This document shows positions 1 to 64,000 of a DNA stretch of 64,000 nucleotides, one piece after another. Below the pieces are notes generated by a model, which was not told the origin of the DNA, did no database searches, and saw only the letters and a list, made by a program, of their open reading frames with translations. This DNA is from Moniliella sp. 'wahieum' (lineage: Eukaryota). The position numbers and the translations under genes are program-made. Location: assembly GCA_003971905.1 (NCBI GenBank), contig RSEE01000024.1:1-64000 (forward strand), written 5' to 3'. How positions within the stretch are numbered: position 1 is the first letter of the stretch; each line of letters begins with the position of its first letter.

Positions 1-14
1 CCTAACCCTAACCC
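1..14 (+). repeat. Telomeric repeat (CCCTAA)n remnant at the window start
   Basis: The sequence begins CCTAACCCTAACCC, the C-strand of the canonical fungal TTAGGG telomere. Only about 2 units are visible. Confidence 0.6.
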
Positions 15-3000
15 AAGACTTGGTTGGTGCGTCGATCCGGTCGATTGCTCGCAAAAAAGGGGTACCCTTCGAGCAAGTCGAATGCAGCGCAGAGAAGACG
101 TCGCGGCGAACGGGTCGGAGCGGATCGGATTGGCAGCGGCAGCTGCAGCGTTTAATGCACCCGGACAAGCGCGCGTGGGTTTATCTGAAAGAAACGTGGT
201 CGTGTTTACTCCCCCTCCGAGTCGGAGGGGGAGACTTCTGGCGGCGGTCAAAACGCCAGCGAGGCCCGCGATAGGGGCGGGTGTGGTTGTGGGGCGTCAG
301 TAGGGCCAGTGCGCCGGTCGACGCGGAGGGCAGCGCTCAACGCTATCTTTGCGGCCGGGCTCTCCGGGCTGCCTTGTAGAAGCGGCCTTGATCCCTTGCC
401 CGGTGGATCTGACGATGGGTTGGCGTCCGGTAAGGATGAAGGGGACGGAATGGGAAGTGAGGGGGGTGGATCGCAGGGCGAGGAGGCCGACAGCGAGGGC
501 GAGGGAGCCGCTCGGGGCGGGGCATGCTCGAGGCGGTCTCTGGTCCCCTCCCGTCTGGCCCCTGACGAAGCTCCTTCGCAGGGCAAAGAAAACAGTGTCA
601 TGTTCGCCAAACGTGACCTGGGGCTCCATGCTTGCGGGGATGCCCTTGTGGAACATCTCGTACTAGTCTATCAGCACGCGCCGACCAACGTCACCCTCGG
701 TGCTGTTGTCTCGCCACTGTCCCTCGCCCGCCTATCTACCTGCACCCGCCAAGAATTGGTTTGCCACTGCGTACGAGCGATTCTGGCATGAAAGTGGTGG
801 CAGGGGGGCGCTGCAGCCCTTTTATGAGTCCCCCTCGGCCCTCGTGCCGCCCTGCCCCAGCTCTGTCTCGAAGCACCCCACGTGTTGTGCATGACGATGA
901 ATGTGACGCAACTGAGTGCCGACGACTATGCCCCGAATCGGCAGTGGTTGGACGAACGGTTCTCCCCAGCCCAGGCGATTCTGGACGATCTCAAGAAGCT
1001 CAATCAAACGAGATCATCGATATCTCTACCACAGTGGCTGCCTTGGCTCAACTGTATCGGTACGTTCGTGACCCGTCCATGCGTTGGGATGCTCTTCTGC
1101 TTTCCTGGCACCCCGCCGCGGTAACAGGTGCGACAAAAAGGATCAAAGGAGAGAAAGAAAAGCGCGAAGAGCAAGAGGGTGCTAACCCGCACATGTCCCA
1201 TGAGCAGATGGGGCACCATGCCAACCCTCACAACTGCGCAAGACGATGCATTCTCTTTGCCCGATACACTGTTCATCTCAATATGTTGTACCTCAACTCC
1301 CGTTTTGATCAGTGGGGGGGGGGGGGGGACCACAACGTGTTACAACAACTAGAATGATACGGAGGACCGACTGGCGTATCTGGCGACCAAGAACGTACGT
1401 ATATGATGATGATCTTTTCAGCGTCGTGACTCAACCCCACTAGAAAAGGAACCGAAGGGGGACGATATACTTACTGGATCACTTCGCTTTATCAGTTTGA
1501 CCAAGCTTCGCATGATGCCGAGCACTGGACCGCCAAGTTGTTTGTCGCCATGGAAGGCACTGCCCACCCCGCGAAGGAGCAGCCCCTTGAATAATAGAGT
1601 TGCCTCCTTTGACTGAAACACTATGCATGGCTCAATGTTGACGAGCACCTCAGTGCTTCATCCTTGCGGCCTCATCTTTGCTCCAGCTACGTTCCTCTTG
1701 AGTGGGATATCAGGGCGTGGCAAGGCTGCCGTCGGCACTGTTCGCTCAGGACTGTCGCTGCACTGCTGGCCCACGTTATGATGACGGTACGTTGCCCACG
1801 TTCTCTTGCACAGTCCAAGTTATGACAACCAACGCAGATCAAACACCAAACCGCAAGCAACTGGGACGTACGAACTCACGCAAGGAGGAACCTGCCTGGA
1901 TCAATACTCCTTTTCCAGGCATGCGAGCGTATGCAGTGGCCATGGAGGCACTGCCCCACTTGACGACGGGCATCTGCACTGGTCAAGAAAGTACCCGCTC
2001 CACTCCCTTTCGGTGGGGTCTGCTCGGATGATCTGATTGCCATTTGGCCGGGAAAGGACGTGCAAAGGGGGGTCGGACCTGCATCCGCCTCTTTTAGCGG
2101 CCGAGCCGCCCCTGCGGAATAGCCATCTGCCTCTGGGCAACACGGCGGACGCCTTCCATGCCATCTGCAGCGCTTCCTGCTGCAGTGCGGGGCTGGAGCG
2201 GCTGCTGCTCATGCAAAAGGGTTAGCGCGAGAGCGCCGAGGCTGCCTCGGGGGCGTGCGAGGAGCAGCCGGCAGGGCAACGCCATGCACATGGCCTCGAC
2301 GCGAAACAGCTGCGGAACATGGTGTGGGCGGGACAATGGTAAAGGGGGTGGCCAAATCGGCTGCTGCGGCTGGGACAAGGGGGACAACGGCGGTGAAGGC
2401 GTGAGGGGGGGACGAGACGCAAGGGGAGGCAGGATGCACCACCAAAAGGCGCACTGGGTGCGCTGCGTGTCGGATGGGCGGGTCGATAGACACGGCGCCG
2501 CTTGATTGGTGCGCTGTGCTGCAGAGCGTGGCAAACGCCTACTGCTGTCCCCAAGAAGAGCGGCAGCGTAGGTTGGTTCGTGGCCAGGGCAGGCCGGTAA
2601 GGACGGGGGCCCACCAAGGAGGGTGTACGTGGTCCGCGCAGCCGCGCGTGGCGAAGGGCCAGTGGGGGGAGTGTGGCGCGGATGTGAGTGCGGGTCCCCC
2701 CCCGGCACAGCCCTGGGCCGCTCGGTATCGCGGCGAGCGTTGGGTGGTCGCGTTGCGGCCGCCGCGTCGGTTGGCGCGCCCACGCCGGTGCAACATTGGC
2801 TGCGGCCACACGTGCAACCCTAGCGCCGCGCCGAATTTAATTCGTCGCGTCGGAGCGGCTTTTGCTTCTGCGCGACCAACCAACACTTTGCAGCCGCTGC
2901 TGCAGCTCTTGTCCTAGCTTCTTCTTTTGCTATACACCAAGCCGGATGCGTGCCCATGGGGGGTCGCGCCTCTTGCCTCCGTATTGCTGCCCATCCTTGT

Positions 3001-4722
3001 CCATGCAGCGCCCGATGCGAGAGCGCGGCTGGGACGCAGGCCTAGGAGATGGTCTGCAGCACCAGGCCGAGCAGGACACGCTGTTCCCTCGCCCGCCCAC
3101 CTCGTGTCGTCGGTACGACGAACCGGGCCTTGCCTACAAACGTGAATCGTGTCCTTCCCGAATCGCCGCCGACACGATGCGTGGCGGAATGCAAATCAAC
3201 CTGGAGGCGGCCCACCCATGGGGTAGCGCAACTTTGATAGTGGCGATGCCTGTACGTGTTGATACCCTTCTGGAACCCAAGTGGCTGACATTTCGCATTA
3301 ACTGGAAGCAGCTCCAGAGGCATTCTGCGCGCACTCAAGCAGCCCTTAACTCGCCACGTCCACGTCCCCCCAGCCGTTGTGCAAGACACCAATGCAGGGA
3401 ATATGTCAAAGGCAGGACACGCTTCCCGCCCCCTGCGGATGCACCGGAAGGGAAGGCTTCTACGGCTGGCGAAGAGCAGATACTGCTCGATGCTACTGTG
3501 TTGCCGGACGCGCGTAAAAACAGGTCGGGGGGGGGGGGCTGCTCTTCATCCCCCTCGTTGAACCCTGAAAGGATAGAGACGGGGTTGATGAGCCTCACTC
3601 TCGATTGGATACTGAGGTTAATCATGGATGTAACTCCCTCATTGGATGCACTTGTTGAGCAGGTGGACTGGCGGCCACCACCTAACCCGAGCTGTGCCAG
3701 AGTGAATCCTCCGCCTCGCCCCTTTTGCTCGCCGCTCGCAGCGGGACTGTGACCCCATTATGCCTCCCCTTGTTCTCCCTTCCCCAATTCGCAGCCCGCG
3801 CGCCTCCGCTGCCGCGCACAGACCGGCCAGGCCCTCTCCTCCCAGAATGGTTGGGTTCCTCAACATGAAAACCGCATTGATCCTCATCCAAGACATATCT
3901 TCGTCCGGCCTGGACCCAGGAGCAAGCCCAAGCTCTTCTCAGACGCGCTCCCTTCGCCGCCCGCAAAGACCTCTACGATGCTCAATCCCTTCCATCCAGC
4001 GAACGCATTCCTCACCTCAAGCTTGCTGTGCCGACCGTCAGCGCCTTCCATATTACATCCGAAAAGGATCATCCGCGCGGCCCTGCTCAATACCGGGGCT
4101 ATGGTTCCCTCTACTGGTTTACATGTACGACGTCGACCCCCACTCCCACGTCCCCTGGTATGATGTACTGAGCGAATCGCTTGTCCAGGCCGGAACGTAC
4201 AGGCACGGGTATGCAGGCGGAGATGAATAATCAAGAATGTCAGAGCTAGGGCAAAAGGGCGCTATATATCGAACGGCCTGACCCGTTGGTTCTTCGGGGA
4301 CAAGATGCGATGTGCCTCTCATACATCGTGCCTGCCACTCGCTCGCACCCGTCCCTCTGGCTCACGCGCTGTGTAGGAAGGATATGAACTTCTGTCGACA
4401 CGGAGGCCAAGACAAAACACCGAAAGTACGACTCTAATACAATGGGTGCCTCTGTTCCCTCCGTCTCTCTGCGGGTGACTACGCCCGCGGTTGGGCCAAG
4501 GCTGCTTTGTCGCAATGGCAGTGAAAATCAAGCGTTTCGACCATGTTGTGATACTTCAGGACCCGGGCTGGGCATTCTCGGCGCTTTGTGTGCTCAAGAA
4601 CGCCAAGACAAGCAAGATGTGTTCGAAGAACGTTCTGCACTGCGTGTGCCACCTTGTGGGTTCAATGTGTGAAGGGACTTGGTATGCCACGCCTCGAATA
4701 GCGCGGCAGTTATCCCGTGCAA

Positions 4723-4797
4723 CTTCGGTGTGGTGACCTCTTTTTGTTATCCAGTTGGTCTTCGGTGTGGTGACCTCTTTTTGTCATGCCAGTTGGT
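4723..4797. repeat. Two-copy ~37-bp tandem duplication
   Basis: CTTCGGTGTGGTGACCTCTTTTTGT...CCAGTTGGT occurs twice in tandem. Confidence 0.85.
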
Positions 4798-6643
4798 GTG
4801 TAAGGAGGTGGCTCGAACCTTCATCTCGCCATCAGGACGCCTGTGAGAGTGTGTCGGCACACGACAATGGGTAGGTCAATTCAAAACCCCCGTCTCCATC
4901 AAGCCGCCGATTGCAAGAGCTGGGCCGAGGGTCGCCAGTCCGCATGGTGGGCTGGGGCGGGGCACGGTGGGTGTCCAGCGTCGCCTTGTCTCTGTTGCCC
5001 TTGTTTGTGGGGCAGGCTTGCGTCATGGCTGGCTCTGGTTTGCGGCTTGAGTCACCACCACACTCACGGGTTCCCTGCGGTTTTCTTCGTACGTTCATCC
5101 TCCCAAGCAGCTGGTCGGCATGGAATGCATGAGAACCACACCCTTCCCAATTGCTTTCCTCTGACCACGCCCAGGAACGAGGAGAACGGGCGATAGTGCG
5201 TAGTGGGATGCCGATCCGGTCTCTTGGCCGGGTGCAGGACAGGGGGCAGCTGGCGGTGGCCAGAGGCGCGCTCCGAGCGGTGCATCTTGGCTGCTATGCG
5301 GGCGATTGTGGCTGATGAAGGCGCCTTCTGTCGTCCGAGTAGAACTGCACGATTGAAATGAGGGAGTGACGCGCGAGCCCAACAAGCAGCTGGCGCTCCT
5401 GTGGCCTGGCGCGGTACAGTTGAACTTAGTCCTCCACCTTTCCACCGCCATCTTCTCCTCCGCCTTGCCAGCCGCCTAGACATCGTGGCGAATCATGTGG
5501 CCTGCCGTGATGCGCGTGCCGGAGGGGGGTGGGAACTTGCATAACACCCACAGCTCAGGCGCGCACGCGCTTAGCCAGGCGGTCGGTGTCAGCGGTGCTC
5601 GGCCCATACTGACCAGCCGCTGAAGCGGACAACACGGCGCTTCCGATTCAGATCCATTCAAGTAGTGGAGTGCGATGTGCCCTCGCCGCCGGACAGCACG
5701 GATGGTGCGGCGTCGATTCAAACAGGCCGCGGGTCGCTTAGGAATTGTTTTTCTACGTCTCTCGATGGCCATGATGTGTTGAACCTGCTTACTCTTTCCG
5801 GAGGCGGGTTTGCCGGGAGGCTCCTCGTTCGATGTTTGCGCTTCCCTTGGGTGGACCGCCAGGTCAGAGCAGGCATGCTAGGGCGGGCAGCTCGTACGCT
5901 GCACCCCCAGGCGACGCCTGTGGGGTTGAGGCACTCTGAACCCCACCTTGCACGGGCTGCCGTGCAGGACCGCCTGCTTTGTTGTGGGTCGCTCTGCAAC
6001 TGAACTTCAGCATCTGCTTCGTTCAATGGGGACGGATGATCTTACGGATCAGCAGCCCCAGATTGACGAGCTGCCCCGACGTGAGGAAGGCAATCCGGGG
6101 GGCGCGGATCCGGGTGATGCGGACGGTCAGGAGTGGGACAATGCACTTCTCCTACCAGGCCCGGATGGTGGCTTAAGCATTTGGGTGCCAACAGTGGTGG
6201 TATTCCGGTTGCTTCAATGCGCAGTTACTGGCAAGGCGGGATCGGATATGGTGTTTCCCATCGCAGTGGGACTGCTCGACTCCTTATCAGACTGGACTCA
6301 TATCACTCCTGCTCTCGCTCCTGCCCCTCTGGTGGTGTTGCGACCAAGATAGGATTGACGCTGCCATCACATGTCATGCACGATGTACCCACTATTTGCT
6401 CATCAAGTATGAAGCCACCCAAGCATTGCTGTGCTGTAACGTGGTGTGCTTGACAAATTGTGGCAGTCGTTGGTATGTTCGCCTCAAAGACCCGCGACCG
6501 TCGCAGTCATTGTCCGCTTCAACATCTATGACAGGTGCTCGGATGCTTCTGTGCAGCATGTTCTCAAAAGACGATAGCGGACGGAGAGGTAAGCTGAATG
6601 ATGATATGCATTACTATGTTCCTACACATGCTTGGTGTTGCAG

Positions 6644-7720
6644 ACGGCGAGCGCAGGTTTGAAGATGAGGAACACAGGCTTGATGGCGAGCGCCGGCTTG
6701 AAGATGGCGAACGCAAACTTAGAGATGGCTCGGACAGCCTTGATGACGAGCAACGGCTTGGGGATGGCGAGCGCAGGCTTGAAGGCGGGGGTACATGCTT
6801 GAAGATGCCTGGCGCAGGGTTGAAGACGGTGGGCACAAGCTCATGGCAAGCACAGGCTTGCACATGACGAGCGCGTGCTGGGACATGGCCAGCAGAAGGC
6901 TTGCACACGGCGAGCGCGTGCTTGGACATGGCCAGCGCAAGCTTAGAGACACCAGACACATGGTTGAAGCATCAGGTGCCGTCAGGTGAGCGACCGCAAG
7001 ATGGACGCGACAAACAGAGCATCATGGTATACTTGCACATGGGCAACACCAGCTGGGACATGGCCGTGACGAGCGTCAAGATGGACCACACACCCATAAC
7101 GACCATGGGGGAGAGCGACGTGGTGAGGGGCAAGAGGCTGGTTCAAGAGCGGGTCAGAATGAGGCATGGGAGCGTGGGATGGCATGGGATGGCACGGGAT
7201 GGGATGCTTAACGATGCGCGTGACCAGGTTGCACATGCCCGAGACGACGTTCGAGATCGGCATCCCAAGTAGAGCGACAGCTGGGGCGGCCAAGGATGTG
7301 CGCATGGGCCAGCAGAGCATCCGAATGGGTCGACGTGGCAAGCAGCACGGTGTGCTTGGACATGGCCGAGCCTGGTGCGAAGATGGCCGAGACGAGTGTC
7401 CAGATGCCCAACACGATCTTGGTGCCGGCGGCGCCGGGCGAAGCTATGACGACAAAGCGGATGGACCACCAGCGGGGGAATCGACTCGCATGGGATGCTG
7501 CATGGTGCGCTTGGACATGGGCGAGGTAATTGGGGAGATGGCCGAGACGAGCGTACAGATGGCCAACTCAAGGGCGGCGGTGGTGTCGGCAGGCGAGGCG
7601 GTGTGAAGCTTGACGCCCAGCGCGCCGGCTGGGGCCAGCAGACATGCGCAATGGTATGCACCATGGCCTGCTTCCGCATGGGTGAGCCAAGAATGGGGAT
7701 GGCCGCGACGAGCATGGCGA
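6644..7720 (+). repeat. Degenerate 21-nt (heptad) tandem array, probably part of a spliced repeat-protein gene
   Basis: Units resemble GATGGCGAGCGCAGGCTTGAA (21 nt, with some 18-nt units). They are preceded by + strand intron-like segments 6473-6534 (GTATGT..ACAG) and 6589-6643 (GTAAGC..TGCAG). Confidence 0.7.
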
Positions 7721-8714
7721 TGGCGGCGAGAGGGTGGCAATGGCGAGGGCGGGTGTGGGAGGGAGGCGCACGGCAGTGGGACGGGTGGGGAGGCAGGTGG
7801 GTGTGAGAAAGAGGCCCGGACGCGTGCACAGTGGCTGGACCGACGGCGGCAGAGAAGAGAGAGGGTCAGCGGAGGCCAGGGGGATGGCAGACAAGGCACG
7901 GAAAAGCATCGGAGAGAGGACAGGGAGACTGAGAATGGGGGCTAAACGAGGCAACAGACGTGGGGGCCGAGTAACGCCGGCAGGGATGGTGGATATGGCG
8001 ATAAGAAGGCAACAGCGGCCATCGCCACGCCAGCGCATTCAACGTTCCACCGCCGCTACCTGAAACTTTGAAGATCGCAATAGCGCAGATCCGCCATCAC
8101 ACTGTCTGAGCCCAGCTGTCTCACCACAGGACACACGGCCCCCTGCCCCTCGCCCAGCTGGGCCAGAAAACGACTGGACCTGTCGAGGGAGCCTGAGAAG
8201 GACGTCTCACTCTAATTCAACGCCAAATCTCTGGCAGGAGAAGGCTTAGGATGATCAGATCCTGACTATTGGGACCCCGAGGGCAACGCATCATGATGAA
8301 CGTCAATAACAGCCCGCCCCACAAAGGCTCCGACACATGCATACCCTAAACGCCCACCGCCTCTGGACTCCCACGGAGAACCAATTCGTCTGGCTGGGTA
8401 AGGGAAGGGGGAACCATATCTTGGGATAGCGGGCGCGGTACGCACGCGGTGGACAGAGTACGCAGAGCACGTCGAGCACTTCTACAACACCCTGGACGGC
8501 AAGAGTATGTTAGAGGATGCGTGATCTTCCATCACGGGGGTCATCGACTTTATCGGCCACGCCACTGGTAAGCGAAAGCCATCTTGACTTTCCGCCATGT
8601 GCCCTTCCCTTCTTTCCTTTTTCCCTAAGATTGGACTATTAGCGTCAGGAGCTTACAAGAAGCTCTCTCTGGCTGTTCCCTTCTCTTTCGTGCATAGTTT
8701 ACTATGTTGCACAA

Positions 8715-8807
8715 GTCTTTAGCCCATTGGAAGCTCGTAGCTATCCCGGGTCCAACGGACGGCAATATCTCAGTCCTTAGCCCAGTGGAAGCTCATAGCT
8801 ATCCCGG
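8715..8807. repeat. Two-copy ~35-bp direct repeat
   Basis: AGTC(T/C)TTAGCCCA(T/G)TGGAAGCTC(G/A)TAGCTATCCCGG occurs twice, about 58 bp apart. Confidence 0.85.
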
Positions 8808-9772
8808 CGTTACCGGAAGACAGCTTCCGAGCGCTCTCCGGTGATCGACTCCTCGTCCTCACCTATTGATCGCTCCGCGCGTACCCTCGTGCTCTGCCCC
8901 ATTCTTACAGAGCAGCGTGAGTGCCAGAGCGGTTGAGAGCATTTGAAGACATGCAATGGTTGCAAGTGTGCGGGGAAACGAGAAGCTGGCAATCACGGCA
9001 GAAATGCAAGCGGGTGTGAGAACAATACTCCATGTTATCCTTCGGGTCGAAAGACAACGCGAACGAGATTGAATGGGCCACCGTAAATGTCGAGACGGCA
9101 ACGTTTCTCCGAGGAGCAGGAAGGCGCGGGCGTGGCTACACCCGGCCTTGGTATTAGGGGTGGATTCCGGGCAAGCCGAGCAGGAGTAGTAGAGGCAATC
9201 CAAAGCAGCCCGTGGGTCAGACCCCGCAGCAGTGGACGTCGTCAGGTGGGGTTGAAAGGGTATGCACCAGACTCTGTCGGCTGAATCGTGCCACTGACGC
9301 TGGGCCATCTGGGACGCAGGTCAGTCGTGGTCGAAATGTGCGTCTAACGGGATGTCAGAAGCTGCCAATGGCTCGCCAGCCCGTGGGCCGATTTCGGGGG
9401 AGATGGGGAGCGGTGTGTGGAGGCGCACCCGGACCGGGTGGAGAAAACATGTTGGGCCCGGGGGGGACGGATGGGGCCTGCCGGAGCACAGCGCGATGGG
9501 GGCAGACAGAGGATGAAAGCAGAGTGGGCGCTGTGCTCTGCTGCTTTGAACGCCACGGAACTGCACGGATGGTCGATGGGGTTGGGGAGGCATGAGGGTT
9601 CGTGGAGAGGAAGAGAGAGTTAAGGGAGCTAGAGTGCCCTGAGTGGTGACTCCACTGATCTCTTGAGTGGGTTCGGAACGAGCAAGCCGGACACGCCAGA
9701 TGAGAGAGCCATGAAATGCTGGTATTAGGAGCAGCACCTTTGTCTCATTAGCCTTACCCTTGGTAAAATGAT

Positions 9773-9858
9773 ATATGAATGCACCGAGCATTCTCTGGCA
9801 GAGTTATTCAGATCTCGATATGAATGCACCGAGCATTCTCAGAGTTATTCATATCTCG
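9773..9858. repeat. Two-copy ~44-bp tandem duplication
   Basis: ATATGAATGCACCGAGCATTCTC...CAGAGTTATTCA(G/T)ATCTCGA occurs twice. Confidence 0.85.
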
Positions 9859-10500
9859 AACACTGTTTCGGGGCCTTGCAGTCGATGTCTCGGCTTGCGG
9901 GTAAACACGGACGGCTGCTCGTGCTGACGGGGGACTTTTGCTGCCAAAATGAGTACTACATACGGGATATCCGGGTAACCCAAGGTAGCTAGCTGCTGGT
10001 TGCCCTGGTAGCTGGTATAGCGGGTAGCCCCTCAGATACGAATCGTTTTTACTAATCAGCCTGTCATACATGTCATACGTGTCACATGTCACAGTCACAT
10101 GTGTTACACTCACGCGTCACATCATCCATCATGCATCATGGCGCTCAGCCGCTGAGAGCGTCAGCGCTGCTTATCAACCTTAGCCTGACACGTGACGTAT
10201 GTACCTTGAACGCCGGCAGCGTCACGCGCCACATGTCACAGGTCGTAACGCGTAACGCGTAAAGCTTAGCATGAGACAGAGGGACTACGGTGACGCGGAC
10301 GGTGACAGGTAAGTACTAAGTGACGCGTGACGCGGGTGACGTGTGACATGTGCATGTGACCGGTGACCGGCTGCGGCGTTGAACGTTGACGTAAAAAAGA
10401 CCCTGGTTGTACTGTCTCGCTATTGTCAAGAGGTGCAAGAGGGGGCATCGATATCAATGGGTCTCATCGATCTCAATGCGTATTCTTGTGTTATGCATTA

Positions 10501-10742
10501 CAAGGAGGACCACCACCGGGCCTACGGCCCGGTCAGCTGGGGCTTCGCCCCAGCTGCCGTTCCCCTTCGCCACCTTAGCCACCGTTCCACGCTGGAGAGG
10601 GAACATAATATCCGATGCATGCGGGTGGGGTGGGACAGGAGCGTGGCACCGGTCGCTGATGTAAAGTGTGCAGATCGGGGGTCGTGCAAGTTCCCCCTGT
10701 CCCAGCCTTAAGCTCTGTCAATGAAAGGACGTGATCTAGGGA
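10501..10742 (+). mobile_element. Twin-hairpin element copy 1 (hairpin module plus last ~50 bp of the LINE 3' end)
   Basis: ACCGGGCC-TAC-GGCCCGGT CAGCTGGGGC-TTC-GCCCCAGCTG at 10515-10556. The tail CTGTCCCAGCCTTAAGCTCTGTCAATGA matches 33457-33484 and the reverse complement of ~13626-13652. Confidence 0.75.
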
Positions 10743-11894
10743 TGCATGTTACCTCGTGCATTGGGCTTGGTCGTCTGTCACATGTTACATGTACATGTCA
10801 TCGACATCAGAATCTCCTCGATCTCATCAATCTCGTAGCCATATCAATAAGCTTCAAGCTTCAAGAGCTTCAAGTCAAGTTAGTCATCGACCATATTGAT
10901 CTTTGTTTTATCCGGGCCAGCTGCGGGGGGATCAGTATGCTAGTAATTGCTTCAAGCCTGACCGCACAAGTGAGCTTCTAAGTCCGTGCGACATATGGCC
11001 CTCGTTGGAGAGAGTTGTACAATCAATGAGACAGGATCAATAGATCCTCAAACGTCAGAGGTAGAAATAGTACTTTGGTGTGAAGGTGGCAAAAAGTGTG
11101 ATGGTGTTGGCAGCGTGTGTTCATGCAAAGCACATAGCAAACAGCAACTCCTTAAATTGTCTTAACCCAAAATGGGTATGTATAGAGAAGAGAAGGCCAG
11201 AATTCGTATTCTGAACGGGAAAATATACAAAGGAAAGGTACAGAAAGAGACAGAAGAGGTGAGAAAATGCAGAGAAGGTTCTGGAAGTGGTGGAGATAAG
11301 AATTGGGACAATGAGTGATGACAACAAATCTGTCAGAATCCTACTCCACCGAACAAGCGCCTCACTTGCGCACAGAGGCTCGCCACTCACGCCCGCCGGC
11401 ATCAGTGCATTAGCTTTGTACGTAGAAGTCAATGTCGTGCCGAACGCCGGGCATCGGGCAATGCAAGAAGGGCTGGCCAAAGACGGACCCTCGAATCAAT
11501 GGGGAAGCCGGGGACCCGCCATTTGGTTCACATTGACTCACGTCGATGCATGATGCATGGGATCTCTGACGTGGTTGCCATGGTGCAAGGACAAATAATT
11601 CTGGAGCATTCCGAGATCTTCTTGAAGATTCGGTAGCACACCCAACGCATCTCAGTGTCAGATTTGTGGAACACAAAGGATGATCAAACGATGTATGATG
11701 CATGATGCCTGCGGCCCTGAGGCCCTGAGGCTTGAGGCGGTCTCAGGCGCCTGAGGCCTGGGGCTCAGCGCGCTCAGACGCTCGGCCTGAATATCTGAAT
11801 GTTTAACGTTTAACGTTTAACGTTTAACGTTTAAGATGGATGATGATCGATGCATGTCGCCGCCAAGTATGTACGTTCGACCCCGAGACATCGG

Positions 11895-13560
11895 CGTCCA
11901 AGTGATTTTTGATTAATCGAGGGAGGAGAGATGGGGATGCCGCACCGGCGGACGGGAATTCCCAACTTTGAAGACCTAGGGCTACCACCCGTCCAGAATC
12001 CATTATTCTGGCCCTTGAAGCAAGGTGCTCGTCCACGTCCTACGTCAGCGCCCATGAGAGTTGTGCTCGCAGGTGGGCAGTGTCGAGCTCTTCGCTTGCA
12101 GGCTTCGCCGCGAGAGGCGGAGATCTCTATACCTAAAGTTGATGCTGCTGCTGCCTACTAGTAAGTAGTAAGTAGCAAGCCTTTACATGACTATGTCTGA
12201 CGTCCACTGTTAAGTATCCTGCTCGTACCCCAGCGTCTCGGGTTGACTCCTCGAACACCCCCCGCACTGCCAACAGACGCTTGCTTTAACACATCCCCCC
12301 CCTCTGTGGTATTTCCCAAGGCCGCACTCAACAGAATGGACGACTTATTTCACTCGTCTTTGTGCACGCTACCCAGCCGGGTGAGGCAGAAAATGTGTCT
12401 TCATTCATCTTGACAAAACCGAAGAAGATACACCCGCATTGGACGTCGAGGCTGCCTTGGCCATGGATCCCGACCTTATTACCCCACTGTCCCCGATTGA
12501 GACCCAGCAACCATCGCAAATTCCCTTGGATATTGATGGCCTAGTAGCCTTCCACTCCTTCAGATGGAGGGTACACCGCATCTACCGTTCCCGCTTGCCT
12601 CCAGTGCACCCGCGCCTCCCACATCAGAGGCACACACCGGCGAAGAGCCGATGGGAGCCGGGATGGATTTATACGGTGTGTTTTACCCCACACAAATTCC
12701 GACCTGGGCTGAGGATGCATTTTTCCAAGCCTGTTTGAGGTATGTGTGAAGCTGTGACGCATGTAATGTGCAGCAGCAGATGGACTAACCCTATTGCAGC
12801 ATACTATGGAGGCACCAACGCCGTACCCAGCTTCAACCGAGGTCGCAACAGGTCAAAACGTGGACCTTTCGACCAACGCAACACAGTATGATGCGTCAAG
12901 GCTCCAAATGAGTTCAACAGGGAGACTTTCCTGCACTCGGTTCTGGAACAGTCCTGGTCGCCGCTCCAACAGTCATGGTCTCCTTTGGGGTACGCATCCG
13001 CTTCAATGAGTCAAACTTCCGTCGTCAGTCCCATGTCGCTGTTGCCCCAGGCCCACACACCCCCTTCCCCTAATATTCCTCACGAACCTCATCCGTATCA
13101 CTTACAGTCGGCGCAACAAGCCGAGCCAAGTGCTCAGGCCGATGAGCAACATCAATCCCACCTCTCACGGCAACGGCGGCGGGAACATTTAACCTGCCCG
13201 CTGTGTGGTCGAGAATTCAGCCAGGCGTACAACCTCGTCGCCCATTCTCTCGTGCATGACCCCGATCATCCGAGACCGTTCATGTGCCCAGCGCCACATT
13301 GCGGAAAGGCGTTTGCGCGTAAGTTTGATGCCAAGCGTCATTACATCAATCTCCATACACCTACGAGGAATTGCCCACGGAATGGGTGGACCGCATTGTG
13401 GATTCTAGGTTGAGCCACCCCTAGTAACTGTGCCAAAAGAACTGATATCGGCCCGCCTTACCTTTCCTGCACCATATGCACAAGTGATGAATATTGAATT
13501 TAACCAGTGGTCCGAAGGCACCAAGGCTTGCAGTGTTTTGAGCGAATAGTGAAGCACATC
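11895..13560 (+). repeat. Segmental duplication, paralogous to ~20290-21860
   Basis: Colinear similarity runs from the upstream region through the zinc-finger gene and its 3' flank. The copies are near-identical at 13081-13430 vs 21385-21733. Confidence 0.85.
12336..13424 (+). CDS. C2H2 zinc-finger transcription factor, two fingers (copy 1; introns and apparent frameshifts)
   Basis: CPLCGREFSQAYNLVAHSLVH-DPDHPRPF-CPAPHCGKAFARKFDAKRHYINLH. Introns start at ~12381 (GTGAGG) and 12740 (GTATGT..CTAAC..TGCAG). The C-terminal frame ..EELPTEWVDRIVDSRLSHP* is inferred from the paralog. Confidence 0.75.
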
Positions 13561-13619
13561 AAGATGTCCCTCTCTTCTCTCAGATCTCATACCACATCAT
13601 GCAATGTTTTATACTTCAT

Positions 13620-14730
13620 CCATATCATTGACAGAGCTCAAGGCTGGGACAGAGACACGCGACGCTTAAACCGACCCGTTTATCTTGTGTGTGCTGCTTG
13701 GCAGCGCCAACCCCGCTTAAGGAACCAGGGGAATCGCCAGGAGATTAAGACCCTCTGGTGCTCGCCATCCGTTTCCATGCCCGAGGCAGCGCGTGCGGAC
13801 ACGGATGAACGTGGTAGACATCCGAGCGAGGAACCATTTCCATTCAGAGTCAGTAGTCAAATCCTTCCAGTTCCCAAGCATCTTACCCGCTGTCTTGGTT
13901 CCGTAGTATCCTCGCGTCGTCAAAACGAGGGGGGGGGAAAACGGCTCTTGGGTGCGTATCTGGTACTTGACGTTCTTGTCGCATTCTTGTTCCAGCAGCC
14001 AAAGCAGCTCCTTCTCTCGGCGTTCCAAGGCGTCGCAGTGCTCTTAAGCGCCACCCTCCGGTACGCGCTCTGCGCTTCCTGCGATCCCGTGTCGCGCAGC
14101 GTCTGGTCCATCTCCATTCCTGATCTTCCGATTGCTCCACGCCCCATCCCGCGGTAGTCGGTGCGCAGTGCCCTCCTCCCGCAACTCGACCCATCCTCTT
14201 CCACCACAGTAGGTTCGTTGTGGACGTGGATGTCGGGAATGGAGCACACGAGCTGGAGAATGGGCTCCCGTACTTCCTCGTGAAACGCACCAAACTTGGC
14301 CTGGGTGCGGGAGCCATAATGTGCTCCAGCGAGGACACGACACCGCGCTTGCACATGCTGCGCATGGAGCGGCACAGTGTGCAGAGCTGGAGACAACCTC
14401 TACCTGCTTTGTCCGAGAGCCGGAGGCACGGGACCAATGGAATGGAGGAGAGCCAAAGTGGCTCAGCGGGTTGCTGTGCTCAACCACATGGCGACATCGG
14501 CATCGTCCAGCATCTGGAGCAGCTCTTGTCGACTCTGCTCCCACATCGCCCGGCAGCCTGGCGTTGCTTTTTAAATGCGTTTGTCATCGCCGTTTGCGGT
14601 CCCAATCGGTCAACATGAATGGTAATAAGAAAGCCGTTGACCTCGTTGGCAGCGGCACGGGCGTGGGGCGCAATATACGAGTAAAGCGGGCTGCCGCGTC
14701 CCCCATCCGGAGAGGCAGGTGTAGCGACGC
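13620..14730 (-). mobile_element. 5'-truncated, degenerate CRE-clade (Cnl1/MoTeR-like) non-LTR retrotransposon: RT thumb, Cys/His region and REL endonuclease
   Basis: Stitched frames read LHLPLRMG..IAPHARAAA, WLSSIPLVPCLRLSD, C..EH..HEEVR..NEP..LRTDYR..EMD, then KNVKY..PFSPPLVLT..G..WK..MS..R. This is the motif order of REL-bearing fungal LINE C-termini. Multiple frameshifts are present. Confidence 0.75.
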
Positions 14731-15009
14731 GTGATGACTCTGACCTGGAGACACCTAGTCGCTAAACCAGAGACGATCAGCGAGCAATAATCAAGTAACG
14801 AGGTGAGCGAGAAGAAGGGGAAGGGGGCAGGAGAGGTGGTGGCGAAGAGGACAGAACAAGTAGTGGGACAGATGAACTCGTGGCCTGCTGGGCCTGCGCG
14901 CGGCAACTCTGGGGTCTAGCTTTCACATCTACGAATCAGGCAAGGCACCAGTGGGTGACCGGTGACGGTGACGCGGTGACGTGGCAACACAGGCTCATGA
15001 GCATGTCGA

Positions 15010-15200
15010 AGTATATTACATCAGCCGGCGCGTGCCACGTTCCAGCCCACCCGCACGCATCGGTGATATTATTGGGTTCCAGCGTGGAAGGGTTCCAGCG
15101 TGGAACGGTGGACCGGGGGAACGGTGGCGAAGGTGGCGACGCAGTACCAAGCTAGGGCGAAGCCCCAGCAGACGGGGGTAGTAGGCCCGGTGGTCTCTCG
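15010..15200 (-). mobile_element. Twin-hairpin module copy 2 (degenerate), upstream of and co-oriented with the LINE relic
   Basis: The reverse complement reads CCACCGGGCCTAC..GCTGGGGCTTCGCCCTAGC..CGCCACCTTCGCCACCGTTCC..TTCCACGCTGGAA..ATAATATCACCGATGC..CGTGGCAC..GCTGATGTAA. Confidence 0.8.
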
Positions 15201-18200
15201 TGATCTACCCTATTATCTATATAAAGAACAATTATACGATTACCGGGCCTATGGTCGTCTGGCACAAGGTAGTCACAGATGATCTACATTTATATACGGA
15301 CCACACTGATGTGACCGCGGATCCCGATGCCAAGCGAGACGGCAACCAAGAACTGGAGGTCAATAGACGATAGGGATTTATTGCCGGTGAGCGAGATAGT
15401 AGAGAGTAACGGAGAAGGAGGAGGAGGGGGAGTGGAAGAAAGTGAAGACGTAAGAGCTACGACTGCCGAGGCTTCTAGAAGAGACATGTCGGACAGCCAC
15501 ACTTCCGCCTGAGGGGAACTACTTAGCGGAGCTAGCGGATGGAGCATGGTGGCCAGCCGTGTGGAACGGGGTGGAGCGGGTGCGCTAAGCAGGACATGGG
15601 GCATGAATGCATACAGTATAATAGGGCCACGCCGTCCATTTGATACTGCGGATGTGAGGCTTGTTTCGCTCCATGCACCTGGAGGACGAACCGGATCGAT
15701 GTGCAGGGCAATATTTGATGCTTTTCTCTGAGTATAAAGCTCCGACAAAGACCCAGGGGGATGGGAACCCCATGCTAGGTAAAACGATAACTTTGGCATC
15801 CTCGTAAGCCTATATACCCCTTCGGATCGGGGGGTGTGGCTGCCCGTTCTACCCGTACATCCTTCCCCATACGTATATGCTGCGGTCAATGAAGAGGTCA
15901 CGGCTTTCTTATTGGAACTTTGTTTCCCCCACTGGCTCACATATGGTAATCGCGTAGACGGCGCGCTGCATCAACGTATAGGAAGGTGTGTGAGAAAAGA
16001 CAGCGAGAGCTTCCAAAGAAGACCAATGAAGTACAGATGGTCGAAATGTCGTTGTGCACAGCAATACGTTCCACTGCATTTGGCTTCTCTCGATGCCACC
16101 AGCCAAGTGGCTCGAGCTCACCGAAGACAAAACCAAGATCAGACTATTGGTGTTATACTAGTTACATACCCTGAGGAGGGGTGCTGCGCACCAAGTGGCG
16201 CAAGTGTTCATGATAAATGAAAACATCGTTGCGCACACGTTCGTGGGTCTGCATCCTAATCCAATCAACAATCCAAGTTTGGGTTTGTGCGGTACCAATT
16301 CTCAGGCTTGCTCGACCCATTCGGGACACCTTGTTTTCATGAGCGGCTTGTGGAAGAGGAGAAAAAGAGGAAGAAAACAGGGGAAGAAAGGCCAGGCGTA
16401 GGGATACTGTGGGCACGAGCGTTTGAAGGGTCAGGACGGTGGCACTTACCTGTCAGGAGACGGAGATGGGGGAAAGGGTGCAGATGGATTGCATACATCT
16501 ATGGACGCACAGGAGGTATATGTACCTCCTCAGGAAGGGGGCACAGTCGAGAGGTGGACACAGGATCTCCCAACTGATAAGAATCACGCCATAGTGCCCA
16601 TACGGGCCTAGTGGGCCAAGGGCCCCCCTAGCACGGCGTGAGCCTGACATTACCATATGAGAGACTCGAGTACGAGAAGACACACGTTACCTTACCAGTG
16701 AGCGAGCTGCGTTGACTGATGTTGGAGCAAGCGGAATACAAAGGAAAACCACAAGCGCTGTAGGGACACAGATGACCTGTTCTTCTGCTTAATCATGACG
16801 ACATCTGCAGGCGCCATCATGCGACCAAGTGACAGTAAACAAGATATTTTACCACTCAGTCAAAGCCTGACCGAAGCACCTCATTGGAGATTGTTCATCG
16901 CTACTAGCACATGTGTAAGTACCACCACGCTCGTTGTATACATCCACTGCTTTCGTTAGTACATCCAGTTGGAAGCGAATTCCGGGAGAGTGAGTTAATG
17001 GCCTGCTGGCGACTCCACCGGCCTTCAGATGGGTTTGCATGAGCAGTCAGTACTCACTACTAGATAAGCAGGCCTGGTAAGCGCACCGTTTCTTTTTCTC
17101 GGCCATACCCTCTGCAAACTATGATATGAATCATGAATCCAGAATTAGATAGACAACGTGATGAATAATGGAGGCCCGTAAGGGGACACGACCTGGGTGG
17201 TCATCTGCAAAGGTGGGACACATACCGAACAACGGAGGAGAAAGCATCCCACAAACGAAATCGGGAACAGGTCGAAAAAAGCACAAAGGAAAGCACAGGC
17301 GCGCGGACAGATGAGTAGGCCTAATGCCACAGCGTCGCACAGGGTCTGACAAGGGAAGCAAACATATGTACATCACAACAGGTCCCCCACGAACGTTTGC
17401 CTATAGACAAGAGAGCAACAAGGAGGAGTGGAAAGGTCGAGCACAAGATGGCCGAGACGTGGAGAACTAAAAGAGAGAGCACGTGTTCCCCAGGACGGCA
17501 ACAACCAAAAAATAAAAGGAAAAGAAGACCGGCTGAGAAGTGGAAACCCAAGGAGTTGCCGTAGTTATGATCAAAACAAAAGACCGGAACGCTCAATACC
17601 CAGCGGACTGGTGGTACTCAATGTGAGCTTCGCTTCGAGCGCGCAATCCCCAGCGGTTAGGCGGAATCGGTCAGTGACGGAGATGGCAAAGTGTTTAACG
17701 CCAGAGACAAAGAACATTGTGATGGTGATTAGCTGAGTTATGCGCAAAAACAAAGAGATGGAAAGAGAGGCGAGCAGGCACTTGAAGGATTCAACCGCCA
17801 TCAGGGGGAAGAATTCTCAACGTTCAACGCGCTATTATCGGCGGGGCAAGGCCGAGCCGGAGTGATAACTTTAGTAGTAGCAGACCGGAATAACCTCGAC
17901 ATTCGGAGGAAGGCAGCGCACAGGTGAGGGGGCAGTCAATCTGGGACATTGCGTGCCAAGCGCAAAGGGACGATTAGTCTTCTTACCCAATATCGGATGT
18001 GGTGGTGAGTGCGCCTCGTTGGCCGTTCAAGGCTAGCGAAGGAGAGGGTGCATTTTGGGTACGCGCCACCACAGGTCATGGCATCAGCAAGCTAGGTCGG
18101 GACAGAAGAGGTCGACGCGTCATGTACACGTACATCACGAACCAAAAAAGAGAGTGCAGGATACCAAGCATATGCCTTAGTCCTACGCCTCGCCACCCCT

Positions 18201-19696
18201 TAGGCAATATGGCCGGGACGGACAAAGGGCAAGCCCATTCCACTGAGAAGAAGGCATGGCTTTTCGGTCCCTCCAGGGCCAAGTTGGTTGGCCTGGATAA
18301 TGATCTGAGCAGGGCGGGACGAGAGGGGGGGCGGTTAGTTCTTCCATACGAGCCATCGCGAATGGGCGGGGGGGGGGGGGGAGTGCAGCGAACGCAAACC
18401 AAACGCAAACCAAAAAGGAGAAACAAGAACGTACCGCGATGATGAAAGGGCGTGCCCGGGTAGGAATCCCAGTTGACTTCGATTTGGGGGAAGAGGGGCA
18501 TGTCCTCTGCCTCGAGATTATCTGGACCGAGCCGGACATGGCCGAGTTGGGCAAGAGTTAGGCACTGGGCGGGGGCAGCTTGATGCCCTGGAAGGAGCGC
18601 ATGCGGGGCAAGACCCACGTGGTGAGCGTGTCGAGGAACTCGAGCGCAAAGGGGCCCTTGAGTTCATCTATTTTTGTAGGGGAGCGGAGGGGGGGGTCGT
18701 GGAAGAGGCAATAGGGGTTGATACTCAGCGCCGTTGATCGAGGAGACTTCTCTGTATAAAAGCGGAAAGCGTTGCGGCGATAGCCGTAGACGCATAGTTC
18801 AACTGGCAGAGCATATCCACCAGTTGCTGCCAGGGTGGGGTAGGTCGGCCAATACAAGTAGTAGCATGCTGAGTGAATCGAAACGTCTTGTCCTTTGAGT
18901 CCGGAAGGGTCGCAACAGTAACATCACCAACCACACTCAAGAGCAGGGAAATGCTTTTGAAGGGCTAAGCAGGATAGATCGAGTTCAGGCGCGCAGGGCT
19001 GAGGAAGTGCTCTCTTCCAACATGGGGAACAGTGATGACGGCCATTGGCCACACTGGGGCACAGCCTCTCGGGGCTTGGACCGAAGGTCAAGGGGTCCAA
19101 CAACATCACCTCACCACTAGTGAATATCGACGTATGTGGCCTTAAGGTACTGTCGATCATAGTGAATGAATAGCCTTATAGGTGACCACGTATGTTGATG
19201 ACATGACTAAGACGAAGTTGGGGGGGGGGGCGAGGGAGCGAGAGGGCCACATGGGTCGACGGGGTCGACGGTTTCCTTGGCAGTGGAGGCTCGCCCTTTG
19301 GAGAAATGGGAAACTGGGTTGCTTTAAGCGCCTCGCCTGCGGCAAGAACCACTTGGACAACAGCTTCGCATTTGGCACGATCAAAAAGTTTGAAAGGCAG
19401 ACGGGCAGCTTTTCACGTTAGGCGTATTTGGGCCCTTACAGCGGTAAAGCCGCCCTCCTGTATGGCCTTCGGGATTGTACAATCGCCTGCTTGAGCGCTC
19501 AATACGCTACGCCGGGTGCGATTGGGGCAGGGCACATACAGCCTTGCCTTGGGTTGGGAGCCTGGGGCCTCGAAGCGGCGTGTCTGGTACTCCTTCTTGC
19601 GGGACGAAAGGTCCTAGACCAGGGAGAGTGACGAACCGTAGGATCAGATAATCATGTATCGAGATGAAGGTTAGTGCCCGTACGGGAAGACATGCG

Positions 19697-20215
19697 CTCC
19701 AGATCTCAGGCAGCTTGGCTGAATCGCAGTCCCCAGCGGCTCGACCACGAGCACCGTTTACTGTTCGGCTCGGCAACACAGAGACCTGACGTTGCTAGCA
19801 GTGCGGCATCCCACGGCAACAAAGTCGAAGTGCGCTACACTGGTATCCATAGTGAATATTGAGTGATAGGAAAGTGGTGGTATGTGAGCCAGGTGGGGTG
19901 CGGGGTTGGGATTGGGGTGAGAGGAGAAGAGGGAGCGGCAGCTGGATGTTGGACTTGCATTAACCCTAAACTCGGTGACCATCACACTGTTATTAGGGCG
20001 GAGGAAATGAGCTTTGGAGTTTAGGCAAAGAGGCATTACCCGTTGAGTTGAGCGTGTTGGGCTGTGGCGGGTTGAACGCTACGGGTACTTGCCGGTTACT
20101 ATAGAAAGAAGGTGGAGACTTGAGTGACCTACTGTGACATGTAAGATCAACGCAGTCACACACGCGCGCCCACCTCAGCCCTGCGAGACACACGTAGAAA
20201 TGCCGGCCGTCCCGG
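19697..20215 (-). pseudogene. Truncated, decayed duplicate of the formate oxidase 5' end and promoter
   Basis: MDTSVAHFDFVAVG.RTASNV and DSAKLPEI match the N-terminus of the 26895 gene. The upstream DNA (CTACGGGTACTT..GGTTACTATAGAA) matches ~27150-27180. The GxGxxG motif is disrupted and the rest of the gene is absent. Confidence 0.85.
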
Positions 20216-20659
20216 CGTACGCGAGGGTCCTGCCTACTAGTATATACATAGACCACGCCGCTCAACTCCTGAAGAGCTCAACACACGACCTCCCAGTGAT
20301 TTTTAATCAATCACGACAGAGGGTAGGATGAAGATGCCTTGGAGCAAGGCGATCATCGACATTCAACGTCAGCGCCAAAGAGCTGTGCTCCCGTGGGAGG
20401 AAGCGCCCGACCTGAGGTGTCCTGAACGTTTGCAGGTATCGCTGCGAAAAGCGTAGAATCTCTACTAGGGTTAATGCCAGGTATATACCAATCTAGTACC
20501 CAGCAAGACTTGCCATGAAAGTGTCTGACGTCCACAGTCAAGGATCCAATTCTTACCTCAGCGTTTCGGGTTGACTCCCTGAACACTCCCTGCGATGCCA
20601 ACAGACGCTTCCTTTCCCACCCTCGCCCTCTGACCATTACTCACGACCGCGCTCAACAG

Positions 20660-21728
20660 AATCGACTACGCTATCCAGTCTTGTGAGGCTGAAATTGAAC
20701 GCGTCCTCATTCATGATGACTACCACCGCAGAAGATACACTCGCATTGGATGCCGAGGTTGCCTTGGTCATGGACCCCGACGTTGTTCCACTGTCTCCTA
20801 TTGTGACCCAGCAACCAGCGCAGATTCCCTTGGATCTTGCCTCGCCTAATATCCTTCCCTTCCTTCAACCGGAGGGTACACCCGCCCATCTGCCGTTCCC
20901 ACTTGCCTCAAGTCCGATACCTGCGGTTCCCATGGAGCAACTACTCACCGAGGAAGAACCGATGAGAGCTGAGATGGATTTCTGTGGTATAGATCCCACA
21001 GAGATTCTAGCCGGCCCAGGATATACACTTTTTCCACGTTCGTTTGAGGTAAGATGTGAATCTGTGAGGCACAGCATCCGCTGGGCTAACACTATTTGCA
21101 GAATATGGAGGCACCAACGCCGTACCCAGCTTCAACCGAGGTGGCAGCAGACCAAAACGTGGACCTTTCGACCAACGCAACACAGTATGATGCGTCAAGA
21201 CTCCAAATGCGTTCAACAGGGCGACTTTCGCTGCCCTCGGTTCTGGAACAGTCCTGGTCGCCGCTCCAACAGTCATGGTCACCTTTAGAGCATGCATCTG
21301 CCTCAATAATGAGTCAAACACCCATTGACAGTCCCATGCCGCTGTTGCCTCAGTCGCACACTCTTCTTCCCTAATATTCCTCATCACGAACCTCATCCGT
21401 ATCACTTACAGTCGGCGCAACAAGCCGAGCCAAGTGCTCAGGCCGATGAGCCACATCAATCCCACCTCTCACGGCAACGGCGGCGGGAACATTAACCTGC
21501 CCGCTGTGTGGTCGAGAATTCAGCCAGGCGTACAACCTCGTCGCCCATTCGCTCGTGCATGACCCCGATCATCCGAGACCGTTCAGGTGCCCAGCGCCAC
21601 ATTGCGGAAAGGCGTTTGCGCGTAAGTTTGATGCCAAGCGTCATTACATCAATCTCCATACCACCTACGAGGAATTGCCGACAGAATGGGTGGACCGCAT
21701 TGTGGATTCTAGGTTGAGTCATCCCTAG
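20660..21728 (+). CDS. C2H2 zinc-finger transcription factor (copy 2; start codon uncertain)
   Basis: Same exon/intron layout and fingers as copy 1. The homologous ATG reads ATC, and there is a 1-bp deletion just before the first finger. Confidence 0.6.
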
Positions 21729-24700
21729 TAACTAAGCCAATACCCCATGCGGGCTTTCCCTCTCCTGCGCAATGCCCCACAGGGGACGAATTCAACGCAA
21801 AATGCTCCTGAGGCGCTGAGGTTTGCAGTGTTCGAGCGAACAGTGAAGGGCACCAAGGTGTAGCAACTTTTCTTGTTAATGGGTGTGCTTGGGCTATGCC
21901 GATGTGGAGATTTTGTGGTTGGGACGGGAGGTTTGGAACCAACGAGACAGAAGCCTGTGTTCTTGGTTCTCTGTCCTCACCATTTTGTCTTATCTTCAAG
22001 GTTCTTTCGGCCTTCCCTTAGCCCATTGTCAGCGGCTATATGCATTGGCGTTATTACTACTTCCCAAAGGATCCTCCTTTTACCTTACTATCTCCTCCGT
22101 TGCCTCGTCGGGCCCTGGGCGTTAGGTCCCCGCTACGCGTGACAAGCGCGAAACAGTCCCCAGCAAGGACCAACACGCACATCTGTCGGAGCAAGCAGCT
22201 GCATGGTGTGGCATTAAGTGGAAGTGGCCCTATGGTCGAGGCCTATGCCCAGCTGTTGTGCATGCGCAATTCCCATATTAACTGGCCCCTACGTGTGCTT
22301 ATTTTGGTCCGGCATAACGAGGTGAAGGTGCATGTTGGAGACCCGCCTACCTGCGAGGTCACCTAGACAGTATATTTATCTGCTGAAACGTGAAGGCGCC
22401 AACCACAGAGGTGAGTCCTTGTCGGAGCGTTCTGGTGTCCTGTGACCCACCTACACTCGCAAAAATGTGTGCACTCTGGGTGAGGCGGATTATATTGCAC
22501 CTTTGGGCGCGCCCTACTGCGACGCTTGTGGTTGTGAAGACCTATCTGGTGAGGTGATACTTCATCGGCGGGGTATGTGTCTCATGGGGGGGGGGGGGGT
22601 CTCCAACGCGCCTGGGCCTCCCAATCCAGCTTGTGTCCGCGACATTATGCACATGAACGGCTGCTGCCGCGGCCCGGCCGTTGATGGGTCTAGTAGTTCG
22701 CACAAGAATGCGAGCATGAACACTGTCCGGACATGGGTGCGAGCGGTTCAAGACCATCGCCCTATAGAGATTGACCCTACAGCTTTCTGGCTCTAGTTAG
22801 ACTCGTTAGGAAAGCTGGTATTCCCGGTTCACGATCTCGTGGCCGAGGTTGTCACACGTCGGGCAGACGGGAGCAAGATCGTCGGTTGTGGAAGGAAATA
22901 GACTCGCGAAAAATGTGGTCGTCAAGCTTCTCGTCCTCCACAGGCTTCAACATATTCTTGGACAAGATTTGTCATTACTACCTATACACTGGCATTATGT
23001 ATTCCTTCAGAATTTTGAATCGAGGTACGGAAACTCTTCTCGGGTCAAGTCTTGAGGGGGATCCGTCGAATAACTTTGTGGCATTCTGGAGACTACCACG
23101 GCATGTGGGGGTTAACCCAATGTTTTGACACCTAATGCATAGGTGAAGAGGGGGCGTACTGTTGCTGGCGCTATCAGGGGCTCGGGTGCTATAGAGTGGT
23201 CGGTGTCGACCGACGGCCACAGTGGCCTAGTCACATCGGAGCTCTGTGCTGTCAGAGTTGGTGAGCGTATACTAGTCTACACCGCACCCAATGCACAATC
23301 TAAATGCATCAGGGGGGGCGCTTTGCACAGAACTGTGCGGGTGCCAATTCTCATATTTACCCAATCCATTCGGGACACCCGAGTTGTTTTCAATGAACTG
23401 ATTGTGCAGAAGAGGAAACTGCAGCCTGAGAGGAAGGATAGGTGGGTAAGGATTACTCTAAGATAGGGTCCCGAGCGTTTGGAGGATATGGAATAGAGGT
23501 GGACCGCACCTTGGTGGAAACTCGCGGGGAAGAGGGAGTGATCACGTTTCCTCGCCGAATGCCGAATGGAACAGACAGCAAACCCTGGTAAAAAAGAGCT
23601 GCGCAAGACTTTTGGAGCAAGCAGAATGCAAAAATAAGAACACCCAACAGTTAAGGGACGCACTGGCCATCCGTTCTCCCCTTTGGTCATGAGACGCCAC
23701 GTGGATATACGAAACGAGCAAGACGTGCATGAAGGTGTTTGAGTACTCTGGGAAAAAAAAGAAGTCTTACTAAAGAGTCTTATTGAAGATGGTTCATCGC
23801 TCGCATGTGTAGCACCACGATTATTCGTACATATACCTCCACTTGTGTTTTGCATCCGGTCGAAAAATCGGATGGCGGGAATCTAAGACCTCTTAGCGAG
23901 TCCACTGGCCTCTTATTATTGGTTGGCACGGGCGAGCATACGCTGATGAGCATGCCTGGTAAGTGCAACGTTCTTTTTCACAGCCTTAGTCGCACTGTAT
24001 GTTCTGAAAATGATATGAATCCAGAACAGTTCAATTACTGTGTTGATATGCAACGTAATGAATAAAGGGGGTAAGGTGACGAGGACTGCAGTTCCCTGTG
24101 AGGGGCACAGTCCGAACGGGAGTAAACATTCCACGCATTATAAGCCAGAAAGACGAACAGTCACTGCAAGCAAAGTCCATGAAAGAAAGACAGTTTCTTC
24201 GCGCTCAGCTAGGAATATAGGAAAGGAAGAGTGGGTCACCGATTGACTACGCTCGCTCCAATTTGGCCCCATTGCATCCCGCGTTTCCAGATCTTCCCTT
24301 GTCGTTATACTTCTATTCCCTGCCCGATGCCTCGCTGTGTTGCCTCCAAAAAAAACGACCCTTCTCCATTTCCCCCGTCTCTAAAAGGACCCTGGTCCCC
24401 TCGACTGGTACAGAATGTGGAGAGGAGAACGGGGGACGCACAGATCAGGAAGCCCAACTCTGAGCTCAGTAGTCACTTACTTCTAATCCCGAAGAAAAAA
24501 AGAAAATTCACATATGTGATGAAAGCAGAGACCAGGAAAAGAAACAATAAACCACACACGATTGGACACGTCTCTCACCATATATACCAAAGGGACTCGA
24601 TCCACTGTGGTCGCACAGATTGAAGGGAACTTGCTGCAGTTAGACGCAACGGAGTTCCACATGAAAGTGACTGGTCAACATAGTTCAGACGAGCCAAACG

Positions 24701-25167
24701 CAACTCACAGTCAGGGTAACACAAGGGTAGCGTGTGGGCTCTTCCGTGGTATGTGGTATGACATGTGAGGCACCTTACTGATTCACATATTCTCAGCTGG
24801 GTGTTTCCACTCGAGGACAGCACCTCTGTTTATTGATACGAAACCCGGTGGAAGGAAGAATGCCCTGACCTCAATGGCAGTCACTTCATCAATCATTGAT
24901 GGTCATTATTCATTGGTCATTAACCATCGGCCTCTTCCTTGGGAGGCACATGCATGGATTGCATTGTTGAATAAACGTAATGAACGGGCTGGCAGGTAGA
25001 CGAGAAATGTGGGCGCTTGTCAGTCCTTTACATCCTATGGAAACAACATGATAAGTACTTATAAATGATGAATTGCTTTGGCCATTCATGATGGTCTTAG
25101 TACTACTGCCTTGCTCAAAGAAGAGATAAACGCAACCGATAGGCAACACAAAGGTCACAGGGGCCGA

Positions 25168-26895
25168 CTAGTACAGGTCCTTGTGGTCCGCCTTAATAGC
25201 ATCGGGCCCTTCTCGCCGATCGCGTACACCGAGTTCTGGATACGGCAGTCCGGAATGACGGGGATCACCGAGGCGTCAATCACGCGCAGGTTCTTGATCC
25301 CGTGCACCTTGAGCTTGGGGTCCACCACACCCTGCTCAATGTTCTTGGACAGACGAGCGGTACCGCAGGGGTGGAACGCAGTCTGGCAACGGTCCAACAC
25401 CGCACGGTGCATTGCCTTATCGTCGTCCAGGTCCATGGGCCAGGGGAATTCGGCTTCGACCAAGTCCTTGAATCCTTCGCCCTTGGTAAGAACATCATAC
25501 GAGAAACGGATGCCCTCGCGCATGGCAAGAATGTCCAGATCATTGGCAAAGAAGTTGATGTTGATGTTGGCCTGCTCCAGCGGGTCAGCCGAGTTGAGCG
25601 TCACCTCACCCGGGTCCGAAATGGGGCGGACGAGGTCGACGACAACCGTGATATGCTGTCCAGTCTTGGGGGCAGGGTAGTGCCACTGGAAGGCTGTGCC
25701 AAACATGCAGACAAAGTCCAACTCGAAGTGCGGCTGACCCTCGGGGGAGAAGGGGTCCTTGCCTCCGTTGGCAGCCTTGGCCTTGACATACGCCGGTCAC
25801 GCTCGAGGTACTCGTCAATGCGCGGGAAGCCGACCAATTCAAGCAGGCCCGAAGAAAGAGGGCCAGTGTGGTGCTCCTTGTAAGCAACCTGGGCTGCCTG
25901 GTGCGCCTTAGACTGACGCATCAGCACGTCATCCATGCCGAAACCGTCCTTGACGCGCAGCACAAAGGGCACGCCAGGGTGGTCGATCAGATTCTTTCCC
26001 ACATGCTCCGACGCGACGACATCGATGCCGTGACGCTCAAGCTCGTACTTGGGTCCAATGCCAGAAAGCATGAGCAGCTTGGGCGACTCGTACACACCCT
26101 CAGAGACAATCACCTCGCGGTCCGCATAGAAGCTCAGCTCTTGGCCAGAAGCGTCAATGACAGTGATACCCTTGGCTGTCTTGCTCGCCTCATCGATAAT
26201 CAGCTTCTTGGTGTGCACCTCGGGCACGATGGTAATGTTGGGCTTGCCCTGAACAAAGAGGAATGAGCCCGAACGCTGGCCCTTGTAGATCGAGCTCACG
26301 CAGTGGGTGAGACCAATCATTTCGCCATCATAGATGTTTTCCGAGATGTTTACCGCGCGACTTCCACGCCTTGATGATGTTTTCACGGAAGCCCTTCATC
26401 TCGGGCAGGAGCTCCGAGTGCGCAATGGGCAGGGGGCCATCGACGCCAATCTTCTTCAGACTTGTCGTACAGGCCCTCGTCGTCATGGTACGTGGCTGAT
26501 TTGCGAAGGTAGGGCAGCAGCGGCTCCCATGTCCACTCGTCACCACCGAATTCGGCCCAGCGATCAAATGTAGGCTTGCAACCAGGGATCCACGTAAAGT
26601 AGTTGAGCGACGACGAACCACCGAGGGCCTTGCCGCGCGTGTTAGGCTTCTCAATGCGCTCGTAGTCGTCGCGCTTGACCAGCGTGGTCTTGTACGCCCA
26701 ATCGTGCTTGGAGCTGCGCAAGTCCATTGCCAGAGCCGGAGTGCGGATCTCAGGCAGCTTGGCTGAATCGCCGGTGCCGGCCTCGACCACGAGGACCGTC
26801 ACATTCTTGTTTTCGGCAAGACGACCCGCCACGACGTTGCCGGCGGTGCCGCCGCCCACGACAACAAAGTCAAAGTGCGCGCCGTTGGTAGCCAT
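25168..26895 (-). CDS. GMC oxidoreductase, formate oxidase-like (intronless; several apparent frameshifts)
   Basis: MATNGAHFDFVVVGGGTAG (FAD-binding), IEKPNTRGKALGGSSSLNY, LLMLSGIGP, DHPGVPFVLRVKDGFGMDD, CQTAFHPCG, DASVIPVIPDCRIQNSVYAIGEK and the C-terminus ..DHKDLY* closely follow Aspergillus oryzae formate oxidase as I recall it. Confidence 0.9.
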
Positions 26896-29800
26896 GGTGA
26901 AGATTGGGTGATGCGAAGGTGGGTAGGTGGGCTGGATGGAGTAGGGGTGGGGATGGGATGAGGAGAGATGGTAGGAATAGACGCGTTGGGCTCGCATTAT
27001 AAACTCGCGGGGGCCATCCTTCTCCCTGTTTTCTTGTGGGACATTGCTGTTACTCGGTGGTCATTGCCCTGTTTCTCCCTGTTTGAATGGAAATGAGTCT
27101 TGGAGCAATGGATACAACCCCATCATGCATTACCGGTTACCCGTCGTGCACTACGGGTACTTACAGGTTACTATAGAATGTGGAGGTGCTTTCTTCCGTG
27201 ATACTGTGTGATCTGTGACATGCGAGGTCTAAGATCATCGACCAGTGATCAGCGAACAGCGCAGCCATTCACAACTTCAGCCCTTCGAGACATATGTAGT
27301 TGCGCTGGCTATCCGGGGAAGCCTACTCATGTACAGATGATGAGTCGGTGATGCATGATGCATGATACAGCATTGCGAGACCGCCATGGTCCGTGCACAG
27401 TTACCCTGCTGGGTGTACCGGGGTTCGCTGTTGTCCAAGAAGTGGGGCTTTTGATTGATTGGATTTTGATTGATTGGTTGGGGGAGCTCAAAACAAGACC
27501 TCCTCTCAATCCTCCGAATTGATTCGACCAAACGTTGGGCGGTAGAGCATCGTGCCCTTCGCGCTCGCCTGGCCAGCTGGCCGATGTGATCGATGAAGAC
27601 GACAAACGATAGCGACGATCGAGACGAACGCGATCGATGAAAATTGAGGGAACCCTCTAACTCTTACTTTGGTGTGTACATCTGTGACCCCATGCATGCC
27701 AGACAGATGCGAAGGAGACTATCGGTTAACGTGTATGCCGTCCTCCGAATCCCACACAAGTTGCCGCGATCTCTTCTGTCACATTATACGCGATACTGGC
27801 CTTCCATCTTGTCTAAACGTCAAGAAAGCTTGACGCGGCCAGCTGCAAGCCTCCTTCAGCACGGGCTTTTTTCATGGGACATGCAACGTGCTCTCCTCCA
27901 TTTGCCTGCGCGTTCTTGATGGCATGGGACAGCAGTCCGGCTACTTCTGCTGCCAGTGCCCTTGCACCCGAGCGTTTTGGTATTTGGACGTGAGACATGG
28001 CAAATTGGAACACCGAGTGTGCAGACGAGGGGCTAGAAGAAGGGTAGAAGAGATTTTGGGGTGAACCGTGCGCGGGTACAGCGGGGAGCAGTAGAAGCTG
28101 TATAGAGATTCTCGCGCAGCGAGCTTGCGTCCCACATAGCCCATGGCCCTGCGTCCAGTACTCAGTGCACTCAACTCTCCGCGCTGAGGGCGCTGAGGGC
28201 GCTGAAGCGCTGTTGAAGGCTCAGTCTGAGCTCTGAGCCTGAGCGCTGAGCAAGCAATTCACACATGTAGTGGCGGTATGCATGCTACTTCGGGCATACT
28301 CACTAATATTGCGGGAGCGTGCTAACGTGTGCCTCATCCGTATTACATTAATTCGGTATACGAAGAGAGGCGGACCAGTAGTAGGGGGACCTCGTCCGGT
28401 CTCCCTTCCGCCTTCCTGTGTGCACCCCTACACGCCTGGTCCGCTGATGGCATCACTACCCTGCATTTTGCTCGCCCCGGGACCGATTGCGAACGTGACT
28501 ACCGTTGAACATCGGGTTCAAGGTTTGCAATACCCCGTTTATACCGGTCACCGGCTGGTTATCACGGTTACCATTTAAACGTACTTGACGTTTAAGTTAC
28601 AATTTAACGTTCAACGTTGAAGTTCAACGTGTTCAACGGTTACTTGGTTACCTGCACACACGAAAGTCATGTAAATATGTCGAGTCATGTAAATATGGTA
28701 CGAAGAGGGTGATTAACGTTAAACAGTCTTTAAACGTTAAACGTTAGTTGCTATCATTGTGTGCGAGAGGGCCCGTTCTGCCTCTGTTCCGCCCTTGCCT
28801 GTTGCGTCTCCAGGCGGCTCCCCTAATTGCATCCCCACTACGTCCTCCCCTACCTCGCTCCCCTCCCACGCATTGTTGCCGGAAGTAAGCTTTTCGAACC
28901 AGAACTTCAAGCTATAGCTATTAGCTTCAAGCTCTGAAGCTTCAAGATTCGCTTCGCAGGGTTCTGAGCCCTCGGCCTCAGTACACTGAGTCTACTGTCA
29001 AAAAATCGGCAATCCTCGATCCTCAGCTGCCTGAAACATGGTATGGAAGTGTGGTACGTCTGTACCAGGTACCTGTGGCTCTGCTACGGGGTCACCGGTC
29101 ACCCATGCTTCAAACGTCAGCGCGTCAGCACTATATCAGTGGTGGATCATAATATGTACCTCTCCCAGATAATCCTGCGAGTGCGAGCAAGTGCGAGCGC
29201 TCAAGCGCTCAGCGCCCATGCATCATGATGCGCATGATGCATGATGCATGATTCCCCGTCACGCGTCACGCGTCACGTTCAAGCTTCGAGCCCTTCAAGC
29301 TTCAAGCTCTTCAAATGCTTCAACAAGAGTAAAGTACAGTATTCTAGCTTCTAGGCGCACGGCCAATAAATAGCTAGTCACTAGTCACTCGCTAGTCCCT
29401 CCAGCCATTCATATGTCACAGTGACTAGGTCACCGGCCAGAACACCACCGACGTCAACGCTTCATCTGCTTATATAGCCTTTAGTAGAGTGCGACTTTAG
29501 AGCATCGAGCACGGAGCGAGATCGCGATCCGATGGATCCGCTGCAAAGCAGCCTTCGGACAAGGCGCGAAGGGAAAGTGGTGAGCCAAAATGGATCAGTC
29601 TTCAAGCAATTTCTGAAGCGAAGGAGACCGGAGAGAGGAGGGGGATGGAGCGAGCAGGGGGTGCGCAGCCTGCGAGCGGATGAACTCTGCCGCCCGACTA
29701 GACAACCGTCACACGCCACCAATCAACTTGGAGTCGGGCATGTTGTCAGACATATGGGGCGTGCAATATATGACGTCTGGCGTGACGCGTGACGTCTGTG

Positions 29801-30840
29801 ACATGTGACGTGCATGATGCATGATGCATCATAAATCGATCTGGAATGCTTAGTGCACCCAGCATCGCAAGACAAAGGCGCCACCACTTCATCGCCAGGC
29901 CCACGGTGGAGAACCGTCTGGGTTGGATGTACGCGTAACCAGCCACAGGCGGCGGAGTACTACTCAGCCAGCCTTGAGATCTGAGAGTGAATGTTGCCTA
30001 CGTATGCATGATGTTTTTGCATCCGTTCCAGAAACTCATCCGTTGCTTTGGCAACTCGAAGTTCGACTGTCCGCCACCCCCGCACGGACCATGAGATGCA
30101 TGATGCGCCCTAGACATCACAGCACGCATGCATACCGAACCTCGTTCTCCGTCCTGAAGCTCCGAAGATCTGAAGGCCTGAGCGCCTGGGCTGAACGTAA
30201 GCTGTGGCCAGGCGTTGGGGTTGGGTCGAAGTAACTATAGTAAAAAGCTTATAGTAACTAGCAACTATTAGTAACTGCGGTTTGAGGCAAAAGGACCCTG
30301 TTTCCGATCAATACGTCGGGGTGGAAGTTAGGCGTTGAACGTTGAACTCATATTGAACGCCCTCGGGGCTCTGGCCACTGGAGGGGTTGCTGAGCCTGAG
30401 CTCTTGGCTACGCCTCAGCGTGGAAAGACATCTAGGTCTGAGATCTGATGATCCGTGCACGCGTGGGTGTCTAATAAAGCTTAAAGCTGCTGTAAAGTTG
30501 TTACCTGTTTGTACATGGCTTAGGATTGTGTGACAAATCGGAGAGCTACCACGCCTGAGGGGCCTGAGGCCTGAGACCTGAGGCCCGGTTATTAATTATT
30601 GATCATCGCGACCATCGATCATCACTGCTGAGCAAGTCACTGCGTCACTAGTCAACATAGCCTCAAGCCGATATGGTTCTTCCCCTCTCTGGTACCCAGA
30701 GCACGCTTGTCCGCAAACAATGAAGGCTGTCTTCATCGTTGTAGCAGAGATTCCCACCGCCCGCACTTTTATAGCTGGCACATTTCGGTAATGTGCCCCC
30801 CGTCTCATCTCATCGACCCTTCCCCCAATAGTTGCCCCTT

Positions 30841-32522
30841 ATGACTACGCGTGCCAACCTCAACTTCGGCCAAGAGCAAGCGCTCTACACCACCTCGAAT
30901 GGTAAGTCTCGCACTTCGAACCCCTCTGGAAAAAGGAGCTGACATACATGTGAACAGGCGCCCCCTACCCTGACCCATACGATGTCCAGGGTGTTCCCGT
31001 CGACACGGTTGGTCATCTGGTTGCGTTGCAAGACTTTCACCACATCGACCTGCTAGCGCACTTCGCACGCGAGCGCATTCCGGAGCGCACGGTTCATGCC
31101 AAAGGGGCTGGTGCACACGGCACGTTCGTCGCGACGGAAGATGTTTCGGACTTGACCTGTGCGCATGTGTTCCAAAAGGGAAACGAATCGTCTGTGACCG
31201 TGCGTTTCAGCACGGTCGCGGGCGAGAGTGGGAGCGCCGACACGCTGCGCGATGTGCATGTTTCGCAGTCAAGTTCAAGACTCAAGAGGGCAACTACGAC
31301 ATGGTGGGCATTCACACGCCCACATTCTTGTACGCACTATCACTCTTTCTCTAAGAGCTGCCTGCTAACTAGTAGTTGATAATTCAGTGTGCGTGACCCC
31401 TCCAAGTTCCCAGCTGTCAACCACTCGCACAAACGCGACCCGCAGACCAATTTGCCCAGCGCCGACATGTTCTGGGACTTTGCTAGCCTGAGTAAGTTCT
31501 GTTTTAGCCATGCTGAAACAAATCTGACCATGACCTCTTCCGTGCCGCAGACCCTGAGTCGATTCACCAGTTCATGATTCTATTTGGTGACCGTGGCATC
31601 CCCAAAGGTCTGGGTAGCCTGAATGGCTACTCAGCTCACACGTTTAAGCTGGTTAATGCCAAAGGCGAATGGGTCTACGTCAAGTTTCATTACCGCTCCA
31701 ATCAAGACTACCGCGGCGCCTACTTTACACAGCAGGAGGCCGTCAACATCGCGGGCTCCAACCCGGACTACAACACTCAAGACTTGTTTGAGCGCATCGA
31801 GAAGGGTGACTACCCGTCGTGGACCGTGAGCGTGCAGACAATGACGGTCGAGCAGGCCAAGAAGTTCCGTTACAGCATCTTTGACATGACTAAGGTCTGG
31901 CCTCACAAGGAGTACCCGCTGCGCAAGATTGGTGTCATGACGCTCAACAAGAACCCCGACAATTACTTTGCCGAGGTAGAGCAGGCCGCCTTCTCGCCCT
32001 CGTTTTTGGTTCCGGGAATTGAACCGTCGGCGGACCCGATGCTCCAGAGCCGGCTGTTTTCGTACCCCGATGCTCAACGTTACCGCCTCGGGGTCAATTA
32101 CCAACAAATCCCTGTCAATTCCCCTGTCGTGCCCGTGGCCAACTTCCTCCGCGACGGGTTCATGAACGTGAATGGCAACCAGGGAAGCCGGCCCAACTAT
32201 GCGGCCAGTTACCGCCCGCTCAAATATAACCAAAAGACGACGGTGGCTCTGGCCCATGAGGCTCCCCTGGTCAATGGAATTGTCAACTTCTTGTCGGAAG
32301 TATCGCCACTCGACTTCGAGCAGCCACGTGAACTGTGGCTGCGGGTGTATGACGATGAGGCCAAGAAACGCTTTATCCACAATGTTGCCGACCACATGAG
32401 CAACGTCAAGAAGCCCGAGATTGTGCAGCGCCAGCTGGGTGTTTTCCACTTGGTCCACCCAGACATTGCTCAAGGCATCCAAGGAACTTGGCGTTGCGTT
32501 TGAACCCACCAAGACAGCATAA
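30841..32522 (+). CDS. Monofunctional small-subunit heme catalase
   Basis: Active-site motif [17 protein letters not shown] and heme-ligand motif [14 protein letters not shown]. Introns at 30902-30957, 31330-31387 and 31492-31550. The stop is at 32503 or 32522 depending on a terminal frameshift. Confidence 0.95.
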
Positions 32523-32897
32523 GGGTCCCCGTGCTGAACACTGTTTCCTGGGTTTTTGTGACTCTCCAACATACAATAAATACACACTGTTTTCATTGAC
32601 TGAGGGTTTAAGAGATCCCAAACGGGGGCGATCCCCTATTTTTTCTATACTGTGAATGCCAGTGCCTCGATTGTGTACCACGACGACTTTAGGCCTAAAC
32701 GCTCCTTACGTCAGAGACATTGACCGTAGTGGTGGTTGGCAATCCCGTTGCATTTTCTTAATTATTAAGATGGGGGGGCGGAGGGTGTCAACTGTGGGCC
32801 ACGTTTGTAAACTAGCGACACAAAGGACAGCCCTTGACGTTCCCATCAGTCCTTCTCGGACCCCCCCTGCGTGCTTGGAAAGATGGAATATGACCGA

Positions 32898-33510
32898 CAA
32901 GGAGAACCACCGGGCCTACGGCCCGGTCAGCTGGGGCTTCGCCCCAGCTGTGCTGCGTCGCCACCTTAGCCACCGTTCCCCCTTCGCCACCGTAGCCACC
33001 GTTCCACCGTCGCCAACACTGCCGACATGGAGAAATAATATAACCGATGCTTGCTGCTGGCTGCGGGTGGGGGTGGCGTGGACCGTGGCACGGGGCAGCT
33101 GATGTAAAAGTGCACAGGGCGAAGGGAGGAATAATAATGTAACTTACAGGGACGCACTCTCAAGAGCCGTTTTTCCCCCTGGTTTTGACGACGCGAGGAT
33201 ACTACGGCACCAAGACGGCGGGCAAGTTGTTTCGCGCATTGGAAGGAGTTGGCTACTAAGTCTCAGTGGAAATGGTTCCTCGCTCGGATGTCAACCACGT
33301 TCCTCCGTGTCCACACGCGCTTCCTAGGGTACGGGACCGGATGGCGTGAGCCGGAGGGTCCTGATATCCTGGCGATCCCCCTGGTCCCTTGACCCTGGTG
33401 GCGCCCCCAAGTAACCCCCGCAAGATGAACGGTTAGGTTTAGACGTAGCGTTCCCCCTGTCCCAGCCTTAAGCTCTGTGAATGAAATGGACGTGACTTAG
33501 GGATTAGGGA
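32898..33510 (+). mobile_element. Twin-hairpin element copy 3 (hairpin module plus last ~350 bp of the LINE, ending TTAGGGATTAGGGA)
   Basis: Perfect twin hairpin at 32909-32950. Segment 33150-33490 aligns to the reverse complement of ~13620-13955, including the ORF end IPLVP*. Confidence 0.85.
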
Positions 33511-35169
33511 TATGGACAAAGAGCGGTCATCATCTGATGTTACGCGTTACGGCCCTCCTCTCCGCGGAAGATGCTATCCGATCAAAGGCCCGATACTTTG
33601 ACGTGTGTCATAACAAGCTCCATCCCAACTCCCCAACTTATATTTACGGTCATGTGGACGCTCGTTCCATTACGTCTAATGGTCGTATGTCACACCTCCT
33701 TGGCGACCCTTGTGACGGCTTATATTTTCTGTTTCTTTCCAAGATTATTCCCCTTCGGCGACGAAGCTCAGCTGATCTGTTAGTTTCCTTAAGTTTCCCG
33801 CCCGGGAACGGTCCCTTCGTAGCCACTGTTGCTCCCCAGTCCCTTGTTTATTCCCCCGTTTTCTCCTGAACCGCATGGTTCCACTTTAGTCATTTTCCCC
33901 TCTGTATGAAGTGGCCCGTGGGTTTTCCCGAATGATTCATCGGCATCTCGTTTTCACCATCTTCATCGATCCATACGGTACGGGCAACTCGATCTTCCAG
34001 CTCTTAGTTCCCTCCTCTGCTCTCCGCCTCTTCGACCGCCACATGTTCTCCCTTTAAGCTCCCATCAACCAACGGCATACCGTGAATCGACCCTGCCGGC
34101 CTCCAAGGGAATGTACCCCTTGAAGGGCCCACAGAGCGAGCCCCAGGCTGGCCCAAGGGGGGGGGGGGGGGGGGGGTTGTGAACTGTGCGACATCTCTGA
34201 TATCTCTATACTATGACACATTTCGTTAAAGCTTTTCTCAGCATACTTGTAGATACTGGGATCCAACGGTCGTATCCCTCTCTGTCCGTGAAAACTACCA
34301 AACAATACGCCCGCGTTTCATTGTGTTGTCCGCCCTTGCATATAGTCATACTACCCTTGCGTAATCCGTCAACTGGCAGTTATTGCATAGAACGTCATTG
34401 GGTACTGTGGAGGGCAGTTCACCAATGCGTGTCCATCGTTAGCCGCTGCCATGGGACATCCAGCAAAGAAAATAGTCCAAAAGGATGTGCACCCTTCATG
34501 TACACTACCGCGCGGTAGAGGGTTCTCGTCAAAGAAACGCAACTGTTGGCATAAGCAAAGTGAATTACGAAAGAGGCCATATGGTCGAGATGTTGTGAGC
34601 GGAGAGTTATAAATATGTGGGGGTAGCGTCAGTTCATCACGTTCATCAGTCATCAGTATTCAGAGCAAGAAAGCTCAACAGCTTCGACGGTGAGTGGCTG
34701 GATTGCTGTGGAGGAGAGAGCTGCTCCTTCTCTGACTTGCTCAAATCTCTGAGCGCCTCAGGCTCTTCGGGCACCTCAACCCCCCCCCCCCCCCCCTCAG
34801 GCTCCTGTTGATGTTACAGCCCGTGCTAGATCTGAGATGGTCTGATCCAAGTGAAACCCCGCTTGCTCTGTATATATGCCCGGTAGAGCGGGCTCTGAAG
34901 TCCAACCAAATTTGATTATGGTGGGTTAAACCATCGTGTACGGTGACCCGAGTGGCCACGCATCTGCGCGACAAGAGTCGCCCCCCCCCCTCCTCGCTCA
35001 AGTCAAAGTCGGTTGGCTTAAATGAGGCCACCAACGTTCCGGTACCTTTGCGACGACTGTCGCCCCGTCACCATCGATACTTTATCCTTCTCCTTTGCGC
35101 CTCCCGCAATCCACACCTCTTTTGACATGTCTTCCTTTCTACACCACTATATAGTGTGTCCGTTTTCCC

Positions 35170-36100
35170 TTTTGTCGGGATCAGACCCACCTGGTCACCG
35201 ATGGTTATCAGATTGACTGGACCCTGTTTTGTTCTAGACCCTGTTTCCCCTTTTGGTCTATGCTCCCCTTTGTTTTCTCCGTGTGACTCAGCTCACTTGT
35301 CCTCCTCTTCTCCGAGGTATATATACCTCGCTCCCATGCCACTCGATGAGTATTATCTCTATCCTTTCCCCCATCTGCATCTCCTGTTACCTTTTGATCT
35401 GGCCTGTACCCCTGGCTGATGGGGACCCTTTCCCCATCACCTTCCATTCTCGTCCCTTCCCGTCTTTCCTGCCCGAATCCTGACCGTTCATGGCAAATTG
35501 ATTTTGTACAAGCAACTTCGTCTCCACTTTTAGCTGCTTCCTCGTCTTCCAACATCGTCTCCCAGCTTTCCATCCGCCCAGTCGGGCGAGCCTTCCTTCA
35601 GCCGCGTCGAGTCCCCGTGCCAGCTCATCCCGTGGGTTCCTTTTCAGCGGCACGTCGATAACTATATCCCGGTTCAGTCCCAGCTCTGGCAATGTTTATC
35701 CTTCACTGCCTCTACCCGTCCCTAATCCCTGATGGAAAAGGCTTCAAACACGTTACTACGGCCCAAACCGGTGAGTACGCAGCCTTGCCGGACGTGCAGC
35801 CGCCTCCGCTTCACGCTCAAAGACATCTCCTCTCGTCCCGAGCTCTTCCGCTCGGATCAACGTGTACAACTCAACTAGGAACTAGGAACTAGCTTAAATC
35901 TTAAACTGGGCTGAAGGTACTCAGTGCTAGAGGGTAGTGGTTCACCTGCACTCTCTCCAATGGATCGGTGACGCTCGCTGGTTCGGGTGAATCGCCCCTT
36001 GCGCGGGCTGCGCCACCCGCTTTGTCTGTTCCGACTTGCTTGCCTGGCTCTTGCCTTCTTCCCTTGAGCTTGGTTGAAGGGCTTGTGGCTGACGCTGACT
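35170..36100 (+). repeat. Unclassified dispersed repeat (family B), longest copy
   Basis: 35170-35400 matches the reverse complement of 55430-55655. 35415-35860 matches 59020-59330. 35945-36095 matches 58720-58830. Confidence 0.75.
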
Positions 36101-36544
36101 GCCCTGCTTTCAGCCTCCAGCACTCAGGCTCTCAGATTCCCAGGCCGCAAGCTCTTCAAGCTTCAAACGAAATGAGGCGGCCTGGGGGGTCAGACATGTC
36201 ATGCATTGCACGCATCATGCGTCGAACTGCAATATTCAATTGAGGTGTCTGAGATCTGAGCCTCAGGCGATGCTTGGCACACGCGTGGTGTGCTGCCCGG
36301 CGGCTGTGGTGGGCATGGGGCCAGTACTCTTGGCGGCGCCCTGCTGAGCGCAGGTGCAATGCGCGCCACACTGCCCCTGCGCTCCGCTACCCCAGAACTC
36401 CCAGGTCTCGCATTCTCACACTCTCCAGCCCAACCAACGTTGGCGATGGAGTGACGCCGACGCGTCACATTCACCACCGCTACCACGCAGCCCATCCCCC
36501 CGTCTCCCGCCCGCCTCCACCCTCCGGCTGCCGCCCTTCCTGCC

Positions 36545-37769
36545 ATGTCCGAACGAGCTCCGCTCCTGGGCACGCCTACGGGCGCCTCCAATGGCTCTGC
36601 CCTCCCCGCCACCCACGCGCCGGCTATCGAGTGCTGGCACTGGCCCTGTACCCACCCTTGCCCAGTCGTTGCGCTGGTTCCTGTTCAACTCGTATCTCAA
36701 TGTCCTCCTCGTCTTTGTGCCCCTCGGTTTGCTTGCCGAGAAGCTCGAGTGGAGCGCGTTGGCACGCTTTACGCTCAACTTCCTCGCCATTATGCCCTTG
36801 GCCAAGCTGCTGGGCGACGCCACGGAGCAGGTCAGCATGCAGCTTGGTGACACTCTCGGGGGCCTTTTGAACGCTACGTTCGGTAATGCTGTCGAGCTGA
36901 TTGTTGGTATTGTTGCCCTGCTCCAGGGCCAGCTTCGGATTGTGCAGACCTCGCTCATTGGAAGTATTCTGAGCAACCTGCTGCTTGTACTTGGCATGTC
37001 CTTCTGCGCCGGCGGAATGGTGCGCAAGGAAAACACGTTCCAGGCCACCGCAGCCCAGGCCAGCGGCTCCATTCTCCTCCTCGGCACAATCACCCTTGTG
37101 ATTCCTGCAGCCTACCGTCTCTCGGGTCACAACGGCGATTCGGATCAGGATGAAGCGGGCTTGTTGTTTATTAGCCGGGGCGCGGCGGTGATCCTTGTGG
37201 CTGTTTATGGGCTGTACCTACTTTTCCAGCTCAAGACCCACGCCTTCCTCTGGGACCCGGAAGAGTTGACAGAGGTTGAGTTTGACATGGACGAGGATGA
37301 GGATGAGGAGAAGATGAACACGAAAGCAGCGCTGTTGGGTCTGTTGGTAGTGACAATTATCACTTCGTTCAGTGCAGACTACCTCGTGGGCGCGATTGAT
37401 GAAGTTGCTAACGAGTATCACATCCCCGCTGCCTTCATCTCGACTATCCTTCTTCCTATTGTGGGAAACGCGGCCGAGCACGTCACCTCGATCTGGATGG
37501 CGATCAAAAACAAGATGGAGATTGCCCTGGGGGTGGCGGTGGGCAGCAGCATCCAGATTGCCATTGGTCTCATCCCATCTCTGGTACTGGTCGGGTGGAT
37601 GGTGGGGCAACCGTTAACCCTGTACTTCCGTGGCTTTGAGACGGTGGTGCTGGCCATGGGTGTGCTGCTGGCCTACACGCTCATCCAGGACGGCAAGTCG
37701 AACTGGATTGAAGGGGCGATGCTCGTTGCGCTCTATCTCGTCATTTCACTGGCCTTCTGGGTGCAGTAA
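36545..37769 (+). CDS. VCX1: Vacuolar Ca2+/H+ exchanger (CAX family)
   Basis: Alpha-repeat motifs GGLLNATFGNAVE, GSILSNLLLVLG, PIVGNAAEH and VAVGSSIQIA, with an acidic central loop. The N-terminal MSERAPLL dileucine motif is in a shifted frame. Confidence 0.93.
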
Positions 37770-38380
37770 ACGCGCTGCCGCATGGGAGAGTGTCGTGGGG
37801 GTGTTGGGATGAGAGTCGTCCTTGGCAACTTGTGGGGCGCGGGGCATGATTCGGACGGCTACTGAAATGGACATTTCTCCGCGTGAGGTCTAAATATTGG
37901 TTCTTGTGTTCGCTCCAACTTCTAATTGGCTCGTTTGTTGTGCATTCGTCTGCCCATCCGTTCGTTTGTTTGTTTGTTCGCTCGTATGTGCTGTTGTGTT
38001 GTGGGCCTGTGATGACGCTGTGGCGGTTGTCTGCCCTGGGAATGGTGGCCTGCTGTGGCCGCGCCAAAATCATTGCTTGGAAGTGCACGCTTTATTCTTG
38101 CCGACATGTCTGCTGTAGTAGCGTTGGGCGTTGGGTGTTGGGTGCTGCTGGGCTATGACAGACACCGAAGGAGCGCACCGGCTGGAAATGTTCACCAGTG
38201 AAGTTCAAGTTGAAGTTGAAATTAAACCGCACCTGGAACTTGAACTTGAACTTGAAATTGGAAGCACAGGCTGGCCACGTGGCCCGCCAGCGGCAGCGCA
38301 GGCGGGCGCATGCGATGGCGCTGACACAGAAGAACGCCTCTCGCCTTCGCCCACCACCACCTTCTCCCCCCACCCTCGCA

Positions 38381-41300
38381 ATGTGCGTCGCCTGCTGCTC
38401 CCCCTGGCGCCTCTGCTGACTCCCTTCTCTCCCCAGGGCAAGCGTGCCGATCGTGTCGCCCGACATCGCGGCGGTCGCGCTCTACACGCCCACCCCGCCG
38501 CTGCTCCGCCTCTATGCGCTGCCCTTCCTCTCGCTCTATCCGCTCGTGGCGTACGCCTACTACGTGCGCTACGACGACTGGATCCGCTCCCAGGAATGGA
38601 CCTTCCTCTACACCGTCGGCCTCACCAGTCTGCATGCGCTCAGCTTCCTCGCCACCATGTGGAGTGTCCGCGCCCGCGCCCTCCTCACTGCTCGTCCCGC
38701 CCGTTCGCTCCGCGCCGCGTCCCGTGTGCTCATCACCCCCATTGTCCACAAAGGTGATGGCGACTTTGTTTCCCTCGACCGCGTGCGTCTTGCCAATGGC
38801 GACCTCGAAATCAGCTTCGTGTACCAAGGCGACAAGTACATCTACACCACTCCCGACGACTCGGCTCCCCGCTCGGCCATCCTTCGTTCGCCTGAAATTG
38901 ACCAGCCCACCTTCCGCCAGCTGCCCTACCCGGCTGATGGGACGCCGACGCTGGGAGAGTTCCAGTCCAACACTGGCTTTGCTGACCAGGACCAGGTGCT
39001 GGAGGCATTTTCCACCTATGGTCGCAACGTGTTCAAGATCCCGGTGCCCACCTTCCTGAGCCTGTTTGCCGAGCATGCCGTCGCACCCTTTTTTGTTTTC
39101 CAGATCTTTTGCAACTGCCTCTGGCTGCTGGATGAGTACTGGACCATGCCTCTCTTCTCGCTGTTCATGCTGGTTGTCTTTGAAAGTACCGTCGTCTTTG
39201 GCCGCCTGCGCACCCTCAACGAGTTCCGCACCATGACCATCCAGCCATTCCTCATCTGGGTCCACCGGTCGGGCAAGTGGGTGGAGGCGTCGACAGCGGA
39301 TCTGCTTCCTGGAGACTTGGTTTCGGTCCAACGGTCCAACGAGGAGTCGGGCGTGCCATGCGACATGCTTCTGTGCACCGGTACGGCGATTGTGAACGAG
39401 GCCATGTTGTCAGGGAGTCAACGCCCTTGCTCAAGGAGAGCATTGAACTGCGGGACCCGAGCGACGTGCTGGATGCGAACGGTGCCGACCGCAACAATGT
39501 GCTCTTTGGTGGGACCAAAATTCTGCAGACCACTCAAGGCGCGCAGGTGTCCACGCCGCAGGGCAAGCTGACTACCCCCCGACGGCGGCGCGTTGGCGGT
39601 TGTTCTGCGCACTGGGTTCGGTACTACCCAAGGTGGCCTGGTGCGGCTCTGGTCACACCAACGAAGGCCGGGTTGGTGCGGCAACTGGGAAACCTTCTTC
39701 TTTATCCTGTTCCTTGTCTTCTTTGCGATTTGTGCCAGTTCCTACGTTTGGGTGCAGGGCAACTTGATGGGCCGGCCCAAGGGCAAGCTACTTCTGGACT
39801 GTGTTCTGATCATCACCTCCGTTGTGCCGCCTGAACTTCCGATGGAGCTGTCGATGGCAGTCAATGCGTCGCTGCAGGCTTTGGGCAAATTCAATATCTT
39901 CTGTACCGAACCCTTCCGCATCCCTTATGCGGGTAAGGTGGATGTGTGCTGCTTTGACAAGACGGGCACGATTACCGCCGAGGAGCTGCAGCTCCAAGGC
40001 GTTGCTCAGATTGGTGCGGACGGTACACCGATCCAGAAGGCTGCGGCTGAGGTGAACCGCGAAACGGTGTTGACGATTGTGGGTGCGCATGCGCTGGTGC
40101 TTTTGGACGATGGTGTGGTGGGAGACCCGATGGAAAAAACGACGGTTGAGAGTGTCGGATGGCAACTCAACAAGGACGACATCCTTACCCCGACCAACCA
40201 GGCTGGGAGCAAGAAGGCCCATGCGTCCGTTCAGATCCGCCGTCGGTTCCAGTTTTCGTCTGCCTTGAAACGCATGTCGACAATCAGCATTGTTACCGAG
40301 TCGGAGAAAGGGCACGCGAGCAAGAAGGGTTTTGTCGCGGTCAAGGGTGCGCCAGAGACGCTAAAGGGCATGTACGTGGATGTGCCCAAGGGCTACGACG
40401 ACGTGTACAAGAAATACACTAGGGAGGGAAGCCGTGTGTTGGCGCTCGGGTACAAGTGGCTTGACACCCACACACCCTTCTGCCATCAATGCTTTCACTC
40501 GGGACGAGGTTGAGTCGAAGCTGGTCTTTGCTGGGTTCTTGATCTTTTACTCGCCGCTCAAGCCGGACGCTATTACTGCGCTCACGCACTTGGCCGACTC
40601 GTCCCACCGTTGCATCATGATTACCGGCGACAACCCTCTTACGGCGATTCACGTGGCGGAACAAGTGGAAATCGTGGACCGTGACACGCTCATCCTCGAC
40701 GTGCGGGAGGGAGGAACGGGAGAGACGGACCTTGTGTTCCGCTCGGTGGATGAGAAGGTGGTCATCCCTGTCATCCCGGATGCGGAATTGGACGAGCTGT
40801 TGTTTGAGAAGTACGACATTTGCATGACGGGTCCGGCCATCCGCCAGTTTGAGGAGCGGACTGAGCAATGGAAGAAGCTGGTGGAGAACACATGGGTGTA
40901 TGCTCGTGTGTCGCCGAACCAGAAGGAATTGGTGTTGCACACGCTGCGCTCGTTGGGCTACGTCACGCTCATGGCGGGCGATGGGACGAACGATGTGGGG
41001 GCGCTCAAAGCGGCCGACGTGGGCGTGGCCTTGTTGGATGGTACTCAAGAAGACTTGGACAAGATTGCGGAGCATGCTCGTCTGGAGCGCATGAAGAAGG
41101 TGTACGAGTCCCAGGTCAGCTTGACGGCTCGGTTCAAGCAGCCGCCCCCTCCGGTGCCGCCTGCGCTGATGGAGAAGTATCCCGAGTTGGAGAAGGCGCG
41201 CCAGGAGGCGCTGCTGCAACTGGGTGCGGAGCGTCGCCCAACCCGGCGGCCAAGTTCAACATGTCCTCCATGTCGGAGAAGATGGCCGAGCTGGAAGATA

Positions 41301-42154
41301 GCGAGGGACCTCCGCAAATCCGATTGGGCGACGCGAGTGTCGCGGCGCCGTTTACGAGCAAGCTGAGCAACGTGGGTTCGATCATCAACATTATCCGTCA
41401 AGGCCGCTCGACGCTGGTTGCGTTCACTCAGATGCACAAGATTTTGGCGCTGAACTGCCTCACGTCGGCGTACAGCTTGTCGGTTCTCTATCTCCACGGG
41501 ATCAAGCAAGGCGACAAACAAGGCACCATCTCGGGCATGCTCTTGTCTGCGTGTTTCTTCTGTGTGTCGCGTGCGCAGCCGACCGAGCGGCTCTCTGCCG
41601 AGCGGCCGCTGACGCGTGTCTTCAGCACCTACATTTTCCTCTCGGTTTTGCTGCAGTTTGCGCTGCACTGCGGCACGATGCACTTGCTCGTCACCGTGCT
41701 CGTGCCCAAGTACGAACCCCAGCTGCCGGTGGACGTGGAAGCCAAGTTTACTCCGTCGTTGCTCAACACGGCCATCTACCTGATCGGCCTGAGCCAAAAT
41801 GTCAACACCTTCTCGGTCAACTTTATCGGTGCGCCGCACCGGGAGGACCTGAGCGCGAACCGGTCGATGTACTATGGCATGCTGGCCTGCTTTGGCGTTG
41901 CATTTGCCGGTGCGATGGAGATGTACCCGATGATGAACGAGTGGCTGCAACTCGTGCCCATCCCGAGCGAGTTCCAGATGTACCTGGTGGGCCTGATGGC
42001 GCTGGACTTTGCCGGGTGCTACGTGATTGAATGGGTGATCAAGGCGTTGGTGGCGGACCAGCGGCCCAAGGCAATCATCACCAAACGGCGTGAGAAGCAC
42101 GAGGCGCGGCGTAAGGAACGTGTGGCAGAGATGCTGGCTGCGGCACAAGCGTAA
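38381..42154 (+). CDS. SPF1: P5A-type ATPase (ER), with apparent frameshifts
   Basis: EHAVAPFFVFQ, ITSVVPPELPMELS, CCFDKTGT, MITGDNPLTA, MAGDGTNDVGALK and LGDASVAAPFTSK. The 54-nt intron 38383-38436 splits the start codon (AT|G GCA AGC GTG CCG). Confidence 0.95.
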
Positions 42155-42836
42155 GCGCACGAACTGCCTGTCGGGGCTGCTGGCAAACCGAATGGAAATG
42201 CTGCATGTGTGCTTGTTATCGTTTTAGATGGGTTGGATGACTCGTGTCTAAGTAGGGCCACTTGAGCGAGGCCGGACGCTCAAAGAGGGAGAAGGTCGAC
42301 GACAGACTAATAGCATGAGCGGCAAACCCGGTGTAGCACTACTAGTCCGCAAGAAGTATATCTATGGGGAAACTCAAAGCAGCGCAGCCACACACTGCGC
42401 TTGGCATTATGCACAGTTCATTCTAATCGTCAGCCCCCCCAGCCACCGGAGGCACCCGGCGCAGCTAGACACTCGGTTTGGGACAGGGGAGGCACCAGGC
42501 GCACTGGGCATTCGGTTTAGGATCGTCAGAAGACGGGGGGAGGGGGGCAGGGATGAGACGGATGACGGATGAGGGCGGGGAGAGGTGAGCTTTGTAAGTA
42601 GAGAGGCAAGACAGATACGACAAGAAAAAGCGAGAGGGCAAGGCTGGCAACATAACGGGGGCAAATGCACAATGAGAGAGGGGGGTCCCAGGCAGTAGAG
42701 CAGTAGAAAGGAAGGACCTATCTGGGCAGAACACGAGGCGATGGGAGAGCAAGCGTCCAAAGGCGTAAAGGGATACCGAGGCAGGATCAAGTCCAAGTGG
42801 GTGCAGGAAGGGGGGGTCAAAATGGATGCAGGAGGA

Positions 42837-45374
42837 TCAGGCCTGACCCGATGCCGGGTCGGGGAATGGGGCCAGCTGGTTTGCCTTGGCTCGCCAGCGA
42901 TCACTCTCGCCCGATGGGCGGATGGCGAGGTGGGGGATGTGAGTAGGATGGTCGTCGTCGTCGTCGTCGTCGTCGGGCGGGAACCAAGCGGGAGGCTGTG
43001 CGTCGTGGGGGTGGGTGTCGACCCAGACGCCTGGCGCAGTGGGCACGCCACGGAGCAGACGCTGTTCAGCGTCGGCCAACGCGCTTGAATCACGGCCGCA
43101 GTTGCACTGGAGGCGAGAGGTGTGTGTGGGGCCGGTGAAGAAAGGCGGGTGGGACCAGGACGGGGTGGGAGGGGGAGGAGGCGCGTCGGCATCTGGGTCG
43201 GTGGCCTCGGTGGACCCAGAGGCTAGGGCGGGCGTGCCGGGCGGTTGGTCCGGCTTGGAGGGGGTCAGCAGGCCCAGCATCGCTCGTGGTGCAGTGTGGT
43301 AGGAGTGGCGGGTGAGGAGAGGGGGTCGTTGCTTAACAGCCGAGCCAGCGGGGGTGACGCTACCTGAACGAGCGCGGCCCATAAAGGGGCGCAAGCTCTG
43401 GCTCGAGGCCGACTTGGAAAGAGTAGGAGACCCAGGCGAAAGAGAAAGGTTGGCTGTACTGGCTAATGCGCCGGCCAGGGGTGGTCTGAGTGAGAGACGA
43501 GGAAGGGATGGAGAGCGTTGCGGGCGGCACGTCGCGGCTCTGGCTGATCGCGTTCGGGAGAGGGGTGACGCGAGCGGCGGCCAGACTTGAACGCGGCCGC
43601 CAGGCCCCCCCGCAGTGTGCGTCCTTCGTGTTCGGGGGAAGGGGCGCGAGATGGGTTGCGGGAAGCAGGGCGGGAGGACGGGGGAGGCGGGACCGACGTG
43701 AGGGGGGGATATGCGGTGGGTGCGGTCGGCCGCGCATCGGCCTCCGTCGACCAACTGGTGGCCCGGTACCCATCTGGAGTGCCCGGCGCGGTTACAGTGG
43801 AATATGCCGGGTGGAAGGCGCTGCCAGGCGGGGAAGACGGGCGGGATTGGAGAGGCGACTCGAGGGAGTAAGGGGGCAGATGGATCGCGTCATGAGTGCA
43901 AGCGCACGATGGAATCGCAATGGCCCGACGCATGCAGAAGACTTGGACCTTGGGCAGACCAAAGCTGTCGCTGTTGGGTCGTTCGTCCAGGACCCAGGTG
44001 CGGGAAAAGAAGACCTCGATTCCAATCTCGTGGGTGATGCGAATGTCGGTCTTGGAGCCACGGACCGTACTCGGGCGGATGGCACGATGGTCGGGAAGCG
44101 AAAGATACTCTTGATTGTGTACCCTGGCAAATTCGGATCTTTCGGCATCTGGGCGGGCCGGCAGGACTGTGGTGGGCAAAGTGCCCGCCAAGGCGGTGCC
44201 GGAGGGGCTCATGTTTGGTCCTCCCTCCCCGGCCCCACGGCCAGGAGTGCCTGGGATGGGATCGCCATCAGGCGTGGTGCGGGCAAACCAATAGTATCTT
44301 CGTTCGTCAGGCCATCTTGGCATCACGGTAGGGCATGCATCCTTTCTCCCAAAGTCGCAGTTTTTCGGCGGGAGCCTCATCAGGCCTTGCGCTGTTGCTG
44401 TACATTTCCATCGTCTGTTCAAGAAAAACAACGGATGACGTGCACTGAAAGACCAGGAGCAGGGTCGGGTGGTAATCTGCACCGACGCGATCCCGCCAAC
44501 GGTGAGGGAGGCCGAGATGAGGCGAGGGAGATGGGACCGAGGGCCTGGTGAACATCGTGGTACTGCAAATCCAGCGCTGTAGGCCCGCCATCGGGTTGCA
44601 CCTGTACGATAACAAATACGTCCTGGTGGGTTGAAATGTCGCCCTTTCCACCGCGCCCAGCACCAAGAGCAGTGCGGTAAGAACGTAGCGGAGGCGTGCT
44701 GTTTTTGTCCGCTCAAATGCCGGGCTGGTTGAGGGTAATAAAGGCAAATTCAAACCTGGAAATGGGGGGCAGGCCAAAATGTCAGTCAGTTTATCTGCTT
44801 CCACAGCACCCCACCCACCCGCACCCGTCAGGATTGGGAGCCTACCCTGCACTCCAGAGGTGAGATGAAGCCCTTCCTGTTTGACGTTGACGGATGCAGC
44901 TTGGCTCACGTCGAGTGCGCCCTACGGGAGTTGGCAGGTGCGGCGGTAGAGAGCGCCATCTCGTCAGCGCGCACAGCGTCGGTGCGGGAGAGGGGATCCG
45001 ATCGTCGGAAGAGGGGTGGCGCACGTCAGGGGCGGGCGTGGCATGAGAAAGCTCGGGGGTGTGGGCAGGGGCAGCAGGGCGGGTTGCGGCGAGGGCACCA
45101 GGGCGAGCAGCACGGGTTGTGCGGGAGACATCGAGAATCTCGACAGTCTTGTTCATCACGATCTTGTCCTCGTACCGCACATTTTGGGACTCATGGGGGT
45201 CGGGGAACGCAAGGGTCTGGATGCCACGCAGACTGACCCGCACGCCGGAAATGGTGCGCTCCGAGGGACAGCAGCTCGACGAGGCCAGTGAGCGTCTTGT
45301 CGTGGCCAGCAGGCGCGCGGAGGGCGGGGGTGGATGATATACAGGTCGGGGGAGGCGACGTGGATGGTCAACAT
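42837..45374 (-). CDS. Alpha-arrestin-like ubiquitin ligase adaptor (boundaries approximate)
   Basis: ERTISGVRVSLRGIQTL, FEFAF..PAFERT..RLRY, IRPST..KTDIRITHEIGIEVFF, IPSC and an LPPY motif followed by a Pro/Ser-rich tail. Intron at ~44756-44845. Confidence 0.75.
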
Positions 45375-48300
45375 CGCATGCCTGTGCCCGGGCGGTGGAT
45401 GGCATGGCAGGGAGATGGTGGCAGGGAGATGGTGGCGGAGCTGATGGTGGTGGCCGTGGGGTCATCGATCATCTCGGGGAGCCATGGATGTGACAGAGGT
45501 GGAAGCTTGAATATTGAAGCTTGACTGAGTACGGTGAGCTCACCGCTGAGCTGAGCCTCCGCGGCTGGGGCTGGTGAGCGCTCAGCTGAGCTCACCCGTG
45601 TGGCCCTAAGCGAGACAGCACGATATAGTCCGCCAAGCTTCCAACTCCAGCCGCTTTTCCGGTGTCCGCTTCCATTGACCATCGACCATCGCCCATCGGC
45701 ATCTTCGCTCTTCGCCCTTCGCCCTTTGCCCCTCCGCCTGGGGCAGCCTGGGCTGGCTCGACGGCCGGACAGACCCACCCACCCGGCAACCTGGGGGCGG
45801 ACGACAGGGGGTGGGCAGAGAAGCACAGGGCCTGTGCCAGCCCAGAGCAGGCTCGGCGGGTGTTCGATGTGATCGAATTGAGTGAGAATCGAGTTCTGTC
45901 GGAGAGTCGATAGTAGTCGATGCCCGAGCGCATGCATGACCATCGATGATTGCTCCTCGAACGCCGGCCTCGGCATCATCGATCATCGACCATCCACGGG
46001 ATCACTCTACTGGATGCTTGGATGGGCTCATTCTTGCGTCCCAGCAGCGCCTCAATATCCATGCACCGTGTCGGTACATGGCAAGTACTGTGGGACTCGG
46101 CGCACCACGCCGTCTGGCAGGTATCGCAAAGCTTGGAGCGGGGCGCGGCAAGCACCGAAGCTTCCCAAAGTGATGAGATAGTCGATAGGGGGGACAGAGG
46201 TGATCGCCTGCACCCACTCACATCCCACCCAAGGTGCGAGGCACGTCGAAGCCGTATCAGTACTCAGGTACTCGGGCTATCGGGTGAGTACGCCGCCCAC
46301 TGGCCCGCCTGTGTGAACTGCGGCGGACGCTGCATTGACGCCGAGTGATTAAGGATTGGTGATGCATGATGGCCGATGATCGATCAATGATCGCTGGCTC
46401 TGCGCAAGCGTGTTGGGCCATGCGGCCACCACGCTACTACGGCCAACCCTACGCCATCGCCGACGCCTACGTACTCGCCCGTCGAGCATTGAACAGGATC
46501 AGCGTTCCGTTGAACGGCAGCAGCCATGCAGGCCCTCGCACATCCCCATCTCTGTTTTGCTCCGTCCTTCATCCTCATTAAGGCACCCCCACGTTCCGTC
46601 CGCAACGCCAATCCGAGGGACTGACAAAGACTGTACTGATGCTAATGATGCAACGGCACATCCGGGTCAACCGATAGCCCGGTTGGAGAACGTAGAGGTC
46701 ACAGCCAGGCTCCATTGAGAATCTCCCGGTACCCAACCAACCCCGCTGACCAACTTCTTGTCGTGGTGGGGGGGGGGGGGAGGGCTTGCCGTCGTTCTCT
46801 TGCAGCGGCTGTGAGCGTTTGGGACCCGGAAATGCCGGCCAAGCCCGTAACATGGAACGTGCAGACAAAAAGCACATCAGCTGTGAACCCAAGGCGTGTT
46901 CAAACGGCGAGGAGCACCTATTGATCGAATCATGATGTGTTTTGCTTACGGACAAGAGGGCGCCAGAAAAATGAACCACATTGAATGAACCATTCAGCTG
47001 GCCGTGCAGAGGTTGCTCTCGATGCTGTTGTGCGGGCTCTGTTTTGCGTATACTGGCCGTTGTGTGCTCGGGTACCCACTATGGTCGCTATGACAAGGAC
47101 AAGCAATCGAAGCTCAGTTGGAGGGAAAACAATGAAGATTGCGAAAAGCCGAGTTTGACAGAGCTAGGCTCCGACCTGGAGGACAAGATCCGAATACTGC
47201 AGGGTGCTCAAAAGATGGGGAATCTATCAACGCCGCAGAGTGAGAGGTTAGCACACGTCGCCGCACGAGGCGTCGACGGAGAGGCCTCTTAGACATAGGT
47301 GGTAGCGCGCATGAAAGTGGATGCGTCTACTCATTGAGAGGTGGGTTAACGGTGGGTTGCAGTTTGAGAGCACGTGGCTGCTCCCACATACATTCATCGT
47401 GTCCCAATGCGGCGGCGATGGCGGTTCCGATCATCTGGCTTGTGTCGGAACAGGGTATCAGGCAGGTGAGGAAGAGGAACGCTGTGGACAGTAAGGAGAT
47501 GCTGCACTATCAAGAAACGGGTTGGAGGTGGCTCGATGGGGTTCAATCTCAGTAGAGAGAGATGTATCGAAGTGAGAGATAAGTGTGTCTTTAACTTGCT
47601 TTGCGCTGTGGAGTGGGCCTAACACCAGCAACAGTCCCAGTTAGTGTCGGGGTATGAGACCATATGATTGTGAGCGGCCAGGAAGGATTGAGTGGAGGAA
47701 AGAGTAAAAGGTGGTGATGGTCACGACACAGGGGAGAGAAAGAAGTCAAGAAGGGGGTTTTCATTCTAACTAGAGACTCGCAGTCTCTTATAACGCAGTC
47801 TCTTATAACGATGAAGAGACCGTGTGTCATTTTTGCTTGGGCACTGGATATCAGTGGATGGCTCCAATACCACGGACATGGCCACGGCCAAACCTCCATC
47901 CTGCCGTTAGGGTGAGGCAGCTCGCTGCCACCATGCCACATGCATCATGAGCGCAGCGCTCACAACACTTCTCTTTGATGCACGCTCTATCGTGGCTGCA
48001 GTGCAGACGCTCAGGGGAAACGACTTGGTCGCCTGTGACACTTGTGATGGGGCCACAGGTTCTACTTCCCGCTGTCGATCATCAGTACTCAGTGTGCACG
48101 CTCCCTTGGAATGTGCGGACTGTCACACCATCAGTATCGCCGTGCACAGTCTCTTTTTCGTCCGCGAGGCGACATCTTGTTGATCAACGATACGATACAG
48201 TCGGTCTCAATCTCACGGAGCACCAGCACCACGGGCGTCCTCGCGCTTCCTCGCGCGTGTCCCATCCACTTATCCTGCCGAGGTGCCAACCAACAGTCCA

Positions 48301-48945
48301 AATGAGGATGGCACGGTGGCGATGAAAGGCAGAGACAGCGTTATGCATGCAGCTACGAAGGTGTCGCACATGTATCTAAGCACCATTAAATACAACCTCA
48401 GTGTTGAAGAAAGAAAACACAATGCAGTCGGAGGCACGACAGGCAACTCGTCCGATAGTTGTCCCTGACTAGGACTAATGACTAGTGCTGGCATTCGCAC
48501 GATTCGCATGGCATGCATCCGGGATGCGATGCGAGGCGAGGCGATGCGATGCGATGCACCAGCACAACGGGCAGCTTCACATGCAATGGGCACAGGAGAA
48601 ACAACGGATAGAACGTCCGTGAAAAAGAAAGCGCAAAGACCACGGCAGAAAACAGAAAGAGCCGGGAGACGACCGTGACGGAGGAGAAAGAGATGGGGCA
48701 TCATATAACCCGTGCAGTCCCCTCCAGAGGAACCGAACCGGCAATAAGAAGAAACAGCGTCGCGATGCCCTAGAGACCCAGTGCCGCACCTACACAGTAT
48801 GGGGAGGGTAAGGGGGCGATGGGCGACAGCAAGCTGGGCACCGACGGCGCGGGTGAAATTGCGAAGCAATGAGAAACAGGAAAGATGCGAGGGTGGAGGA
48901 GAGAGTGTGTGAAAAGGGGGGGGGGACGAGGAAAAGCGTCTTCGC

Positions 48946-49730
48946 TTAAAGGAGAGCGGCAGCAGCCACACCCACCACACCCGCCAGGGCGGCCGAGACG
49001 ACGCGGACCGAACCAGCAGACGACTTGGACGACGTAACGTCGGCGCCAGCCGACGAGCTGCCGGCCGGCGAGGCAGCAGCCGACGAGCTCACGGCAGGAG
49101 CAGCCGACGAAGCGGCGGCAGGGGCCGACGAAGCGCAGCAGGCGCCGACGAGGCAGTAGCGTGGCTCGAAGCCGGCGACGAGGCCTCGCTGGAGCTGGAG
49201 CTGGATCGAGTGCTCAGAATGAGACGCCTGAGACGAGTGGCTGTGGTGGTGGGTAGGCGTCGAGGCGGCAGAGGAGCTCGAGTCGCTGCTGGAGTGGGAG
49301 CTGCTTGCCGAGCCCGAGCCAGAGCCCGAACCACCCGAGCCGGCAATGATGTTCTGGGTGCCACCCGACTGGCCGAGAGCACCAGTGCCGTCGGTCACGT
49401 CGAACTGGATCGCCTTGCCAGCAAGGTTGGCAGGCGGCTTGAAGGTGTAGGGCGAAGTGGCCGAGGTCACCGTCTTGACGATGCCAGTCTGGGCACCGTT
49501 CTGGAGGAAAAGACAAGGGACTGAGTCAGTCACTCATGCGACGAGAGAGACGCAATGCAAAACGTACAGCAAAGGTGTTAATGACCAGCGTGTAGGGAGC
49601 CTGTCCACCGGACCACTGGATCTGCATGGGCACGCCCGTAATGAGGGTGGTGGTGGGGTGATGACGGATGGGCCGGCAGCCAGGACGGCGGCGGCGGCGG
49701 CAAGGAGAGTGACGAGGTGGAGAGCTGCAT
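48946..49730 (-). CDS. Secreted Ser/Ala-rich, probably GPI-anchored cell-surface protein
   Basis: Signal-like LVTLLAAAAAVLA, IQWSGGQAPYTL, FDVTDGTG, a Ser-rich stalk and a hydrophobic C-terminus AALAGVVGVAAAALL*. Intron at 49501-49567. Confidence 0.8.
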
Positions 49731-52588
49731 GGCGAGAGCAAAGAGAGTGACACGGGTGGGCAAGGGCGCAGAGGTGGAAGGGGAGAGAAGGGTGGCGGGC
49801 GCGGCGGGCGGCGGCGGGGGGGGGGGTTTTATACCAGCGGCAGGACTGGGCGGGTGCGGAGGCGGGCAGGAGGCGGGAAGGGCATGGGGGATCGACAGGG
49901 GGCACGGGGGCGGTGTGATGCAGGCTGTCTGACACGGGCTGGGCGCGGGAGCAGTGGTGGGACGGACACTGGGGCAGTGCGGTGGTCCGAGCAGCCTGTG
50001 CCGCTGGGGAGGGGCGCATGCGTTACAGTTAGGTTTGAGATTGAATCGAGGCGTGTGGTGTGGGCGGCTGTGGCTGGGGTGGTGCGGCGGGGCGCTGCGC
50101 AGGGCAGTGCAGGCGTGGCGGGCGGGTGGTGCACGAGTGCTGCGGGCATGCATGATGGATGCGCGCGGCGTGGGCGGGCGTGGGGCGTGGGGCAAGCTGC
50201 AAGGGCGGCCCAGGCGCAAGCATGCACGGGCTGCATGCCAGCCGATGGCGCCATGCCAGTGCGCATTCTACTCAATTGAATATTGAGTCCTGAGGATGCG
50301 AGCCATGCCCATTGGATATTGGCCCAGGCAGGGCATGGTCCATGGAGACGCGCCTGGATTCCATCCATCCTCGCCTCGCCCCGCCTCGCCGCCGACGCTG
50401 GGTTGGCGTCGGTGCAGGCCATGCGGCGAATCATTAACCATCGGCCGTCCCACTCTGCTGCCGGTGCAGCGGGACGCGTTGCTAGCTACTAGCCAAACAT
50501 GTAACACTTCGTATCCCTCGTGGGCATCATATTTTCAACGCTAACGAGAACCGCAGATGACAGCGGGCACGTCAGGTAAGCCACGAGAGCACGGTGCGCT
50601 CTGGGGGCAGTCTTGCCGTACGTTCCGCCTCCCCCACCGCTAGTGTCCAGGTCCGCGGAAAGCACGCGCGCGCGTGGGGCGAGCAGCAGCAGGCAGGGGC
50701 CGCCGTGGCGCGGCGGTGGCGAGGCCGAGGGGATCGTGGATCGCATTTCAGATGGATCTATCTCCCGTGTCAGCTGCTCCGATCACAGATTTCAGAGGAC
50801 ACACGCCCAAGTAAGCTTGGGCACGCCTGCATTGGTTTGCAGCCCCAGCTCAGGCCTGAGTCTCAGGCAAACGGCTGCCTTTCCCAGTGCTGTCCATCTG
50901 GCACTGCGCATGCAGCATGCAGCATGCCCGCCCGCCAGGCATCGCACAGTGCTTGCGAAGAAGCTGTGCCTGCTGGGCCGCCACCATGCGGGCCGGCAGG
51001 ACAAACACAAAGCGGTACACTGGTCCCCGGCCGCCGCGCCGATCCCCCGATCCACCGAGGTGGCGCAGCGCTAGTGCCTGCGTGGCGTCTGCTCCACCTG
51101 TGGGCCGCCCACAGCGCCACTGTCCGCCCTACTTGCCCCGAGCCGCCCATTTTGAACTGGGCGTCCTGCATGTCATCGATCACCCATCGCCTGCATCACC
51201 CACCTGATCAACTTTGCATTAATTGGATCGGTGATCGAGGATCGTCAGTGGCCCCGCGCAGCACGGCGCCAGCGGCGGCCTGTCGCCCTGCCGCCTACTG
51301 CCCCCCGGCCCGCGCGCGCATCAAGCGGCAGGAACAGCCGGAACGCACAGGAACGCAGGGCGTTGGAGTGCTGAGGCTGAGCAGGGCTGAGTGCGCTGAG
51401 CACACGGGCTGAGCTCAGCCTGAGAGCTCAACCGAGTTGGGACAGGTTATGCGTTACGCGTTACGCGGTACCCGGTACGCGGTACGCCTTCGTACCCAGG
51501 GTTCGATGTAGACGCAGCCCGGTTCTCGATACAGGCCCTCGCTTGTCTCGCTTTTAGCTCAACCGACGCCCCACCGGCCGCCTCCCCTCAGCGCCTCAGC
51601 CCTCCAAAATCCAGCAACACCCGGTGGAAGCTCCGGTGGAAGCTGGAACTCGCCACCGATCCTATTCAAACTGAGTACTGCGTATACCCAGTAGCTCAGA
51701 ACACTCGGATCTGTGCTCACTCACAACTCAGACGGCCCAGTTTGTCAGTCACTCCAGCCATGTACATGGTACGTACCGTAGGATCAACACGGTCGGCACC
51801 GTGCGCCTCCAATTTCCAACGCTGCCAGCCGGTCCCCGGCCATCGTCGGATCGACAGTATCGACGTCATCCACCCCGTGCATCTTATAAAGGTTCCATTC
51901 ACCAGCACCTCCGCCTCCCCTGCATCCACGGGAAGCCCTCCCCAGCCAAACTCCAAGGCAGAAGGGGGCCGCTATGCTGTTCCCATTTTTGTTCGCTTCT
52001 TTTTCCGCGGTCAGAAGCAAACCTCCATAACATGTAACAGACCCAAACCCAGACCCAGACCCCAGTCCCCTTCACCAGAAACACCGCACCCCCAAGGGCC
52101 GTATCCGCCATCTGACCCTTTCCCTTCAGCTCTTGGATTCTAGTTGCCGCGACTGGGCTGCACCTAAACTTGGACGTCCCCTGGTACGCCAGGGTACGCA
52201 CGGTCGGGACAAGGACAGTTTTTACAAGTCGCTTCTCGGCCCTCGCCCGCGTTCATGCGGCAATCAAACGCAGCGAGGAAAGCGAGCGACGATGGTGGGG
52301 CAACGCGTGGCCCACACCGACTGCTGTGTGTGCCACTTACCTGGCAGCAACGGGAGCTATGGCAGACACTTGGAAGCGTGCATGGAGCAGTTCCAATGGC
52401 GGGCAATGCATCATTTTCGAGGGAAGATCATCATAGAGAGAGAGCATGGAAGGGACGCTGGGCGAGCCGAGGGGCGGGCAAGGCCTAACTGGAGCGCCAG
52501 TGCAAGTTCGAGCAACTCGGCTGGATCAGATGAATCGGTTAGATCGTACGGATCGAACGGATAGGATATGATGGGATGGCTCAGATCC

Positions 52589-53131
52589 TCAGTCCGAAGT
52601 GGCGCGGGTGTAGACCAACTGCGCATGGTGGTGCACAATGCGCTTGATCTGGCCCTCCTGCTCGAGGTGCTTGATGGCGCGCCGGGCGAGCGAGCCATTG
52701 ATCTTCAACCTGTCAATCAGCGTCGACTGGGAAATGAACTTGAACGTCGGGACCTCCTTGATGATGCGGTCGTACGTGGCCTTGTCTAGCACCACATTGT
52801 TCTGCGCCTTGTCCTTCACCTTGCCCTTGGACCATTTCTTTTTCTTGGCCGACTTGGTGGCCGAAGCCAGGATGGCAGATTTTTTAGGAGGCACTGCAAG
52901 GATAGAAGGTTAGCGTTCTGAATGAGTAGCAAGGAAGCAACAGGGCCACGGAAAGCGAACTAGGCCCGGCCGGTCACTGCCGCGACCACAGCACGGTTGA
53001 GGCGCAGGGCGGACCAGCGCGGACCGGCGCGGTAGGGGGTCGAGCCACGCCCGCGCGCCTGGCGGGCCGGCTTGCCCATAGCCCATGTCCCAGGGATAAG
53101 GAGCAAGATAAAACAGAGGCTCGGACTCACT
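52589..53131 (-). CDS. RPS25: 40S ribosomal protein S25 (eS25)
   Basis: KKKKWSKGKVKDKAQN..DRLKINGSLAR..HHHAQLVYTRAT. Intron 52894-53130 (GTGAGT..CTAAC..TGCAG) splits the start codon A|TG. Confidence 0.96.
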
Positions 53132-53795
53132 TGTGACCACTGCGGGAGAAGCCTGGTGGGGGAGAAGCAGCAGTGGCAAGGGACGCAGGTGGTAGCGTGA
53201 GCGTGAAGCGGGGGGGGGGAGAAGTAGGGTTGTCCGTACAGCACTCCCGGGGCTGCTGTGGCAGCGGCGCGAATTCGTGCCGCAGCATCCGGAGCCCAGA
53301 AGGGCCAGAACTCAGTAGGGTTGCATATCCCGCCCGGTGTCACACAGGTCACACGTCACTAGACCAATATCCGTGCAGCGGGAGGCGGTTCAATTGAACG
53401 TTGAACGTTGAACGTTGAACTTGAACTGAAGGTTGAGCCGCGGGCCGGCGCCGATGGTACTCCACTGGACAAGCTTTCTCGCCGCGATAGGCGTTGGCAG
53501 GGCATGGGCGCGAGTCCGATCGTCTAACGGCCTGTCCCCTCCACCGACCTCTGGGAGCCTAGCGGAGCGCAGTAGCCTAACCGAGGATCCAGGCGAGATG
53601 GGTGGCTGGAACGGATGTGTGGTGTCACATGTCACCACCCGTTAGTGCGGAGGCTAGGCGACGCGACGCCGCTACCTCGCGTGGTGGTCGCAAAAGGTGT
53701 CCACTTGGCGGGTACACGATCTGGCGTTGAGAGGGTCAACCGAGTTATATAAATGACGGGGATGTGACATGTGAGAGAGGCAGAGAGGCGTTTCC

Positions 53796-54699
53796 CTATA
53801 GCATTTGGATGGCTTGGTGCTGCAGTCCCTCGGGGTATGGTTTCGGCGCGTCGGGCACAGGGGTGGACCGGAGTTTGGGTACTGCAGGAGACGGACACGG
53901 TTAGTTGCGCAAAACAGATCAGGGAGGTGTATTTTGGGTGCAAACTGCCCAGGAGAAAAGAAAGAAAGGCACGTACAAAGGCGGACGATGGTCGGGGCCT
54001 CAGCTGCCATCTGGGCGTCGGTTTTGCTAGCAAACGCAAACAAACAGGTGTGAGAAGGGGTGGCAATCAAGCAGATCGAAATGGGGAAGGAAACAAACAG
54101 AGACGAGGCGCGGATGTGGGGTGCACATACCTGATGGTGTAAGTTTCCAAGTCGTTGCCAAACACGATCACATTCGACAACAAGTTCGCTGCGTCGTTCC
54201 TAGCCCAAAGTTGTTCGTACAAGCTCAGTTCGCAATGCGGCATAAAGAAGAACGTTTTGACGTTGGCGGTCAAGCGTTCGTTCTGAGTATGTGTCAGGGA
54301 TGCAAGGTCATGGAATCTGTGTTTACTAGACAACAAAAAGGGAGGGACGACCTACCTCGTCAAGAGAGTGGTTGGCAATGCCAAATGAATCCAGAACCAA
54401 CCAATCGTCCTCGTCCAAAATAGGATCAAAGCAGATCACAGGCAAATTACCACGTAAAAGAAGAAGAAGAGCCAATTGAAACTGGGCGGGACGACTGGTG
54501 TGCACCGGGCCCAAGCCCAGACACACGATCCGCTCCACCTCCTCCGGCACCGCTACCGCCGCCAAATCGTACCGGTCGCGGAGAAATTGTTGGCGCGCTT
54601 CCACCCCGGCGCGGGCACGAGACACAATCACTTCTTGAATCTGGGCCCCGGAACGAGCGCGGCGCTTGCCTCTTCGGGAGGGGGGGCAAACCCGTCCAT
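53796..54699 (-). CDS. SRR1-domain protein (BER1/SRR1-like)
   Basis: IVCLGLGP...AQFQLALL, CFDPIL, FFMPHCELSLYEQL and VFGNDL. Three canonical introns at 54283-54355, ~54027-54130 and ~53883-53976. Confidence 0.85.
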
Positions 54700-54926
54700 G
54701 ATGGCGTCCAGGCAGCAAGACGGGGCGACCGAGGAGGAAGATGGCAAGACGATCGTAAGAGAGGAGCGAGCAAATGAAGGCGACTTGACCCGGATGATGT
54801 AATTTACCCCGCAGCCAGAGAGTGGCCCTGGAGGCCGGAGGCCGCCAGTACCTGCCGGGGTGCTACATTGTGGGCCACAGGGGTCCGAAAGGATACTCCT
54901 CATGGAAAAAGAAGGCAATGTTCAAT

Positions 54927-55030
54927 GAGTGGGAGTGGGAGGGGAGTGGGAGTGGGAGTGGAGTGGGAGTGGGAGTGGGAGTGGGAGTGGGAGTGGGAGT
55001 GGGAGTGGGAGTGGGAGTGGGAGTGGGAGT
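54927..55030 (+). repeat. (GGGAGT)n hexanucleotide microsatellite
   Basis: About 17 near-perfect units are directly visible. Confidence 0.95.
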
Positions 55031-55429
55031 AACAGGAGAAGGAGATGGGGAAAGGATGAGGATCATATTCATGGGCTCGGGATTGGGGGCAGGAGCGGGC
55101 GTGCAGGCTTCGGCCACCAAGGTGTGCAGCGGGGAAGTAAGGCATCTAGATAGTAGTGGCGGCGCGGCAATGGATTTCATGTCGGGATCAGGGGCGGGGG
55201 TGGGGAAGTGACCACGGGAGGGGAGCCTATCCTTAAGGCACCGTGGTCAGAGGGCGGTGGGGTCAACGAAGTCGTTGCCGTCGGAGATCGTCCATCTCGG
55301 GGCTGGCCGCGTTGGGTTCAACGGCGCGGCGCCGGTTGGACATGGGGTAGTGGAAAAAGGGGAGCGAGGAGAGAGATGTCCAACAAGATGGGGTGGGTGT
55401 GTGGGCGAAAAGCCAGAAAGGCTGATTGG

Positions 55430-55655
55430 GATCAAACCTAACAGGAGATGGAGATGGGGGAAAGGATGAGGATCATCTTCATCGAGTGGAAAAGGGGCGA
55501 GGTATATATGCTCGGAGAAGAAGGAACAGGCGACTGAATCACACGGAGAAAGAAAGGGGAGCATAGACAAAGGCGAAAACGAGGTCTAGAACAAACCAGG
55601 GACCAGTCAACCTGATGATTATTATGAGTAAAGAGGTGGGTTCGATCCCGACAGG
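55430..55655 (-). repeat. Family B repeat, inverted copy
   Basis: The reverse complement TGTCGGGATC..ACCCACCT..ATCAGGTTGACTGG..TTTGTTCTAGACC..ATATACCTCGC..CCACTCGATGA..CCTTTCCCCCATCT matches 35170-35400. Confidence 0.8.
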
Positions 55656-58600
55656 GAGTGGGGGTCTTTAGCTGTAATGGATTGAGAGAGGTATACGAAT
55701 GATGATGTGGTCAATAACTCTTGTGTGACAAGACACAAAGCGATTATAGGGGGAGGAGCCGCATCTCACCAGGGGGTGGGCACAGAACGAAGAGAGGGGG
55801 CTAGGCTACTACCGCCGCGTATAAGCATTTTGGTCGCATGCCACTACACTGTATCGTCCACCGCTGTGGATCCCAGCTTCTGTCTCCACCGAGTTGCCCC
55901 CTACAGTGAAGCATTCATATCAACACCCGGGCGTCCAGAATCCGTCCTTATCCCATGCAACTTCGCGCCCTCTATAATAGTGTTTACCTCTGGTGTCCTA
56001 AACCAGTCTTTCCCAGCGACCAGCTCTTGGTCTTCCACTTTCCTTTTGACCGGGCCACCATGCGTGCTGTCGACAAGTCCCGTGTGTCCAACAATCTCCT
56101 CTCTGTACGGATGCCGCTATAGGCTACTGATATATTCGAGTTGTTCTAGTGACGGGGAGGGGGCTATCTGACTGATTGACTGTGCCCCCTTATACGCGCG
56201 AGCTACCCCGTATGGAAGCACGGTCTGCATGCACGCCGGCCCTGCCAAATCAGGCGCATGCGCGACCCTTTGTGACGCCTGACGCGAACCGCCGCCACGC
56301 CACGAGTATACGTGCAGCAAACCCATACTACACCTCGCGCGTCTGTAGCCGCATTCGGATGAGCCAACAGCAGGTGGATAGCACCCCACAAGAGCCAGCG
56401 TCAGTCGTCCGCGCCCCTCCTCTGAGGAAAGTGCCGCTACGTCCAGAGAAAGCGCTCCTACACATTATCGATAGCGTCCCTGCCCGCTGTCCGCCCATAC
56501 CGCCCATAATCCAGCCCGTCGATTATGAGGAACAAGGCGTCTCCTATGTGTTCCAGCTGTGGATAACCATAGTCCGAATGGGACTGTGCTTTCACCGTGA
56601 CAAAAATAGTTTGAGTGCGAAGCCCTTGTTTTGCCATTGCAAGCTCCTCTTTTTCGTTAGTGAGGTTTCCAGCACCGGCATACTGTGACCGTCAGAGGGA
56701 ATCGGGAGCGTCGGGGGAGGAAGAGAGAGGAAGAGAGAGGAAGAGCTCCAACACGCTTGTGAGCATAGTAGATCCTTGTCATGTAGTTCTCGCCATTCCC
56801 CTCCAAACCGGGGGTATATAGTGCGAGCGAATCCGAAGGAGCGTGGTAGACATGTGTGTAAGCAGTTGAACCCTCTCCAACGAAATGATGGGACTCTTCT
56901 GTAAGAGTATTCCTCAAATGTTCTGCCATCCTAACCGCGTGTCCTCATGACCAGGGGGAAGATGAACGGCTCTTGCGTTTTCGTGCTTGGTATATTTGGC
57001 GTTCTTATCGCACGGTTACGCTTGCTCAAACAGTCCATGCAGCCTCCCCCCCAACATCCCAAGGCGCCACAGGCGTTGCCGTCTGCGCGTGTACGCCTGT
57101 ACCACTTTCCAGCAGACAACTTCAGCTTCCTTTGTCCGCGAGCCCCTCAGGATATGTGGACCAACTGCATCCGCTGTGATACGAACCACGGTCGCATTTA
57201 GTAGTCAATCCATCTCGCCCCCAAGCCAAGTGGAATCCACACTGCGAATCGACATGGACGAGTATATATACAGCTTTGTTGACCACCCACAGTGTTGCCG
57301 AGATCCCATCGGCCTTCAGTGATTTCTGTTGTGGCCGGACACATGTGCACGCAGTACTGTGAATGGGTCCCTGGGTTGTTGTGGACCTTTTGCCTGCGCT
57401 TCCGGCGTTTGGCCCAAGTAGCGATACTTGTCTGTATGACAACTGTTCCCGTCGTGCGTGTATGTGCGCCCAGAAGAGAATGTAGATCAGAGGAGACATG
57501 GTACTGCACCACCTCGGCACGCCAAGCCGCAACGCCAGTTGTTGCTGCTTCTCCCGAGACAGCTGTAGGTTTTGTTTTCCTGCATCATGGCTTCCCCCAT
57601 CTCTCCTCTCTCTGTTCCATAATCATTTATCGTTGCCCCCCGGCCATTTTCTGTCTCTCGAGGAGAAGAGCAGCCCAGTTCTCCCGTTCTAACCATCGTA
57701 ATGCATAATGTCCTCTGGCAGCGGTGCCTTGAGCACCAGGAGACTCAGCACTCGCCCGACTGCTCCGCTCTGGCGGCTCCGCCCCGTGGGGGATGGTGGT
57801 GTCCAATTGGGCGACGTCTGAAGTATACAGAGACACGAATAGGGTGTAGTTGGCTGTGGTACAGTAAGACTGAGTCGATATATGTCGGAGACCCGTGGCG
57901 TGCGGTGGTAGAACAACGAAATTGGCGGTAGGGCCTAGGGGTTATTTGTGGTGCAGCCATTGGTTTCTTCTGTGACATGCATGACATGTGATGTGTGCAT
58001 GCGTTACGCGTTATGCGTTGCGCGCTAATGTCGGAGAAAGTTGGATTAAACACGTTAAAAACGTTAAACGATGAACGTTATATTTATACACAATGGGGTT
58101 GGATATCGGATGGGGGGGATGACATGTGACAGCAAGCATATCCAGTGATCGATTGCGGGCAGGCGATCGGCGTGGATAGAAAAGAGAGGTTCAGAGGAGC
58201 AGACCATGTGGCTGTTCTTGTGCGCGTTACGCGTTGCGAGAGGGAATTATAATTGTGGCGCACTCGATACTTAGTACTCGACGGGCACAAGCGCGTCGCT
58301 CGCGCAGGTTGGGAGCGATCTGAGTAAGGAATGCGAATGGGTGGGGCCTCGGAAGCGCCGAGTCAGCACGCTGGGATCTCGATGGCGCAAGGACAGAATG
58401 GGGAGTGTGGATCGCCATGGGAGCAGGTGCTGAGGATGAAAAGGGGGATGGGATTGGTGGATGAATGTTGGGCCACCGCCCTGGCGGACGCGTTGACGCG
58501 TATAGGAGGGCATTGAATAGTGAGGTTTGAAATTTGATGGCAGGTCACGTTGAACGTTCAAAAGCGGATCGGCGGCTGAAGATTGGATTTGGGTTGCGTA

Positions 58601-58719
58601 TTGTATGCAGGATGGGTGATCTGCTGCATGCGACATGTGACACGAGGAAGTGCAATCGGATGATATTCCTTCGCAGCCTCCGCTTGCTTCTTTGTTGGGG
58701 GGTAGTGCTAGGCTTCCCC

Positions 58720-59335
58720 TACACCCCTCAGTGGATCGGTGACGCTCTCGCTTAGCCGGTCGAAATAGTTCCACTTGCAGGGCGTGCGTCTCCTTCCCTT
58801 CAGACGTTGCTTGAAGACTTGTGGCTCACCACTTTTTTGCCTTCACTACCCCTTGTCTGAAGGCTGCATTGCAGCTGATCCAGAGGATCGCGAGTGCTCC
58901 TAAGTCGCACTCTATAGCAGCTTCGTCTGCTTCGCTCTGTCAACATCTATCCTAGTACGATGGGGCTTAGACAGAAGGGGGTTACCAAAAAGAGGCCAAC
59001 CCCACCAGTCAACATCCTCGATTGGTGGGGATCCTTTATCCCACCTTCCGTTCTCGTCCCTTCCCGCCTTTCCTGTCCAACTCCTGAACGTTTCCAGCCA
59101 ATTGATCCAGTAATACAGGCAACCTCTCGTCTCCACTTAGCTGACTCCTAACCTCGTCTTCTAGCTTTCCATCTGCCCAGTCGTCTGTCCGCTCCACTGC
59201 ATCTGCCCGTCTCTCAACCCCGGAGGCTTCAGACACGTTACTATCCTCCAGCCGGCGTATAGCAGCCTTGCCACGCGTGCAGCCGCCTCGGCTTCACGCC
59301 CAAAGGCTTCTACTCGGCTCGGATCCACCAAATAG
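58720..59335 (+). repeat. Family B repeat, copy with permuted segment order
   Basis: The TGGATCGGTGACGCTC block precedes the TTCTCGTCCCTTCCCG..ACACGTTACTA..GTGCAGCCGCCTC block, which is the opposite order to the 35-36 kb copy. Confidence 0.7.
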
Positions 59336-59619
59336 CCCAAACCCGAAACCGCAGTCGGCAGCCTTGTGGCCATGGCGACGGCAGTGGCGGCACAATTCTC
59401 GGCGTGGATTGAAGGAACACTGTGCGCGAGTGTGGTCGTTGGTGCGGCAATGGGGGCACCGCCAGTGAGCACGGATAGGGGCATTTTAAGGGAGTGGAGG
59501 GACGCGTCGACGCGACTCTGTCATATGCCCGATGGTTGGCGCAGCTCCCCCGGTCACGTGATCGGGGAGCAGTAGGGTTGCTGGCGTTTTTTGGTGGGCC
59601 CTCGCATATGGTAATAGAA

Positions 59620-59870
59620 GACGAGGAGGCCACCGGGCCTACGGCCCGGTCAGCTGGGCTTCGCCCAGCCTCGTACTTGGTCGCCACCTTAGCCACCGTT
59701 CCCCCGGTCCACCATTCCACGCTGGAACCCTTCCACGCTGGAAAGTCGAAATAATATCACCGATGCTTGCTGGCTCGGGTGTCTGGGAACGTGGCACCGG
59801 TCGGTACGTGTCTATGACGTAAAAGATGCACGGCGGATCAATTTTGCGTATGACATAGGGACATAGGGAT
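59620..59870 (+). mobile_element. Twin-hairpin element copy 4
   Basis: ACCGGGCCTACGGCCCGGTCAGCTGGGCTTCGCCCAGC at 59632, followed by the shared module. It ends ATGACATAGGGACATAGGGA. Confidence 0.8.
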
Positions 59871-60821
59871 GTGACATGTGAGGCGCTGCTGCACTGCCAC
59901 AGACCATGCCAACCAACAAGCGGCACGGGGCGAGCGGTGCGCAGAACAGAATGTTGAATGTTTGAGCGCTGGCGCGGCGGCAGCCGAGGTTGAACGTAGA
60001 CTGCCCACCCAGCCGAGGGCGCCCGGGCGCAGGCTCTGGTGCTTGCAATTCGTATCCACTGCCCAGCGCACACCGAGCTTGGCGGTTCAGTCTGAGCCTG
60101 ATCGCTGCGCTGCTGCGTGTGCATGGCTTGCGCCCCGCCATGCGCAGGGGGGCAGCCTCCCCCGCCGGCACGGACGATCGCACCCGGCCGGCGCAGGCAC
60201 AGTGTGCGCCCAGGGGATGCACGGGGTGCGAGGGCTGGCGGGTGACAGGGCCGGTGGGCGGGTGGGCCTGCGGGTGGGGGGCGCCCCACGCAGCAGGCAG
60301 CTGTGCGCTCGGGCGGGCGGGTGCCGGGGGGCTGCGGCGGATGCAAGGCGCGTGATGGCGCGTGACGCGTGCCGGCGGGTGATGGTGTGACGTAGACGGC
60401 GATGCGAAGGGCGGCGAGGGCATGCCAGCCGCGTGCGCTGATCGGCCGCATGGGTGATGGCGGCACACACGGGCGCCGTGCGGGGGGTGGGCGTGGGCAG
60501 TGCTTGGGATCGAATGCCAGCCATCCGCGCTCGCCTGCTGTGCTCTGCCCGCCCACCCGCCGCAGCAGCCGCCAGGCTGGCCAGCACCATCGTCCACGCG
60601 CCCTCTGCCCATCGTCCACGCGCCCCCGGCCGCCCATCTCTGCTCTCCATCCCATCTGCTCCTCCCCCCGCCCATCTCCCCCCTCCTCCTCCCCCCCGCC
60701 AGTGCAGCCGCCCTGCTCCGATCTGCGTGCGGCGTGCCCTGCGCATGCCCTGCTGCCCTGCCGCGCTCTGCCCCTCGCCTCCGCCCCCGCCTCCCCTCCC
60801 CGCCCGGCGTGACGCGTGAGG

Positions 60822-62645
60822 ATGTCTGCCCAGGTGCCCCCCGCCCCGGGCTGCTCCCCGGCCTGGGTGCGCCCTCGGCGCTCCCCCACGCACCGCCCTC
60901 CGCCCCCACCCGCACCCACTCCCACCCGCTCCCCCCCCCCGCCCGCCACCCGCCCACCGGCAAGTCCCTCCTCCACGACCGCGCCTCCACCAAGCACGCC
61001 GCCAAGGCGCCCCTCCGCCCCGCCCCGCTCCAGCCTCGGCTCAACGGCACTCTCCAAGCCCCGCACCCCCCTCCCTCGGTCCCTCCTGTCCTCCTCTCCC
61101 GCCCCCTCGCGCCCCTTCACCGCCCGTGTCCGTTCCTCGGCTCCGGCTCCCGCCGCGCCCGCCGCCTCCACCGTATCGCTCCCTGCTTCGGGCGCGGCGG
61201 ACGACGCGCTGCTCGAGGCGCAGGCACGCGCGTTGCGCGTCCAAGTCGAAGCGGAGCAGGCGCATGCGCCTGCGCCCCAAAAGCACACCCACCTCTCCCG
61301 TCCGCCGCAGCTGTCTGAGCCGCGTGGGACGGTGCCCAGTGCGCAGCTGGAAATTGCGCGTGCGCTGGAACAGGCGTCGTCGGATCCGCTGCGGTTCGGC
61401 GACCGGATGTCGGTCTCGCACGCTCCCTCGCTTGTCCCGCTCCGTGCCGAGCTCGATCCCGAGGCCGAGACCGAGCCCGATGGCGACGCTGACGTTGATG
61501 CCGCCTCGTTTGTCAGCGACGAGGAGGACGGTGAGAGCGTGCCGGACGACCTCGAGTTTCTCCGTACCATTGATCCGGAGCGGGAAGTGTGTTTGCCCGA
61601 GGAGCTGGAACTGGCCGCGACGGAGAAAGCGCTGCATGTGCGGATGCGCTACGAATGGAGCACCATTCGTCCTCGCTTTGCTGCGCAGGAAGAGGAACGC
61701 GGGCGGCTACTTGCCACGGCTCAATTGCCGCCCGAGTGGCTGCCCACGAGGCCGAGCTGGCTGCGGCCGGGGTGGACCCGGACGAAGCACGCGATCCTAC
61801 CATGGTAGCCGATACACACGGAGGAAATTTTAGCCTACCTTGCGCGTGCGAGAAACTGTCGATGGCCAATCCGGTGTACATGAGCACCAAAGAGAGTGTG
61901 GGGATGCGGGCGACGCTGGTGGATTGGTTGTTGCAGGTGCATGCGCGCTACCACCACATGTTTGCCGGAAACGATTTGGATTGCGATCAACGTTTTGGAT
62001 CGGTTTCTGTCGCTGCGCGTGGTGGCGTTGGCCAAGTTGCAGTGCTTGGCGTGACGGCGCTGTTGATTGCGGCCAAGTACGAGGAGATCTTGCCGCCGAG
62101 CGTGGACGAGTTTGTGTTTGTCACCGAGGCGGATGCACCCGCGACGAGATTCTCAAGGGCGAACGTATCATTTTGGAAGCGTTGGGCTTCAACGTTTCTG
62201 GCTACACGTCTCCCTATCCGTTCCTTTCCTGCGTCGATCAGCAAGGCCGACGATTACGATGTGCACTCTCGCACCTTGGCCAAGTTCTTGATGGAGCTCA
62301 CGCTGCTCGACCACCGCTTTCTGCGTGTCCGCCCGCGCACCGTCGCGGCCATGTCGATGTTTTTGGCGCGGCGCATGCTCGGCAGCAGCTGGACGGCGCA
62401 TGCGTGTACTACGCAGGGCAAGTGGAGGAAGCTGGTTCCAGCGGCCAACTTGGTACTGGAACGTTTGTTGGACCCCGGGTTGGACCAACTGTTGTCTTCA
62501 CAAGTACAGTGCTCGTCGGTTCTTGCGTGCCGCCACGTACGCGCGCGATTGGGCCGCGGGCAGAATCACCCGCGACGTGACGGCAGCCGCGGCGGCAGCG
62601 GCAGCAGCGGCTCGAGGCGCGGAGAAACTAGTGCGGAGGAACTAA
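60822..62645 (+). CDS. B-type (G2/M) cyclin, with apparent frameshifts (start uncertain)
   Basis: Cyclin box MRATLVDWLLQVH..ETIWIAINVLDRFLS..LGVTALLIAAKYEEI..ISKADDYDVHSRTLAKFLMELTLLDHRF, after a Pro-rich disordered N-terminus. Confidence 0.92.
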
Positions 62646-64000
62646 GGCGTTTTATTCTCTTTTCTCTTCCCTTTCCCTTTTCCCCTTTCTCCTTTATTAC
62701 CTGCTCCCTCACTGGTTGGTTGCTTTGCCCTCCCTCCTCGCCCTTCGCCTCCTCCGCCCTCCGCCCTCCACTCTGTGCTGCTCTGTCCGAAGTATGATAT
62801 CCCCCCTGATCCGCCCCACCGACACACCTGATCCGTGTCGGCCCACGTGCCTCATCTTCCCCCCCCCCCTCCCCTCTTCCTCTTCCTCTTCCTCTTCCTC
62901 TCCCCCTCTCCCCCTCTCCCCTTTATTTCCTCTCGGCTTTACTCTCTATTTCCCCGTCCTCCTTAAGCTTGTTTGCACTTCTCTGTCCCCCCTTCCCTTC
63001 CACGCTCCCCTTTCCTTCCCTTTCTCAGCCCCTTCCCCTTCCCCTTTCCCTTATGCATGTAGTCCCCCCATCTTGTCCCGTCCTGTCCTTCCGGCCGGCC
63101 ATAGCGCCCGCTGTGCCGCTCGTTCGTCCGGCGTTCGTCTGGCTCAGGCCGCATGCAGCTTGCAGCTTGCAGCTTGCATCGGTCCGATGCGCGTCTCGTT
63201 CGTGCGTCGCGCCGCCCTCGAGCCGAGCGGCGTCAAGTCGAGTCGAGTCGTGCCGAGTCGAGCGGAGTCGATCCGAGCCAAGTAGCTAGCTAATCAGAAC
63301 TAATACGAACCTATCTGTCTCGCTAGGGCCCGAAGGCCGTTGCGCGCACACATCGATAATCGATCAGGTGAAACGCCCTATGCCAAGGCAGCCATGTCAA
63401 GGTCTCACGGGAAGCGATGGGCAGGCAGAGGGGGAGGCGAGGACTAGTACTAACCACTGCAACCCACACGGACCGTGGCAACTATCTGCATCAGAAATTC
63501 TACCCCATGTCCCGTGCCGCAAGTCGGTCACGCGCATGCCCCACGCGCGGCTCAGGCGCGCACATGCTGGAGAAAACCCGACGAACCACAAACCACAAAC
63601 CACGAACGGCGAATCGCGAATCGCGAACTAACGTCTGGCGGGGTGCCAAGGGAAAAAGTGGGTAGAGATATATGGATTTGGCAAACCCAGACGAGAGGAG
63701 GGGGGGGGATCGGGTCGCGTGCGTGTGCAAGCAGCGTTGCGCACCGCAGCGGCCGCGACGGCAGGTTTGCCAGTGCCACAGTCTGGCCGAGCCGAGCTCG
63801 GGGGAAGCGTTTTGGGGGTAAGAGGAGTAGAGGGGAAAGATGTGTGGGTGAAGGCCAAGAGCAAGACCAGGAGCAACACCAAGAAAAGACAAGACACTGG
63901 GCCGGGAGCCGATGGTGGAGAAGCAGGGGAACCCCGGACCAGGTAGAGGGGGGTCGCGTTCGCAGGGCGGGAGCCACGGTCCGGGGTACGCGGTCCGAGT

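Follow-up and report, generated by a model that had tools for sequence, protein, structure and literature searches.

We tentatively interpret four loci in the window, the whole stretch of 64,000 nucleotides of DNA that was analysed, as copies of a two-part element in which a discrete head of about 190 nt is followed by 3'-terminal sequence, of differing length, from a REL-endonuclease LINE, the two having been joined by template switching; we hold this reading with somewhat less than even confidence. What was directly seen is four copies with a common head and a common 3' end, four junctions between these two parts, and a REL-like motif in the coding part. A preliminary description of this DNA had proposed a repeat whose structured head stays constant and whose 3' end is common to the copies, and the alignment supports this. 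The window comes from a fungus-like eukaryote; its ORFs match catalase, GMC oxidoreductase, P5A-ATPase, Na/Ca exchanger and cyclin, and its G+C content ranges from 51 to 72% per 2 kb.

The head module, which is about 170 to 215 bp in length, was found four times in the window, at 10500(+), 15201(-), 32897(+) and 59621(+) for copies 1 to 4, respectively, and the earlier claim of a four-copy module is borne out. Searching the window with an nhmmer profile of the module gave four strong matches with E values from 1e-59 to 7e-39, located at 59619-59818(+), 32897-33112(+), 15203-15011(-) and 10503-10669(+) for copies 4, 3, 2 and 1, respectively, and none else at E<0.5. A repeat search and blastn concurred with the profile on the module copies. 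The exact 41-nt string containing the twin hairpins described below is present twice in the window, at 10516 in copy 1 and at 32910 in copy 3, with none expected from 100 shuffles. The head modules were placed at 10500..10669 (+) for copy 1 (nhmmer E 6.8e-39, and alignment), 15011..15201 (-) for copy 2, 32897..33112 (+) for copy 3 and 59621..59818 (+) for copy 4. All of them begin with a common 5' edge, AC(A/G)AGGAG, at 10500, 15201, 32897 and 59621, and the DNA upstream of this edge is unrelated from copy to copy; by blastn within the window, the flanks of the four copies are unrelated single-copy DNA. A partial module suspected upstream of copy 1 (10323-10400) scored no better than shuffles. 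The alignment separates two module subfamilies, one comprised of copies 1 and 3 and the other of copies 2 and 4 (79% identity outside the hairpins), and the divergence among the copies is 7-20%. The results suggest that the four loci are old, dead retrotransposed copies, with no sign of present activity.

Two abutting hairpins occupy the 5' part of the module, with the twin palindromes located 15-56 nt from its 5' end. Hairpin 1 is ACCGGGCC-TAC-GGCCCGGT with a stem of 8 bp, hairpin 2 is CAGCTGGGGC-TTC-GCCCCAGCTG with a stem of 10 bp, and there is no spacer between them. In copy 1, hairpin 1 (10515..10533, +) has a perfect 8-bp stem with a TAC loop and hairpin 2 (10534..10556, +) a perfect 10-bp stem with a TTC loop, reading GCGAAGC on the minus strand; in copy 3 both hairpins (32909-32950) are likewise perfect. 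Copy 4 keeps hairpin 1 perfect, and its stem 2 has lost one G together with the matching C, which leaves 7 bp and confirms the symmetric shortening noted earlier. In copy 2 hairpin 1 is broken and stem 2 consists of 8 bp with one G-U pair. The description of the module as starting with two perfect abutting hairpins therefore holds for copies 1 and 3 and, with stem 2 shortened, for hairpin 1 of copy 4, but fails for copy 2. Folded as RNA, the twin hairpins gave -35.2 kcal/mol (z -6.6, equalled by none of 200 shuffles), and folded as minus-strand DNA they gave -22.6 kcal/mol (z -7.8); the hairpin fold of copy 2 (z -1.6) was no better than shuffles. The minus-strand loops were verified to be C-GTA-G and C-GAA-G, as had been stated for the opposite strand, and we take C-GTA-G and GCGAAGC to be exceptionally stable DNA mini-hairpins. 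A search for perfect hairpins with a stem of at least 8 bp and a loop of 3-5 nt returned 16 entries in the window, compared with a mean of 4.1 in 20 simulations, and 7 of the 16 fall in module copies. Other perfect hairpins, with 11-bp stems and unrelated to the module, lie at 209-233 and 29217-29243.

The twin hairpins are the best conserved part of the module: pairwise identity over the hairpin columns is 81-100%, compared with 43-79% for the remaining module when gaps are counted as differences. Covariation of the stems was looked for, and none of the 31 predicted pairs showed a compensatory double change among the four sequences, which are too few to weigh much in either direction. Selection to keep the stem could account for the symmetric loss in copy 4, and so could mutation templated by the hairpin.

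Downstream of the hairpins, the GCCACC repeats that had been described were confirmed as tandem repeats, with a period of 26 in copy 3 and a period of 16 in copies 2 and 4, where the unit TTCCACGCTGGAA carries a TTCCA-CGC-TGGAA hairpin. This third hairpin, which had been ascribed to some of the copies, is indeed found twice in copies 2 and 4; copy 1 has an imperfect version of it and copy 3 has none. A long-range helix between GCCACCGTTCC and GGAACGTGGC (GGA(A/G/C)CGTGGC across copies) is possible in all four copies, and the fold of the whole module has an energy of -88.8 kcal/mol (z -2.4). The head matches no tRNA, 5S, 7SL or snRNA model; ARAGORN found no tRNA gene, Rfam gave no match at gathering score in the whole window, and at E values up to 10 in 10400-10800 the only Rfam match was to an unrelated microRNA (E 7.9) outside the module.

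Each module is followed by 3' sequence in the same orientation, about 30 bp in copy 4, 55 bp in copy 1, 340 bp in copy 3 and 1,100 bp in copy 2, and all four modules of the window precede the common 3' end or its tail. The lengths given earlier (almost none, about 50 bp, about 350 bp, and about 1.1 kb after a spacer) proved right. Copy 1 carries the last 55 nt or so of the common 3' UTR with the tail CTAGGGAT (10690..10743, +; 3' UTR profile E 1.5e-15), and 10690-10743 is 93% identical by blastn to 33450-33504 of copy 3. Copy 3 holds about the last 370 nt of the LINE-like part, namely the C-terminus of an ORF (LVP-stop) and the 3' UTR, with the tail TTAGGGATTAGGGAT (33130..33511, +); its segment 33152-33490 is 81% identical by blastn to 13957-13619 of copy 2. 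The LINE-like part of copy 2 (13600..14719, -) comprises an upstream region of about 170 nt, the frameshifted remnant of an ORF resembling the database protein P0002 (14546 to 13723, by tblastn) and the 3' UTR, and it ends without a TAGGG tail. Between it and the module lies a spacer of about 300 bp (14720..15010, -), which is unique in the window, contains a GGTGAC microsatellite and gave no Pfam match when read through with X at stops. In copy 4, about 30 nt like the extreme LINE 3' end, followed by the tail ATAGGGACATAGGGAT (59819..59870, +), were read from the sequence, their alignment being not significant. Short repeats of the TAGGGA type thus terminate three of the four copies (1, 3 and 4). 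Copies 1 and 4 total about 245-250 bp each, and copies 1 and 3 share their last 55 nt or so with the ORF-bearing copy 2, a 3' tail in common with a partner LINE, as in SINEs.

Mapping of target-site duplications revealed no significant duplication in any of the four copies, the longest common flank words being 4-6 nt (P 0.18-0.93 against random window pairs). Site-specific insertion was likewise not seen, as the four copies lie in unrelated flanks. The window contains no telomere array, TTAGGGTTAGGG having no match at up to one mismatch, and the sole recall of a telomeric target is the short TAGGG tail of three of the four copies.

Several other repeats occur in the window. The pair 35417-35832/59023-59315 was considered as a paralogous empty site for copy 4 and rejected, since the homology stops 300 bp short of (upstream of) that copy; it is another dispersed repeat, about 75% identical. 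Repeats rich in GTGAC/ACATGT adjoin copies 1 and 4 and occur in the copy 2 spacer (10320-10375, 10775-10810, 14954-14981 and 59866-59880), and similar units are found elsewhere (29257-29277 and 60349-60382); these probably represent a type of microsatellite found throughout the genome, not a component of the element. Heptamer microsatellites are frequent in the window, about 14 of 71 Tandem Repeats Finder entries having period 7 (for example GTTTAAC, GCATGAT, CGTCACG, TTGAACG), and the tail unit of the element, TTAGGGA, likewise has period 7. The 3' end of copy 2 is about 160 bp from the first block of a segmental duplication (12166-13436/20494-21740), whose two parts are about 8.3 kb apart, are 77-99% identical in blocks and include a C2H2 zinc-finger ORF.

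Copies 2 and 3 share an open frame with the same stop (…LAIPLVP). Over its last 55 codons dN/dS between them is 0.48 (36 differences, 17 of them at third positions), a sample too small to lean on. The 198-aa ORF of copy 2 was searched with HMMER against 1.84 billion representative proteins and gave two matches, P0001 and P0002; against longer proteins only it gave none. P0001 was discarded as a repetitive, unrelated-looking protein. P0002, the sole real database relative, is an intact hypothetical protein of 279 aa, encoded on a metagenome contig of 1,174 bp and forming a cluster of one member, and by tblastn it aligns to copy 2 from 14546 to 13723 over three frames and also to the end of copy 3. 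When P0002 itself was searched against longer and near-length proteins only P0002 was returned; it had no match in Pfam at E values up to 1 and none among PDB sequences at E values up to 10, and its AlphaFold model from a single sequence (mean pLDDT 36.5) was unusable.

The consensus of the REL endonucleases of SLACS/CRE, MoTeR1 and FoTeR is given as C[X1-3]C[X7-8]H[X3-4]C[X9-10]RHD/N.X19-33.E.X9-21.R/KPD.X12-14.D/E (PMC12857005). This strict form has no match in P0002, but P0002 fits a relaxed pattern, C-X1-C-X7-H-X3-C-X9-LHE-X20-E-X16-RTD-X15-E, with three deviations, namely LHE in place of RHD/N, RTD in place of R/KPD and 15 residues in the last spacer. None of 20,000 shuffles of P0002 and none of 250 window ORFs of at least 100 aa fits the relaxed pattern. 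In copy 2 the corresponding motif reads FHE, with 14 residues in the last spacer, and the X20 spacing in P0002 is the same as that given for MoTeR1 and FoTeR. In the ESM Atlas the nearest clusters are unnamed, one being from Ascomycota, and the nearest named clusters (scores 0.89-0.90, 158-162 shared features) have zf-RVT in 18-42% of their members, which is a weak lead.

A reverse transcriptase domain (RVT_1, Pfam) was found in none of 15 ORFs, 86 ORFs from the surroundings of copies 2 and 4 and of the relics described below, and 9 read-through frames. Because no RT domain is present in the window, the partner LINE is postulated from a C-terminal motif only; an RT-bearing parent elsewhere is still allowed, since the copies may simply lack the RT part. 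The assignment of the 3' parts to a CRE-like LINE, as the preliminary description had it, agrees with the relaxed REL motif and with the TAGGG tails of three of the four copies and disagrees with the missing RT and the unmatched strict consensus; at the level of sequence motifs it is plausible, not proven.

Related sequences were also found beyond the four copies. Three older relics of P0002-like ORFs lie in the window: a heavily mutated one at 23317..24031 (+), with a related ORF and 3' UTR (tblastn; 3' UTR profile E 0.083, weak) and no recognisable module, one at 16036..16146 (+) that corresponds to the N-terminal part of the ORF (tblastn), and one at 56760..57156 (-; tblastn). These relics are full of stops, have no module, and are older copies of a related element. 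A stretch at 9655-9774(+) is perhaps a further relic of this kind. Outside the window, one DNA run from a food metagenome, which shares a small fraction of the sequence words, contains 58 contigs that, over a 20-kb stretch, map nearly exclusively to copies 2 and 3, and no RNA run was among those listed as carrying such words. Since these contigs cover element parts and hardly anything else, the run carries the element family rather than host genes; stretches that its contigs leave uncovered are uninformative. One of its contigs continues upstream of 33159, the module joint of copy 3, with sequence matching the copy 2 ORF (CDKNAKYQGR, as in P0002), and because it extends the ORF beyond the copy 3 junction, longer forms exist elsewhere. 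Another contig of the run covers 14558-14719, upstream of the copy 2 ORF. This evidence comes from one run of one study, with details taken from 8 of 62 pieces. A 24-nt hairpin pattern had no match in metagenome contigs or prokaryote genome contigs, the 3' UTR pattern had none in viral contigs, and no P0002 locus was confirmed in metagenome contigs or genome contigs.

The positions of the junctions bear most directly on how the two parts came together. Past a common GATGT, copies 1, 3 and 4 stay alike over some 12 nt (AAAAGTGCACAG) before they part, and copy 2 departs from them about 10 nt earlier; with only four copies that are 7-20% diverged, junction positions are uncertain by about 10 nt. 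All module-side junctions fall within about 20 nt. The LINE-side junctions, measured from the 3' end, lie at about 30, 55-90, 370 and 1,100 or more nt and are spread over more than 1 kb; they differ in all four copies, giving the arrangement known from MINE, in which a 5' unit precedes a LINE truncated from its 5' side at varied positions. Both module subfamilies have one long and one short form, which indicates that shortening occurred repeatedly.

Earlier, the repeats had been suggested to be either deletion derivatives that keep both ends or products of an RT jump between templates. The repeat structure underlying both proposals stands, and because the module-side junctions stack while the LINE-side ones spread, the pattern leans to the RT jump; we infer that template switching onto a discrete head RNA is slightly favoured over internal deletion. 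By this route, the LINE RT would start at the 3' end of the LINE RNA by target-primed reverse transcription, halt at a variable point, and then move onto the 3' end of a separate head RNA, which would lie near GATGTAAAAGTGCAC, and copy it to the head 5' end. Copies 1 and 4, which are the shortest and have a SINE layout, may themselves have served as templates. The same switch of the RT has reportedly been proposed for the U6-L1 chimeras of mammals. Several points count against template switching: there is no solo head gene in the window, the copies have no significant target-site duplication of the sort present in MINE, the window has no RT domain and the strict REL consensus is unmatched, selection keeping a 5' leader needed in cis could likewise place deletions just behind the module, and the 300-bp spacer of copy 2 needs a second jump or another origin.

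If the module were instead the 5' leader of an autonomous REL LINE, the four loci would be internal deletions of that LINE which keep both cis ends, as in MoTeR2 or the R2 SIDEs, and we consider this a rather unlikely explanation. The route exists in this clade, since MoTeR2 has 860 bp of 5'-terminal and 77 bp of 3'-terminal sequence in common with MoTeR1 (PMC7367193); R2 SIDEs reportedly arise by internal deletion and retain the 5' ribozyme and the 3' end (PMC3414825). The module body with its 26-nt and 16-nt repeats has a counterpart in the 5' tandem-repeat clusters reported for MoTeR1/FoTeR (PMC12857005). The copy 2 spacer could be further leader, and deletions into the module would be purged by selection. 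However, four distinct deletions must then all begin within about 20 nt behind the module, the 12 nt that follow GATGT in copies 1, 3 and 4 are not continued in the copy 2 spacer, and non-autonomous families that succeed usually do so with a single junction rather than four.

Whichever way the parts were joined, the palindromes might act as double-stranded DNA, bound by transcription-factor dimers within an internal promoter that the element carries along. CGG/CCG pairs are targets of zinc-cluster factors and CANNTG is a target of bHLH factors, and internal promoters occur in LINE leaders; hairpin 1 reads CGG-N9-CCG and hairpin 2 contains two CAGCTG boxes, at a position close to the module 5' end. 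This is nevertheless unlikely. The complementarity is perfect across the full 8 and 10 bp, beyond the core half-sites, and the loss of one G and one C in copy 4 keeps the stem while it alters the half-site spacing and destroys the second CAGCTG. A folded strand fits better, because the stems are fully perfect and the copy 4 loss is matched, and we consider a role of the hairpins in cis, as folded head RNA or as a cDNA strand, to be the most likely. In either molecule they might give stability, bind a protein, or be a landing or pause structure.

Two bolder readings we regard, taken together, as quite doubtful. In one, the head represents a SINE head or acceptor RNA of a new kind, with no known small-RNA parent, whose cDNA hairpins could capture the REL-LINE RT, or prime or position second-strand synthesis; an RT-capture structure would explain why every junction stacks at the head 3' end. 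In the other, the long form seen in copy 2 and P0002 is a REL-like nuclease element of about 1.6 kb without RT. P0002 and the copy 2 frame start at the same methionine (14546(-) in copy 2), and the copy 2 frame has a stop eight codons upstream of it, so that a long form of this kind may exist.

The composite loci might also derive from head-to-tail arrays, in which 5'-truncated LINEs that target TAGGG-like repeats were inserted directly behind a short element ending in such repeats, as in the MoTeR arrays of telomeres, and the arrays were later internalised. Truncated MoTeRs form head-to-tail stacks in which short telomere tracts separate the elements (PMC7367193), and in the window the copy 3 junction reads CAGGGCGAAGGGAGG, which is weakly AGGG-like, and AATAGGGTAG precedes copy 2. 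We judge such an origin improbable, as no junction has a clear telomere repeat, no solo module with a tail is present in the window (copy 4 being the nearest), and the flanks are unrelated single-copy DNA. Finally, a self-cleaving ribozyme, HDV-like or other, that frees the element 5' end from read-through transcripts would suit a strongly structured module and has reported precedents in R2 (PMC3774820) and L1Tc (PMC4035085), but it is very improbable here, given that Rfam had no match at gathering score, that HDV-type descriptor hits were lenient, copy-specific and never at homologous positions, with no solution for the nested double pseudoknot P1-P2-P3-P1.1-P4 common to the copies, and that hairpin 1 closes on itself and leaves no room for the P2/P3 strands.

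The head-plus-tail repeat is real and is a fairly ordinary kind of fungal repeat. In annotating this genome, the four loci and the three older ORF relics should be treated as repeats, not genes, and the conserved twin hairpin offers a sharp marker for annotation of the family as well as a small candidate cis-acting signal in target-primed reverse transcription. If the junction pattern were to hold genome-wide, this would add to MINE a second example, in fungi, of chimeric retrocopies driven by a LINE, here one with a REL endonuclease and with kinship to the telomere-targeting MoTeR/FoTeR group. To our knowledge, little is known of non-autonomous partners of LINEs of that group.

Among known systems, MINE of Magnaporthe is the closest. 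MINE consists of a full-length WEIRD 5' unit joined to 230-5,461 nt of the MGL 3' end at 28 junctions, with no solo WEIRD; the chimeras were ascribed to template switching, and the copies have duplications of 10-20 bp (PMC2104539). The element found here resembles this in having a constant non-coding 5' unit in front of 5'-truncated LINE ends of many lengths, a fungal host, and no solo 5' unit in the window. It differs in the size of its head, about 190 nt as against 1.1 kb, in its apparent partner, a REL-endonuclease (CRE-clade-like) LINE and not MGL, and in having TAGGG-type repeats at the 3' ends and no target-site duplications of 10-20 bp.

With MoTeR1/MoTeR2 of Magnaporthe oryzae and FoTeR of Fusarium oxysporum the element shares a similar order and spacing of the REL motifs, a partial telomere-like 3' terminus, a tandem-repeat-rich 5' region and short non-autonomous or truncated forms (PMC7367193, PMC12857005). 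MoTeR relics, too, always end at the 3' side in a telomere repeat, if only a partial one (PMC7367193). Unlike those elements, the copies here are interstitial with unrelated flanks and have no 5' TTCGGG/TTTGGG repeats, no RT was found, and the RHD and R/KPD (RAD) motifs read LHE and RTD. In the text consulted of the two papers twin hairpins go unmentioned, and the word 'hairpin' does not occur in that of PMC7367193. The R2 SIDEs of Drosophila are similar in being non-autonomous and in keeping a structured 5' RNA and a REL-LINE 3' end (PMC3414825), and they differ by the 5' HDV-like ribozyme and the rDNA-specific insertion of R2, neither of which was found here. Copies 1 and 4 are also laid out like SINEs with LINE tails, with a head, a body and a partner-LINE 3' tail (PMC5786205), unlike which the head has no tRNA, 5S, 7SL or snRNA match and tail length varies between about 30 nt and over 1 kb. 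We concluded that these copies make up a new family within a known kind of retroelement, built of a head and a LINE tail; MINE resembles it most, followed by MoTeR2 and the SIDEs.
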